Below, in pieces: positions 1-64,000 of a stretch of DNA of 64,000 nucleotides. Made by a program: the position numbers and the translations under genes. Source of the stretch: Promethearchaeota archaeon (GTDB lineage: Archaea > Asgardarchaeota > Lokiarchaeia > Sigyniarchaeales > SOKP01); contig JAEOUA010000006.1 of NCBI GenBank assembly GCA_016839555.1, positions 448,001 to 512,000 of the forward strand, read 5' to 3'. Position 1 is the stretch's first letter. Each line of letters begins with the position of its first letter. The notes below the pieces were generated by a model. That model had not been told where the DNA came from, searched no databases, and saw nothing but the letters and a program-made list of their open reading frames with translations.

Positions 1-1308
1 AATGCGTGAGGGTTTTATCATTGAGTTATTTAGATATTTAGCAGTGTCTATGTAATCTAACATTTGATTTTCTTTTGTTATTTTTTCTTCACATAATAGC
101 ATGGTATTTAATCCAAATTCCCTTCCTGTAGCATAAAAGCTTTCTAAATTATACAATGCCTTTGCTAATTCAACTTTATACCCCGATCGTTTTGCCCTTA
201 AATCAGCAAGTCCCTCTAAAATTCTTACGATGAAATAAAGAATCATATAAATGCCAATGTTAATTAAGATGAAATAAATAAAAGGTAATCTTGGATCTCC
301 AAAAGTATAGTCATACATCGTTGCAGGTAGCCCTATAAACATTCTAAATAATAAGTCTCCAATAGTTATTAAGGCTAATATTAAGGTATGATTTCCCTTC
401 GTATGAGCTAGTTCATGTGCGACAATTCCCTTTAGCTCGTCCTCAGGAATATTTTTGATATCTTCTGCAATAATGGCAATTCTTTTATCAAAAAAAGGAC
501 CATAAGCCATGGCATTAAGGATAGGGTATTTCCCATAACCAATTTTAACCTTTCCGTCAATTGCAATTTTTTTTTTTACCTCATTTACAATTGTATTTAA
601 TTCATTATTACGAGGTTTTTTAATTCCTAATAATTTGTCCAGAAAAACTCCAGAGGAAAAATATACCAAGATATTTACAACTATTAGTACGATATAAATA
701 TAATCAAGAAAATTAATAGGTGTATATTGGTTAATAAAAACCACTACTAACCATCCAATAATATATAGAAATAATGTGAGATATTGCGGGCTCATAAATC
801 GCCATACTATGATATATTTCCTTCCAAAAATTAAAAAACCCAGAATAAGGATGATCCAAAATGAAAATGCGAATGCGGTGTTAAGGAAAAACGGTTCCTC
901 TAGATAAAAGGATATTATCCCAGCAATAAAGATAATGGTATATGTTATTAAGGATATAATCAAGATTTTATTAATAACGGGATATTCTTTCAATTCCCAA
1001 ACACCAACCCATAAATAAATGCTAAAAGCTCCCATTATAGATGTTAAGAATTCTTTTGTGACAAAAAAAATGAAGAAAAAGAAGAACAATATAAAAACCA
1101 AATCGCTGAATTCGCTTCTCTCACCATTTTTGGCCCAGACGAAAATTTCTTCTAAATTAAGAAAAATAAAAGGGATTAAAACCAAAAAGGTCCAATCTTT
1201 AAAAATAGTAAAAAGTGTTAAATTCAAATAAATAGAGATAAAAACTAAAGTAAATATTTCAAATATAAAGCAAATAAAAAAGATTAAATATCTATAAGTT
1301 TTTTTCAA
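1..1308 (-). CDS. M48 family (HtpX/Ste24-like) membrane zinc metalloprotease, 3' end outside the window
   Basis: Not in the ORF track. Minus-strand frame from TTG at 1308 (LKKTYRYLIFFICLYFEIF...) has many hydrophobic segments, GIVAHELAHT (HExxH, about 401-430) and a downstream LEGLADLRA third-ligand motif; it runs off the left edge. Confidence 0.8.
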   Translation of the reverse strand, partial: MKKTYRYLIFFICFIFEIFTLVFISIYLNLTLFTIFKDWTFLVLIPFIFLNLEEIFVWAKNGERSEFSDLVFILFFFFFIFFVTKEFLTSIMGAFSIYLWVGVWELKEYPVINKILIISLITYTIIFIAGIISFYLEEPFFLNTAFAFSFWIILILGFLIFGRKYIIVWRFMSPQYLTLFLYIIGWLVVVFINQYTPINFLDYIYIVLIVVNILVYFSSGVFLDKLLGIKKPRNNELNTIVNEVKKKIAIDGKVKIGYGKYPILNAMAYGPFFDKRIAIIAEDIKNIPEDELKGIVAHELAHTKGNHTLILALITIGDLLFRMFIGLPATMYDYTFGDPRLPFIYFILINIGIYMILYFIVRILEGLADLRAKRSGYKVELAKALYNLESFYATGREFGLNTMLLCEEKITKENQMLDYIDTAKYLNNSMIKPSRI

Positions 1309-1366
1309 AATGAATCCCAATTTTTTTTTATCTATTTTTTCCAATTATCAATAAAAATTCCGCTAT

Positions 1367-2752
1367 TTATTCTTTAATTTTTGAATTTATCCTTTTTATC
1401 TGATTTTGTTTAGCAATTTGTTTCCAAAAATACTTGATTGTCAATATCCACCATGTGATAAGAATTGGCACCGTTAATAACAATGAGAGTATAACATTTA
1501 AAGGAATCTTTATGATTATTAGGTTTATAGATCCTGGAAAATTAGGAATAATTAGAAGTTCAATAATAATTAAAATAACAATTAGCATGAAATATAATAA
1601 AATCATATGTACCGCCATATCGAAAATTCTTTTAAAATAATATAAACTCACGATTAATGAAATGAAACTTATTATTATTATCGAAATAATAATTATAATA
1701 TCTAAATTTCCTACGGTCAATAGATTTAATAAAGTAGTTATTATTGCTAAAGATCCACAAAATAAAGAAAGCCCATAAAAATTTTTAACTAATTCAACTT
1801 CTTTTAACGGACCTTTAGATAAAAGCAGTCTTGGTAAAGTTAATAAAGCATTCTTTTGTTCAGAAGCTTTTATCTTATCATCTCTGAGAAGAATGATATC
1901 ATCTCGAAATTGATGAATCTCTTCACTTTCAAAGAATCCCCCAACTGAGGAAATATAATAAAAACTATTGCATATTTGCTGTAAAAGAGCACAAAAAGCT
2001 GCTGCTAATAATCCTCCAAATAATGCGATACTAGCAACCATAACACCCATTGTAAGAGTACCTACATCACCCGGAAAGATTTTTGCTGGATATTTATTAA
2101 AAAGGAAAAAGCCTAAGATTACTGGAAAAGTAATAATTGTCAAAAATAATCCTTCAGCAGAATTCCAGATAATACTACAGAACATTAAAAATCCCACCGC
2201 AATTAAACATGTTCCAGAACCTTCCCCATTATAACCTTCTAACATATTCACAGTATTTGCGAAGATACTAACGATTATTGGGAGGACTATAGGAAAAATA
2301 AGCGTTAATCGCAATTGTCCAAGAATAGGTAATATGGGATCCCTTATTCTTATATAACCAAAATAATTCGCAATAAAAATAAAGAGACCAATAAGTAGTG
2401 TTAAGAATATTTTATATCGGGAGCGTAATTTAATTCTATCATCAATATGACCAATTAACGCAGCTAATAAAATTGTTAAAATAATGATTATTATTTCATT
2501 TATAAATATTGGGAAAAAAGGTAATAGAAAAATTAAAGCGATGACCCAACCAAGAACCATCCCTAACCCTCCTGATTCCGAAACTTCTGGTTTGGCGTTT
2601 TTATGAATATCTATACCCACATGACCTTTTTTTTTCATATGTGTGATAATGATTGGCATTATCAAGTATGTTATAATAAATCCAATCCCTCCCGCTAAAA
2701 TAATAAAAAAGATTTCTAATATTCCCCAATTTAAAACTGTTATAGTGTGCAT
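1367..2752 (-). CDS. aglH: UDP-GlcNAc:dolichyl-phosphate GlcNAc-1-phosphate transferase (AglH/DPAGT1, MraY/GPT family)
   Basis: GIDIHK...VSESGG, IGHIDD, ANTVNMLEGYNGE and FNKYPAKIFPGDVGT motifs; polytopic membrane protein with extra C-terminal TM helices. Confidence 0.8.
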   Translation of the reverse strand: MHTITVLNWGILEIFFIILAGGIGFIITYLIMPIIITHMKKKGHVGIDIHKNAKPEVSESGGLGMVLGWVIALIFLLPFFPIFINEIIIIILTILLAALIGHIDDRIKLRSRYKIFLTLLIGLFIFIANYFGYIRIRDPILPILGQLRLTLIFPIVLPIIVSIFANTVNMLEGYNGEGSGTCLIAVGFLMFCSIIWNSAEGLFLTIITFPVILGFFLFNKYPAKIFPGDVGTLTMGVMVASIALFGGLLAAAFCALLQQICNSFYYISSVGGFFESEEIHQFRDDIILLRDDKIKASEQKNALLTLPRLLLSKGPLKEVELVKNFYGLSLFCGSLAIITTLLNLLTVGNLDIIIIISIIIISFISLIVSLYYFKRIFDMAVHMILLYFMLIVILIIIELLIIPNFPGSINLIIIKIPLNVILSLLLTVPILITWWILTIKYFWKQIAKQNQIKRINSKIKE

Positions 2753-2808
2753 TTATAATATTCTTAATTTTTTTAGCTTTTTAATTTGTGTTTATATAAG
2801 ATAAAATA

Positions 2809-3933
2809 TTAAAATTTAGAATTTAGAGTTAAATAATTGAAACAGATTTCATTAGGATTTTCAAATTGTTTAATTTTGTCTTTATAACTCTTGGTAAATC
2901 TGCCTTTAGAGGGCTCTTTATCGAGAACTTGAATTGAATGTTTTATTATTTGATCAAGATTTCTCAAATGTTCTAATGGAAAACCGTTATTTTTGAGAAA
3001 ATGCTCTTGAGGGGCAGTTTCTCCCGGAAAAAATTCAATACTAGGTACATTTAATAAAGAACTTTCGCGGACTATCGTTCCGCCTCCGCTAACAACTAAG
3101 CTACTATAAAAACAGAGATCATCCAAATTCGGTAGATATTGAGTTATGATTAAATTTTCGTTTCCTACATATTTTTTAAATTTTTGTTGTAAATAATGCT
3201 CTTGTAATTGATTTCTAACTATTATGAGATATTTATGATTGGGAAATTCTTTAAACAATGGTGGGAAGATCTTACTTAACAAGGTCTCATTTGGTTTAAG
3301 TTCATTTATGAAATAGCATGCAGCTGTAGGTTCACTTCTCATTATTACATATTTACCTTTATCTAAATCATAAGAATTTAATATCTCCGGATTGGGAGTA
3401 AATTCCGAAAGCCAACCTATTTCATCAATTCCATCATAACGGATGATTTTTTTGGGATCTGCATAAAGATGAACATAAGTTTCTTTAGGAATACATCGTG
3501 GAGTAATTATTTTATCAATTAATGGAAATATTAATTTACAAACAGGTATATTTCGCGGCTCGTCATTATATCCTATAGATGGTATTTGCAGTCCATAAGC
3601 AATTCGGACACCTTCTACGGAAATAAAATTCACAAAATAATCGGGAAGAAATTCATTCACTAACGGAAATAAACCTTTTAATCTATCTATATGAGTTTCT
3701 AATTTATCGGCTAATTTTGCTCCACCATGTTTTCCAACTTTATGATATTCTATGGGTAGTTCAGCATTATCAAGAATCTTATAAGTGGGGCCATAATCTC
3801 GAGCGGTGATTAACAATTCGAACCCTTCCTTATCAAACTTATTAATTAATGATTGAAACAGTACGGCTGTTTTAGGCTGCTCTATATCTATCCAAATCTT
3901 CATATTTTTATTTGTTTTTAACTGCTTAATCAA
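2809..3933 (-). CDS. DUF354 family GT-B-fold protein (probable start ATG at 3903)
   Basis: MKIWIDI...ITARDY...VGKHGG, YNDEP and VSGGGTIVRESSLLNVPSI are typical of archaeal DUF354. Confidence 0.75.
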   Translation of the reverse strand: MIKQLKTNKNMKIWIDIEQPKTAVLFQSLINKFDKEGFELLITARDYGPTYKILDNAELPIEYHKVGKHGGAKLADKLETHIDRLKGLFPLVNEFLPDYFVNFISVEGVRIAYGLQIPSIGYNDEPRNIPVCKLIFPLIDKIITPRCIPKETYVHLYADPKKIIRYDGIDEIGWLSEFTPNPEILNSYDLDKGKYVIMRSEPTAACYFINELKPNETLLSKIFPPLFKEFPNHKYLIIVRNQLQEHYLQQKFKKYVGNENLIITQYLPNLDDLCFYSSLVVSGGGTIVRESSLLNVPSIEFFPGETAPQEHFLKNNGFPLEHLRNLDQIIKHSIQVLDKEPSKGRFTKSYKDKIKQFENPNEICFNYLTLNSKF

Positions 3934-4064
3934 ATTATTATTATTATACTAATTAAATTAAAATATATAATTAATTTTATAGAAATCCATAATCTTTAAC
4001 ATGAAGAAAAAAATTTATTAAATTTCAAGTATTGATATAAATACAAGTTAAGTTATTGTAGAAA

Positions 4065-4196
4065 AGCCCAGTGGTGTAGCGGCCAAAATTATGGGGTCCG
4101 TCCCTCGTGGCTTCGCATCTGGGGCCTTGAACCCCGTGACCGGATTGATTAGCTCGATTTAATCCCGCGAAAACGGTTCGAATCCGTTCTGGGCTA
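4065..4196 (+). tRNA. tRNA-Gln(UUG) with two introns (4087-4114 and 4141-4171)
   Basis: Acceptor stem AGCCCAG/CTGGGCT plus A73; T-arm AACGG-TTCGAAT-CCGTT. Removing the two BHB-bounded introns gives a 73-nt cloverleaf with D-stem GTGT/GCAT, anticodon stem TGGGG/CCCCG and anticodon TTG at 4127-4129. Confidence 0.85.
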
Positions 4197-4212
4197 TTTC
4201 TTTTTTTCCTTT
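4197..4212 (+). terminator. oligo-T archaeal terminator after the tRNA
   Basis: tttctttttttccttt immediately follows the discriminator base. Confidence 0.5.
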
Positions 4213-4347
4213 GTTAAGAAATAATAATATTTCAATATTTTTCGAAGGAATATCCTAAAAATATTTATTTGAGAGAAATTTAATATTAAGAAAAACGCAA
4301 TATATAAAAATATTTAATTAATTTAAAAATCAAGAACCATTTTGTTT

Positions 4348-4971
4348 CTAATTTAATTTGAAAGGTTTAAGATCTTTACTAAGAAATTCTTTATCAAGTA
4401 ATTTTTCATTATTAATGAGAAATTGAAGTTCCTCATCTTTTTCGCGATATTCATCGGGTAACATACGAGGAATACTGTCAATAATTGGATACCACCTATT
4501 GCATTCATTGCAGAAAAGTAAGCCAGATTCGATCTCAATTTCAATCTTTATTTTATTTATTAAATTTAATTCTGGCAATAATTCCTCAATATTTTTATTT
4601 TCAGATTTCTCTCTAAAGTTTTGTATTTTTTCTTTTACGGTCCCTTTTAATAAATCTAAACATTGTTTACTGGTTTTATAGGAAGTTTTATCTATAACAT
4701 AATTCAACTCCTCTATGCTTGAAATTATTTTATCAGAATATTCCTCAATTGGAGTTTCCTTTATGACAATATTATCTTTTATTTTTTCTTTTTCACCCTT
4801 AATAATTTCAGGGATTTGTTCCTTTCTATGGAACTCCATCTTTTTTTCATTATAGGAGTGAATATATTTTTCAAAGAGATCTTCTTGATTTTCATACGAA
4901 AATATGAATAATTTTAAAGGAAAATACTTGCAAATTGGACAAGCTAAGATATCAAAAAGCCAGAGTTTCAT
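4348..4971 (-). CDS. trm112: Trm112-like methyltransferase activator with a long helical insertion
   Basis: N-terminal LFDILACPICK and C-terminal IESGLLFCNECNRWYPIIDSIPRMLP Zn-ribbon halves. Confidence 0.8.
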   Translation of the reverse strand: MKLWLFDILACPICKYFPLKLFIFSYENQEDLFEKYIHSYNEKKMEFHRKEQIPEIIKGEKEKIKDNIVIKETPIEEYSDKIISSIEELNYVIDKTSYKTSKQCLDLLKGTVKEKIQNFREKSENKNIEELLPELNLINKIKIEIEIESGLLFCNECNRWYPIIDSIPRMLPDEYREKDEELQFLINNEKLLDKEFLSKDLKPFKLN

Positions 4972-5146
4972 TTTTTTTTTAAGGATTATTAATTAGTTCA
5001 TCAAATATTTAAAGTAATTAATAGCTATTTAAAATTTAATGTATTAAGCTTTAAACCTTCCTATATATACTTTTTCTAGGCTTTTTTATAAACTAAAAAT
5101 TAAAATTTGAGATAAGAAAAACAATTATATTAGTTTTAAAGAAATC

Positions 5147-7096
5147 TTATATTATATAGCTTCTAAGTTGTTGTACTGATTTATCTATTGATTTTTCCAC
5201 CTTATTGAGCCGTTTGATAAAATCATTCGTCAAAGAAGCATACGCAGATCGGCTAGGTATTTTTCCTCTTTTATATCTTGCTTCTAATAATTTCAATCCA
5301 TCTTCAATAGTCTGTCTTTCAGTTTCTAAGAGATCTATTGTATTTATGATATTGTTGAATGTCTCATTTGTTTCCATTAAGGTTTCTTTGAAAGGTTCTA
5401 TTTCCTCTTCAATAGTTTTTATTTTAGCCTCATTTCTTTTAGTAATTACCCGATATTTTTTCTTTGGTAGTTTTTTATTTTTCAAATCTTCTTCTGCTTT
5501 TGTAATTTCTAACATTAAAGCATGCTTTTCGGCGTACAATGAGCAAAACTCACGTATTTCTTTTACTGGAAGTTCTTCTTTTTCATACTCTGAAATAATT
5601 TCAGGTTCTTTTCTCTTTTTAACAAGAATAACAAAAATTGAGCATAAGCTAGCAATAACAATTAAATAAAGGAGTGGCCATGAAAGGAGTTTAAAAACAT
5701 CTAAATTATAATTAAATGCTACTAGTTTTAGTGGCATTTCCAGGGGAACGATATATTCCTCAAAATAAGTTAATGTAATTTCTCCTTGAGAATTGATTAT
5801 TCCATAGGGTGATCTTGATACTGAATTTATACCAGAAGCCCCATCAATCGTAATTTTTGTTATTTGATTTCTTCCTAGATATTCGAAATAAGAGGGAAAT
5901 ATATTAATTTGAAATGATTGTTGAAACCAGTTGAATGACATATAATCATATAAATCCAATTGATATTCTAATGTAAATTGATAGGTTGATCCTGGTTGAA
6001 TATTTCCTCTAAATTGTGATATACTGAAAGTCCCTTTTTGAAAACCGGGAATAAATGGATTTGGTGTAAAGTAAATACCCGAAATGGCTTGCTGTTGCGT
6101 AACTTCTGTTTCTCCGAGTTTAAGATCTCCTAGAAAATCATAAACTTCGAGATTTTTTGCTGTCTCTGGAATATTTATTTCAAATTCTTCTACAGGGATT
6201 GTTCCATTATTTTTAATGAAATAATTTTCCTTAACCTTTATAATTCCCCAAGGAGATATTGTTATGGTTCTTAATAATTGATTAATTTCTAATTTTGTAG
6301 TAGATTTATCTTTTACTTCGACTGTAATAATTTTTTTAGATCCCATATTTTCTAAAAAAGGTTCTAAAAAACCCTGAGTCCATTCAAATTCTATTTTATT
6401 TCCTCCAATTTCAGTACCCCAATCGCGATTGACAATTTCATATTGCCCTTCAGGTAATATGAACTCTGTGGAAATATCTCCCTCTACTTTATAAGGTAAA
6501 AGGGGAAATATATATCCTGTGAACGAAACTTTTTCATCAGGGTCACTTATAGTCCCAATAGATTCAAAATCGATATTATCTTTATAATATTGGACAAAAT
6601 TTAGCGTTGTTGTCTGATTTGATTGAATTGGGCGAAATAAATTAATTAATATCGTGTAAAAGTTTTCTTTCATAATAAAATCTGTCTTTTGTGAAGTATG
6701 TGGTATTAATCCTGTTCTAGCTTGATAAAATATTAAATTTTCTGAGTTATTGGAAGGAATTCCTATAAGTATGGATGATATTGAAAAATTATTTTCGTTT
6801 TTAATAGTTAATTTATCTTCAACAGAGAGTAACCCAGTTCCTTTCATATTCATAGTTCGAGTCAATTGAGTAATTTTAATATTATCTATTCCCTCTAAAG
6901 AGATTGAAGATGTCTGAATATCATTAGAATTACTATATAAAGAGGATTTAGAAATATAAAAAAGATCTTCGTTTGGAGGGTCATTTCTTGTGGTAAAGCA
7001 AAGAATATTTTTACTTATTAGAGGGATTGCTAAACTAATTATAAAGATCATTAATAGAAGGGTTAAAAATAAATCAAGTTTTCTTTTTCTTAACAT
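5147..7096 (-). CDS. Ribophorin I (OST1/RPN1)-like oligosaccharyltransferase subunit
   Basis: N-terminal signal/TM; two related luminal beta domains (LTRTMNMKGTGLLSVEDKLTIKN and LLRTITISPWGIIKVKENYFIKNNG, resembling RPN1 ISHWGN); one TM and a C-terminal helical/coiled-coil tail. Confidence 0.75.
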   Translation of the reverse strand: MLRKRKLDLFLTLLLMIFIISLAIPLISKNILCFTTRNDPPNEDLFYISKSSLYSNSNDIQTSSISLEGIDNIKITQLTRTMNMKGTGLLSVEDKLTIKNENNFSISSILIGIPSNNSENLIFYQARTGLIPHTSQKTDFIMKENFYTILINLFRPIQSNQTTTLNFVQYYKDNIDFESIGTISDPDEKVSFTGYIFPLLPYKVEGDISTEFILPEGQYEIVNRDWGTEIGGNKIEFEWTQGFLEPFLENMGSKKIITVEVKDKSTTKLEINQLLRTITISPWGIIKVKENYFIKNNGTIPVEEFEINIPETAKNLEVYDFLGDLKLGETEVTQQQAISGIYFTPNPFIPGFQKGTFSISQFRGNIQPGSTYQFTLEYQLDLYDYMSFNWFQQSFQINIFPSYFEYLGRNQITKITIDGASGINSVSRSPYGIINSQGEITLTYFEEYIVPLEMPLKLVAFNYNLDVFKLLSWPLLYLIVIASLCSIFVILVKKRKEPEIISEYEKEELPVKEIREFCSLYAEKHALMLEITKAEEDLKNKKLPKKKYRVITKRNEAKIKTIEEEIEPFKETLMETNETFNNIINTIDLLETERQTIEDGLKLLEARYKRGKIPSRSAYASLTNDFIKRLNKVEKSIDKSVQQLRSYII

Positions 7097-7187
7097 GTAA
7101 TACTTTAACCACTCTAAAATTTATCTTAATTTAATTAAAATAATATATTAAAATTTTGTAAAAATAAAAATTATGCAGAAGGCAAGA

Positions 7188-7478
7188 TTAACCACATTGA
7201 CAGGGATTATGTCCACATTTAGGACATATATTTGGATATTTATTGAAGAGTGCTTTTTCAAGATCGATATTTAATAAATTTGATAATGAGCACACCCATG
7301 CAATGATATCTGCTATTTCCTCAGCTATTTTTCTTTTATCTAACTTTTCTTGTTTTAAAGCCCTAGATAATTCTCCGACTTCTTCTACCAACCACATAAA
7401 AGTTTTAAAAAGTCCTCTTTTATTATCTTGATGAAAATAGAGATTGTACATCATTTCTTGAAGTTCTTTAATCTTCAT
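7188..7478 (-). CDS. MazG-like nucleotide pyrophosphohydrolase
   Basis: WLVEEVGEL...EEIAD motifs and a C-terminal CPKCGHNPCQC. Confidence 0.85.
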   Translation of the reverse strand: MKIKELQEMMYNLYFHQDNKRGLFKTFMWLVEEVGELSRALKQEKLDKRKIAEEIADIIAWVCSLSNLLNIDLEKALFNKYPNICPKCGHNPCQCG

Positions 7479-7484
7479 AGTTTT

Positions 7485-7694
7485 TTATCCCGCTGGTGAA
7501 AATATAAACCCAAAAACACCAAGATGTGCTAATAGGACGATTAAAATTAGGGCAGCAGCAAAAATAACGGCAGCAACAGGGGATATTTTTACCCCAATAG
7601 AAGAGTCTTCAAAAAATCGAATTAATCCAGCTCCTGATGCGGGCATTGGTGCGCTTCCAGAACGCCTTCTGCTTCTTCGTGATCTTCTTGACAT
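7485..7694 (-). CDS. sec61b: Preprotein translocase subunit Sec61beta
   Basis: Basic N-terminus, SGAGLIRFFED..GVKISP motif, single C-terminal TM. Confidence 0.9.
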   Translation of the reverse strand: MSRRSRRSRRRSGSAPMPASGAGLIRFFEDSSIGVKISPVAAVIFAAALILIVLLAHLGVFGFIFSPAG

Positions 7695-7902
7695 ATATCT
7701 TAATTTAATATAATATGAATTAATTTAATATAAATAAATGAATATTTTGAGCTTAAAAAATTCTTAGGTAGAATGAAAAGCATCTTTTATTAAAAAATAA
7801 TTCCTATTTTCTTTATATTCTTATGTTAGCTAATATAATAATTAAATATTTTATTCATTAATTATACAACAAAATAGAATAACTAGTTTTTTTATAGAAA
7901 AT

Positions 7903-9042
7903 ATGGAAATAAAAGAGAAGTTAAAAGATTTTTTTTTAATATTAGGTAAAAATTACAAATTAATTTCACCCTTTTACATAAGAAAAGCATTCAGTGTCCT
8001 ATTTTATTCGATTCTAGCTTGTAAAAAAGCCTCAGACTTTGGTCCAATAAGATTACAAATTGAAATAACAGATAAATGTAACTTTGACTGCATCATGTGT
8101 GATCGTCATAATCTTAGAAAAATAAGAAATCTAAATAATGATATTTCTTATAGCAAATTCAAGGAATTGATTGAGGAAATAAGACCATTATATGTGACTC
8201 TTAATGGTTTAGGGGAACCTTTACTTAACAAAGAATTATACAAGTTCTTAAAATTATGTAATAAAAAGAAAATCACAACTTCTATGCCTACAAATATGTC
8301 TTTTATGAATGAGATAAATATCAAAAAATTGATTAAAAATCCGCCCTCTATATTAACTTTTTCGTTTCATGGAACAAATGCTTCAATATTTAATAAAATA
8401 ACCCAATCTAGAAGCTTTAAAAAGTGTATAGAAAATTTTGAGAAATTATTATCGAAAATTGAGAGTATTAAAACTGATATTCGAGTATTATGTGTACTTC
8501 AATCAGAAAATTTGGAAGAATATAATGCTATGTTCACTTTTCTTAAAAATTGGAATTTATTAAATAGTTTTAGATTAGAACCTGTTTTTGATTTTGTCCC
8601 AAATCATAATGTGGTTCCCGCCAAAAGTCAAATAAAGCAAGTTTTATTTAAATTAAATTCAGAAATGAAAATTATTAATGATAAAGAAAAAAAAGCTTTT
8701 TTAAATAATTGGAGAGAAAAATTGTTAGAATTATATAATAGAAAAGATTTAAAGATGAAAGTTCCTTGCTTAACTCCTTGGATTTCAACTTATATTACTG
8801 CTACTGGTAAAGTTCTTCCCTGTTGCTATTTGACTAATGAAAAGTATGTAATGGGAAATATAAATGAAATTTCATTTATGAAAATCTGGAATGGTGAAAA
8901 ATATCAAAATTTCAGGAGTTTATTAATAAATTCTAGAAGAAATATTAAAGAGTGTTATAGATGTTTCTGGAATGATCAAGATAGAGTAAATCTTTATCGC
9001 CTGATGCTCTTTGGGTATTCTGGATGGATTAAAAATCTTTAA
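7903..9042 (+). CDS. Radical SAM protein with SPASM/twitch domain
   Basis: CNFDCIMC, GLGEPLL, CLTPW...GKVLPCC...MGNI...IWNG...CYRC. Confidence 0.9.
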   Translation: MEIKEKLKDFFLILGKNYKLISPFYIRKAFSVLFYSILACKKASDFGPIRLQIEITDKCNFDCIMCDRHNLRKIRNLNNDISYSKFKELIEEIRPLYVTLNGLGEPLLNKELYKFLKLCNKKKITTSMPTNMSFMNEINIKKLIKNPPSILTFSFHGTNASIFNKITQSRSFKKCIENFEKLLSKIESIKTDIRVLCVLQSENLEEYNAMFTFLKNWNLLNSFRLEPVFDFVPNHNVVPAKSQIKQVLFKLNSEMKIINDKEKKAFLNNWREKLLELYNRKDLKMKVPCLTPWISTYITATGKVLPCCYLTNEKYVMGNINEISFMKIWNGEKYQNFRSLLINSRRNIKECYRCFWNDQDRVNLYRLMLFGYSGWIKNL

Positions 9043-9172
9043 AGAGCAAGGGTTTATGGATTGTTCTAAAAATATTAGAAAAAAAATATTTTTCAATATA
9101 TTTTAAAAAAACGAGCTTCTTATAGGATAAGCTATAAATAAATTTTCTAATTCCGTTTTTAACGACGTGAAA

Positions 9173-10276
9173 TTAATTTCCTTGATAAAATTTGTTATAA
9201 ATTTTCTCCAATCTTTTCCCTACTGCCTGCCAAGTATATTTTCTTAAAATTTTTTGACCTTTTTGAATTTTTTTCTGCTTAATATCATTATTTTCCAAGA
9301 GATATATAATTTGTTTAGAAAGAAGATCTGGTCTTTTAGGTGGAACATAAATAGCACTATCATCTAAAATTTCCTTATATACTTCTAGATCGGAGCAAAT
9401 TACCGGGCTATCGCATGCCAGCGCCTCTAAAGGTGTGTTTCCAAATCCCTCACCCCCAGAGGAATATGCAATAAGTATATCGGCCATTGAATAATAAATA
9501 GGTACTAGATTATCGGAAATAAAACCTGTAAAATAAATATCTTTAAAGTTTTGTTTCCAGGTCTCATAAATTTTCTCCATCTCGAAATCAGGTTCTCCAG
9601 CAATAATTAGATTAACGTTAGGTATTTTTTTTTTAGTTACGTTATACGCCTCAATGATATCATTCACTCCTTTATATTTGGCAATTCTCCCCAGATATAA
9701 TAAAATAGGACCTCGAATATTCAGTTTTTCTTTAAGTTTTTTAGCTTCATATGGATAAGGATGAAATTTCCTATCAATACCATTATAAATTACTTCGATT
9801 TTATTTGAAGAAATATTCGGAACAACTTTTTTCAACCCTTTTTTTGTGTGATATGATGGTACTGTAATTAAGGTTGATTTTTTTACAACTTGAGAAAGAA
9901 ATATCCTTTGAATAGAGCCTAAAGTATAATATGTTTCAAATGGACCAAGATCATGAATTGTAGAAATAAATCGTTTTTTATTTGAAGCCAAAATAGGTAA
10001 ACAACCTTTTGGTTTATTTCCGTGAATTATATCAAAATGATGTGAGCGAAGATACTTCGCTACTCTTAAAATAAATTCTGGAGCCCATAAATAGCGATTT
10101 CGTAGAATATTATATTGCATTATGTTAGAATCAGCAAGTTCATAGTTCCATTTTCCCGTTAATAGTTTTACATCGTATCCACTATTAATTAAATACTCAT
10201 AAATTCCCTCAAACCCAGTTCTTTCACAATCAGGGGCAATTTTTATAGAAATTAAACAAATTTTTAAATTAAACAA
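9173..10276 (-). CDS. Glycosyltransferase family 4 (GT-B)
   Basis: TIHDL, VIYNGID, GRIAKYKG, EGFGNTPLEALAC. Confidence 0.9.
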   Translation of the reverse strand: MFNLKICLISIKIAPDCERTGFEGIYEYLINSGYDVKLLTGKWNYELADSNIMQYNILRNRYLWAPEFILRVAKYLRSHHFDIIHGNKPKGCLPILASNKKRFISTIHDLGPFETYYTLGSIQRIFLSQVVKKSTLITVPSYHTKKGLKKVVPNISSNKIEVIYNGIDRKFHPYPYEAKKLKEKLNIRGPILLYLGRIAKYKGVNDIIEAYNVTKKKIPNVNLIIAGEPDFEMEKIYETWKQNFKDIYFTGFISDNLVPIYYSMADILIAYSSGGEGFGNTPLEALACDSPVICSDLEVYKEILDDSAIYVPPKRPDLLSKQIIYLLENNDIKQKKIQKGQKILRKYTWQAVGKRLEKIYNKFYQGN

Positions 10277-10330
10277 ATTTTTAAATTTTTTAATTTTTTA
10301 ATTTTATAGAAATTAAACAAATTTTTAAAT
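10241..10330. repeat. Local direct repeats at the GT4 5' end
   Basis: 29-nt ttttatagaaattaaacaaatttttaaat at 10241-10269 and 10302-10330, plus a third 21-nt core copy at 10266-10286. Confidence 0.8.
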
Positions 10331-10337
10331 AATCTAG

Positions 10338-11318
10338 CTAAGTTAATTGCTCATATCCGTTTTCAGTTACTAAAACAGTTTGTTCCGATTGAGCAACATA
10401 AGCATTAGATTCTTCAGATAGAACGTAATGAGTTTCGATTTTTCCTTGTCTAATCAATTCTTGAAGACCAAATGCTACACCAATCTGAAATTCATCTGCT
10501 AGCCACCGTTCGGCAAATGGCAAGCTTCTGTAAGTTTTATTGATAAATCCTAAAATTTTTTTTGAACTTTTTCTACGTAGTGGAACGCGTCCCGCAAATG
10601 GATTGAGACTATATATGTGGCAACTATTTGTGCTATGAACAGATCCTGTGCCTGTTGATGAGAAAATTTCAATAGCAAATACATCTCCTTGTTCTATTTC
10701 ATCACCTCCTTGAGAACCTAATTCTGGCAACTTTTTTGTCCCATGAACAAGCCATCTTTCAATTTGATGCCCCCCTAATTCTTTTATTGGTCTAAAGTTA
10801 AAGCCCTTTATAATACTCTCAATTTTTTTTCCAATCTCACGTGTATTGACTCCTGGTTTTATCATCATTTTTGCTGCTTCTAAAGCCGTTTCAGTGGCTG
10901 TTATTATATTTTCTAACTCTTCTTTTTCATTAAATTTTATAGTGAATGCAGTATCAACGATATATCCATCAATATGCACACCTAAATCCAATTTTACGAT
11001 ATCGTTTTCCTTTATTTTTAGTCCATCATCTTTTATTGGTGAGGTGTAATGAGCAGCAATATTATTTATACTTAAATTTACGGGAAAAGCACAAAAACCT
11101 CCTAATTCTTTAATCTTTTTTTCCGCATCCGTTATTATTTCGAGAGCCATACTTCCAACTTTTATTTTGGGTTTTATATATTTCTTAACCTTTTTAGCAA
11201 TATCACCCGCTTTCCTTAGAGACTCTAATTTCTTTTCTTCTTCATCACTTTTTTCATTCATTTGTTCTGGTTTCTTCTTAGTTTCATTTTTTGAGTTTTG
11301 TTTCTCTTTCTCATTCAT
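10338..11318 (-). CDS. map: Methionine aminopeptidase type II
   Basis: AFPVNLSINNIAAHYT, KLDLGVHIDGYIVDTAFT, LGGHQI, FAIEIF, VAQSEQTV. Confidence 0.95.
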   Translation of the reverse strand: MNEKEKQNSKNETKKKPEQMNEKSDEEEKKLESLRKAGDIAKKVKKYIKPKIKVGSMALEIITDAEKKIKELGGFCAFPVNLSINNIAAHYTSPIKDDGLKIKENDIVKLDLGVHIDGYIVDTAFTIKFNEKEELENIITATETALEAAKMMIKPGVNTREIGKKIESIIKGFNFRPIKELGGHQIERWLVHGTKKLPELGSQGGDEIEQGDVFAIEIFSSTGTGSVHSTNSCHIYSLNPFAGRVPLRRKSSKKILGFINKTYRSLPFAERWLADEFQIGVAFGLQELIRQGKIETHYVLSEESNAYVAQSEQTVLVTENGYEQLT

Positions 11319-11624
11319 ATTTATTATTAATGAAAAAGGAATAATAATTTTTTTTAATGATTTAAACTCCTCGGAAAGAGCTTAATAGTAATATTTTGAT
11401 AAAATTTTCAACTATGATTAAATTTTAAAAAGTGAAATTTATTAGAAATTTTGTTGAGTTAGTATCTTATTTTGTAAAAGAAAATTTAATAAAACCTAAA
11501 AATATAAAAAATTAATTAATTTATAACCTATTAAGAATTATTATATTACATATTATTATAAATTAAAATTTTTATAATAATAATTTTTTTATACTATTAA
11601 TTAAATTAAATCGGTCGATCGAAA

Positions 11625-11996
11625 ATTACTGAGAACATAAGCGAATTAACTGAAATACTTAGAAATTTAGAAGCTGTTAATTCAGATATCCAAGGAAGTG
11701 CGATCGTTTCAATTCAAGGGTTACCAATATGTTCTGCTCTTTCTAAAAATGTAAATGACGGCATCGTCTCTGCAATGTCCGCGGCTATACTTTCTGTTTC
11801 AGAGCGTGCCGTCCAAGAGCTTGCACGAGGAGAATTAAAGCGAATATTAATAGAAGGTATAGATGGATTAATTATTCTCTCGCAAGCAGGTCAAAATGCT
11901 ATTCTTGCCACTTTAACGGCACCCAATCCTTCATTAGGGATGGTTTTTTTAAATATCGAAAGTGTGACTAAGAAGATAGCAAAAATACTGGATTAA
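11625..11996 (+). CDS. Roadblock/LC7 (MglB/LAMTOR-like) protein; N-terminus extends upstream of the track ATG
   Basis: Frame is open from 11610: ITENISELTEILRNLEAVNSDIQGSAIVSIQGLPICSAL...IVSAMSAAILSVSERAVQELARGELKRILIEGIDG, a complete roadblock fold. No ATG/GTG/TTG before 11775, so the start is uncertain (ATT 11625 proposed). Confidence 0.8.
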   Translation: MTENISELTEILRNLEAVNSDIQGSAIVSIQGLPICSALSKNVNDGIVSAMSAAILSVSERAVQELARGELKRILIEGIDGLIILSQAGQNAILATLTAPNPSLGMVFLNIESVTKKIAKILD

Positions 11997-12086
11997 ATTG
12001 AATAAATTAATTAATAAATCCTCTTACTATAGATTTTTATAAATAATTTTATTATCTAATTTGTTTTATTTTTATAGTAAAGAATC

Positions 12087-14264
12087 ATGTCTCTACTCTC
12101 TGAGAAATTTTTTAAAAATTTACAATCCCTACTTTTAAAAAACATTAAAAAAAACATATTTGATCTTGAAGAAATAAGAAAGTTTATTGCTAGTCAGGAT
12201 ATAAAGCGTTCAGAGAAACTCCAAAAATTGTATTATAAATTTGACCCCCTCACTATCGATAAAAAAAGTGAATTTTTCGAGGATCTATTTAAAAAAATAG
12301 CAGAAGATATTTTATCTTTAAAAAATCGAGATATAGCACGAGAGAAATTATTATATAAATCAAATATTTATGATGTTTTAAAAGGATTAGTAGATAAACT
12401 GCTTTTTGAAAAAATTTGCATAGAATGTAGCTCAAATCAAATTTCAGAGAGTCGTTATGCTTTCAATGAGAATCGAATAATACATTTTTGTAATAATTGT
12501 CAAAGGAATGTTCAGGTCATTTATAAATCAAAATATTTATTGAAATTCCTTATTTATTTACAATATTGGACGCAGAGAAGTAATCTTAAAAAAATGACTA
12601 ATACCTATGTGAATTCAAAAGCCTTTTTAAGTTATTTATTCTCAGATTGCTTTAATTATTTTCTAGAGAAAGGTAACTTAAAGTTAGTTATTATGTTTTA
12701 TAATATTTTAGAGGAGAATAATATATCTAAGCCAAATGATACGAAAAACAAGAAAGATATTCAATCTATTATAGTTCAAACCATTATTAAATCATTAAAT
12801 TCGGGAGATTTCCAAAAAATAACGTATTCTATAGAGCATTTAATTAATGAGAAAAACAAAATAAATTTACCAGAAATTCTTTCAAATCCAGAATATAAGA
12901 AAAAAATTGAAGCTACTTTTTACAAAGTGTTATCTAAAGATCTCAGCTCGAGGAAATTTGATCATTTTAGACAATTATTAGAGCATTCAGATGTACTTGA
13001 TATTTTTATTGATGTGGGAAAAATACCAAATCGTCAAAAAATCATTGTAAAATTGATAATAAACTGTATAGAGGATGTAGCGGTCGGTTATCAGACATCG
13101 TCCCTTGGGAAAGTTATTGAGATCATTAGTTTCTTTAATGAAAATAACTTATTACAAAGAGAGTTAAGTGATAAGAATTTGGAAGAATTGAGGAGTTTAT
13201 GGAAAGATAAGATTCTCATTAGCAATTTAAAAGATCTTTTTGGACAAGTAAATAATTATCTATTATATTTTATCTATAAAGTAGTCCCTAAAGAATTATA
13301 TAAATTTTTCGTAAGTTCTCCTAACGCCTATAGCTTTTATACCGATATAGATCAATTAATTTATTATATTAAAAATTCATTTTTTAACAACTACTCCATC
13401 TATGGATTAAGTGTAAGAAAGTTAGGGTCTCTCGATAAATTTATTAATGAATTTAAAAAGCAATGGGAAAAAACAGGAAAAAATACTTCTAAAAAAGATT
13501 CCTTGATTTCTAACGATGATGAAGAATTCTTTGAATTTAATACAGAATATGTATATAGAATAAGTTATTACGGAACGCTTCAAGGGCGAGTTGAAAAAGT
13601 TGTAAAAAGGCATTTAGTCTCTCCAGAAAATATATTACACAATCTTGAATCTATTTTATCTCTCGATAAATATAAGTTCCATAGTTTATCCATGGTCTTA
13701 TTGGGAGGATTAGGACCACAGGGACATGGTTTCACCTATGCTACCCCAAAAGGGGAAGTAGTTGAAATATGCTCCGATATAAGGGAAAATGAAGCGATAA
13801 TTATCAAATATAAGCAGTTCCTTAAGAGACAATTTATCTCGAAATTACATAAAAAAATGAAGTCATTTACGATAAATCCCTCAATCATAGAAGAAGTCTG
13901 TGAGTTTTTAGAGAATGTTCTCAGTAAAAAAGAATTAATTAAATATAAAAATAAAGAGGAAATCGTCCAAAAAATTGAAACATTTTTAAGAAATAAATAT
14001 CCTCCACATATCATCATAGAAAAAAAACTTAAAATAATAATAAATTCAATAGCAAAAGCAATTAATGTCATTTTAGCCCCTATTAATATGGTAGATCAAT
14101 TCAAAGCAAGGATGGATTTAGTAAAAAGAAAAAAAATTAGTGCTGGAGATATTGCAAAATTGACGTCTCTGAAATCCAAATCTCATTATGATGTGTTAAG
14201 AGAGCGAACCCTCTATCAATACATCATAAAATGGTTCTATGAATTATATCTACAGAATAAATAG
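12087..14264 (+). CDS. Hypothetical 725-aa protein with a Zn-ribbon
   Basis: Long ORF; CIEC...CNNC; Gly-rich C-terminal motif [27 protein letters not shown]. Confidence 0.7.
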
Positions 14265-14477
14265 CAAAACTTTTTTCTAATTTTAAGCTGTATAGGTTTA
14301 AAAGAAATTAATTATTTTGAAAATGTGCTTTTTAGAAAAGGGGGGATTCAAATTACTTCTTTTAATATTCGTATTCCTCAGTAAAAAGTTTATAAATGTT
14401 TTAAGATAATTATAACAATATAGAAAAAGTTTTCACATGAACTTTTCCTAATTATAATATTACGAGTTGTGAAAGTA

Positions 14478-15185
14478 ATGGAAATAATCGGATTTTTAGA
14501 TGGATTAACTGCAGCAGTGATTATTACTACTGGTGTAGTATTTGGTCTTTTATCATTTTTTTCTGCCAGAAAATTAGGAGCAAAACTACTCTACATTGCT
14601 GGGGGATTAGTCGTATTAGTAGGCTTGCTTTGGCTTGGTCCGTTTACAGAATTCTTGTTGGTATTAATAACTGGAATTAATTTGCCCGGAGAACTATATG
14701 GGTTTTTAAGTTATATTTGGGTCGCACCTGCGGTTGTTTTAGCCTTTTACCTTGGCGGCGAACTCATAGCACCTGAAAAAAAAAAAATAATTGTAGCAAT
14801 TTATACAATATTGGGGATTGTATTTGAAATTTTTATGTTTGCCCTTCCGAACGGTAATATAAACGCTTTAGGTACTTTTACTTGGGATGAACCAGCGGAA
14901 GGATTTTTGATAAATACTAGTTTTAATATGAGTTCTCCAACTTTTTGGATAGTGGCGATATTCTTGATATCAGTATTAATTTTCTTAGGTATTGGATTTG
15001 CAATTAAAGCTAAACAAGCTACTGGAGACTTAAGAAGAAAGTTTACATATTTATCTATAGCATTCATAATTTTTGTTATTTGCGGTGCATTGGATTCTGT
15101 TTTAGATCCTGGCATAGCGATTGGTTTTATAAGGCTCGTGATGGCCACATTCGCAATATGGACTTACCTTGGTCTAAAGACCTAA
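14478..15185 (+). CDS. Stand-alone seven-TM membrane protein (7TM sensor-like)
   Basis: Seven hydrophobic segments and no soluble output domain; ATG 14478 is preceded by GTGA (SD-like), so it is preferred over the track start at 14469. Confidence 0.7.
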   Translation: MEIIGFLDGLTAAVIITTGVVFGLLSFFSARKLGAKLLYIAGGLVVLVGLLWLGPFTEFLLVLITGINLPGELYGFLSYIWVAPAVVLAFYLGGELIAPEKKKIIVAIYTILGIVFEIFMFALPNGNINALGTFTWDEPAEGFLINTSFNMSSPTFWIVAIFLISVLIFLGIGFAIKAKQATGDLRRKFTYLSIAFIIFVICGALDSVLDPGIAIGFIRLVMATFAIWTYLGLKT

Positions 15186-15210
15186 GCTAACAAAAATTTA
15201 TTTTAAATTT

Positions 15211-15314
15211 TCTCTCTCTTTTTTTTATTTTTTCCTATTCTTTGAAATTATATTAATTCTTTACATTAAACCAAAAAAATGATAGTTTTTAGAAAAAATC
15301 AAAAAAGAGAGAGA
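15211..15314. terminator. Mirrored pyrimidine/T-tract terminator-like motifs of two convergent genes
   Basis: tctctctctttttt at 15211-15224 and its exact reverse complement aaaaaagagagaga at 15301-15314. Confidence 0.5.
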
Positions 15315-15341
15315 TTTCAATAAAATTCTCATACCTAATAA

Positions 15342-16805
15342 CTATTGTCTGAGTTCTTGAATATTGTCGAAGATTGTATCAAATCTATTTCTAATAGAAC
15401 CCGCTAAACCTTCCTCCTCTGAAACAACAGAATTTACCGCGGTTTTTAACCCATAATGACCTTCTGAAATAAGTACTCTTATTGGAAGCGTTAAGATTTC
15501 ATTTATAAGCATCACAATTTCTTGTAATATTTTAACTAATTTCGGAAATCTTTCTTGGGTTTTATCGACTAGGGATTGTTCAGCTGGAACTAAACCATTT
15601 TCTCTTTGTCGCTTTAATTCTTCCCAAATATTATCTTCTAATTCTGAGAAATTGATACCCAAATCTTCTAAAGCAATTTGGGCTCCTTCAAACACAAAAT
15701 TGATGTCATCTCTTCCAGTATATAGTCTAACATTTTCTACCATTTCTTCGGGTGCTAAACCATCCAAAAAATTGACCAACAATTCATGATAATCGTTGAT
15801 GACATCTAAAGGAATAAAGAGTAATACTAATTCTTTTAATTGTTTATACAAATAACCAAATGCTTTTGCCATGGTTTCATTTTTCAATAATTTCTCCACA
15901 AATCCTCCGTATTCGTTTAAAAGATGGATAGTTAAAAAGCCTATTATTCGGATTAGATCGTCCTCATAGTTGCGAAAATAGTCAAAAAATTTAGCAGGTT
16001 CCATATGTAATTTATCTTGAATAATTTTGGCAACTCTTTCTTTTACTGCTTCGAACGGCTCATCAATTATATCCTCTATTTTATCGAGTGAGAATGCATC
16101 CTGTAATTTATCAAAAATATCTAATTTACTTGTCTGGATAAATTCTTCTTCTGTTTCTTCAAGATGTAGTTTTGACAATATTTTTTTTTCTTTTTCAGCA
16201 CTTTTAAGCTCTTTCCATTGATTATAATCATAAACTTTACATAATAATTGTAGGCACTCATCTCCCTTTGCTTTGCATTTCTGTTCGGTGATGCTTATAC
16301 GATAATTATTTTCCTTTACTTGCAATATAAAATTGGCAACACTTTGAAGCATCCCACATAACCCACAAGCCATGCCTTCTGTATTTTGCTTTACCTTAGA
16401 GAGATCAAAAGTATCTTCCGAAGATAGTCCATAATCTGCGCAGATGGGACAATTATCGATTTTTAAAAGATAATCATTATAAGGGGAGTCTTGTTTTGGA
16501 ATTTCTTCATAAGTTAAATCTTCCAACTCTTTTCCAAAAACTACCACCCATAGAATCTCAAAATAATCTAAAACTTTATCGGGACTTCCCGGCATAAATT
16601 TAAATATAGTAGAATGGCGTTCACAGGATTCATACGCAGCTCTTTTACCAATTTCCCGCATTACTAGCAAACTGAGGTCCTCATCGTGAGTTATGTTATT
16701 AATCTCTTTTAATATTTCTCTGTAAAGTAATGAATAAAAAAGAGATGATGTGTTCTGCCCAAAAGCCTTTGTTATTTTTTTCATCAACCACTTAACTGCT
16801 CCCAT
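15342..16805 (-). CDS. V4R/Bet3-like domain protein with an acidic helical C-terminal region
   Basis: MREIGKRAA, DNCPIC, ACGLCGML and EQKCKAKGDECLQL V4R-type cysteine motifs. Confidence 0.65.
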   Translation of the reverse strand: MGAVKWLMKKITKAFGQNTSSLFYSLLYREILKEINNITHDEDLSLLVMREIGKRAAYESCERHSTIFKFMPGSPDKVLDYFEILWVVVFGKELEDLTYEEIPKQDSPYNDYLLKIDNCPICADYGLSSEDTFDLSKVKQNTEGMACGLCGMLQSVANFILQVKENNYRISITEQKCKAKGDECLQLLCKVYDYNQWKELKSAEKEKKILSKLHLEETEEEFIQTSKLDIFDKLQDAFSLDKIEDIIDEPFEAVKERVAKIIQDKLHMEPAKFFDYFRNYEDDLIRIIGFLTIHLLNEYGGFVEKLLKNETMAKAFGYLYKQLKELVLLFIPLDVINDYHELLVNFLDGLAPEEMVENVRLYTGRDDINFVFEGAQIALEDLGINFSELEDNIWEELKRQRENGLVPAEQSLVDKTQERFPKLVKILQEIVMLINEILTLPIRVLISEGHYGLKTAVNSVVSEEEGLAGSIRNRFDTIFDNIQELRQ

Positions 16806-16807
16806 TT

Positions 16808-17332
16808 TTATTTTTCACCTGTTTTGTATTTAAAGACTTGAACACAAGATTTATTACCAAGTGCTTTCGATTTTTGAACGCTTACTGGCTCAATCATTAC
16901 GCCTGATTTTTGATTTGAATTCATATTAATCCGATTAATATATTCTGGGATCAATCCTAAAAGGATTTCACATCCTGCAATTTCTATATCATCATAATGA
17001 TATTTACATAATGCACAATTAGAATCGCTTACAATAATTAATTGTTCCAGATCATTAATTTCCACAGAAACGGAGCTTTTCAACACCTCTTTGTAAATAG
17101 TAGCAATAACTTCCCTTAAATTAGTGAGCGAAACTATGTCAACTGGATTCCAATAATCATAATAGGTTTTAGCTATATTTCTCCCCATTTGCCTTAATCT
17201 TTGTTTTAAATCCGTAACTCCATTATTTATCATAAATCTTATGATATGATAAATTGCATTACGCAATTGATTCATTGTAGCGTCTGCAAGTCTTAAATCG
17301 TTTCTTGAGTAATTCATTGTTAAATTCTTCAA
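16808..17332 (-). CDS. V4R/Bet3 (TRAPP-like) domain protein
   Basis: RLRQMGRNIA (Bet3-like LxxMGxNIG), DSNCALC, GCEILLGLI, KSKALGNKSC. Confidence 0.65.
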   Translation of the reverse strand: MKNLTMNYSRNDLRLADATMNQLRNAIYHIIRFMINNGVTDLKQRLRQMGRNIAKTYYDYWNPVDIVSLTNLREVIATIYKEVLKSSVSVEINDLEQLIIVSDSNCALCKYHYDDIEIAGCEILLGLIPEYINRINMNSNQKSGVMIEPVSVQKSKALGNKSCVQVFKYKTGEK

Positions 17333-17557
17333 TTTGATGAATTTGATAAGTATTATTTTTAAGTACTATATGAAAAAATAGATGATATTTAAAATTTTTA
17401 ATTAAATTAAAAGTATTATTGGTATTGGTTTAATTTAATTTATGGAAGAGTTGAATTTAGTAAATTATTATAAAAATAAAAAGTGAATAAAAGGAGATAT
17501 TATTTAAGGTCTTGTGTGTGATTAATAACCATCTAAATTTATTTTTTGATAAACAAA

Positions 17558-17911
17558 TTACATCTTGTTTACGATCATACGCATAATCTCTTCGCCAGCT
17601 GCTCCAATCATGATACCATTCCTTACAAATACACGCCCATCTAATTCTATATTATTGGATAAAAGTTCCCCATCCTTAAAGAATAAGAGCGTAGGAATAG
17701 CAGTAATTCCGAACATTTCCCCCAGTGGTCGATTTTGATCAAGATCGACACGGATTAATTGGATTAATCCTTCTTCTTGAAACTTATGCAAGATTGGTGC
17801 AATAAATTTGCACGGACCACACCATTCAGTGTAGATATCAATAACTACCTTTCCTTCTTGCATAGAATCAGGTACTTCTATATTTATTTCTTCTAATTTT
17901 TGAATATTCAT
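17558..17911 (-). CDS. trxA: Thioredoxin
   Basis: WCGPC active site, GITAIPTLLFFKDG. Confidence 0.92.
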   Translation of the reverse strand: MNIQKLEEINIEVPDSMQEGKVVIDIYTEWCGPCKFIAPILHKFQEEGLIQLIRVDLDQNRPLGEMFGITAIPTLLFFKDGELLSNNIELDGRVFVRNGIMIGAAGEEIMRMIVNKM

Positions 17912-18277
17912 TATTATCTCAGTGTTTAATAAGTAAATGTTTAATTAACTATATATACTACTTCTGTTTGTAAAAATTTATTATTTTATTTAATTCTTGT
18001 ATTTTCAAAATATAAATATAATAATGATTCATCCTCTAAAAAGTTTAATATATAGGGAGATTTTCTTATATTAAATAAAATTTTCATTATAAAAGGTCGT
18101 GTGAGAAGACTCATTACTTTTCAGCAGATTAATGGTAATATTATTAATTTAAATTCTTTTTCGCAAAAGAGTTTATTCTTAAATATCTTCTAATTTAATG
18201 ATAATAATAATTTTTTAATATAAACTATCTCTATATTAAATAAGAATAAGAAATAACCCTCTCGAGATTAACATAAA

Positions 18278-18784
18278 ATGGCTACAATAGATTTTGAATT
18301 TAGAAACCAAATTCTTAAAAATGAAATAGGAAATACGCTTGCTTATTGTTATCAATGTGCTACGTGCTCTGGAGCCTGTCCCGTGGCACAAGTTACTAAT
18401 GGGAGATATAATCCTAGAAGATTAATTTTAGATTCTCTGTTGGGATTAAAAGAAAAGATTTTTGGAGCTGAAAATTCCTTCGATATATGGGGATGTACAA
18501 TTTGTGATACTTGCGATGAGGTTTGTCCCCAAAAAGTAGAACTCACAGAAATTTTTACTATTTTGAAAAATGAAAGTGTAAAGAGAGGAGAGGCACCCGA
18601 ATATTTTATTAGTCAAGCCAGCACAATTTTAGAATATGGGAAGGCAATTCCAATGCAAACAGCAATAGAAAGGAGGCGTGAGCAATTTAATCTTCCTGAA
18701 ATATTAGCTCCAAATGTTGAGGAAATTCAAAAGCTCTTAAAAGCTACAAAACTAGCTGAAAAACTTCCTAAGAAGAAAGAATAA
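18278..18784 (+). CDS. hdrC: Heterodisulfide reductase subunit C-like 4Fe-4S protein
   Basis: CYQCATCSGACP, YNPRRLI, IWGCTICDTCDEVCP. Confidence 0.85.
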   Translation: MATIDFEFRNQILKNEIGNTLAYCYQCATCSGACPVAQVTNGRYNPRRLILDSLLGLKEKIFGAENSFDIWGCTICDTCDEVCPQKVELTEIFTILKNESVKRGEAPEYFISQASTILEYGKAIPMQTAIERRREQFNLPEILAPNVEEIQKLLKATKLAEKLPKKKE

Positions 18785-18994
18785 GTTTCATTTTCTTTTT
18801 TGTCTATATTTTATATATAAAACCTAATTTTATAATATTCTTGGTATATTATCATATTATTATAAAACACTTTAATTAAATAAGAATCATTTATAGAATT
18901 CAAAAATTTAGAAAAAACCTATTAGATAAATTGTTGAAATATTATTCTTAATTATATATATACCTTATTTGTATAAAAAAAAGAGGGAAATAAT

Positions 18995-19759
18995 TTGAGA
19001 AAAAAGATCATAGGCGGTAATTGGAAAATGAATCGAGGAGCACCTCAAGATGCTAAAGATATGTTGGAAAAATTAATACCGCTAGTAAAAGATATTGATA
19101 ATGTTGATATTGTTATAGCTCCTCCATTTACATCTCTTACAGCAGCAAATATTTTACTTAATACAAACATCAAAATAGGAGCTCAGAATATGTATTTTGA
19201 AGATAAAGGAGCCTTCACCGGCGAGATATCTCCAAAATTTTTAAAGGCTTTAAATATTGAATATGTGATATTGGGACATAGCGAAAGAAGGAATATTTTT
19301 AATGAAACAGATGATCTTATAAATAAAAAGCTTAAAAAAGCACTACAAGAGGGGTTAAATCCAATAGTTTGTATTGGGGAACATCTAGAAGAAAGGGAGG
19401 CAGGAAAGACGAAAGATATTATTAAAACTCAAATGGATAAAACCTTTTTCGGTTTGAACAAAAAACAAATGCTTGATACTGTCATAGCATATGAACCTAT
19501 ATGGGCGATAGGAACAGGAAAAACTGCCACACCAGAACAAGCGGATGAGGTCCATGAGTATATTAGAAAGTTATTAAATGGAAAATATGACGCTGAAACC
19601 GCAAATAGTGTAAGAATTCAATATGGAGGATCTATTAAACCTGATAATGCCCTCGAGCTTTTTCAGAAAGAGAATATTGATGGAGGATTAGTAGGAGGGG
19701 CTTCATTAGAAGCAGAATCGTTATATGCTATAATTAAGGCTGCCGTAAAGAGTAAATAA
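18995..19759 (+). CDS. tpiA: Triosephosphate isomerase, bacterial/eukaryotic type
   Basis: GGNWKMN, GAFTGEIS, GHSERR, AYEPIWAIGTG, YGGS, GGLVGGASL. Confidence 0.97.
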   Translation: MRKKIIGGNWKMNRGAPQDAKDMLEKLIPLVKDIDNVDIVIAPPFTSLTAANILLNTNIKIGAQNMYFEDKGAFTGEISPKFLKALNIEYVILGHSERRNIFNETDDLINKKLKKALQEGLNPIVCIGEHLEEREAGKTKDIIKTQMDKTFFGLNKKQMLDTVIAYEPIWAIGTGKTATPEQADEVHEYIRKLLNGKYDAETANSVRIQYGGSIKPDNALELFQKENIDGGLVGGASLEAESLYAIIKAAVKSK

Positions 19760-19806
19760 ATAAGTTCAATTCTTTTATTTTTATTAAAAAGAGCATATAA
19801 TCGATA

Positions 19807-20658
19807 TTAACTTAATATATCGTTAAATTCCGAGGTTAATTTGGCGGGAAATTCGCCTAAATATGAATTGGGTTCTGTTACTAACAAATAATAGTAAGAT
19901 TCAAAAAGCTTTTCGACCGTTATTCCAATTCCACTATTAATTAAAAAAACCCAACATTGTTTATTCTCAATAAAAGATTGCCGATATTTCCATTCAAAAG
20001 GATCGATTCTTGGAATATTACCAATATTTCTGAGAATTTGATTGATATTCTCTAAAAAGTATTCATCTTTATTTGAATAGCAGATTAAAGGAGAGAGATC
20101 TATAGAAGTAACAATAATTGCCTTTAAACCATATGTGTCCATTTCACTTAGAAATCTGTTTGCAGTTTTTTCTATTTCCTTCTTATATTTCATTAAATGA
20201 TTCTTTGCTTCTACATCTGTTAAAATGTTAACAATTTCTGTCTCTTCAAAATAATCTATTTCATCCGCAGAATCTAAAGGAATTTTTGGATAAATAAAAT
20301 TGTGGTAAATTAAATTTATTTTTTTGGCGATTTGTTCGTGAAAAAGATAGGATTCCGTGGTAGTTGTTATTAGTACATCTGCTTTATCAACGCTTAAATT
20401 ACTTCCCTCTTCATTTTTTTTTGTTACAAATTCTAGTATGTCTATTTTTTTATCTATGCTATTTGAGAAATTAAATAATGCTGACACTAATCCCGCTCTG
20501 AGTTCAAATTTTGTTTCTGTTTGTTCAGGTATTTTTTTAGTATCTGAAAAATCGAAAAATCTTAAAAAAACTTTTACTCCTTTAGGAACTGGTTTAATTT
20601 CATGATTATAATAAGGAAAACCATGCGTAGAGATTATTGAAAAATCATAATATGTCAA
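19807..20658 (-). CDS. Longin/roadblock-like two-domain protein
   Basis: FSIISTHGFPYY...LRAGLVSALFNF (longin-like pattern), followed by GLKAIIVTSIDLSPL (roadblock/profilin-like pattern). Confidence 0.45.
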   Translation of the reverse strand: MTYYDFSIISTHGFPYYNHEIKPVPKGVKVFLRFFDFSDTKKIPEQTETKFELRAGLVSALFNFSNSIDKKIDILEFVTKKNEEGSNLSVDKADVLITTTTESYLFHEQIAKKINLIYHNFIYPKIPLDSADEIDYFEETEIVNILTDVEAKNHLMKYKKEIEKTANRFLSEMDTYGLKAIIVTSIDLSPLICYSNKDEYFLENINQILRNIGNIPRIDPFEWKYRQSFIENKQCWVFLINSGIGITVEKLFESYYYLLVTEPNSYLGEFPAKLTSEFNDILS

Positions 20659-20793
20659 GTTTATTTTTCTCTCAAAGTATCACTTGATATAAAATAATTA
20701 TATTAATTTATATAAAAAAATACATAGGTTTCGAATTAACACGAAATTTTTTTCATAAAAAGGGTTTCAAAATGTATAAAATCAGATAAAAAA

Positions 20794-21408
20794 TTAATAT
20801 GATACACTCACTAATTGAGTACCACGAATTTTATATTGTTTATCAATATAAATCAATAGGGCATGGCCCGAATGAACGTAAACGAGAGGGGTTGTAGGTG
20901 TGAGTAATTTTTCAATAAGAGATTTTTTTATAATTATCTGAAAAGTTTTATTACACCCTTTACAAGTAACTAAAGATGCTTTTATTAAATCGAGATTTTT
21001 GAAATTTTTTAAAGAATCTAGAAATACCTCATTAAATCCGTTAAAGATAGTACATGAGGAATCCCCATAGCTATAACAAGAAGTTAAGAGTGATTCATCA
21101 TACATATCGAAAAAAGTTTCTATTAGATATTCTAATAGTGCTTCTAAAATCTGTGATTGTATTGTCGGTTGAGCCCCTAAAGTAAAGATTGTATCTTTAT
21201 GAATAAAATAGACAATAGTTATATCTGGATTTGGAATTGAACAAAAAATGTCCTTATGAGGAGCATTTCTAATGAGTTTAATTTGAAAATATGCGGATTT
21301 ATGGTAATTTTCAGAGGCCCAATAGAAATAACTATCATCGCTTTTATAAGATGAGATATTAAAGAAAAGAGTGTTTTCAAAAAGGTCTATATTTCGCAAC
21401 TTTGTCAT
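20794..21408 (-). CDS. Hypothetical protein with a C-terminal CxxC...H..H metal-binding module
   Basis: VTCKGC...VYVHSGHALLIYIDKQYKIRG. Confidence 0.6.
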   Translation of the reverse strand: MTKLRNIDLFENTLFFNISSYKSDDSYFYWASENYHKSAYFQIKLIRNAPHKDIFCSIPNPDITIVYFIHKDTIFTLGAQPTIQSQILEALLEYLIETFFDMYDESLLTSCYSYGDSSCTIFNGFNEVFLDSLKNFKNLDLIKASLVTCKGCNKTFQIIIKKSLIEKLLTPTTPLVYVHSGHALLIYIDKQYKIRGTQLVSVSY

Positions 21409-21500
21409 AATATATTTCTATGAATAATTATAATATAATTAGTATTTATATTTAGAGTAAAGTAATTTTATTAATAATTAATCTGTCGATTAATAAAATA

Positions 21501-24314
21501 CTATAATATTAATATAGAGGGTCTCCCCGGAAAGGCTTTAGCTGCCTTTTCTTCTTTTGCTTTATTTTCAAAAGATATAATCACAGTTGAATTAAATTTA
21601 TCTTCGATAATTGATTTAATATCTTTAAAAAAATTAAATTCCTTTTCAGAAGTTAAGCAATATTCCGGATATTTTCCAATATTATTTAACACATCCTTTA
21701 CGTTCTGACTAATAAACTTAGCATACGGTTTAAATTCAGAATTCTTCATCAATTCTTTCATTATTTTACCTTGGTTTCTTGTTTTTTCTAAGAGCTTCAT
21801 TAATTTACTATAAAATTTATATTTCCAATCAGCAGCAATAAAAATATTTATTTCTTTAATAGAATCCTTGTTTAATACCTGCTTAATATTCTTTATATCA
21901 TCTATAGTATTATTCATTAAATTCCATTTAAAATTATTCTCCTCTGTAAGTAGATTTTTATTATAGGTGGGCCATTTCTTTAAGCTCACATATGGCTTTT
22001 TTCCAAGGAAATTCCAAATTTCCTCCGTCATGTGGGGTACGATAGGATGGAAGAGTAAGGTGAGCGTTTCTCTACATTCATTAAAGATTTTTAAATTTAT
22101 CCCTTCTTCCTTATATTTCTTCAGTTCTGAGGTAAACTGTATTATGTTATTTACAGCATCCCTTATTTTCAAGTTTCTTAAACTTTTGGTTATTTCTTGG
22201 ATGGTTTTATTTAAATAGTATTTCATTAATGTATCTCTCACATTTTCTGTCTTTCTTAGTTTAGGTGGATCTTCTGCCAACAAATGATAATTACTTTTAA
22301 TAAACTTCGAAGCAAAACCCACTCCTTCTTCAGACCATTCTAGACTTGATTTCGGACTCGCTCCGAATAAGATAAAAAATCTTGCAGCATCAGCACCATA
22401 ATGTTCAATAATTTCATTTGGATCCACTGTGTTGCCATAACTTTTAGACATTTTAACGCTTTTTAAAATATATTTAGTATTACAAATCTTACATTTTTTA
22501 TCGTGCATTTCTGCTTTCATTGCAAATCTATCACATTTTTGACAATAGGGATGGAGTTTATTGATCATACCCTGGGTTAAAAGTCTTTGAAATGGCTCAT
22601 CATGATTATGAAGCCCTAGATCTCTTGATACTTTCGTAAAGAACCTCGCATAGATAAGATGCATTACCGCATGCTCAATGCCCCCAATATATTGATCTAC
22701 ATTTCCCCAATAATTTACAATCTCTTTATCATAAGGTAAATCACTTTCAAGAGAAGGGGGATCACAGAAAGCAAAAAAATACCAAGAGCTATCTATAAAT
22801 GTATCCATAGTATCCGTTTCTCTTTTGGCTGGTTTACTACATCTTGGACATTTTTTATTAATAAAACTCTCACTTGTTTCTAAAGGATTTCCAGATCCCG
22901 TAAAAACAACATCTTTTGGCAAATGAACCGGTAGATCTTCATAGGGTACGGGAACTATACCGCATTTATCACAATATATTATAGGAATGGGACATCCCCA
23001 ATATCTTTGACGAGAAATCCCCCAATCTCTTAATTTATAATTTATAGTAGCTTCTCCCATCCCTTTTTTCTCTAATTTTTCTGTGATAGCATCAACAGCG
23101 TTGCGATTTTCCATACCATTGAATTCTCCGGAATTCACTAAAGTTCCATCTCCTTCATACGCTCGTGTCATTTTCTCGGCATTTATTTCATAATCGTAAG
23201 GTTGTATCACGACTTTTATGGGAATATTATATTCTTTTGCAAATTCGAAATCTCGCTGATCATGAGCAGGCACAGCCATAACAGCCCCCGCTCCATATTC
23301 ATAGATTACAAAATTTCCTATATAAACTGGAACCTTTTCTTCCGTCATCGGATTGATTGCATATTTTCCTATGAACATCCCTTTTTTTTCTATTTCAATA
23401 TCTGTTCTTTCGAATTTATTTTGCATCATTACTTCTTTATATAAAGATTTAAATTGATCTTCATATTTCTTCCCTTTTACCCATTCAGAAACCCAGGGGT
23501 GTTCTGGGGCGAACACCATAAAGGTCACACCATATAGAGTGTCAGGTCTTGTCGTAAAAATATCAATTGTTCTTTTTTCTCCGATAATGGGAAATTTAAT
23601 GATGGTACCTTCAGAGCGCCCTATCCAGTTCCTTTGCATACTTTTCACTTTTTCCGGCCACTCTACAATATTTAGTCCTTCTAACAGTTCATCTGCGTAA
23701 TCTCTAATTTTTAAAAACCATTGTGATAAAAATTTCTGTTCTACATCGGAATTGCAACGCCAACATTTTCCTCCTTGCGCTTGCTCATTTGCTAATACAG
23801 TTTCACATTTTGGACACCAGTTTACATATGAATCCTCTTTATAGGCAAGCCCTTTTTCCAACATTTTTAGAAAGAACCATTGATCCCATTTATAATAATT
23901 AGGATTGTGGCTATAAACCTCTCGTGTCCAATCATAAGAAAGACCGATTTGTTTTTGCTGTTCCTTCATTGTTTTAATATTTTTATCTGTCCATTGCTCT
24001 GGATTTGCTCCATGATCTATTGCCGCATTTTCTGCAGGCATCCCGAATGAATCGTAGCCCATAGGATATAACACATTAAATCCATTCATTCGTTTAAATC
24101 GAGCAAAACAATCGCCGATCGTATAATTACGAAGATGACCCATATGTAATTTTCCAGAAGGATATGGATACATTTCTAATACATAATATTTTTCTTTATT
24201 AGAATCCATATTCACTTCGAATATTTTATCCTTCTCCCATTTTTTTTGCCATTTCTTTTCTATTTTTTGCGCATTATATTCAATATCATTCATTTTTATC
24301 ATTAAATTTCTCAT
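21501..24314 (-). CDS. leuS: Leucyl-tRNA synthetase (bacterial-type core, archaeal-type C-terminal domain)
   Basis: EMYPYPSGKLHMGH, FTTRPDTLYG, MAVPAHDQRD, RDWGISRQRYWG, GGIEHA, KMSKS; ends KAFPGRPSILIL. The start may be a downstream ATG (24293). Confidence 0.97.
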   Translation of the reverse strand: MRNLMIKMNDIEYNAQKIEKKWQKKWEKDKIFEVNMDSNKEKYYVLEMYPYPSGKLHMGHLRNYTIGDCFARFKRMNGFNVLYPMGYDSFGMPAENAAIDHGANPEQWTDKNIKTMKEQQKQIGLSYDWTREVYSHNPNYYKWDQWFFLKMLEKGLAYKEDSYVNWCPKCETVLANEQAQGGKCWRCNSDVEQKFLSQWFLKIRDYADELLEGLNIVEWPEKVKSMQRNWIGRSEGTIIKFPIIGEKRTIDIFTTRPDTLYGVTFMVFAPEHPWVSEWVKGKKYEDQFKSLYKEVMMQNKFERTDIEIEKKGMFIGKYAINPMTEEKVPVYIGNFVIYEYGAGAVMAVPAHDQRDFEFAKEYNIPIKVVIQPYDYEINAEKMTRAYEGDGTLVNSGEFNGMENRNAVDAITEKLEKKGMGEATINYKLRDWGISRQRYWGCPIPIIYCDKCGIVPVPYEDLPVHLPKDVVFTGSGNPLETSESFINKKCPRCSKPAKRETDTMDTFIDSSWYFFAFCDPPSLESDLPYDKEIVNYWGNVDQYIGGIEHAVMHLIYARFFTKVSRDLGLHNHDEPFQRLLTQGMINKLHPYCQKCDRFAMKAEMHDKKCKICNTKYILKSVKMSKSYGNTVDPNEIIEHYGADAARFFILFGASPKSSLEWSEEGVGFASKFIKSNYHLLAEDPPKLRKTENVRDTLMKYYLNKTIQEITKSLRNLKIRDAVNNIIQFTSELKKYKEEGINLKIFNECRETLTLLFHPIVPHMTEEIWNFLGKKPYVSLKKWPTYNKNLLTEENNFKWNLMNNTIDDIKNIKQVLNKDSIKEINIFIAADWKYKFYSKLMKLLEKTRNQGKIMKELMKNSEFKPYAKFISQNVKDVLNNIGKYPEYCLTSEKEFNFFKDIKSIIEDKFNSTVIISFENKAKEEKAAKAFPGRPSILIL

Positions 24315-24548
24315 TAGTTATATAAGAGCGTATCTTTAATGAAGAAATATAAAATAGAATAAATTTTTTTCTAAATAGCTTGTTTATTATAGAAAAAATT
24401 AAAAGTAAGAGTAAATGGAAAAAATTTCTTTCATTTTTTAATTAAGTTTTTTATTTTCAGAGATATTATAAATTCAATTTTTTATTCAATTTTATATTAA
24501 ATTTGAAGTCTCTTGTTTTTTTTCTAACCAAGAAAATTAATTTATATT

Positions 24549-25034
24549 ATGTTAAGAGATTACGAAATAACTAAATTTTTGGACTCAAAGGAAGAGCAAA
24601 ATAAAGAGATTTCAAAAGAATCTTTAAAAAAATATGACAATATCAAAACATATAAAAATCAAGTTTATATGGGAATGAAGGTTGGTGGAGAACATTATTG
24701 GAATTATGATGATGGAAAATGGTATGAAATTAAAAATTCTCCGAATAAATGGAAATTTACATTCAATTGTGTAAAAAATAGAATTAATTATGCTCCTCCA
24801 AATAGTGGGGCACATGTTGGAACAAAATATCATTGGTTCATAATTGCTGATCAAATTGCAGAAAAATTAAATGCTAATTCCTATATGACCACTATGAAAG
24901 GAGTAAAATATAAAATCGGCCATAAAAGAGAATATTGGAAGAAATTTAGTTATGAATATTCTGAACAGAAGAGTTATAAAGAGCAGGTCATTCAGGTCTT
25001 AGAAGAAACTTTAGCTTTACTAAAAAAAGAATAA
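24549..25034 (+). CDS. Conserved-looking hypothetical protein
   Basis: Aromatic-rich beta protein: YMGMKVGGEHYWNYDDGKW...SGAHVGTKYHWFIIADQ...YKIGHKR. Confidence 0.65.
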   Translation: MLRDYEITKFLDSKEEQNKEISKESLKKYDNIKTYKNQVYMGMKVGGEHYWNYDDGKWYEIKNSPNKWKFTFNCVKNRINYAPPNSGAHVGTKYHWFIIADQIAEKLNANSYMTTMKGVKYKIGHKREYWKKFSYEYSEQKSYKEQVIQVLEETLALLKKE

Positions 25035-25073
25035 TCAAATGGGATTAATCTTATAATAATTGATTTCTCTTTT

Positions 25074-26159
25074 TTAGATTTTACTATCCCATATTCTTTT
25101 AATTTGAAGTGCTTTTTTAAAATATTTTTCGATGGTATCTACCGTATCATTGAAGTCATGTAATTCTCTGGCTTTTTTATTAGCATTTTTTATTAATTTT
25201 TCTCGATACTTTGAATCTGATAAAAGTAATTTAATTCCTTTAATAAAATCTTCTGCATTCTTTCCTTTATATGCAGAATAATCATGTTCTAACCAATTAA
25301 ATACCTCGATATCTCTCGCCACAATGGGCAAATTGGATAAAGAAGCTTCTATAAGGGGCAAACATAGATTTTCTTCATCCGATGTACATAAAAAGATATC
25401 AGCGCCATAATAAGGTTCTCTAATATCGTCATAGTAACCAGTAAATATCATATTATTTATTTTAGACACATCCTCTATATCCGGATCATTTTCTAATGGT
25501 CCTACCCAGACAAAATAATATTCTGGAAACACTTTTGCAACTTCTCCAAAAGTATCTACCCTTTTTCTTTTCCATATAAGACCCACATTTAAAATGATTA
25601 CTGCATTCAGTGGAACTCCGAAATTTCTATTAAGGTATTTTCGAAAATTAGGTCTATATTCTTTCTTTTCCTCAAATTTATCAATAATCATTCCACTGCT
25701 TACAGACCATATGGGATATGTCCTTGTTTTTTGAACTGCTTCTAAGAGCTTTTTAGCATAATCACTAGGAGTCATTAATAAATGGGCTTGACTATATAGG
25801 ATTTTTATCCAATATTTTAAGATTTTATTAATGATAGGATTATCTGGCAAAATATTGCCTTTCAGATCTTCATAGGTTGTATGGGCGTGCTGAACTACGG
25901 CAGCTGTCTCTTTGAATTTGCTTTTATATCTATATAATTGATAAAAAGTAAGCGGATCAAAACTAGAAGAACAAATAATATCCACTTCACCATCATCAAC
26001 CCAACCCGGTTTTTTCTGCTCTGAAGGAACCCAAACATTATGACCCCTGTTTCTCAATTCTTCTATGATCCAATTGGTTGTAACTTCAATCCCGCCTATT
26101 ATTTTGATGTTAGAAAACATCTTGTAAATATAGAAATTTTTAATATATATAATATTCAA
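25074..26159 (-). CDS. Glycosyltransferase family 4
   Basis: GGIEV, HAHTT, VSSG, RKRVDTF, EENLCLPLIEA..PIVARDI. Confidence 0.85.
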   Translation of the reverse strand: MNIIYIKNFYIYKMFSNIKIIGGIEVTTNWIIEELRNRGHNVWVPSEQKKPGWVDDGEVDIICSSSFDPLTFYQLYRYKSKFKETAAVVQHAHTTYEDLKGNILPDNPIINKILKYWIKILYSQAHLLMTPSDYAKKLLEAVQKTRTYPIWSVSSGMIIDKFEEKKEYRPNFRKYLNRNFGVPLNAVIILNVGLIWKRKRVDTFGEVAKVFPEYYFVWVGPLENDPDIEDVSKINNMIFTGYYDDIREPYYGADIFLCTSDEENLCLPLIEASLSNLPIVARDIEVFNWLEHDYSAYKGKNAEDFIKGIKLLLSDSKYREKLIKNANKKARELHDFNDTVDTIEKYFKKALQIKRIWDSKI

Positions 26160-26298
26160 TCAATTCAACTCTTTCGAGAAATTTATTACTAATTCAACTA
26201 TATTGATTTTTATGTAATTAGTAAATAATAATAGTTTTATATGAATCTTATGAATTCTGTGAAAAAAATTTAACTTCTCTGAGAAATTATTTAAAATA

Positions 26299-27303
26299 AT
26301 GGGTATTGAGAAAATAAGAGTCTCATTCGGAAGTGCAGTAAAATTAGGATTAATTTCAAATAAAAAAATAGATGAATATCCAACAACTTGTTATTTAATG
26401 ACCTATATACCTGGAAAATGCGCAGCTAATTGTGGTTTTTGTCCACAAGCTAGAGGTTCCCATAGTTCTATTGATAAACTTTCCAGAATTATATGGCCTG
26501 TATTTGATTTAAAAGAAGTATTAACAAAATTAAGATATCTTATATCTTCAGACCGCTTTGAAAGGATCTGCACACAAACGCTAAAGTATCCTAAAAATTT
26601 TGATGATCTAGTAGAAATAATTTCGAAATTAAAAGAGAGTACTTCCACCCCTATTTCAATAGCAATTCCCCCTATGTCTAATGAAGAATTATTTCAACTG
26701 AAGTCTTTAGGAGTGGAGAGGGTTGGAATTGCTTTTGATGCTGCAACCCCAGAAATTTTCAATAAAATAAAAGGGAAGGAAATAAATGGACCATATGACT
26801 GGAACACTCACTATGAATGCATAAAAGAAGCCTTAAAAATATTCTCTAAAGGGTTCGTTTCAACACATATAATTGTTGGATTGGGAGAAACACAAGAAGA
26901 AATAATTAACTTAATTGATGAATTAAATAAATTAGAGGTATTGCCCGCATTATTTGCATTTATGCCCATAAGAGGGACACAATTAGAAAATTTGGAACGC
27001 CCAAAGATAATAGATTTCAGAAAAATTCAGCTCGCACGATATTTACTCATCCATAATAAGAAATCAATAAAGGATGTAACATTTAATCGGAAAGGAGAAA
27101 TAATTAATTTTAACATAAATAAACGAGAATTATCAAACATAATAGATGAAAGTGTGGCATTTATGACTACCGGTTGTCCAAGTTGCAACAGGCCTTATTA
27201 CACCTCAAGACCTTCTGGTCCTATCTATAATTACCCTCGAATCTTACAAGAATCAGAAAAGAAGAAGATTTTTGAACAATTAAAATTGTTTGTTAAACTA
27301 TAG
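26299..27303 (+). CDS. lipS2: Radical SAM lipoyl synthase component LipS2
   Basis: CAANCGFC plus C-terminal TTGCPSCNRP, the TxGCPxC(N/D)RP signature of LipS2; adjacent to the ligase and LipS1. Confidence 0.82.
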   Translation: MGIEKIRVSFGSAVKLGLISNKKIDEYPTTCYLMTYIPGKCAANCGFCPQARGSHSSIDKLSRIIWPVFDLKEVLTKLRYLISSDRFERICTQTLKYPKNFDDLVEIISKLKESTSTPISIAIPPMSNEELFQLKSLGVERVGIAFDAATPEIFNKIKGKEINGPYDWNTHYECIKEALKIFSKGFVSTHIIVGLGETQEEIINLIDELNKLEVLPALFAFMPIRGTQLENLERPKIIDFRKIQLARYLLIHNKKSIKDVTFNRKGEIINFNINKRELSNIIDESVAFMTTGCPSCNRPYYTSRPSGPIYNYPRILQESEKKKIFEQLKLFVKL

Positions 27304-27312
27304 GTTTTATTT

Positions 27313-28092
27313 ATGGAAGAATGGAGATTTTTGCCATTAGAAATAAGAGATGGTTTTTGGAATATGGCGTTAGATGAAACTATCTTGAGAGCAGTAATTG
27401 AGAAAAAATCGCTAAATACCATACGCTTATATAAATGGAACCCCTCCACTGCGTCTATTGGCAGAAATCAAAGTTTGAATGATGAAGTGGATACAAAATT
27501 TTGTGAAAGGAAGGGATTTAATGTAGTGAGAAGGATTACTGGTGGAGGGGCTGTATTCCATGATAAAACGGGTGAAATAACATATTCTATAGTATGCCCA
27601 TTAAGCTTTTTGAAAAATTTAAATGCTATTAAAGTATTAGATCAGTATGAAATAATAACCCAAGGCATCATTTCTGGCTTAAATCTTTATGGAATAAAAA
27701 CTGAAACAGGACAAATTCATTGCCCAGCACTGTTTTTCAAAGGGAAAAAGTTTTCGGGGAATGCTCAAGTAAGAAAGAAGGGGCATCTTTTACAGCATGG
27801 TACTATATTATTAGAAATTGATTCAAATTTAATGTATTCCGTATTAAAAACCCCTCCAAATATTTCAAAGAATAGAATGATACGATCTGTAAGAGCAAAA
27901 TGTATAGGAATTAAAGAAAATCTTAAGAATTTTGATGAAAAACACTTCATATATGCATTGAAAAAAGGTTTTGAAAAAACTTTAAGAATTAAATTAAGTA
28001 TAGGGCAATTCTCTCAATTAGAATTAGATTTGGCAAAAAAACTAGTAGAAGAGAAATATAAAAGAGATTCGTGGCTAAAAAGATATGAATAA
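27313..28092 (+). CDS. Lipoate-protein ligase/octanoyltransferase (LplA/LipM family)
   Basis: NMALDE, VVRRITGGGAVFHD, KKFSGNAQ, LQHGTIL. Confidence 0.9.
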   Translation: MEEWRFLPLEIRDGFWNMALDETILRAVIEKKSLNTIRLYKWNPSTASIGRNQSLNDEVDTKFCERKGFNVVRRITGGGAVFHDKTGEITYSIVCPLSFLKNLNAIKVLDQYEIITQGIISGLNLYGIKTETGQIHCPALFFKGKKFSGNAQVRKKGHLLQHGTILLEIDSNLMYSVLKTPPNISKNRMIRSVRAKCIGIKENLKNFDEKHFIYALKKGFEKTLRIKLSIGQFSQLELDLAKKLVEEKYKRDSWLKRYE

Positions 28093-29143
28093 AAGTAATG
28101 AGATTAATGAAATTCTAGAAAAATTTAATGCAAATAGAGCTTCTTGGGAAGATTTCTCTAAATTTATCGAATTTGATTTTGATAATCTGGAAAGATTTTT
28201 TGAAATCACTCAAAAAGTAAAATTAGAAAATTTTAATAATGAATTAAAGATTTATGTACCTGGAGAGAGATTTCCTGCGATAAGTATTACAGGAAATGAA
28301 TGTGAATTACATTGTGAGCATTGTGATGGAAAATATTTAAAGGGCATGATATCCATTCGAGATAATAAAAAATTAGAGAAGTTTTTGATTAATCATAATA
28401 AGAATGGCGGAGTAGGTATCCTTATTTCTGGAGGGTGTTTATCAGATGGTTCAGTTCCTATATTTAATTATTTAGAAACCATTAAAAAAATAAAAAAAAG
28501 AACAAATTTAATTATTAATGCGCATACAGGGCTATTGAATAAGGAAACAGCAAAAAAACTAATAGAAGCAAAAGTTGATATAATATCTTTTGATGTCAAT
28601 TTAGATTCAGAGATCATCAGAAATATTTATCATTTAAAAAAAGAATTAGAGGATTATAAAAAAGCTATTGATTTATTAAGATCATATAATTTGAATATCG
28701 TCCCTCATGTCTGTATAGGGTTATATTATGGAAATCTTCACAAGGAATTAGATTCCATAAAATTCATAAAAGAATCAGGATTACATCCTTCTCTGATTGT
28801 TTTTATTGCTTTAATCCCCCCAAATAAGAATGAATTTAAAACACCTACTTCTCTTGATATCTCAAAAATTATTGGAATTACTAGGATAATTTTTCCTAAA
28901 ACTGAAATTTCCTTGGGATGCATGCGTCCACGAAAGAAATTTAGGGAACAAATTGAATTAAATTCATTCAAAGCAGGGATAAATAGAATTGAAATGCCCT
29001 CCGCAAAAACTTTACAAAAGATAAAGAAAATTTATCCTGAGATCAAATTTAAATATTTTTCTGCATGCTGTGCACTTCCTATAAAACATGAATCCTTGGC
29101 AAAAACGAATAAATCAGAAATAAAAAGATATATGAGAATTTAA
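28085..29143 (+). CDS. lipS1: Radical SAM lipoyl synthase component LipS1
   Basis: SITGNECELHCEHC, ISGGC, LGCMRP and C-terminal ACC, the GC(M/A)R and CC signatures of LipS1. Confidence 0.82.
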   Translation: MNKSNEINEILEKFNANRASWEDFSKFIEFDFDNLERFFEITQKVKLENFNNELKIYVPGERFPAISITGNECELHCEHCDGKYLKGMISIRDNKKLEKFLINHNKNGGVGILISGGCLSDGSVPIFNYLETIKKIKKRTNLIINAHTGLLNKETAKKLIEAKVDIISFDVNLDSEIIRNIYHLKKELEDYKKAIDLLRSYNLNIVPHVCIGLYYGNLHKELDSIKFIKESGLHPSLIVFIALIPPNKNEFKTPTSLDISKIIGITRIIFPKTEISLGCMRPRKKFREQIELNSFKAGINRIEMPSAKTLQKIKKIYPEIKFKYFSACCALPIKHESLAKTNKSEIKRYMRI

Positions 29144-29221
29144 GAATTTAATTATTATTATTCCTTATATTACTCAAATTGATTTGAAGAATTTTAATAA
29201 TTATATGAAATAATTGAAATT

Positions 29222-29656
29222 ATGGAAAATTTAGAGCTCATTAAAGAGAAATTTAAGCAGGATAATTTTGCTAAAAATTTTGGGATTGTTTTAGATGATA
29301 TAACAGAAGATTCCGTAAAAATGCACATGAAACTTACTCCTAAGATGAATAATTTTGATGGCAGACCACATGGGGGCGCTATCTATGGTTTAGCGGATGC
29401 TGCTTTTTCTGTTATTGGTAATAATAGAAATAATATTTGTGTGGCTTTAGATTGTAATATAAATTATTATGCAAGTCCTGATCCCGGAAAAATTTTGTAT
29501 ATTGATGGAGAACTAATAAAACAAACCAAAAGAATAGGAACATATATCTTTTCTTTATATACTAAAGAAAATAATAGCAAAAAAAAGATAGCAACGATGA
29601 TTAGTTCTTTATACTGCACAGGAAAACCTCATAATCCTAATTTAAAAGTAGGATAA
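29222..29656 (+). CDS. PaaI family hotdog thioesterase
   Basis: NFDGRPHGGAIYGLADAAF. Confidence 0.9.
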   Translation: MENLELIKEKFKQDNFAKNFGIVLDDITEDSVKMHMKLTPKMNNFDGRPHGGAIYGLADAAFSVIGNNRNNICVALDCNINYYASPDPGKILYIDGELIKQTKRIGTYIFSLYTKENNSKKKIATMISSLYCTGKPHNPNLKVG

Positions 29657-29663
29657 TAATTTA

Positions 29664-31067
29664 ATGACTAAAAAAATTAAACTATTTGGACTTACCAGTA
29701 TACCCCATATAAAAAAAGGGGATGATATAGTTCAAATCATTTGTGATTCATGTCAGAAAGAAGATTTTACATTGCAAAATGGAGATATCATATTAATCGC
29801 CCAAACAATTATCACTAAAAGCTTAGGAAGAATAAAAGACTTAAAAGAAATTACTCCGAGTCCAGAAGCTTATGAAATATATAATAAAATAAAGCCATTA
29901 GCTAAAGCAGAAAATATTCCCTTAAAATCTCCAGAATTAATCCAAGTAATTTTAGAGGAAAGTAAAAAGATACTAAAAGCGGAGCATGTTATTATCACCG
30001 AAACAAACCAAGGTTTTATATGTGCAAATGCGGGTATTGATAAATCAAATATAGAAGGAGAAACAAAAATTGGACTTTTACCTAAAAATTGTGATTTAGA
30101 GGCTCAAAAAATTTGTAAAAGAATCCAAGATATTACGGGAAAAAAAATTGCAGTTATCATAACCGATTCATTTGGTCGACCATTTAGAATTGGTTCTGTT
30201 GGAGTTGCTCTGGGTACAGCTGGAATTAGCCCACTTAAAGATCAAAGAGGTAAGAAAGATCTTTATGGAAAAACGCTACAAAGTACAATCATTGGACAAG
30301 TTGACAATCTTGCATCTTCGGCTCAATTGCTTATGGGTGAGACTAATGAAGGTCTCCCTATAATAATTATTAGAGGATATGAATTTGAGTATGAAAAATA
30401 TGCAAATATTTCTTCAATAATTAGAAAGGCAGAAACTGATCTTTTTCAAGAAAATTATGAACAATCCTTTGTAAAATTGTTAAAAAGTCGTAGAAGTTAT
30501 AAATTAAAATATTCTAAGAGGAAAGTAGATAAGAAGATCATAGAAAAATGTATAGAAATTGCCAATTGGGCCCCTAGTGCTCATAATGCCCAACCATGGC
30601 GATATATTATCTTAGAAAGAGGAATATTAAGAAAAAAACTCATAGATAAGATGAATGAAAAGTATAAATCCGATTTAAAAAAAGATGGAAAAAATAAGAG
30701 TCAGATAAAAAAAAGGATTCAAAAGACAAGAATTCAATTTCTCGACTGTCCAGTCTTAATTTTATTATGTTTAGATAAACATGACCTTGATAAATATCCG
30801 GATAAAGAGCGCAATAAAAAGGAACATATTTTAGGAGTACAAGGGATTTCAGCATCAGCGACATATTTATTAATAAGTTTTGAAATAATGGGTCTTTCAG
30901 CCTGCTGGTATTGTGCTCCTTTATTTGTTAAGAATATAGTAAGAGAAGTATTAAATTTGCCAAAAAATATAGAACCTTTGGCTTTTTTCACAGTGGGATA
31001 TGGTAAAAAAACTAAAATAAAAGCACCAATTAGGAAAAGACTTAAAGATATAATTCTCGAAATATAA
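29664..31067 (+). CDS. cofE: F420-0:gamma-glutamyl ligase CofE fused to a nitroreductase (FbiB-like)
   Basis: N-terminal CANAGIDKSN, ITDSFGRPFR, DQRGKKDLYG, MGETNEG; C-terminal RRSY...WAPSAHNAQPWRY...GLSACW...VGY. Confidence 0.9.
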   Translation: MTKKIKLFGLTSIPHIKKGDDIVQIICDSCQKEDFTLQNGDIILIAQTIITKSLGRIKDLKEITPSPEAYEIYNKIKPLAKAENIPLKSPELIQVILEESKKILKAEHVIITETNQGFICANAGIDKSNIEGETKIGLLPKNCDLEAQKICKRIQDITGKKIAVIITDSFGRPFRIGSVGVALGTAGISPLKDQRGKKDLYGKTLQSTIIGQVDNLASSAQLLMGETNEGLPIIIIRGYEFEYEKYANISSIIRKAETDLFQENYEQSFVKLLKSRRSYKLKYSKRKVDKKIIEKCIEIANWAPSAHNAQPWRYIILERGILRKKLIDKMNEKYKSDLKKDGKNKSQIKKRIQKTRIQFLDCPVLILLCLDKHDLDKYPDKERNKKEHILGVQGISASATYLLISFEIMGLSACWYCAPLFVKNIVREVLNLPKNIEPLAFFTVGYGKKTKIKAPIRKRLKDIILEI

Positions 31068-31083
31068 AATTATAAATAAAAAA

Positions 31084-32016
31084 ATGACAAAAGAACCATA
31101 CTTAATTTTAGCAGGAGGAGTTGGAGCTGCAAAACTTATTGAGGGGTTAGCATATGCTACCAATCCTAAAAATTTAAAGATTATTATCAATACAGGGGAT
31201 GATATCGAATTATTTGGACTTCAGATTTGTCCGGATTTGGATATTATTACTTATACTTTAGCAAATTTAGTTGATAAGAAGAAAGGGTGGGGTTTTAAAG
31301 ATGATACCTTTAATTGTTTGAGTATTTTAAAAAAATATTATAATTTTAATTGGTTTAATGCGGGAGATAAGGATTTGGCAACACATATTTATCGAACAGA
31401 TTTATTTAAAAAAGGACTTAAAAAATCTGAAATCACTAAACAAATATGTCAAAAACTTGGGATAAAATCTGAACTGATTCCGATGTGTGATGAACCATTT
31501 GAAACCTTAATAAAAACACCGCAAGGAATAATGCATTTTGAAGAATTTTATATTAAAAATCAATGTAAAGCCGAAATTATAGATGTCATTTTTAAAGGAA
31601 AAAACACAGCTAAGCCTGTTGATGGAATATTAAAACATATTTTAAACGCGAATAAAATTATCATTTGTCCCTCAAATCCTATAGTTTCAATTGGAACTAT
31701 TTTATCATTGCCACGTATTAGAGAAACTTTAGAAAAAGTTAAAGAAAAAGTAATGGCGATTAGTCCAATAATTAAGGGGAAGACTGTCAAGGGTCCAGCC
31801 GATAAATTAATGAAATGGAAGGGGTTGGAAGTATCTTGTTTTGGAGTTGCCCAATATTACAAAGATATAATTAAACATTATATAATTGATATTAGAGATT
31901 GTAAATATAAACCAATAATAGAAAAAAAATTAGATATTATAACATATTGTCATGATACATTAATGACAGATTTAGAAAAAAAAATTGATTTAGCCAAGTT
32001 TTTATTGAGTTTATAA
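31084..32016 (+). CDS. cofD: 2-phospho-L-lactate/phosphoenolpyruvate transferase CofD/FbiA
   Basis: LAGGVGAAKL, NTGDD, ICPDLD, GDKDLATH, PSNPIVSIG, VKGPADKLM. Confidence 0.93.
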   Translation: MTKEPYLILAGGVGAAKLIEGLAYATNPKNLKIIINTGDDIELFGLQICPDLDIITYTLANLVDKKKGWGFKDDTFNCLSILKKYYNFNWFNAGDKDLATHIYRTDLFKKGLKKSEITKQICQKLGIKSELIPMCDEPFETLIKTPQGIMHFEEFYIKNQCKAEIIDVIFKGKNTAKPVDGILKHILNANKIIICPSNPIVSIGTILSLPRIRETLEKVKEKVMAISPIIKGKTVKGPADKLMKWKGLEVSCFGVAQYYKDIIKHYIIDIRDCKYKPIIEKKLDIITYCHDTLMTDLEKKIDLAKFLLSL

Positions 32017-32039
32017 AGAATAATAGGGGGGATACAAAA

Positions 32040-33668
32040 TTATGGTTGTTCTGAGGGTGCTTCTTCTTCAATCCCTAAATCCGGTTGATCTTCAAGAGAC
32101 TGAGCATCTTGAGGTTCTTCTTTCTTTACATAATCCCCAACTGTAGCAAGGATTTCTTGTACCTTTTTTTCTTGTTGTAATCTCATAACTAAATTTCTAT
32201 GTTTAATATACGCAATTACTTTAGCGATTATTGGGAAGATTAAAAGAAGGGGCACAAGAAGAAGTAATACTATTTCTGGAGAAATCATTGCGACACTTTC
32301 AGATATTGAGGGTGGAAGGTCTTGAAGAATCCATTTCGTGTGAATGATAATGTAGCTAATTATAATCAACATCAATATTCTGATGAGAGAATTTATAATA
32401 GTAGATTTTGCTATGTTTCTTGGTTTTGGAACAGAAGAACTTGCCGTTAAAGTGCTTTCTGCTTCAATATCTTCCCTAAACAATCGATCTATATATCTTC
32501 CAAGTCTTCTTGTTTTTGAGGCTGCCCGGACAAGTTTTTTTTCTTCTTCCTCCAATTTTTTCTTTTCAATCATCTCTTTAACATAAGAAAACTTTTCTTC
32601 TTTTTTTCTTAAAAATTTCATAACAGATTCTTTTTCGAGTGCCATTTCTTCCATTTTCGTTTTTGCTTCTTTTTTAATTTTATCAATATTTGCTGTGATA
32701 CTTAAAGATTCTTTTTGTAGGAGATATAATTGTGTCTCTAATCTCTCACTTCTCTCCAAAGAGGGGCGAGTTACAAGATCTATATAGTTAATTTGAAAAG
32801 TTATTTCTAAAAAAACATAGCTTAATATTGCGAATAATGTTACTGGGCTCCCAAAAAAGGCGAAAAAGTCGTCTATTGGTAATTGAGTAAGTAATAGGCT
32901 TGAAGGATTTGCTATTTCATACAATATAGTAATATCAATAGAATTAAAGAATTGATCTAAACTAATAATAGTTGTAATATCACTATTTAATAGAAATATA
33001 ACGATTTCTGGATAATTGAGAGGGTCTAATAAGCTAAAAAGAGCTAAAATATCTCTATATCGAAGAAAAATAATTTTTTCCAAATAATCAGGAGTTTCAA
33101 CTAAACCAAAAAGTGCTAAAACTTCTCGAAACCCAAAAATCATTAAAGGGAAGATAAACATTAAAATTAAACAAACTATTGATCTTATATTATTTTTTGG
33201 CTTACTTTCAAATATTCCTCTTATAACATAATATGCAGCAAGTACGAATAAGAGTTGAAATAAAAATAAATATAACGTACCTAATAGGAGGAATAATTGA
33301 TCTATCATTAATCCAGGTATTTCTAATAATTCTGGAGCTGTTCCTAAAGGAAATGAGAACCATAAATCCAGAAGTTCTTTAAAAAAGGAATTAATTGTAT
33401 TGAAGAGTGTCCATTTTATATGAAAAAGGGAAATAATGATAACTATAAAGGTTATACCAATGCAAATAAGATATAATACAAAAAAGAGGGCATAACTTAA
33501 TAATTCCTTTAATTTTATAATAACATCAATAAATACCACATTACCTTCCGGAGTAATAAGTATCTCATTAAAGTCAAATAATTGCATAAAAATAGAAATA
33601 ATTCCAATAAATAATAAGCCATTCAAAGCTCTTAAAATATATAAATAATACCTAGTTATTTTATACAC
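32040..33668 (-). CDS. Polytopic membrane protein with a central coiled coil (last gene of the MoxR operon); start possibly ATA 33659
   Basis: Several TM segments flank an EK-rich coiled coil; 10 nt downstream of the DUF58 gene. Confidence 0.7.
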   Translation of the reverse strand: MYKITRYYLYILRALNGLLFIGIISIFMQLFDFNEILITPEGNVVFIDVIIKLKELLSYALFFVLYLICIGITFIVIIISLFHIKWTLFNTINSFFKELLDLWFSFPLGTAPELLEIPGLMIDQLFLLLGTLYLFLFQLLFVLAAYYVIRGIFESKPKNNIRSIVCLILMFIFPLMIFGFREVLALFGLVETPDYLEKIIFLRYRDILALFSLLDPLNYPEIVIFLLNSDITTIISLDQFFNSIDITILYEIANPSSLLLTQLPIDDFFAFFGSPVTLFAILSYVFLEITFQINYIDLVTRPSLERSERLETQLYLLQKESLSITANIDKIKKEAKTKMEEMALEKESVMKFLRKKEEKFSYVKEMIEKKKLEEEEKKLVRAASKTRRLGRYIDRLFREDIEAESTLTASSSVPKPRNIAKSTIINSLIRILMLIIISYIIIHTKWILQDLPPSISESVAMISPEIVLLLLVPLLLIFPIIAKVIAYIKHRNLVMRLQQEKKVQEILATVGDYVKKEEPQDAQSLEDQPDLGIEEEAPSEQP

Positions 33669-33678
33669 CTCATTAGTA

Positions 33679-35007
33679 TTAGTAGGCTCTCCCTTTCTTT
33701 TTTACATCAATATACTGCTTAATTAATTGCTCCATCAAATCATCAGGACCCGCATTTATTACATTTACCCCCATTCGTCTTACTGCTTGAGTAATTCTTA
33801 AAATATGTTCCATCATCTCCTCAGCAATTGCTTCTGCTAATGCTTTATCAGTAGCTGATAAATCTACTTCATGAATTTCAAACCATGGACTAAAAGGATT
33901 TATAATATATATATTATGATCGAATGGAATTAATTTTTTAATTGCTTTAACTATTTCATTAACATCAGTTTCTAAATCGGAAATTAAAAAAATTAGACTT
34001 CGTTTTTGGAATCTCCTTATAAAAAAATCCATCGCTTCAAATATTTTGCATTTCCCTTCAGGTTTAACTTTAGCTACAAAATCAAGTACCTGATAAAAAT
34101 AATCATCGCCCCTTCCTGGTTCTAAAAATCTGAAATTTTTTTTATCAGAAAAAGTAAATATACCCACATTATCTTTACGGGTTAATGCTATCTTTGTTAA
34201 TAGCATAGCTGATCTAATTGCATATTCGAATTTAGTATTATCAATCGCCCCACCAGCCATAGAATTTGAGGAATCAATTAAAATCATTACTGTGATATCA
34301 CGTTCAGTTTCAAATTCCCTAGTTATTAATTTTTGTAAACGAGCACTCGCCTTCCAGTCTATTAATCTAAATTGATCACCAAACACATATTTTCTCACCC
34401 CGTAAAATTCTGAGCCAAGTCCTTTTAGTTTGGATCTTTGGATTCCATAATTTAATTGCAATGATCTTTTAGAACCTAAAATTTCAATTTTTTTAATATC
34501 TTCATAAGGGGGATACACTAAAATATCTGTTATACTATTGGGAATGATTCTTTCAACGGAGTTAAACCCTAATCTATCTTTCAATGTTATGGATAAAGGA
34601 CCAAGAGGATATTCCCCGCGAACTTTTGGTTCAAGCACATAGGAAAATTTTATCGTTTCTTTTCCCCCAATCTGAGTACTGATAAAATTTTCGCCTAAGG
34701 TTAATTTAAATAATTCGGGATTATAAGAATCTTTTACTTCCACAAAATCGAAATTGTTTTTTCCGATATTCTCGATTATTACTTTTATGTGAACAAAATC
34801 ATCTTTAAATACTTTCTCTTTCTCAAGTTCTCTATGCACCTTTAACTCTTCAATATTCATTTGATAATAGAAAAAGGGAAGTGATATTACTGTGCTAAAC
34901 AGCAAAATAACTCCAAAAAATACGAGGAAATAATTTTCAAACGCAAAACCTGAGGCTAAAAAAAATATTCCCAGGATAAGTAATGTTCTTCCTCGTCCTC
35001 CGAACAA
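33679..35007 (-). CDS. DUF58 / vWA domain protein
   Basis: N-terminal TMs and Ig-like domain; GSEFYGVRKYVFGDQFRLIDWKASAR, MIDAS-like DSSNSM, FLISD. Confidence 0.9.
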   Translation of the reverse strand: MFGGRGRTLLILGIFFLASGFAFENYFLVFFGVILLFSTVISLPFFYYQMNIEELKVHRELEKEKVFKDDFVHIKVIIENIGKNNFDFVEVKDSYNPELFKLTLGENFISTQIGGKETIKFSYVLEPKVRGEYPLGPLSITLKDRLGFNSVERIIPNSITDILVYPPYEDIKKIEILGSKRSLQLNYGIQRSKLKGLGSEFYGVRKYVFGDQFRLIDWKASARLQKLITREFETERDITVMILIDSSNSMAGGAIDNTKFEYAIRSAMLLTKIALTRKDNVGIFTFSDKKNFRFLEPGRGDDYFYQVLDFVAKVKPEGKCKIFEAMDFFIRRFQKRSLIFLISDLETDVNEIVKAIKKLIPFDHNIYIINPFSPWFEIHEVDLSATDKALAEAIAEEMMEHILRITQAVRRMGVNVINAGPDDLMEQLIKQYIDVKKKGRAY

Positions 35008-35036
35008 TCCTATTTCACCTTTTTATTTTTCCTTTA

Positions 35037-36020
35037 TTAGATAGGAACTGGAATCTCTTCAATTATATTATTAATAACCGTTTTCACATCAAGCCCTTCC
35101 AGCTCAGCTTCAGGGTTTAGTAAGATTCGATGATTAAGTGTGGGAATAGTTAGCGATCTCACATCATCGGGAGTAACATATTTTCGACCGAGAATTGCAG
35201 CTCGAGCTTTTGAACATTTCATTAAAACCAGTGATCCTCGAGGACCTGCACCCATTTGAACTTGTGGATGATTTCTGGTTTTAAGAATAATATCTTTAAT
35301 ATATTTTAGAATTCTTTCATCGATATAGATTTGATTTATTATTTGTTGAGCGGCAATTATATTTTCTGCAGAAATAACTTTCTGGACTGAAGGATTATCA
35401 CCTGATAATTGGCGCCTCATAATTTCCACTTCTTCCTCTTGTTCTGGATAGTCAAGCCATAATTTAAATAGAAATCTATCAACTTGAGCCTCGGGTAAAG
35501 GATATGTGCCTTCCATTTCTACAGGATTTTCTGTTGCTACTACGATAAAGGGTTTATCTAGGCTTAGCGTTTGTCCTTCAATAGTTACTTGCCTCTCTGC
35601 CATAGCCTCTAATAGAGCGGCTTGAGTCTTCGGTGCACTTCTATTGATTTCATCTGCTAGTACCATATTTGCAAATAATGGGCCTTTTTGAAGGATAAAA
35701 CTTCCTTTTTCTTGAGAAAAGATTTTTGTCCCCGTAATATCGGCGGGAAGAAGGTCGGGAGTGAATTGTATACGACTAAATGATACCCCCAGAGTCTTAG
35801 CAAATGTTTTTGCAAGGACTGTCTTACCCAATCCTGGTACGCCTTCTAAAAGTACGTGCCCATTAACAAGGAGAGCAATAAATACTTTTTGAAGGATATC
35901 TCCATACCCTACAATCACTCTACTAACTTCTGAAAGAACTTCTTGAGCAATTTGTCGGATGGGTGTCACATCAAATTGTTCTTGTTCAGTATCCCTCGGA
36001 AGTTTACTTGGAACTGTCAT
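35037..36020 (-). CDS. moxR: MoxR family AAA+ ATPase
   Basis: HVLLEGVPGLGKT, RIQFTPDLLPADITG, LADEINR, NPVEMEGTYPLPEAQVDRF. Confidence 0.96.
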   Translation of the reverse strand: MTVPSKLPRDTEQEQFDVTPIRQIAQEVLSEVSRVIVGYGDILQKVFIALLVNGHVLLEGVPGLGKTVLAKTFAKTLGVSFSRIQFTPDLLPADITGTKIFSQEKGSFILQKGPLFANMVLADEINRSAPKTQAALLEAMAERQVTIEGQTLSLDKPFIVVATENPVEMEGTYPLPEAQVDRFLFKLWLDYPEQEEEVEIMRRQLSGDNPSVQKVISAENIIAAQQIINQIYIDERILKYIKDIILKTRNHPQVQMGAGPRGSLVLMKCSKARAAILGRKYVTPDDVRSLTIPTLNHRILLNPEAELEGLDVKTVINNIIEEIPVPI

Positions 36021-36119
36021 ATTATTTCATTTCCTTATTTAGTTTTTATATTTTTATTTTAAAATTTTAGTTTTTTTGATATTATAATTCGTTAATGGTA
36101 ATTTAATTATATATAGTTT

Positions 36120-38117
36120 TTATAAATTTGAGTTAACCCACGTCAACTCAAAATAGATTTTTTCAAAATTCTCTTTATCGTTTACATTCTTTTTACCCAA
36201 TTTTAATTGGGATATTAATATTATAAATTTGGCAATCCTTTGCAATTTATTTTTATTTACATTGGGATCTTTTGCTTGAACTAACTCAACCACATTTGTT
36301 GGAGTGATTTCTTTAGTTCCTAATTGTGCGTGAAGTTTTCGTTCTAATCTTCGATAAAGTAATAAAACTGCTTCTCTATATCTACTTTTTTTATGATACA
36401 TATTGATTTTTTTTGCAAAAAATGAAGAAGTTCGAAATCTAAGTTTATCTTCCTTTCTTTCTTGTTTTTCTATTTCTTTCTTCTCTTCTTCTTTCGCTTT
36501 TTTAGGTAAAAATTTTCTAAGAAGAATAACTGCGAGTAAAGGATAAATCCATGCAGTTATAGGATTCGTGCTTAATTGTATGATATATCTCATTACGAAA
36601 CCAAATATTCCTGCAGACGTCATATCATTAGTATCTTCTGGACGAATATGTGCTTCATCAATCGCAATGACCCATTGGGAAGGTATTTCCCCCTGATCTT
36701 GTCGTGTTAACCAGCTTATAACATTTATAGCAAATTGTAAGTTATCATATTTTGGATTAATGATTAGTTGATTATTCCATAAACTTGCATCAGAAGAGAT
36801 AAAAATACGAAAATTTCCGGTGTCTTTTGAAAGGAAAACCGCTGGCGTAAAAGGATATCCTAAAGGGAGATGTCCTTGAGTCAGATTCCAAAATTCTACT
36901 ATCTCTGTAGGCATAGCGCTTCCTTGTAAACTATAATATTGCAGCATAGTTTCATAAAGGAAATTTATATCTATGGCATCGTTATAATAGGTTAAATTTC
37001 CTACGGTGAATTTATAATCATATCTTCCATCGAAATTTTTGTCTACAAAACTATGTACATCACTACTACGAGCAACGACATTCCACCCAAAAAAATCAAT
37101 AAGAGGGCCTCCAGCTACCGCTGTAGCTTTTGAAAGAATAACTCTATCGACCCCTCTAGTAAATACATTTGCAGGATCATTGAATTGATCCTTTGTTATT
37201 ACAGGGAAAAGGGGATTTGTGTCAAAAGATTTATTATCCAATAAATATCCTTCTGCAAAAATGGTAACTGGTGTATTATTAATCGCACTTAAATCCATTT
37301 GATTAGCAGCAAATATTTCCCAAAGTAGTTCATAGGTAGATCCATGATCGTGGCATAATAAAAGAGAATTTTTTCCTTTGAAGAAGTTGATAAAAAAGGG
37401 AATTTCATATATTGGGTTGTAAAATTTGTTTGGTCCGAGCATTACTAATAAAACTGATTTACCTAATAAATTCAAAGTTTTGATTTGTTCTATTCTTTCA
37501 GTTGCACTTAGGCTCGATTGAATCGGCATAACTTCATACCCCATTAATTCCATTGTTTCTTTGAAAGTTGAGCAGCCATTCCAATCTTCATTATAAATCG
37601 AAAAATTTTGATCATTTTTTCCTTGATCAATTATAGGAGATAAGAAAGGGATTAAAGTGAAAATTAATACAATTGTTAAAAGTGCGGGTTGATAAATAGA
37701 GCCAAACGTTAATTTTTTAGTTTTTTTTGTTCGGTTTTTTTCTTGTATATTTCTTATAAGAAAAATAATGAAAAATAATCCAATAACTCCTGCAGCAAAA
37801 TAACACACAAATGGTATAACATTTAAATAAGGAGGAAGGGTGAATTGCGTTTCAAATTTTGATTGAATCAAGACTTTTAAACCGATATTAAGGGGATTAG
37901 GAGGAGGAAAACTTAAATCAATAAAGTTAAAAAACCTGAGTAAAAAATCTATTGAAAGATATTCAATATTTTCCTGAATCAGTGTTTGAACATTTTCATC
38001 ACTGCTAATATAATTACTTAGAAAATCTGTTAATAAGACACCAATCATTATTAAAACAATGATAATAGTAACATATAAAATACTTTTAACTACTGTTTTA
38101 CTTTTTCTTGATACCAT
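36120..38117 (-). CDS. DUF4350-like membrane protein with a C-terminal DUF4129-like region
   Basis: FSIYNEDWNGCSTF, ISSDASLWNNQ...DNLQF...IAIDEAH; N-terminal TMs; tail KSRYREAVLLLYRRL. Confidence 0.7.
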   Translation of the reverse strand: MVSRKSKTVVKSILYVTIIIVLIMIGVLLTDFLSNYISSDENVQTLIQENIEYLSIDFLLRFFNFIDLSFPPPNPLNIGLKVLIQSKFETQFTLPPYLNVIPFVCYFAAGVIGLFFIIFLIRNIQEKNRTKKTKKLTFGSIYQPALLTIVLIFTLIPFLSPIIDQGKNDQNFSIYNEDWNGCSTFKETMELMGYEVMPIQSSLSATERIEQIKTLNLLGKSVLLVMLGPNKFYNPIYEIPFFINFFKGKNSLLLCHDHGSTYELLWEIFAANQMDLSAINNTPVTIFAEGYLLDNKSFDTNPLFPVITKDQFNDPANVFTRGVDRVILSKATAVAGGPLIDFFGWNVVARSSDVHSFVDKNFDGRYDYKFTVGNLTYYNDAIDINFLYETMLQYYSLQGSAMPTEIVEFWNLTQGHLPLGYPFTPAVFLSKDTGNFRIFISSDASLWNNQLIINPKYDNLQFAINVISWLTRQDQGEIPSQWVIAIDEAHIRPEDTNDMTSAGIFGFVMRYIIQLSTNPITAWIYPLLAVILLRKFLPKKAKEEEKKEIEKQERKEDKLRFRTSSFFAKKINMYHKKSRYREAVLLLYRRLERKLHAQLGTKEITPTNVVELVQAKDPNVNKNKLQRIAKFIILISQLKLGKKNVNDKENFEKIYFELTWVNSNL

Positions 38118-38173
38118 TTTATTTAAAAAATACTATTCATTTTATTTTAATCCCAATTTAAAAAAGGAATTAT

Positions 38174-38545
38174 TTATAAATTTAAAGTAAAATCTTTCTT
38201 CTCAATTTCATTATAAATTCGAGAAAACAAATTTAAGGTGGTTCCAAATTGTTCTCGTGTTGGTTCTAAACCTCCGTAAATGATATCTTCAATCTGCTTC
38301 ACGAAAGGATATACAATTTCCGGTTTTTGTTCTAATTCGTTTACACATAAGATGGCATATTCTCTAATAGTCTGATGCGGAAGCCGAGGTTTATCATATC
38401 TTTCTTTAATTAGATCAGCGTAAATAAGATACACATATGCTATAGCTTCTTTCAATCTTCCAGAGTTTATGAGAATTTTAAGATTTTGCTTTTTCTTTTT
38501 TTCATCAAATTTCCTTTCCGGTTCTTTTTTAGTCAAGAATCCCAT
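38174..38545 (-). CDS. Stand-alone DUF4129 domain protein
   Basis: GRLKEAIAYVY...RLPHQTIREY...EDIIYGG. Confidence 0.7.
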   Translation of the reverse strand: MGFLTKKEPERKFDEKKKKQNLKILINSGRLKEAIAYVYLIYADLIKERYDKPRLPHQTIREYAILCVNELEQKPEIVYPFVKQIEDIIYGGLEPTREQFGTTLNLFSRIYNEIEKKDFTLNL

Positions 38546-38647
38546 TTTTTCTTACCTACAAGAGTTATTTATGTTATTTTTTTATATTATTTCTATTTGT
38601 TAATTGTTTAATTGATTTATTTATAATGATAATATAATAAATCTTAT

Positions 38648-40243
38648 TTAAAAATTTAAAATAAAATTATATCCCGTTAAGAGATAATATATAGGCGAAA
38701 ATAATTCAATAGAATTATAAAAATCTTCATCCGATAATGGAGTTGGGCGAGAATAGATAATTGCTTCAATATTTTGAATAAATGGATATATTTTTGTGGG
38801 ATCTAATCCGAATTCTTTCACTGATATTATTCCAAAATCCCTAATAGTTTCATTCGGATTCCGTTTCCTTCCAAATTTCCCTCCAACTAATTCCATATAA
38901 ATAGCACTAAATAAGTAAGTAAGTGCCTCCTCAATTCTGCCAGACTCTTTAAGAATTTTTAAGTTTTCAATTTTTCCTTCAAGCGGGATGGTAATTACTT
39001 TCGATGAGATAACATTTTTTCTATAATAAAGATATCCCATAATTGCTACTATGACAGCCGCCACGATGATGCTCGGAATACCAATTATTAAAAACCATTG
39101 AAATGGTGTTATTGTTATTCCCGATTCAGGGGTTCGAATAAGTAAAAAAAGTAGTAAATTAATTGGGTTAACTGTTAAATTAATATTTGATTCAATATTA
39201 GTGTTGCCTTTTAATTCAATCTTAATAGTTTTGGAACCCACTCCTGAAGGAATTAAGTAATTATGACCAAAATTTCCTGAATCATCAGTTGTAATAGTAC
39301 TAATAAGTCGAGTATCAAAATAGAGATTAAATTCTCTGTTAGAAATTTTTAATGAATTATTTCCAACTGCAGAGATTTCCCCTCTTATTTGAAGGATTTG
39401 CCCTTCATTGATCTTATTAGGGGTATTCCAAACTACTGTAATATTAGTAAAAATATTTATATTTTTAATCTTAGTTTCTGAAGATTTTACTTTATTCGAA
39501 ATATTTGGAAATTGTAATGTAAGATTTAATTGTCCTAAAATTGCATTGCTAGGAACTGGAATATTTGGTAGAGACCCATCTACATTTGAATATATTGAAT
39601 TATTAGGCCATGTAAATGAGGAGTTTTCCCATTGATAATAGATTTGTTCATTTGAAATTCCAGTTCCATTCTCATATCTAATAAATCCGTTAATATTAAA
39701 AGATTCTCCTGGTGAATAAGGCTCATCTGGTTTTGTTATTTGAAAATATGATGTCGTATTAACGTAAATAGTAAAATTATTTTTACAAATAATTAAATCT
39801 CCCCCAATGTCAGATATTACTTGAGCTTTTACTGTATGATTGGTATATACGTTTAAACTATCTGAAACAATATAATTAATCTGAAAAGTACCATTCTCAT
39901 CTGTAGTGGCATTATATAGTTTATTGACATGATTATCAATTTTGATAGCAACTATATAACCAGATTCACTCACATTTCCAAATAACTTTAAATCTCCTTC
40001 TAATGTAAAATTAGAGTTGTGAGAAAACATTTTATTATCAATCCAATAACTCGTGAGGTTAATCTCTCCAATAAGAGCAGATGGGTTTATATATTTTTTA
40101 TTTTTATAATTCTTGTAATTAATTTGGCTAACGTTATTTGTATTTAAAAAGAGGATTGATAATGAAAGAATTATTACTAAAATCAGAAAAATACTAAATA
40201 AATTCTTTTTTCTTAGGTTTTTCACTTTGAATAATTCTCTCAT
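38648..40243 (-). CDS. Membrane-anchored Ig-like repeat protein with a cytoplasmic DUF4129 domain
   Basis: Signal/TM, TDENGTF and TDDSGNF repeats with many NxS/T sequons, TM, then GRIEEAL...RNPNETIRDF...EAIIYS. Confidence 0.7.
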   Translation of the reverse strand: MRELFKVKNLRKKNLFSIFLILVIILSLSILFLNTNNVSQINYKNYKNKKYINPSALIGEINLTSYWIDNKMFSHNSNFTLEGDLKLFGNVSESGYIVAIKIDNHVNKLYNATTDENGTFQINYIVSDSLNVYTNHTVKAQVISDIGGDLIICKNNFTIYVNTTSYFQITKPDEPYSPGESFNINGFIRYENGTGISNEQIYYQWENSSFTWPNNSIYSNVDGSLPNIPVPSNAILGQLNLTLQFPNISNKVKSSETKIKNINIFTNITVVWNTPNKINEGQILQIRGEISAVGNNSLKISNREFNLYFDTRLISTITTDDSGNFGHNYLIPSGVGSKTIKIELKGNTNIESNINLTVNPINLLLFLLIRTPESGITITPFQWFLIIGIPSIIVAAVIVAIMGYLYYRKNVISSKVITIPLEGKIENLKILKESGRIEEALTYLFSAIYMELVGGKFGRKRNPNETIRDFGIISVKEFGLDPTKIYPFIQNIEAIIYSRPTPLSDEDFYNSIELFSPIYYLLTGYNFILNF

Positions 40244-40276
40244 TTTTCATCAAAATTTGTTGAAATTTTTATCAAA

Positions 40277-43200
40277 CTAAGTAAATTGCTTATTTGAAGG
40301 ATTAACATAATCTAAATCATTATCAGTGGGATTAAAATAAACCCAAATTTCGGAATCAGACCTATAATTAGGCCATGGATCTGACGGATGAATATAAATT
40401 GACACATTAAATCCTCCAAATTGATCTGTTTGAACAGTATCATTATATGCAATTATATTTCCAGCAAGATCTTTAACGGTGACATTTATATACATATCAG
40501 CAATTCCAGTATTATTGTCCCAAGTGAGATTTCCAATAACTATTAAAGTATCTGTATCTACCCAATATTCTGGATATTCAGTTTCCCATTTAAGAGTATA
40601 ATAATCTTGTTGGATTATTTGAGTACCAGCAGTTAGGTTTATGTTTAAAGAACTACTAAAATTAACCATATAATTAGATAAATAAATGCCTGAGTCAGAT
40701 ATAGTTCCATTAAAATCTATTATAATAATATATCGGCCTTGTTGAAGGGTATCATTATCTATTGAATTAATTAAAAATGTAAATTCTCCATTCGCATCTG
40801 TAAAAGTATATTGGGAATAACCAGGGGCAAAGTTAAGGTATTGAGAAAGATCTTGATTTTCGGAATTTAACAAATAAATTCCCATTTCAAGACTTCTTAA
40901 TGGAGAACTTCCATTCAAAACATTACCTGAAATTTCAAACCCATCGACAACCCTTTGTACACTAAATTCTGATTGAAAAATATTTATTGTGGCAGTTTCA
41001 TTTATTACTATATACGTGGAATTATATGTGTCATAATATGGTGCACCATCTTCTCCATACCTTACATTGATTTTATGTAAACCAGAATGTAAAGTATTTA
41101 TAGGAATAGAAAAATTCCAATATCCTTTATCAATAACTTCAAATTTATGTCTATCTAATTCAGTATTCGTATATACATCTATTAAATATACTATTGAATC
41201 AGCAGGAGCATAAGTATCGCTCTTATTAATCCATACCTCAAAAAGTGCATTCTCCCCATTTTGATAAGTTTCTGGAGGATCTATATTATTATAATTGGTT
41301 CTTGTATGATTCCCCTCGATCTTAAAAATAATACTTATCTCATCTAGATCATATACTTTTAGATCGTTAGTAGAATTAAAATTATCAGCAAAATTAGTAA
41401 TATAATTAAGATTAAAAATATAATCTGGATAGAAAAAATTTCCGTTGAATTCTAAGGAAAGTTTATAATTTTTTGTAGGGGTTCCCCCGTTCACAGTATA
41501 CTCCAAATATATATCTCCATTATCATTTGAACCTTCAAAGCTTCCTAGAAAATTTAAATAAGACACAGAAACTTCATTAGTTCCGTCATATATTTTTAAG
41601 GAAACTCCCCCAAATCGAATAGGATTTGATTCGGAATCTTCAAGAGTACCAATTATCCTAAAGATTCTATCTGTAGTCCCGCTTCTGCTAACATTCAAAT
41701 TATCAGGGCAAGATGTCAGATTCAAATTGATCTTATCATCCAAAATAAAATAAGAACTATTTTCAAAACTACCATACCGAGCATAAATTTTATTTGGGCC
41801 TGCTGGAATATTATCATTTATATTGTAGGTGTAGAGAGCAATTCCATTCGAGTTGGTGGTATTTTGTCCAATCAACAAACCAGTATAACTAAAGAAAGAG
41901 ATATCTTGTCCCGAAACAGATTCTCCCGTTTCATTTAACAATTTTGCTTTTAGGTCAACTGTAGATGGTCTTGCAACAACAGGCGCAGTATTATTACTCG
42001 CTTCAATATCATTTATATAGAACCATATTGAATATATCTGCTCTTTTGTAATATTTAAATCTAACCTATTTGAGGAATCATTAATAAATGGATAAGTATC
42101 AATAGAAAAATTAATACCTGTATAAAAAATCCAAGTTCCGTTGAAATCTGCTTGTATTTCATATTCTCCACTTGGTAGAGAATTATCTGGAGTTAATGAT
42201 ATATCAAATTCGCCGTTATCATCTGTTATGTTTCCAAATGGTATTAAGGCATTAGGAATAGCTAATGGAGAGCCTTTATTGAAAAGTAGGAATGAGATAT
42301 AAGCATGACTAACCCTATATCCATTGAGGGGATCTTCTAAATATCCTTGAACATTAACGGTTTCGCCATTGGAAATATTAACTGTGGAGGGCGAAACATC
42401 AGTTAAATTCAAATTTATATTCGTAGTAGGTCCCGTTATTGTATAATTTGTATAATCAACGGCTGATGAATAGGTTGCAGAAATATAATGTACTCCGATA
42501 GTCTGGCTGTTATTAATATCAACAGTGGTCCATGCGTTGCCATTTTGGTCTGTACTGACCGCATATATGATTTTATTCATGGATAAATCTCGGAAGGTAA
42601 TTATTCTATTTGCAACAGATTGATTTATAGAAGTTAATGTTGCAGAAATATTAGCTACATTTCCAACGTTCCTATATCCTTCAGTAAAATTAGTAGAAAT
42701 AGAAATATTAAAACCACCTGTTGTAGCGTTAAAAGGAGAAATATTCTCACATACATCAAATTGAACCCAATTACCGCTTCCGTCTGTAGATGTTGGTACA
42801 TATATTTCTGCCCAATTATAAATATTTGATTGCATAATGGGAATCACATTCTTTACCTCTGCTGGGTCATAAATCTCTTGTAAATTTCGAGTATTATATC
42901 CATCAACATACCGGCAGGCAAGGCCGAAAGCTCTTGAAAATGCACAGAAAGCAGATACAAAATCGGACCATACTCCTTCTTGATACTGGCAGAACCATTC
43001 AACAATATCATCACCAGAAGCAGGAGGATTACTAAAAATTGCAGATGCGCTAAAAACAAAATTATTTTCTAAATAATTCTGTATTTTCGCTGCTATTGTT
43101 GCAGCATTATCCCCATCTTGAATAATCCCATCTAAGTTATTATAATGATTTTCGAAATATGGATGAGCATTAATATAGGTATTAATATCAGGGGGTAATT

Positions 43201-44098
43201 GGAGATAACGATTTTTAATCGGGTTCGGAGTATAACTTTCATCTACTGCTGAATTATTTATTTCTGTAAAAGTGGGGAGATCTAAGCCAAATAGTTCATA
43301 GGTCATATTAACATCTCCAGTGGAAGTGAAATCAAGTGTTAATATAGTTGAATTAAATTCGGTTTTTGATAATCTTGTTTCTAATTCGTCTATATTATTG
43401 GCATGTACACTATTTTCCATAATAAAAGGAATAGGAAATAGATTAGGTATTACAAAGGAACTATAACCTGTTTGATTTGGAGATAATGGCATTGAGATAT
43501 TAAGTATATCTAGTCCTGGATATTTTGAGATATAAGCGCTATACGGATAAAAATTATAAGTGCTTTGAGTAGAAGTGCTTTGCCATGTTGTCCCAGTAAA
43601 CTCATCAAAACATTCATATTTCCACAAGCTACCTAGAACACTATCAATATTATCGTAATCATATATTCTAAATGCTTCAGAATTTGATAATAAAAAGGCC
43701 CCAATTAATCCTGCAAACAAGGAAAGATCTAAATCATCAATATTTCCATCGATCATATCAGAATATTGATCTAAGAGATCATCTAAAAGATTGTCTAATT
43801 GATCAGGTGTTAAAGTTATATTAAGATCATTAAGCCAATCTGCAAGATCTTGTGGATCTAATATATTTGCTAAAGCATTTGGATCCCAAGGTAATGGAGG
43901 GACTGTAAGGATAGGTTGATAGGGAATCGTACTTAATAAATTCTCATTAGGTTCAAGACGCTTTGAATCAGTTAACCAATTAAAAAGAGTCACAGAAAAT
44001 GTTAACGCTGCGATTAAAAGCCCAACAAGCAGTATAACCCCCACAACTCTCTTTTTAGAGATACCAGAACTTAAAAGTTCTTCTTCTAGCTCAATCAT
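40277..44098 (-). CDS. Large surface protein: transglutaminase-like domain (catalytic residues substituted) plus Ig-like repeats
   Basis: N-terminal TM; WKYECFDEFTGTTW; WFCQYQEGVWSDFVSAF...GLACRYVDGY...YNWAEIY...GNWVQFDV; repeated T(D/N)xNG beta-sandwich units. Confidence 0.8.
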   Translation of the reverse strand: MIELEEELLSSGISKKRVVGVILLVGLLIAALTFSVTLFNWLTDSKRLEPNENLLSTIPYQPILTVPPLPWDPNALANILDPQDLADWLNDLNITLTPDQLDNLLDDLLDQYSDMIDGNIDDLDLSLFAGLIGAFLLSNSEAFRIYDYDNIDSVLGSLWKYECFDEFTGTTWQSTSTQSTYNFYPYSAYISKYPGLDILNISMPLSPNQTGYSSFVIPNLFPIPFIMENSVHANNIDELETRLSKTEFNSTILTLDFTSTGDVNMTYELFGLDLPTFTEINNSAVDESYTPNPIKNRYLQLPPDINTYINAHPYFENHYNNLDGIIQDGDNAATIAAKIQNYLENNFVFSASAIFSNPPASGDDIVEWFCQYQEGVWSDFVSAFCAFSRAFGLACRYVDGYNTRNLQEIYDPAEVKNVIPIMQSNIYNWAEIYVPTSTDGSGNWVQFDVCENISPFNATTGGFNISISTNFTEGYRNVGNVANISATLTSINQSVANRIITFRDLSMNKIIYAVSTDQNGNAWTTVDINNSQTIGVHYISATYSSAVDYTNYTITGPTTNINLNLTDVSPSTVNISNGETVNVQGYLEDPLNGYRVSHAYISFLLFNKGSPLAIPNALIPFGNITDDNGEFDISLTPDNSLPSGEYEIQADFNGTWIFYTGINFSIDTYPFINDSSNRLDLNITKEQIYSIWFYINDIEASNNTAPVVARPSTVDLKAKLLNETGESVSGQDISFFSYTGLLIGQNTTNSNGIALYTYNINDNIPAGPNKIYARYGSFENSSYFILDDKINLNLTSCPDNLNVSRSGTTDRIFRIIGTLEDSESNPIRFGGVSLKIYDGTNEVSVSYLNFLGSFEGSNDNGDIYLEYTVNGGTPTKNYKLSLEFNGNFFYPDYIFNLNYITNFADNFNSTNDLKVYDLDEISIIFKIEGNHTRTNYNNIDPPETYQNGENALFEVWINKSDTYAPADSIVYLIDVYTNTELDRHKFEVIDKGYWNFSIPINTLHSGLHKINVRYGEDGAPYYDTYNSTYIVINETATINIFQSEFSVQRVVDGFEISGNVLNGSSPLRSLEMGIYLLNSENQDLSQYLNFAPGYSQYTFTDANGEFTFLINSIDNDTLQQGRYIIIIDFNGTISDSGIYLSNYMVNFSSSLNINLTAGTQIIQQDYYTLKWETEYPEYWVDTDTLIVIGNLTWDNNTGIADMYINVTVKDLAGNIIAYNDTVQTDQFGGFNVSIYIHPSDPWPNYRSDSEIWVYFNPTDNDLDYVNPSNKQFT

Positions 44099-44203
44099 GA
44101 ATAAAAACTTATTTTAAAATCTACTCTAATTTTATTTAGATATTAATCTAAATTTAGATATAAAAAGTTTATTCTAATAGTAAAAAAATAAGGAGAAAAG
44201 GGC

Positions 44204-45301
44204 CTAAAAACAATCCCAATAAGGAGATAAATTGTCTTTCAAATAAGGAATAAGTTTTACATTTATGTATTGTAATAACTCTGGATTAGATTCTCTTGAG
44301 GATTCTTTTATTAAAGTCTCCTCGGGTTCCTCATTTAATACCATCAGGCAATTATGAACTGCTTTAGCTTGTTTATCTAATTGATAACCTCCCTCTAAAG
44401 TTATCAAGATTCTTCCTTCAGCATATTTATCGGCAATTTTTTTTATTTTTTTCAGATATTCTGCCGGTCCTTGGTATGTCCATCCCATATTCGTAAGGCG
44501 GTCCGTGTGATGGGTATCAAATCCCGCCGAAATAAGAATAAATTCAGGAACAAATTCATTCAATACAGGTTCAATAATTTCCTCAAAAAATATCATTATG
44601 ATATCCTCAGCTGCTCGCGGGGGCATAGGATAATTTATTATTTTTCCTTTTCCCCTTCCTGAACCGATTTCATCTGGGAATCCACTTCCAGGATAAAGAG
44701 TTCTTCCATCTTGATGAGATCCAAAAAGAACAACCTCTCCCTTTTCTGAAGGACTTCCGCTAAAAAAGATGTCTTGCGTGCCATTTCCATGATGGCAATC
44801 CCAATCAATAATAGCAATTCGTTTAAAACCTTTTTCTCTAATAAGATATTCGGTACCAATAGCGATATTATTAAATATGCAGAAGCCAGCACATCTATAC
44901 GCGTTTGTATGGTGCCCTGGAGGTCTTACAAGCGCAAAACCGTTATTAACATCCTTAGATAAGATTTGATCAATCCCCTCTAAATTTCCCCCTACGGAAT
45001 AAAGTGATGCTTCATAGGTCTTTGGAGATACTAAAGTATCCATATCTAGACTCTGAACGTGACCTGTTGAGGCTGCTCGTTCGCTAATTTTTTTAACTTG
45101 AGTAATTAATTGATCCGTATGGACATATTTAATTTGCTCTAATGTTGCTTCTCTCGGAGTAATAATTTTAAAATCTGGACTCTCCAGAATTCCTTTTTCT
45201 TTAAGAAGATCCATGATAGCTATTAATCTTTCATGACTTTCCACATGGGTACCTATCCGATGTTCTAAATAGATATCATCATAAACAATGCCCGTTGTCA
45301 T
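44204..45301 (-). CDS. Histone deacetylase family (class II-like/acetoin utilization) Zn deacetylase
   Basis: HVESHERL, RPPGHH, GFCIFNN, DWDCHHGNGTQ, SAGFD, LEGGY. Confidence 0.95.
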   Translation of the reverse strand: MTTGIVYDDIYLEHRIGTHVESHERLIAIMDLLKEKGILESPDFKIITPREATLEQIKYVHTDQLITQVKKISERAASTGHVQSLDMDTLVSPKTYEASLYSVGGNLEGIDQILSKDVNNGFALVRPPGHHTNAYRCAGFCIFNNIAIGTEYLIREKGFKRIAIIDWDCHHGNGTQDIFFSGSPSEKGEVVLFGSHQDGRTLYPGSGFPDEIGSGRGKGKIINYPMPPRAAEDIIMIFFEEIIEPVLNEFVPEFILISAGFDTHHTDRLTNMGWTYQGPAEYLKKIKKIADKYAEGRILITLEGGYQLDKQAKAVHNCLMVLNEEPEETLIKESSRESNPELLQYINVKLIPYLKDNLSPYWDCF

Positions 45302-45640
45302 AATATATTCAGCTATTTTAGATTAGATTTTTAATAATTTCTTTTATATTAATATATTTTCGTACCTTATAATAAAGATTTAGATTTTTAAATTAAATCT
45401 TTTTCTTTTTATAGGAGAAGAATTTCAAATCATTTATGAGCTTTAAAAGCAATTTTCGGTAAACTGATTCAAAAATTAGTAGGTTTTTCAATTCATAAAA
45501 GACAGAGTTTAATTTATTCCTATTAAATGAATTTGGATCAAAATTAGTTAAACTTTTTCTTTCATTATTAAATATGTAGATATATAATTTATAGAAAAAT
45601 ACTAACTCTTAATTTTAGGAATTAATAGGTTCATAAGGTC

Positions 45641-46174
45641 ATGAGTGAAGATAATAACATAATTAAACTAAAAATAATTATTGTGGGCGAGCCAGCTGTA
45701 GGTAAGACTAGTTTAGTAATGAGATTTATCTCCGATAGATTTTCCAAGGATTATAGGAGCACGATTGGAACAAATATATTTATGAAAAATATTGAATTAG
45801 AAAACGGGATAACAAAACTTACATTATGGGATATAGCGGGCCAGGAAAAATGGTTAAATATGCGCCATAAATATTATAGAGGTGCTCAAGGCGCAATAAT
45901 AGTGGGCGATTTAACAAGAGAAAATACATTTAATCAAATAGAGGAATTTTGGTATAAAGATTTAAAAAAATATTTAAAAAATATTCCAATTTTCTTAATT
46001 GGAAATAAAAATGACCTAGAATCTCAAATATCAGAAGATTATATTAAGAGTTTGGAAAAGCGGATTAAAGCTGAAGCATCGATTATAACATCAGCGAAAA
46101 CAGGTGATAATGTAAATGAGGTTTTTATAAAATTATCAAAAAAAATTATAGAATATAATAAGAATAAAAATTAA
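45641..46174 (+). CDS. Ras-superfamily small GTPase, Rab-like
   Basis: GEPAVGKTS, STIG, WDIAGQE, YYRGA, GNKND, SAKTG; no C-terminal Cys. Confidence 0.92.
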   Translation: MSEDNNIIKLKIIIVGEPAVGKTSLVMRFISDRFSKDYRSTIGTNIFMKNIELENGITKLTLWDIAGQEKWLNMRHKYYRGAQGAIIVGDLTRENTFNQIEEFWYKDLKKYLKNIPIFLIGNKNDLESQISEDYIKSLEKRIKAEASIITSAKTGDNVNEVFIKLSKKIIEYNKNKN

Positions 46175-47157
46175 GCTGTAAGATCGATCACCATTTTTAT
46201 AAATTTTCTTTCTCCAGGCTCTAAATAGGAATTAAATAAATTTTGGAGATTTTCTAGTTTTACTGTCTTGGAAATAAATTTGTCTAAAGGAATATCATTA
46301 TTTCTAATCAAATCTATGGCTGCCAAAATATCTTCTCTATCATGTCCTAGACAACCTTTGATGCCTAACTCTTTTGAATTAATCAAGAATGAGGGAAATT
46401 CTATAGTGCCTTTATGAATTCCTTCCAATAAGATAGTTCCTCCACGCATTATTATATCGATTCCTAGTAAAATAGTTTCTTGATTCGCCACACAATCAAA
46501 AATAAAAGTTGGCTCTCCCTTTTCTTTGAAATATTTTTTGATTTTTGCTTTTCGAGGGGGTATTGCCTCATCTGCGCCAAACTCTAATGCTTTTTCCCGT
46601 AGGAAAGTGTGTGGTTCAATAACAATGATATATTCAGGGTTTTTTTCCACTAGCAATGCCTTTAAGAAACATAATCCGATATTTCCTCCTCCAATAATCA
46701 TAATTTTCTCATTATCTTGAACCCGCGATAATTTCATAGCTCTGGTAATATTAGCAAACGATTCAATCATTATTGCTTCTTTAAGTGGGATATTTTTAGG
46801 TATATGAAATAAATATTTCTGAGGTACCTTTACAAATTCCGCATAACCACCATTTTGAAAGATACCTAATCCCCCTAATTCTCCCCCGCTTATATCCAAT
46901 TTTACATTGATGGCACATACTCTATCTCCTGGACTGAAATTTTCAATATTTTTTCCTACTTCTTCAATAACACCAGATATTTCATGGCCCATTATGAGTG
47001 GTGTTTGATATATTTTATTTTTAAAATTGTGGACATCAGAGCCACATATACCACAATAAGCGGTCTTAAGTAAAACATCGTCAAATCCTATGGTAGGCAT
47101 TGGATAGTCTTCATAATATACAATTTTCTTTTTCTCCTCAAATACGGCAGCTTTTAT
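46171..47157 (-). CDS. Zn-dependent medium-chain dehydrogenase (MDR); start extended to ATA 47157
   Basis: CGICGSD, MGHE, GGGNIG; lacks the 4-Cys structural-zinc loop. In-frame upstream IKAAVFEEKKKIVYYEDYP follows an SD-like GTGAT. Confidence 0.85.
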   Translation of the reverse strand: MKAAVFEEKKKIVYYEDYPMPTIGFDDVLLKTAYCGICGSDVHNFKNKIYQTPLIMGHEISGVIEEVGKNIENFSPGDRVCAINVKLDISGGELGGLGIFQNGGYAEFVKVPQKYLFHIPKNIPLKEAIMIESFANITRAMKLSRVQDNEKIMIIGGGNIGLCFLKALLVEKNPEYIIVIEPHTFLREKALEFGADEAIPPRKAKIKKYFKEKGEPTFIFDCVANQETILLGIDIIMRGGTILLEGIHKGTIEFPSFLINSKELGIKGCLGHDREDILAAIDLIRNNDIPLDKFISKTVKLENLQNLFNSYLEPGERKFIKMVIDLTA

Positions 47158-47358
47158 TGTTTATCACTTTTCTATAATATTTAAATTAAAATTTAATTCT
47201 TTATAATTTAATATTTGATTTGAATTAATTAAGATTTCTAATTAAAAGAAGGAGTTAAAAATTTAAATCATAAGTTTTAATCTAATCGCTATATTTAATT
47301 AATCATACGAGATTATTAATAAAAAATTTTATCTAAATACACACAATAGGGATTTTTA

Positions 47359-49212
47359 TTGGTTTTTGGTTTTATAGGAAAAATACTCAAAATAGATTTA
47401 ACTAAACTTATTTTTAGATTTGAATCGATTAATTTAGAGTATAAGAATAAGTTTTTAGGAGGAGCTGGATATTCTTGTCGTTATTTAATAGAGAGACTGA
47501 ATGGGAATACCGATCCTTTATCTAAGGATAATATTTTAATGATAATGACGGGCCCTCTATGTGGAACTGCCGCACCATCCTCAAGCAGATTTGTTTTATG
47601 TAGTAAATCTCCTTATACAAAATTATGGGGGGAGTCTAATTGTGGAGGATATTTTGGACCAGAATTGAAAAAGGCAGGATATGATGGAATAATTATAGAA
47701 GGGAAAGCAAAAGATCCTGTTTATATAAATATAGATGATGATATAGTTGAAATAATTACAGATAAAACCCTTTGGGGAAAATCTATAAGGGAAACTCGGG
47801 ATATATTATTAAATAAAACACATAATTCAAAAGCGAAAACACTCTGCATAGGACAAGGTGGGGAAAACTTAGTAAAATTTGCCACTATCAATTCGGATGG
47901 AAGAAGTGCAGGACGTACTGGAATGGGTGCAGTAATGGGATCTAAAAATTTAAAGGCAATTATCGTGAAAGGAAAAACTTCAAAAACAAAAATAGGAAAT
48001 CCGAAAAAGTTTAAAGAAGCCAATAAGAAAATTTTAAAATTCATCTTAAACACTGATACTATTGATATACTGCGATCCTACGGGACAAGTTCAGGAGTTT
48101 TAAATACATATGCTTTAGGTGATTTACCGATTAAATATTGGTCATTAGGTAAATGGAAAGATGTAATGGATATTTCGGCTGAAAACTATAAGGAAAATCT
48201 TTTCATTAAAAAGAGTGCATGTTATGGATGTCCTATAGCTTGTGGGAGAATTATAGATATTAATAATGAATATTATAATGCGGAGGCGATAGAAGGTCCG
48301 GAGTATGAAACCATCGCAGGATTTGGATCCATGATTTTAAATAATAATTTAGAATCAATAGCAATTGCGAATGATCTATGTAATGAATACGGATTAGATA
48401 CTATAAGTACAAGCAGTATCATAGCTTTATTATTTAAGCTCTATAATGAAAAAAAAATTAATAAAAATGATATTGATGGCTTAAAGCTGGAATGGGGAAA
48501 TTATGAAGTATTATATCCCCTTATAAAAAAAATAGCCTTTCGAGAAGGGATTGGAAATCTCTTAGCGGAAGGTTCAGATGCTGTAGGAAAACATTTTGGA
48601 ATTTCTAAAGAAGAAATTGCCACAGTCAATTCATTGGAAGTGCCTTATCATGATATGAGATCGTGCTATGGAATGGCTATAACATATTTATTTAGTCCTA
48701 GAGGGGCATGCCATACTACCGCTGATGCATATAAGGCGTTAAGAAAAGCTAATGAGATTGATTTCTCCTCTCTTAACATAGGAAAGACTGATATTCATTC
48801 CAATACAAAAGAATTGGTAAAATATACTGCAAATCTCCAGGATTATAGAGCATTATATTCAAGTTTAATTTCATGTGTATTTTTTAATCCTCCACCTTCT
48901 TATCTGGCAGAAATGATTAATTCCTTACTCGGGTATGAATATAATTTAAATGATTTCAAAATCTTAGGAGAGCGGATCTTTACAATAAAACGATTATTTA
49001 ATTTACGAATGGGGCTTACTCCAAAAGATGAAAAAATTCCTCAAGTTCTTCTTAAACCTAAGAAAGAAGGTGTTGTAAGAGGTAAATATCCAAATTATAA
49101 AAAATTGAAAATTTACTATTATGAAACTAGAAAATGGGATAAAAAGACTGGATATCCCAGTGAAGAAAAACTGAAGTTTCTAGGATTAAAAGATTTAGTT
49201 TACTTTTTTTAG
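47359..49212 (+). CDS. aor: Tungsten-dependent aldehyde:ferredoxin oxidoreductase family
   Basis: KSPYT..GESNCGG, AGRTGMGAVMGSKNLKAI, CYGCPIAC, GPEYET, GLDTIS, RGACH. Confidence 0.93.
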   Translation: MVFGFIGKILKIDLTKLIFRFESINLEYKNKFLGGAGYSCRYLIERLNGNTDPLSKDNILMIMTGPLCGTAAPSSSRFVLCSKSPYTKLWGESNCGGYFGPELKKAGYDGIIIEGKAKDPVYINIDDDIVEIITDKTLWGKSIRETRDILLNKTHNSKAKTLCIGQGGENLVKFATINSDGRSAGRTGMGAVMGSKNLKAIIVKGKTSKTKIGNPKKFKEANKKILKFILNTDTIDILRSYGTSSGVLNTYALGDLPIKYWSLGKWKDVMDISAENYKENLFIKKSACYGCPIACGRIIDINNEYYNAEAIEGPEYETIAGFGSMILNNNLESIAIANDLCNEYGLDTISTSSIIALLFKLYNEKKINKNDIDGLKLEWGNYEVLYPLIKKIAFREGIGNLLAEGSDAVGKHFGISKEEIATVNSLEVPYHDMRSCYGMAITYLFSPRGACHTTADAYKALRKANEIDFSSLNIGKTDIHSNTKELVKYTANLQDYRALYSSLISCVFFNPPPSYLAEMINSLLGYEYNLNDFKILGERIFTIKRLFNLRMGLTPKDEKIPQVLLKPKKEGVVRGKYPNYKKLKIYYYETRKWDKKTGYPSEEKLKFLGLKDLVYFF

Positions 49213-49387
49213 ACTTTTTATTCATTTATTTTCTATACCATTCATTTCTCTTCTATATTATTCACTTCTTGTCTTTTTTTCAATCGAAATAATGCATATC
49301 AAATTCTAAAGCTATAAATTAAAAGAATTAAATTTAGATAAAATCAATTTTTAAATAATAAATAAAACAAATTTTGGATGACTCACA

Positions 49388-50107
49388 ATGGAAGAATTTG
49401 TAGGCAGTGAAGAGCATATCGAAGGAGGAGGGAAAATTCGGAGCATTATCTTAGGATTTAATGATGGGCTTATCTCTGTATTCACTCTATTAGTTGGAGT
49501 CGCCGCGGCAACTTTAAATGAAGGGAATACTGTTGTTATTCTTACAGGGGTTGCCGCGATGGTATCAGGTGCCATAAGTATGGGGCTGGGGGAATATATT
49601 TCCAGTAAGAGTGAAATAAAGTATATCAAAAATGAATTAAAACGAGAAAGAGCAGAAATAAAACTATTTCCGGATGAAGAAAAAGAAGAAGTAAGACAAA
49701 TAATGAAAAAATGGGGTTTTAAAGGCCAACAATTAGATGATTCTGTTGAGACTATTATTTCTGATGAAGAGACATGGGTTGATTTTCTTACTAAAAGCGA
49801 ATTAGGGCTTGAAGAACCCGGTAATCCACTAATAGGTGGAATAATAACGTTCTTCTCATTTATTTTGGGATCCATAATCAGTTTATTTCCATATTTCATA
49901 AATTTAGGAATAATTTCTCTTATCTTGAGCTCAATAATTTCATTTAGTATGCTTTTTGTTGTTGGAGCCGTTAAAGTGAAAATAACTGGAGAAAATCCAT
50001 GGAAAAGCGGAATAGAAATGCTAGTTATAGGGATTATCGCATTTATAGCTTCATATGGGATTGGAACATGGTTAGATATAATCCTCCCCTCAAGCCAAGG
50101 GGCATAG
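49388..50107 (+). CDS. VIT1/CCC1 family Fe/Mn transporter
   Basis: IILGFNDGL, GAISMGLGEYIS, acidic cytoplasmic loop, ELGL. Confidence 0.92.
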   Translation: MEEFVGSEEHIEGGGKIRSIILGFNDGLISVFTLLVGVAAATLNEGNTVVILTGVAAMVSGAISMGLGEYISSKSEIKYIKNELKRERAEIKLFPDEEKEEVRQIMKKWGFKGQQLDDSVETIISDEETWVDFLTKSELGLEEPGNPLIGGIITFFSFILGSIISLFPYFINLGIISLILSSIISFSMLFVVGAVKVKITGENPWKSGIEMLVIGIIAFIASYGIGTWLDIILPSSQGA

Positions 50108-50119
50108 TAATAAAAACTA

Positions 50120-50398
50120 TTAGATACCCAAAATCTTTATCTTTCCTTTTTTATTAATCACTCCAACCACAGTAGAAACTCTTTTAGAATAAGACCGAGA
50201 AGAGAAGATACTTATTAATTTATCATCAAAATATTTTTTATAACCATTTTTTTGTTTTTCATGGGATCGGATTATATAATTTATTTTATTGTTTTCGATG
50301 AAATTGAAAAATGCGTCTTCCCCAAAACGCTTTACTCCCGGCCCTCGACTACTCCATTTGAATTCTTTAACCCTTTTATGCGGGTCATTCCATAATAA
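50120..50398 (-). pseudogene. C-terminal remnant of a PPP-family Ser/Thr protein phosphatase
   Basis: LLWNDPHKRVKEFKWSSRGPGVKRFGEDAFFNFIENNKINYIIRSHEKQKNGYKKYFDDKLISIFSSRSY...; preceded by in-frame stops and lacking a start codon and the GDxHG/GDxxDRG/GNHE half. Confidence 0.8.
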
Positions 50399-50413
50399 TT
50401 ATCATTTAATAAT

Positions 50414-51110
50414 GTGATTAAAGTGGATTGTTCATGGAGTTATCATAAAAAGTGCGAAGTTCTTAATTCAAAAGATGAACGGATTTTCTTTTTTAAACAT
50501 GTAAGAGAATATTACTTTTCTGAGATATTAGGACTTCATTTAACTCATTACTTTTTTGATCCTGAATTATTTACTTCCTCATATCTCACAGAAATATATA
50601 TAAAAAAGGGAAAGTTAAAAACAAGTGAGGTTCCATACTTCTTTACTAGCTTTGTAAAGGGGAGAGAGATAGCGCACTATGATATAAATGAATATAAATT
50701 CCCTTTAGGGAGACAATTTTATTTACATGAAATTCTTTCTCTTTATGATGTATATGACCGCTATTTTATCGATAAGGACAAAAATTTATCGTAAGGATTG
50801 ATTTTGGTCGCTCATTTGAAAATACTCATAAAAAATATTTAGGATTTAATGATTATTTAGAAGATAAAGGAATAAATCTCTCTGATGAGGAATTACAGAG
50901 AGGGTATGCAAAGAGAAAGAGATCATTAAGAAGAACTTATAAGGGAAAAAAAATGAATTAGCTCAATTTGTGAGAAAAGTTAAAATGCTTAATATGGATA
51001 GTGAATTGATTTTTTTTCCCATAGAGAGGTTTGTGAATAGATTAATAGATCATTGGAGTAGGATCGGATTTTTAAATGATATGAATTTAACAAAAATCAA
51101 TTGGATATAA
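50414..51110 (+). pseudogene. Frameshifted HipA/PI3K-like kinase-fold gene
   Basis: The track ORF (FFFKHVREYYFSEILG...LSLYDVYDR) continues after a frameshift near 50780 as IVRIDFGRSFEN...; a second shift near 50912, an in-frame TAA at 50940, and the end LIDHWSRIGFL...WI* at 51110. Confidence 0.6.
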
Positions 51111-51120
51111 AAATATCAAA

Positions 51121-51696
51121 TTAATCAAAAGTAATTTCTTTGTAGAAGTCCTTAGAGTGATCGCAAATAGGACAAATTTCGGGAGGTTCTAAAAATTCAA
51201 CATTTCCACAAATTTGGCACACATAAATCTTTTGTTTTTTAACACTCTTCCCTTTTTTAAGTTTTTTAAGATATTTAGAGAAGAGATCAGCATGTACCCT
51301 TTCAGCATCTCGAGCTAAAGAGAAGGATAATTCTGGGATGTCTTTACCTTCAGAAGATGCGTTTTTCTCAAATTGTTTATACATTTTTTTTGTCTCATAT
51401 ATTTCACCTTCAATGGCATCTTGCAGATTTGAAATCGTATCTTTTACTATTTGTTTTAATTCTTCCTCATTTATAGTCACAATATCATTTATTTTTACTT
51501 CTGAACCTTGCAAGACTGATAATGCTCTCAAATGATTCTTTATATGTATACTTTCGGCAAATGAAACTGCTTTGAAGAGATGAGCGATTTCGGGATGATT
51601 TTTTTCTTTCGCTTTTTGAGCATACAGTTCATATTTGCGTTTTGCATTGCTCTCTCCATTTAATGCTTCCTTTAAATTTTCTATAACTAGTGACAT
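51121..51696 (-). CDS. rbr: Rubrerythrin
   Basis: GESNA, AESIH, EGEIYE, AERVH diiron motifs and CQICG...CPIC rubredoxin domain. Confidence 0.93.
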   Translation of the reverse strand: MSLVIENLKEALNGESNAKRKYELYAQKAKEKNHPEIAHLFKAVSFAESIHIKNHLRALSVLQGSEVKINDIVTINEEELKQIVKDTISNLQDAIEGEIYETKKMYKQFEKNASSEGKDIPELSFSLARDAERVHADLFSKYLKKLKKGKSVKKQKIYVCQICGNVEFLEPPEICPICDHSKDFYKEITFD

Positions 51697-51823
51697 ATCT
51701 TATTTTTCAAAAATTATTTTTCTTTTTTATCTTAATTTTTATTTTTTATAAATCTTAATAATTAGAAAAAGAAAATTGTAAAAATTTGGGGATAAAATCT
51801 TATAAACTAAAAAATCGTCCATT

Positions 51824-53959
51824 TCAGAGTTCTTTTTTAGTAAATTTAATATGACCTACTTTAGGGCTATATAAAGTGCCCTCTTCTAATAATTCATCAA
51901 TAGCATTTTTGATAAATTCTTTATCGAGATTTGCTTCTAAGTCAAGGATTTGAATTACGCTTTTTTTCTCAAGCATCTTCCATTTGTTTTCCTCGAAAAT
52001 TTCCTTAAGTCTTGTCATTAAGGTATCAAGTTTATTTAATTTACTACGAGATTCCCCAACAAATATTCTATCCATATCAATCTTACCGGTGCTTTCATCG
52101 TAACCTGTATCTTTCAAATAGCGTTTAAATAATTTAATAATTTCTTCCACATCTTCTTTTATTACTTTCTCTCTAAGAGCCATTTTGGCATATGCTTCGC
52201 TTAATCTCACTAATCCATCTAAATTTCTTGCCAATATTGAGATAATCGCATCTTCACTTTCATATTTTCCGCGCAACTCCAAATAAAAACCTTTAATACG
52301 TTCTTTAGCTTCATTTGTTAAAATAGGTTTACAATTTCTCTTTGCATATTTTATATATTTTTTTAATAATTCATGAGGGATAGGAGCTATTAATTTTTCC
52401 TGTTCATCTTGATTAATTTCGCTCTCAACATTCGACATCGCAGTCTGCAATATAAATTCTGCCATTTGTGCATCATCTGCTCTATTTGGTCTGTCAATAA
52501 CTACAAAGATCAAATCAAATCTCGATAATAAAGAAGGGGGTAATCTAATGTTCTGAGTGGGAGTTTTATAAATATCATATCTCCCAGAGTAGGGGTTTGC
52601 CGCTGCTATTATAGCAGTTTCCGCTTTGAGAGTTGCTACAATGCCTGCTTTGGCTATACTAATTGTTTGTTGTTCCATTGCTTCGTGCAGAGCAGATCTA
52701 TCAGCGGAATCCATCTTATCAAATTCATCAATCGCCGCAACTCCTCCATTAGCTAAGACCATTGCGCCTGCTTCAAGATTCATCTGACCGGTATCTGCAT
52801 CTTTAATAACTGCCGCAGTTAATCCCACAGCCGTGGAACCTTTACCTGACGTATATAATCCTCGTGGAGATTTTTCTACGGCATCCTTCAGAATTTCACT
52901 CTTTCCGGTCCCAGGATCCCCTACAAATAACACATGGATGTCTCCTCTTTTATATCCTCCTCCTGGTTTTCTTTTTTTAGTACCCCCAAATAAGCTTAAA
53001 GCGCAAGCTATTTTGAGATCATCTCTGCCATAAATCGTTGGGGCTATAGATCGTGCAATTTTTTTCTGAATCATAGGTTCTTTTGCCAGTTTTAATATTT
53101 CCTCTTTTTCTTCTTTGGTTATATCAATATCTTGGTCGCTCTTTTCTTCGGGATCAATATAATTAACTTCAATATACGTTTTAAAAAGCGTAGAATTTTG
53201 ATTTCGCATAGAAGTGGCGAGCACTGATTTAAAGATACCAATTACATTGACCCTATCTCCTGGTTTTACATAATCTACCAAATCATGCTTTAAGATAGCC
53301 TGAACAGATCGTGGCATTCTTCCGGGTGGTAAATCCTCCGGAATTTCTTGAATAGTAATACTTTGCCAATCAACAAATTCTGACATTTTAGTAATAAGGC
53401 GAAAATCAGATTTAGCTTTAGCCTTACAAGATTTATTAATACAAAAACGAGGCCATTTAATACTTGATGTTAATTGAATTATTTCAAATGTGGCCCCGCA
53501 CATTAGGCATTCGAAAGTTGCAATTTTCAATCGAGGCCTAACTGCAGAGCTCCTGATTGTTATCCCGTTTAACCATACTAACTTATCAATATTTTTTGCT
53601 CGTAGCCCCCTAATTGGTATTCCTAACGTACTTTTTTCATCTTTTGTTGAAACTCGTACAAAATAATTCTCGTAACTTAATTTTTTTCCAGAATAAAATT
53701 TAAGAACTTTTTTATAAGCTTCTACAGCGTCATCTAAATAAGATTCAGGATCCCTTCTCAATTTTTCTGCTATTTTTGGGTCAAACGCAAGTAGATCTTC
53801 ATATAATATGTGTAAGGTATTGCCTCCTTTCGCATCAATATCTTTAATTTGATCTTGATACTTAAATTCTCCTGGGGTATCCTCAAACAACCGATAAAAA
53901 TCCTCAAACCTCTGAACGGGATTAATAGGTGTTGTTGGAGATGAAACTGGTGTTGTCAT
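51824..53959 (-). CDS. mcm: MCM replicative helicase
   Basis: CLMC...CINKSC Zn finger, GDPGTGKS, IDEFDKM, EAMEQQTISIAKAG, SRFD, C-terminal winged helix. Confidence 0.97.
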   Translation of the reverse strand: MTTPVSSPTTPINPVQRFEDFYRLFEDTPGEFKYQDQIKDIDAKGGNTLHILYEDLLAFDPKIAEKLRRDPESYLDDAVEAYKKVLKFYSGKKLSYENYFVRVSTKDEKSTLGIPIRGLRAKNIDKLVWLNGITIRSSAVRPRLKIATFECLMCGATFEIIQLTSSIKWPRFCINKSCKAKAKSDFRLITKMSEFVDWQSITIQEIPEDLPPGRMPRSVQAILKHDLVDYVKPGDRVNVIGIFKSVLATSMRNQNSTLFKTYIEVNYIDPEEKSDQDIDITKEEKEEILKLAKEPMIQKKIARSIAPTIYGRDDLKIACALSLFGGTKKRKPGGGYKRGDIHVLFVGDPGTGKSEILKDAVEKSPRGLYTSGKGSTAVGLTAAVIKDADTGQMNLEAGAMVLANGGVAAIDEFDKMDSADRSALHEAMEQQTISIAKAGIVATLKAETAIIAAANPYSGRYDIYKTPTQNIRLPPSLLSRFDLIFVVIDRPNRADDAQMAEFILQTAMSNVESEINQDEQEKLIAPIPHELLKKYIKYAKRNCKPILTNEAKERIKGFYLELRGKYESEDAIISILARNLDGLVRLSEAYAKMALREKVIKEDVEEIIKLFKRYLKDTGYDESTGKIDMDRIFVGESRSKLNKLDTLMTRLKEIFEENKWKMLEKKSVIQILDLEANLDKEFIKNAIDELLEEGTLYSPKVGHIKFTKKEL

Positions 53960-54175
53960 AAAAAATCAATATTTTTTCAATTATATGTAAGAAATTATTT
54001 ACAATCCTATTTTAAATCTAATATTAAAAGGATAATTTATTAAACAGATAATAGGCTTTATATAAAAAATATGAGAGAGCAGAAATTTAGTGAATAATTA
54101 AAACTAACTAGATTAAGATTAGAACTGAAAATCAAAAATCAAAATAGTATTTTTCAACAAGATTAATAAAATAGC

Positions 54176-57100
54176 TTATAAGTAATTTTTAAGATTATGA
54201 AGAGCCTTACATACTATTTGGTCTTGGGACATCTTGCATCTTATTTCAAGTACTGAAATGATACGCTTTTTAATATCCTCCTCTTCATATTTAGCAACAC
54301 GGTCTAAAAGTTTGGCGATAGATTGTTGAAGCGCAATACTATATTCATCGCTAAGATATTTCAACAAATCCGAGAGTAAATTTTTCAGTCCTTTCGCCCT
54401 AATAATAGAAACCATACTGGCGATCATTTTATTTCTCACATTTTCAGAGGGATCTTCCAATAAGGAAATAATTTCATCAAAAATTGGTTCAATGGGTTCT
54501 TTATCATATTTTTGTAATAATTTTGCGGTTGCCTCTCTTACTTCATCACTTTTATGGTCTATATTCTCTTTAATTTTATCTATGGGTAAATCTGATATTT
54601 TAATTTCTTCGATTTCAGATAAAAGGTTTAAAACAGATCTTCTTACCCAAGGTTTCCTATCATCAAGCAGAGTTTTTAATTTTTCTATTATAAATGTTTT
54701 GTTTTTTATTTGGTGGATTATTTTACCTAAGCTTTCAACTGCTGCTTCTCTTACAATCCATTCTTCATCGGTTAGAGCTTTATTTAATAATGAATCCACT
54801 ATTTCTTTATAATTATCAATCTCCATTCCGATTTGTCCTAATATTTTTGTAGCGGTTTCCCTGATAAAGGGATCTTTCTCAGAGAATAGCCCAATAATAA
54901 CTTCTTTATTAATAAGATGTGGAGATTCTTGTACAATTTGAAATAAAGATTTTATTAAAGTAATTTTTACAGAAGTTTCTTGATCCTCAAAAAGAGCGGA
55001 TATCTCAGGAATAATGGGTTGAATTGCTTTTGGATTGATTTTTGCAACTTTAGTTAAAATTTTTGAACTTTGGTTTTTTATTATGGGGTCTGTAGATTGC
55101 TTTAAAACAGAAACAAAAGTTTCTAAATTAATATATTTAGGGAACTTTTCCACTATTTCTTCTAAAGCAGATAATGCATTTAATTGAGCTTCCTTTTTGT
55201 CAAAGCTTCTGAAATCATTTAATCTTGGGATAACATCCTCGGGATATTTTTCCGCGATATTTATTAATGTTCTTGAAATAATTCCTTTTAATAAATACTT
55301 AGAAGTATCAGGTATATTGATTAGCTTTTCAAAGATAATATCCGGATTTAACTCATATTTTCTTAAAATAATATTTGAGACTGTCTCTTTTACTTTATTA
55401 TTATCGAATTTTAAATATTCAAATAAAGTATTAAGAATTTTTTCTGGATCCTTATTCCAAAAGCTTCCCTTTTTATTCCAAAAATCTCCTAATAAATTTA
55501 AAATATCTATTAAATTATGTATCTTTTCATAATCAATCCTTTTAATAATCTGATCTACATCAATAATACTCGATTTTTCATCATAATATTTTCTTAATAC
55601 TGAGATTGAAGCTCTTCTTAGATCATCATTGGTATCTTCTAAAGCATTATAGAAGGGAATTAAAGGTAGAGAATATTTTTTCAAATTTTCAAGCTTAGAA
55701 AAAGTCTCAAATACAGATGTTCTGACTATATTCGAAGGATCTTTCATATGTGAAATTAGACTTTCTATTAATTTATTTTTCTGTTCAATATCTTGAATAT
55801 TTTTGAGGTTCTTGATGGCTGAAGCTCTTATATATTTATTACTATGATCTATTTTATCAATTAAAATCTCTGTTGGAATTGAATATGAAGATTCCCCTAG
55901 AATTTTCAGAGTTTGGACTTGTACATTAACATCAGGATCCTCTAACAGATTCTCAAAATTTAGATTTTTAATAAAATTTTTATCATATTTAAGCACTCTT
56001 GATAAGATTTTTAAGGAAATCAATCTTAATCTCCATTCAGAATCATTAGTTAATTTAATTAATATATTGTATGGAATTTTCCTTATTAGTTCTATTTTTG
56101 AGGCTAACAACGATCTACCTATTGAAAGATTTTTTTCATAATTAGGCGAACTTAAAGATTCAATAATCCACGATAATATCTTCTCGGGTATTTCTCTTTC
56201 CAGATGATTTAAAATTTTCAAACTAATCTTCCTCGCATTTTGATTTGGATCACTTAAACCATCTAATAAAGGATATTTGTATTTTATTTCATTGATATCA
56301 ACATCGATTTTAATGGGTATTCTTTCATACATATTAATTAAAGTTTGCTCAGCATGGTTCCTTAGTTGGGGATTATTACTTTTTATTAAATTAAATAATG
56401 GAATTGGGTCAAAAGATCGTCCGCATTCTTCAATTTTAGAATGCATGAAATTGATATTAAAAGTGCTTTTTCTTGCTAAAAAATAGTAAGAAGTAAAAAT
56501 AATTAATAATATTTCCTCTATTATCGCGGGAATTGCAAATAATAAAAAATTAGTAGAAATTGGCGCGGTTAATGACCATGAATTAAAGGTGGGTTTCAAT
56601 TTATTAATATTTACAATTAAAAAATTAACAAAAACATTAATCCCGACCGCAGCCATAAGATAGGCAGCAAAATTGATATCGATCGCTCTATACTGGATTT
56701 TTCTACCCCAAAATCGCGTGAAATACCCAATAACCCCAAAAAGAAGAGTTATAAATACCATTCCAGAATATGAATATGGCGAAATCGCCATCTCCCCTTT
56801 AAATAAAAAGATAAGAGTCTGAAACGAGGAGATCCATTGCCAGATAAATACAAATAACATCATACCAATAAGTATTCTTGAGATCGGGTCATTAAAGAAC
56901 TCTTTTGTGGCTCTTTGACTATCTTCTAATCCAACAAAAAGAGATCTATTCATATCAGGAATATGTAGATACGCATTAGATATTCCCGCTATATATCCTT
57001 TTGCTCCATAATAAGTTAAAATCATCAAAGGGTAGACTAAAAACCATATACACCACATTAATATAAGAGGTATCCCTGTCAATGAAAGTAAAAAAGGAGG

Positions 57101-57562
57101 AAATAAAAAAACTCCAAAATAGAATCCTAGTGCGATTAATACTGATAAAATTTTTGAATTATATCTATTGATGATTTTTTTCCCTAAAATTTTATGAAAG
57201 ATTGTTAAGCCCTCTTTTGATTCTGAACTTAATGCCAAATATAAGAAATCTATTAATGGATAAATTGTAATATAAATTAAGCATACCGTAAGGGGAATAA
57301 GTAAAGAAAAGGGATGTATCTCTTTAGGTGGTTCGACATTGCTAGCCTCCCATAAATCGGGAGATTTCACAGCAAAGATAAATGCCATTGCCATTACAAC
57401 CATCACGGCGAAAGAAAAAATCATTCCATAGAAGATACATTTTAAAATATCTATTATTGAAAATTCTCCTTTTTTAATTAATGCCACTTGCCTGTATATA
57501 ATATAAAACCCTATAATCCACACTATTATAAAAATAATGAATAATGAGAGTTCGGCAATCAA
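54176..57562 (-). CDS. Polytopic membrane protein fused to a long HEAT-repeat solenoid
   Basis: About 9 hydrophobic segments in the first ~365 aa, then repeats such as DPNQNARKIS, DSEWRLRLIS, DPSNIVRTS, DEEWIVREAAVESLG, DRKPWVRRS, DPSENVRN; TTG start with SD GTGAT. Confidence 0.8.
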   Translation of the reverse strand: MIAELSLFIIFIIVWIIGFYIIYRQVALIKKGEFSIIDILKCIFYGMIFSFAVMVVMAMAFIFAVKSPDLWEASNVEPPKEIHPFSLLIPLTVCLIYITIYPLIDFLYLALSSESKEGLTIFHKILGKKIINRYNSKILSVLIALGFYFGVFLFPPFLLSLTGIPLILMWCIWFLVYPLMILTYYGAKGYIAGISNAYLHIPDMNRSLFVGLEDSQRATKEFFNDPISRILIGMMLFVFIWQWISSFQTLIFLFKGEMAISPYSYSGMVFITLLFGVIGYFTRFWGRKIQYRAIDINFAAYLMAAVGINVFVNFLIVNINKLKPTFNSWSLTAPISTNFLLFAIPAIIEEILLIIFTSYYFLARKSTFNINFMHSKIEECGRSFDPIPLFNLIKSNNPQLRNHAEQTLINMYERIPIKIDVDINEIKYKYPLLDGLSDPNQNARKISLKILNHLEREIPEKILSWIIESLSSPNYEKNLSIGRSLLASKIELIRKIPYNILIKLTNDSEWRLRLISLKILSRVLKYDKNFIKNLNFENLLEDPDVNVQVQTLKILGESSYSIPTEILIDKIDHSNKYIRASAIKNLKNIQDIEQKNKLIESLISHMKDPSNIVRTSVFETFSKLENLKKYSLPLIPFYNALEDTNDDLRRASISVLRKYYDEKSSIIDVDQIIKRIDYEKIHNLIDILNLLGDFWNKKGSFWNKDPEKILNTLFEYLKFDNNKVKETVSNIILRKYELNPDIIFEKLINIPDTSKYLLKGIISRTLINIAEKYPEDVIPRLNDFRSFDKKEAQLNALSALEEIVEKFPKYINLETFVSVLKQSTDPIIKNQSSKILTKVAKINPKAIQPIIPEISALFEDQETSVKITLIKSLFQIVQESPHLINKEVIIGLFSEKDPFIRETATKILGQIGMEIDNYKEIVDSLLNKALTDEEWIVREAAVESLGKIIHQIKNKTFIIEKLKTLLDDRKPWVRRSVLNLLSEIEEIKISDLPIDKIKENIDHKSDEVREATAKLLQKYDKEPIEPIFDEIISLLEDPSENVRNKMIASMVSIIRAKGLKNLLSDLLKYLSDEYSIALQQSIAKLLDRVAKYEEEDIKKRIISVLEIRCKMSQDQIVCKALHNLKNYL

Positions 57563-57677
57563 ATATAATCACAGAAAATAATAATTCAATAATAATTAAA
57601 TAATTAAATCATTAAATAATTAAATCATTTAGAATATTAAATTTATTTTAATTATAAAAATCTATTGAGTTCAAGAT

Positions 57678-58235
57678 TTGAAATTAAGCAAAGATATAAG
57701 AGAAGATCTTAATAGAATTAATTTTTTATATAAAAATCAGACTATTTTAACGGAATGTTTACAAGATTATAAGGGTTTTTCAATACTAAATAAAAAATTT
57801 GGGCCTTTTATAAAAAGCAAGAATTATAGATTAAAGTACTTTTTAGCTCTTCCTTTTATCGCAAAAAATATCTTACAAATCGTTCCAGAGGAAAAGTGCG
57901 ATAATATGGATGTACAGAGATTTGCAATAAAAGAAAGAGACGATCATCAGTTAACAGAAGTAGAGAATCCACTTTTTTTAAATAAGATTAAACAATTTAA
58001 ATTCTTCATGGAAAAATCTATTGAACAAGCCAAAAAACCAAAACAAATGATGGATCTTTATAATTCTTATATGGCAAATATAGTAGATACTAGATTATTA
58101 AAACTATTAAGATTATCTCAAACAGAATTAACAGAGCTTACCGAAAAAAGGTTAACTACTTCTGAAAAAATATTATATAAAGAAATCTATAAAATTATAA
58201 ATTCTTGGCGAGAATTCTTTTTATCAAACGATTAA
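57678..58235 (+). CDS. gins23: GINS complex subunit, Gins23 (B-A domain order)
   Basis: N-terminal B-domain-like FGPF...LKYFLALPF, then helical ERDDHQLTEV..LF, IVDTRLLKLLRL, LTTSEKILY...WR; near mcm. Confidence 0.65.
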   Translation: MKLSKDIREDLNRINFLYKNQTILTECLQDYKGFSILNKKFGPFIKSKNYRLKYFLALPFIAKNILQIVPEEKCDNMDVQRFAIKERDDHQLTEVENPLFLNKIKQFKFFMEKSIEQAKKPKQMMDLYNSYMANIVDTRLLKLLRLSQTELTELTEKRLTTSEKILYKEIYKIINSWREFFLSND

Positions 58236-58242
58236 AGAGAAA

Positions 58243-58938
58243 TTATTCAAGTAAATTCAAGCGATTCACTCCATATTCTTCGAAATATTTTTCAACTTTT
58301 CTAGCAATCGATTTATCAATATTAAATTTTTCGTAAACTCTAGGTAACAGTTCTAGTGCATCACTCATCGCATAGTAGGAAATTTCTCTCTGGTTTAATA
58401 TTTCCTCAATGGTTTTTCCATCTGGTCTTAATTCATTCCTATTAGTCAAACTGATCGTTGCTTTTATTTTTATATTTAATTCTACGAGTTGATTTATTAG
58501 TTTTAATAATGATTCTCCTGTTGTTGTCACATCTTCAAGAATAATAATATTACCTTCTGGAATCCCAATATATACTTTATCCTTTGGATCTCCGTGTTTT
58601 TTTATTTTCCCACGCGCCATTGATAGTATATAATTTCTTGTTTCAAAGTCTTTTTGCCTTCTTGCCCATTTATATTGAGTTATAATTCCCAATTTTGTAG
58701 CCCCTTCGGCTACCCCAATAATGCAATCAAATTTTAATTTCAATTCTTCAACAAAGGATATTACATATTCCGTTAATTTATCTATAAGAAAAACATTAGA
58801 GGAAATATCGCGCCAATTTACATAAAAATAGGATAATCTTCCAGATTTTAATTTAATTGGTTCGTTAAAGAATCCAATCACATCATTATCTATAATAAAT
58901 TGATAAAAATCCTCTTTACACTTATAAGATAATGTCAT
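58243..58938 (-). CDS. pyrE: Orotate phosphoribosyltransferase
   Basis: LKSGRLSYFYVN, KKHG, PRPP-binding ILEDVTTTGES. Confidence 0.85.
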   Translation of the reverse strand: MTLSYKCKEDFYQFIIDNDVIGFFNEPIKLKSGRLSYFYVNWRDISSNVFLIDKLTEYVISFVEELKLKFDCIIGVAEGATKLGIITQYKWARRQKDFETRNYILSMARGKIKKHGDPKDKVYIGIPEGNIIILEDVTTTGESLLKLINQLVELNIKIKATISLTNRNELRPDGKTIEEILNQREISYYAMSDALELLPRVYEKFNIDKSIARKVEKYFEEYGVNRLNLLE

Positions 58939-58951
58939 CTTTCTTTATAAA

Positions 58952-59476
58952 TCACCTATTATCGCGAAATGTTAGGTATTCTTTTCTGACTTTTGCGTAT
59001 TCTTCTGCAGTAATTTTACCTTCTAAAAACAAGTCTTCTTTTTCTTTCATAATTTTTCTCCTTTTATTTAATTCTTTTCTCCTTTCTTCTTTTCTGAAAA
59101 GATCTAAAATATTATCAGCAAGCTCCTTTATCTCCTTATTTTTATTATTCATAAGATCTTCCAAATAGGGCTTAATAGGACGTGTCATATCCAGATTGTC
59201 ATTAGCTATTTTCTCTATTCTTTTTAAAGCCTCGATAATTTCTTCTTTATTTTCACCTTCTAATACTTCAATTAATCGAGGAATGGCCACTTCTTCCAGT
59301 ACTTCATCAAGATATTTACTAATTTCTTTTTCTACTTTCGTATCATTATAGCTTTCAAGCTTATTATTCCTAATATATTCAATAAAAATAAGTGGAAGTT
59401 CTACAGGCCAATCCATCATTTTGTTTTTATCTATTAATTGAACAATTGATCCGTCTTTTTTACGAAATAATCTCAT
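58952..59476 (-). CDS. Hypothetical helical protein (HEAT-like pair, SHOCT-like C-terminus)
   Basis: AIPRLIEVL...EALKRI; EGKITAEEYAKVRKE; SD AGGTGA; co-oriented with top6A/B. Confidence 0.6.
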   Translation of the reverse strand: MRLFRKKDGSIVQLIDKNKMMDWPVELPLIFIEYIRNNKLESYNDTKVEKEISKYLDEVLEEVAIPRLIEVLEGENKEEIIEALKRIEKIANDNLDMTRPIKPYLEDLMNNKNKEIKELADNILDLFRKEERRKELNKRRKIMKEKEDLFLEGKITAEEYAKVRKEYLTFRDNR

Positions 59477-59493
59477 TTAATCACCTTGTCTAA

Positions 59494-60681
59494 TTATATC
59501 CAATCTCCAGTTGTTAATTTCTCTGGGAGATATTTCTCAGTTAAAAATTCAAATCCATGAGAAGAAAGTGCTTGAATCTCTGCTTTTTTCTTATATTTTA
59601 GTGCTAATTTTAAATCTTTCTCCCATTCTGGATTATTTCTAATATATTCTTCTCTTAATAATTCTTCTGTTCTTTTAATATCGTTTTTTGTCATTGGTAT
59701 ACGGCAATCATCTGGAACCTTATATTTATCAAGATCCCTCGTTAATACCCCTAAAAGTTTAATATCAGGGGTCGCAAGGAAGGGAGATTCATAAGATAAT
59801 CTTTTAGAGCCCCGCATATATACTGAATGTATGTAATGTCCATAAGGGTCACTATCCACTAAACTAAAGACTGGTAATTTTAATTCATTTCTTAATCTTT
59901 TTAAGAACATTCGAACAGCTACGTTTCCTACACCTTGAGAAGTTAAAATAATACAAGGATATTGTCTCCAGAATCTAGATTCTGCTAATCTCATCATTGC
60001 AGCATCTTTTTCAACTACTAGGATAAATTCTGCATCAGATTCGATAATTTCGATGTCATCAAGCATTGGACTAATACCCCATCCCCCACTACCTAGCCCT
60101 TCTAGATCTATTATATCATTTCTGTCTCTAATACGTAATCTGCCAACACAAGAGCCTCTTGCAGAGGCAACCACATGAGTGGAATTTCTAGTAGTATATA
60201 GCATTGTAGATGCGTCTTCAATACTTTTATCACTATTCTTTTGGTCCTTAAATAATTTTACATCAGTATAAAAGATTTCACGCTTAGTTGCATGAATGTT
60301 TTTTTTTAATAATTCATTTATAATTTCCATAACACGCATTAATCTCGTGATGTCTGCTACGCTTGTTAATGAATGAAATTGCTTTTTTTGAATTTGTTTT
60401 CCAAGAAGAAGGAGGTCGGATTTATCGTCCCATATAATATTTGAATTCGATCTTGAAGGCAATTCAATAACCGGTTCGCCTGTTGCATATATTTCTTCAA
60501 TCATTTCATCTACTAAATCATATAAGCGTTCTAAAGCTTCTTTTCTTTTTAAATCATCGATTTTTATTGAGTCTTCTGGCAATTCTATTGCTAAAAATTT
60601 TTGTTCTTCTTTTAAAATTTCATTCATTAAATCTCTTGTTGCTTTTAGATCCCATTCTTTCGCTTTTTCTTTATTTGACAT
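59494..60681 (-). CDS. top6A: DNA topoisomerase VI subunit A (Spo11-like)
   Basis: TKREIFY catalytic Tyr, VVEKDA, DSDPYG TOPRIM motif, KKAEIQAL. Confidence 0.96.
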   Translation of the reverse strand: MSNKEKAKEWDLKATRDLMNEILKEEQKFLAIELPEDSIKIDDLKRKEALERLYDLVDEMIEEIYATGEPVIELPSRSNSNIIWDDKSDLLLLGKQIQKKQFHSLTSVADITRLMRVMEIINELLKKNIHATKREIFYTDVKLFKDQKNSDKSIEDASTMLYTTRNSTHVVASARGSCVGRLRIRDRNDIIDLEGLGSGGWGISPMLDDIEIIESDAEFILVVEKDAAMMRLAESRFWRQYPCIILTSQGVGNVAVRMFLKRLRNELKLPVFSLVDSDPYGHYIHSVYMRGSKRLSYESPFLATPDIKLLGVLTRDLDKYKVPDDCRIPMTKNDIKRTEELLREEYIRNNPEWEKDLKLALKYKKKAEIQALSSHGFEFLTEKYLPEKLTTGDWI

Positions 60682-60702
60682 CTATTACCACCTATTTTTA
60701 AT

Positions 60703-63700
60703 TTATTTTAATTTCCAATACTTTTTACCTTTTTTAGTTTGAAGGATTATTTCTCCTTTTCTTTCTAATTCTTTTAATTTTACTTGCAGCAATCTCGCAT
60801 CAAGCATATCTTTTATTCTCATTTTAAAGATTAATTGTTTGATTGTTTGCCACTCTTTGTTATCTAATGCCTTTAAAATTCCATCTGTAGTAATAATTGG
60901 CAATTTTGTTTGCATTGTTGTAGGATATTTTGGTATGACTTTTGGTTTGATTTTTTCTTTTTTAACTTTTTCAATTCTTTTAACCATTTTTTTCTTTTCT
61001 TCAGCCTTTTCTCGCTTCTGTTCTTTTTCGACTTTACCAACCGATTGTTGGATTAAGTCCATTATTTCTGCTTTCCTTACCTTTGATGGTACTTCTATCT
61101 TATTCTCTTTTGCAATATGTTTTAATTCTTTTATAGTATAATTCTCAAGGTTATGATAGTCTATTTCCTTTAGTTCTTCTTTCTCTTCTATTTTCTCTTC
61201 TTTTTTCTTTTCTTTTACTATCTCTATTTTTTCTTCCTTTATTTTTTTTTCTTCTTTTAATTTCTTTTCATCGTCCTCTATTTTTGCTTTCTGCGGTATA
61301 ACTTTTGCTTCAATAGTTTTTAAGGAAATTTCTTCAGTCAAACCATGGATAACCTTTCCTATTGGAGCTTTTATTAATTTTTCTAATTCTTCTTTTTTTA
61401 TTTGATCTTTATACTTACTACCTTCTATTGCAATATTATAGAGACTTTCAACAAATTTAGGAATATATCTCTCAATTAAATTAGCTCTTTTTTCCTTTCT
61501 ACGAATTTTTGCTCTTCTATTTAGATAAACTCTTAGTCTTCTTCCAATGGCTTCTAAACAATATTTTATTTCATCCATTAAATTTTCGTCTTCTGCCAAT
61601 GAATTTTTAGACTGAGATTTAAACATCAAATGAACATATGGTCCAGAAACATTAACCAAAATTTTAATAGGTCCTTTAGGTAATCCATTATCGAAGGTGT
61701 CTAATTTATAATTTTTCCAATTGACATTCTTAACTGCGTTTGTTATAGCACAGCCTGCAGTATCTCTTAATTTAGGAGTTCTATTTACAAATCTTGATAA
61801 TACATCCCTCGATCTTTTGGGGACTTCTAAATTATTACTATATGCTAAAACTGCCTCTACAATATAAGCTAATCCTTTTCCACTTACGGGATCTCGTGTT
61901 TCAGCCCCTACAAAATCATCATCTGTAGTGAAATTTTCGACAAAATATTCAAAAATCTGTTTATACTCAATTTTTTCTGAAGCTTCAGCATTAGCTAAAG
62001 TATTATTAAACTCATCTTCAAACCCTTCTGGTTCAAAATTTCCATCTTCGAATATTAGTGAGGAAAGAACTTTAGAATTAGTAGTTATAATCTCACTTTT
62101 ATCGATTTGAATATTTTTTAAACTATCACTTACCTCCTCAGACCCTTCTAATACTCTCTGTTTCTTTTTTCTCCTTATTAATTTTTCTCGCATCGGTGTT
62201 AGATTTATTTCAGGAGTCCCGAAATCATCTAGATTTTCCGATACTTTTAAACCTAATTCTTTTATTAAAGTATTCTCTAATACAACATCTCCTACAGGTA
62301 CTACTGTATCAGTAGGAGGAGCCATATATTTCATTGATTTGAATGCAAAAAAAAGTGAATTAAACTGATTATTTGTTAATTCACTCGGTTTCGTATCTGA
62401 AATTTTAACAGCTTTTGCTTTATCCGTATATTCATTTACAATTTTTTTTGTCTTTATTTCATTTAATCCGTCATGTATATCCTTAAAAATTTTAGTAAGA
62501 TTATTTCTAATTTTATCCTTTTTTTTTTGAAACTCATCTATTTCCTCTCGAGATGCTCGGACATCTCGTTTAATATTTTTCTGTTCTTTTTTAGTATTAG
62601 CATCTTGGATATCTGCTTTTAATTTTTTTATTTTTTTATTAATATTATCAATCTTTTTATTATATTTTTGGAAATTTTTAATCTCATTCCAATATTTTTC
62701 TCTTAATTCGTTTGAGATAACTTCATAGAGAATTAATTTTTTTCTTGGTTTATTGGATTTTCCATATATCCTATTCTCATATCGTAAGTAATATATTTTA
62801 TCCTCTTGTTTTTTCGCTTTAGCTATGAAGCTATCTTCAAGAATAAGTAGATCTAATTGATCTTGTAAATCTTTCTCTGCTAAATCAACTACCTCTTTTG
62901 CGGTATTATAACTCATTCTCACAAAATTATCTTGAAGAAATGAGGTAAAAGCAAGATGATCTGATTTTGCTAATAAATCTTGAAGATCTCCAATATTAGT
63001 TGATGATGGATGAGGTTTTGCATATTTAGGTTCAGCTGGAAAAGGAGAAACTTTTCTTGGATAAATATGTTCTTCGTTATAAGGATCTATATAAATTATT
63101 GTGACATGAGGATTCATTAAAGCTGTTTCTTTAACATATACATCTACATATCCTCTATTATATTTAACATTAAGATAGTTGAGCTTAGTATAAGTTCCAT
63201 GTAGAAAAGAAACGTCAATTTCTGTGGGATTCACTACATATCTTTTTTCATTTTTTGAAGTAGTAAAGAATTCTGAAGCTGTCGCATATAAATTATCTGA
63301 GGTTTTTGAAACTGTCACAATTGGTTTTCCCGTGGTGTTTTGAGCATCGCTAAAAGCACTAGGAGCTCCAAATCCTTGACTCCCTCGTGTTTGTTTTAAT
63401 TCCATACTTTTAGAAGAAGCAAGATATTTTCCAAATTTTTCTAAATCTGAAGGACCCATTCCGAGACCATTATCAAATACTTCAAATTTATAACTCATTA
63501 TATTTTTAGCGTCTATTTCTCCAGTTAATAATGAATGTGCTTCTGATTCTGTAATTCTTATAATAACAAGTGGTTCTTTATCAATGATATTAATATGATC
63601 TACAGGTTTTATAAGACTCTCCATATCTTCAACAATTTTTTTAACCTCTATTTCTTCAATCTCTTCTTTCTTTTTAGGCAGAGCTTTTTCTGTTTTTGAT

Positions 63701-64000
63701 AGGGTATCCCGACTTTCAGAATCTTGTGGTTTTTGAGAAGGAGCTATTATTTCATCCATTAGAGTGCGTTTAAGTGTATCACTTAATGTTTTAGGGCCCT
63801 TTTGCTCTCCCTCGCCCTGTAAGATTGAAAAATTTTCTAGAAATAGTTCTTGATCTAAGGTGTATTTTATCTGAGAGTCTTCTTTTTTTAATTCATTCCA
63901 TTGGAATGATTCTATAGCGTCAAGGGCATTATCTAAGAATTCGGCACAATATTGATTCCATAGCCTCAGGAGATCTGAGGGATTCTTGTATGTTTCCAAA
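60703..64000 (-). CDS. top6B: DNA topoisomerase VI subunit B, expanded; probably 5'-truncated by the window edge
   Basis: EFLDNALDA, FDNGLGM, QTRGSQGFGA, HGT, ALMNPH, KPHP, RFVNRTP; large insertions and a C-terminal extension. Confidence 0.92.
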   Translation of the reverse strand, partial: LETYKNPSDLLRLWNQYCAEFLDNALDAIESFQWNELKKEDSQIKYTLDQELFLENFSILQGEGEQKGPKTLSDTLKRTLMDEIIAPSQKPQDSESRDTLSKTEKALPKKKEEIEEIEVKKIVEDMESLIKPVDHINIIDKEPLVIIRITESEAHSLLTGEIDAKNIMSYKFEVFDNGLGMGPSDLEKFGKYLASSKSMELKQTRGSQGFGAPSAFSDAQNTTGKPIVTVSKTSDNLYATASEFFTTSKNEKRYVVNPTEIDVSFLHGTYTKLNYLNVKYNRGYVDVYVKETALMNPHVTIIYIDPYNEEHIYPRKVSPFPAEPKYAKPHPSSTNIGDLQDLLAKSDHLAFTSFLQDNFVRMSYNTAKEVVDLAEKDLQDQLDLLILEDSFIAKAKKQEDKIYYLRYENRIYGKSNKPRKKLILYEVISNELREKYWNEIKNFQKYNKKIDNINKKIKKLKADIQDANTKKEQKNIKRDVRASREEIDEFQKKKDKIRNNLTKIFKDIHDGLNEIKTKKIVNEYTDKAKAVKISDTKPSELTNNQFNSLFFAFKSMKYMAPPTDTVVPVGDVVLENTLIKELGLKVSENLDDFGTPEINLTPMREKLIRRKKKQRVLEGSEEVSDSLKNIQIDKSEIITTNSKVLSSLIFEDGNFEPEGFEDEFNNTLANAEASEKIEYKQIFEYFVENFTTDDDFVGAETRDPVSGKGLAYIVEAVLAYSNNLEVPKRSRDVLSRFVNRTPKLRDTAGCAITNAVKNVNWKNYKLDTFDNGLPKGPIKILVNVSGPYVHLMFKSQSKNSLAEDENLMDEIKYCLEAIGRRLRVYLNRRAKIRRKEKRANLIERYIPKFVESLYNIAIEGSKYKDQIKKEELEKLIKAPIGKVIHGLTEEISLKTIEAKVIPQKAKIEDDEKKLKEEKKIKEEKIEIVKEKKKEEKIEEKEELKEIDYHNLENYTIKELKHIAKENKIEVPSKVRKAEIMDLIQQSVGKVEKEQKREKAEEKKKMVKRIEKVKKEKIKPKVIPKYPTTMQTKLPIITTDGILKALDNKEWQTIKQLIFKMRIKDMLDARLLQVKLKELERKGEIILQTKKGKKYWKLK

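Follow-up and report, generated by a model that had tools for sequence, protein, structure and literature searches.

The stretch 4065-4196 (+) of the window, by which we mean the whole 64,000 nucleotides of DNA analysed here, is, judged by its sequence, a real tRNA-Gln(UUG) gene that carries two short introns at unusual places; its host is an uncultured archaeon of the Promethearchaeota (Loki-type Asgard). We consider it about 90% probable that the gene is functional, that it is the only tRNA-Gln gene in the assembly, and that its two relaxed-BHB introns are cut by the splicing endonuclease EndA and its exons joined by RtcB. The ends of the gene, placed at 4065 and 4196 by direct reading and by script, span 132 nt, which comprise exons of 22, 26 and 25 nt and introns of 28 nt (at 21/22) and 31 nt (at 48/49). 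The features are as follows:

4036-4043 (+): TATA-like box TATAAATA, by direct reading, with its centre about 25 nt upstream of the mature 5' end
4065-4086 (+): exon 1, with the acceptor 5' strand, U8, G9, the D-stem 5' strand and the D-loop to A21; identical in the same-genus genes L002, L004 and L005
4087-4114 (+): intron 1, 28 nt, in the D-loop at 21/22, relaxed BHB; by reading, script and orthologues
4115-4140 (+): exon 2, with the D-stem 3' strand, position 26, the anticodon arm and the variable loop UGAC; 0-3 mismatches against the orthologues
4141-4171 (+): intron 2, 31 nt, at 48/49, relaxed BHB (HBh'); by reading, script and covariation
4172-4196 (+): exon 3, with the T-arm, the acceptor 3' strand and the discriminator A73; by reading, ARAGORN and orthologues
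4197-4207 (+): T-rich run immediately 3' of the gene; by direct reading

The coordinates that the sequence-only reading had given for the gene, both introns and their helices and bulges were all reproduced by direct reading and script. The acceptor stem has 7 bp (4065-4071/4189-4195) and is followed by A73 at 4196, the anticodon arm occupies 4120-4136 with the anticodon TTG at 4127-4129, and the T-arm reads AACGG/TTCGAAT/CCGTT at 4172-4188. The D-stem contains two G.U pairs, and CCA is not encoded. Removal of the introns leaves a 73-nt cloverleaf which ARAGORN calls tRNA-Gln(ttg). In archaeal tRNA-Gln, A1:U72 and A73 are expected together with an anticodon UUG or CUG; the spliced product has the cloverleaf, the anticodon UUG, A1:U72, A73, G18G19 and the T-loop GTTCGAATC, and the same features are present in all orthologues. 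The earlier identification as a tRNA-Gln(UUG) with two non-canonical introns and none in the anticodon loop is in line with both the ARAGORN call on the spliced form and the orthologues.

The ORFs on either side of the gene (2809-3933 and 4348-4971) are both on the minus strand and leave a gap of 414 bp; the gene has a G+C content of 56%, against about 30% genome-wide. A motif AAG.ATTG.TA...ATAC upstream of it (window 4026-4045) is common to the same-genus orthologues at the same distance (among them L004, L005 and L017), while in other genera (L003, L009, L011 and L029) a BRE/TATA-like promoter, AAACCTTTTAA, is found at about -45 to -30. In AT-rich DNA such a TATA-like motif is weak evidence. 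The T-rich run that follows the gene is the usual archaeal terminator signal, and T-rich runs are found downstream of the orthologues as well.

A search of 40 related genomes and six extra regions yielded 29 distinct tRNA-Gln genes besides the window's own. In most relatives the neighbours of the gene are ORFs of 207 and 649 aa on one side and of 374 and/or 461 aa on the other, and since these are the neighbours of the window gene too, we regard the genes concerned as positional orthologues. Intron-free genes of 73 nt are found in L009, L011, L012, L014, L020, L022 and L026. The 21/22 intron occurs alone in L002 and L037 (same genus, 28 nt each), in L021 (20 nt), in L019 (32 nt) and probably in L015; the 48/49 intron occurs alone in L003, L004, L005, L018, L023 and L024 (30-36 nt), and the canonical 37/38 intron alone in L008, L013, L016, L017, L030 and L039. 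Introns near 15/16, 25/26, 45/46 and 59/60 are found in L042, L029, L040, L041 and L038. At the syntenic locus itself, there is no intron in L009, L011, L014, L020 and L022, a 21/22 intron in L002 and L021, a 48/49 intron in L003, L004, L005 and L024, and a 37/38 intron in L008, L016, L017 and L030. The comparison of orthologous loci that the sequence-only reading had proposed finds introns present or absent at syntenic loci, with junctions that agree with those proposed.

Throughout the family, introns of tRNA-Gln were seen at seven or more positions (about 15/16, 21/22, 25/26, 37/38, 45/46, 48/49 and 59/60). Among the genes with introns at other sites, L042 lies on G006:C127 and L029 on G021:C4, and L038 (G017:C167) has an intron of 29 nt in the T-loop and, in contrast to the window gene, encodes its CCA. 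The combination of 21/22 and 48/49 in tRNA-Gln is present in one of the 135 species-representative genomes of the family, namely the window's own, and a 21/22-type insert in tRNA-Gln is also found in MAGs of Bathyarchaeota, Thermoproteota and Thermofilaceae. When the intron interiors were compared with regard to common descent or independent insertion, their divergence was too great to discriminate between the two. One syntenic locus that shows no intron, either intron alone, both, the canonical one or introns at other sites is a natural series of the kind that is needed to study the gain and loss of BHB introns.

The same orthologues define the junctions. Genes which lack intron 1 (L004, L005, L009, L011 and others) read GGCCAA and then directly GCAT, so that exons 1 and 2 are contiguous in the intron-free orthologues, and genes which lack intron 2 (L002, L009, L011 and others) read GAC and then directly the T-stem. 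Both junctions are thus fixed to the base, because intron-free and single-intron orthologues run straight across the sites. The junction given by the BHB rule pairs A49 with U65, a shift by one nucleotide would place C49 opposite U65, and A49:U65 in the window gene co-varies with C49:G65 in the orthologues. Excision yields a canonical tRNA that is collinear with the intron-free orthologues and aligns to them without gaps; no stem is disrupted, and same-genus genes have exons 1 and 3 of the very same sequence. In L004, L005 and L024 intron 2 was put at the wrong place by global alignment, and its position at 48|49 was taken from a separate analysis instead.

A BHB motif was defined as a 4-bp central helix between two 3-nt bulges on opposite strands, cut after the second bulge base, with at least one flanking helix (h or h'), in either the strict form hBHBh' or the relaxed forms HBh'/hBH. 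The central helix of intron 1 is formed by 4081-4084 (GGCC) and 4109-4112 (GGCT), with the bulges AAA (4085-4087) and TCG (4113-4115), and that of intron 2 by 4135-4138 (CGTG) and 4166-4169 (CGCG), with the bulges ACC (4139-4141) and AAA (4170-4172); both are paired at four of four positions, with one G.U each. In intron 2 the 5' bulge is perfect and separates the central helix from an inner helix h' of 7 bp (4142-4148/4159-4165), and there is no outer helix, which makes it HBh'. Its central helix borrows C42 and G43 of the anticodon stem, and the motif can therefore not coexist with the full anticodon stem. In intron 1, the inner helix consists of two contiguous pairs, a mismatch, one pair, a one-base bulge and a 4-bp core (4093-4096/4101-4104), and a possible outer helix, the D-stem, is not adjacent but 4 nt distant; from these pairings the motif is classed as relaxed HBh' and weak. 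With a loose criterion (four of four central pairs and two flanking pairs) about 35 chance BHB-like candidates are found in the 132 nt, and simple BHB enumeration, followed by ARAGORN on the variants after splicing, produced many mutually contradictory solutions for each gene. For these reasons motif scans were not used as evidence and the orthologues were relied on instead; a BHB motif alone is weak evidence, especially for intron 1.

Conservation of the folds was examined by a covariation test on an alignment of the seven genes with intron 2, covering the central helix and the first five inner pairs, with the T-stem as control. For intron 2, 99% of the cells are paired and seven of the nine H+h' pairs have changed on both sides, values that were reached in 0 of 500 shuffles; when the partner strand was slid by 1-3 columns, pairing fell to 23-45%. 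This pattern indicates that the BHB fold of intron 2 is kept via compensatory changes. In intron 1 only one-sided changes are seen: the intron strand varies (GGCT, GGCT, GGCA, GGTT and GGGT) opposite an exon strand (G18 G19 C20 C20a) that does not, and the inner hairpin has kept its shape but not its sequence.

The sequence-only reading had supposed that such introns require an EndA of broad specificity, and a check of the subunit type by alignment gave a crenarchaeal-like alpha subunit with the specificity loop and a paralogue without the catalytic His. Two EndA genes are present in the genome. The product of the first (L031:1459-2055:-, 198 aa) has both Pfam domains and its best match is the alpha subunit of Aeropyrum pernix (3P1Z_B, 4.9e-40), followed by the alpha subunits of Sulfolobus and Pyrobaculum. 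It keeps the Tyr-His-Lys triad, the His being aligned with the residue replaced in the 3AJV mutant, and the specificity-loop residues K44 and R46 of A. pernix align with K and K. According to PMC3241643, this Crenarchaea-specific loop gives EndA the ability to cleave D-loop introns and introns with a relaxed motif. The product of the second (L032:1417-2043:-, 208 aa; G000:C4, about 243 kb) also has both domains and keeps the Tyr and the Lys, has Thr where M. jannaschii has the catalytic His, which fits a putative role as structural subunit, and is closer to the EndA of M. jannaschii and M. kandleri than to crenarchaeal beta subunits. RtcB is encoded in the genome. The EndA is most likely an (alpha-beta)2 enzyme with the crenarchaeal specificity loop on the predicted catalytic subunit.

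Taken together, these data suggest that the gene would be transcribed as a precursor of about 132 nt in which two relaxed HBh' motifs would expose the 28-nt intron 1 and the 31-nt intron 2 to this splicing endonuclease. The three exons would then be joined by RtcB to the 73-nt tRNA-Gln(UUG), and CCA, since it is not encoded, would be added after the joining.

The folding of the precursor was estimated with an energy model. The minimum-energy fold of the full precursor (-50 kcal/mol) contains the alternative hairpin (about 4089-4098 with 4130-4139), a helix between the run of G residues in intron 1 and the CCCC on the 3' side of the anticodon stem, and the conformer with the intron 1 motif is 7-8 kcal/mol worse (P about 3e-6). 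The probability of the intron 2 motif is about 8e-4 in the full precursor and rises to 0.2 after removal of intron 1, when the minimum-energy fold includes its helix, bulge and inner helix. If transcription is modelled as having reached only 4120, the best fold already includes the central helix of intron 1. The folding is compatible with an early or co-transcriptional cutting of intron 1, although this is only a model. The sequence-only reading had noted the same hairpin and suggested that it might impose a splicing order. The hairpin itself is found in this sequence and is strongly favoured by the energy model, but it is absent from the minimum-energy folds of both other same-genus intron-1 genes (L002 and L037). 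The minimum-energy fold of L002 includes the BHB core of intron 1, and for L037, which retains a GGGG run, constraining the fold to the BHB costs no stability relative to the free fold. Because it is missing from these folds, the competing hairpin looks incidental rather than designed, as far as such modelling goes.

It had been anticipated that standard scanners would miss or miscall the gene, and this is what was seen. ARAGORN in default mode and Rfam at the gathering score found no tRNA in the whole window, and Rfam with E<=10 on 3950-4300 gave no tRNA match, not even for halves of the gene. ARAGORN in intron mode found the correct ends and called a tRNA-Gly(ccc) with one 35-nt intron. As a control, the intron-free orthologues score 52-57 bits on the Rfam tRNA model (gathering score 29), with 56.6 bits for L009 and 52.2 bits for L011, which ARAGORN calls tRNA-Gln(ttg); the single-intron orthologues L002, L004 and L017 are missed by Rfam.

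In the 3.74-Mb genome Rfam recovered 23 tRNA genes and ARAGORN with introns 28, several of them miscalled, while about 45 are expected for an archaeon by a rough estimate. A census by intact T-arm and acceptor closure, which misses genes with introns in the T-arm or acceptor, gave 26 loci, and a census by GC-rich islands was useless, with 2400 islands. Met, Asn, His, Tyr and other tRNAs are unaccounted for in the genome, and the genes for the unaccounted tRNAs are probably hidden by T-arm or acceptor introns. Hand parsing of other genes points to a tRNA-Asp(GUC) of 136 nt at G000:C7:257673-257808 (+) with apparent introns at 21/22 and 48/49, and to a tRNA-Glu(CUC) at G000:C5:597028-597130 (-), miscalled Lys(ttt) by ARAGORN, with a D-loop intron of about 28 nt at or next to 21/22. 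The 21/22 and 48/49 sites seem to recur among tRNAs whose D-arm and variable-loop sequences are similar. Common scanners lose essential tRNA genes in such genomes, and statements on completeness or codon capacity that are based on tRNAs are for this reason unreliable for such MAGs.

Fuzzy searches of the 3.74-Mb assembly, in which the queries were the single exons or the first 15 nt combined with a matching acceptor strand, found no other tRNA-Gln-like gene; at 92% completeness and 6% contamination, the assembly could still lack a second Gln gene. The sequence-only reading had named an intact tRNA-Gln(UUG) elsewhere and a locus without conservation as what would speak against it; none was found in the assembly, at that completeness, and the locus is syntenic in relatives. 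A 'tRNA-Gln(ctg)' called by ARAGORN at G000:C12:89040-89149 (+; the end is also given as 89148) was rejected, as by hand reading it looks like a tRNA-Ser(GCU) with a D-arm intron of about 23 nt and a long variable arm. This putative tRNA-Ser(GCU) lies 27 bp upstream of a tRNA-Val(UAC) with a canonical intron.

One feature of the mature sequence is unusual. Position 33 is C (window 4126) and not U, which is near-universal in elongator tRNAs; T33 is present in every other tRNA of the genome that was called with confidence. A pattern for C33 in either Gln isoacceptor matched 94 of 134 genomes of the family and 0 of 26 genomes from six other families of the class, and a reversed control gave zero matches; the U33 form was found in 65 of the 134 and 8 of the 26, and genes interrupted between positions 21 and 36 escape both patterns. 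Several 100%-complete genomes have C33 in both isoacceptors (UUG and CUG) and no U33 match. From this distribution the C33 tRNA-Gln appears to be functional. A search of the literature gave no relevant paper on C33 in archaeal tRNAs. It is tempting to speculate, at somewhat less than even odds, that the family has swapped U33 for C33 in tRNA-Gln of both isoacceptors and still uses it as sole tRNA-Gln, either without the canonical U-turn base or after C-to-U editing, and that the sole copy in the present genome moreover depends on two relaxed-BHB splicings, the first of them in competition with a hairpin in which the anticodon arm is trapped; splicing would then have to be co-transcriptional or ordered. 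The C33 may be of interest to those who work on anticodon-loop structure and modification.

Some of these observations could also be read as signs that the gene is a decaying or poorly expressed relic, from which intron 1 is no longer efficiently removed, and that Gln is decoded by a copy missing from the assembly. The weak inner helix of intron 1, out-competed by the alternative hairpin by about 7-8 kcal/mol, the C33 of the mature tRNA and the 92% completeness of the assembly are in line with such decay. We consider it quite unlikely, however, as exons 1 and 3 match those of same-genus genes at every base and no stem is broken, the promoter-like motif and the T-run are kept, and the other copy was not found in the assembly. 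The C33 is moreover shared with 94 of the 134 family genomes, including complete ones in which no U33 copy was found.

Another possibility is that the inserts are expansion segments retained in the mature tRNA, as an enlarged D-loop and an extra arm by the variable region. Many 'intervening sequences' of Asgard tRNAs have been inferred from alignment only, and D-arm inserts often are without canonical motif (33% canonical) (preprint 10.64898/2026.10.13.758758); intron 2, too, is located beside the variable loop, where class II tRNAs bear their arm. Retention is nevertheless very improbable in our view. Both inserts have exact BHB geometry at a base-exact junction and are gained and lost cleanly among close relatives, intron 1 ties up G18 and G19, and the helix of intron 2 pairs and co-varies with exon bases 42-45, which is sensible only for a transient fold of a precursor. 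The tRNA-Gly(CCC) that ARAGORN proposes in intron mode, with a single intron of 35 nt and a long extra arm, shares the gene ends with our reading but requires mismatched pairs in the D-stem and anticodon stem and an implausible long arm; it comes from a program that permits one intron only, and as every orthologue is a tRNA-Gln it can hardly be given any credence. A functional tRNA-Gln gene with two introns that are spliced out is thus the preferred interpretation.

Multi-intron tRNAs were described in the sequence-only reading as best known from Thermoproteota and DPANN, a statement that needs amendment in so far as they are now also well documented in Asgard archaea (PMC11291895; 10.64898/2026.10.13.758758; PMC5829648). 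In Atabeyarchaeia and Freyarchaeia 92-95% of the tRNA genes bear introns, many of them non-canonical or multiple (PMC11291895), and incomplete tRNA sets have been noted in earlier work on Asgard MAGs. The window gene is therefore a new example and not a new kind. It resembles the multi-intron genes of Atabeyarchaeia and Freyarchaeia/Jordiarchaeia (Valentin-Alvarado et al. 2024, PMC11291895; 10.64898/2026.10.13.758758) in having several short BHB-type introns per gene, D-arm introns missed by standard annotators, gain and loss among close relatives, and two EndA paralogues per genome. It differs in that those papers focus on other Asgard classes, whereas the host here is a Loki-type genus and the pair of introns is at 21/22 and 48/49 of tRNA-Gln; neither a family of Lokiarchaeia or Promethearchaeia nor an example from tRNA-Gln is named in the main text of the preprint (10.64898/2026.10.13.758758).

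The introns can also be compared with those of Thermoproteales and other Crenarchaeota, which share the relaxed BHB outside the anticodon loop, the placement in the D-loop and the dependence, probable for the window gene, on an EndA alpha subunit with the K44-bearing loop. The D-loop intron of pre-tRNA-Thr2 from Aeropyrum pernix is cut by an (alpha-beta)2 EndA with the Crenarchaea-specific loop (PMC3241643), and non-canonical and multiple introns of crenarchaeal tRNAs have been described by Marck and Grosjean 2003 and Sugahara 2008, as cited in other papers. Unlike in those systems, the host belongs to a different phylum and its Asgard enzyme is a predicted one. Bioinformatic work by Kaneta et al. 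(2018, PMC5829648) reported an (alpha-beta)2 EndA with the L1 loop in Asgard archaea, and the two genes found here agree with that report in combining a catalytic alpha subunit that has the L1/CSL lysine with a paralogue without the catalytic His; in contrast to it, the second paralogue is closer to the EndA of M. jannaschii and M. kandleri, and the heterotetramer is putative here. Overall, the gene adds a well-controlled case to the view that Asgard tRNA genes are heavily and variably interrupted.
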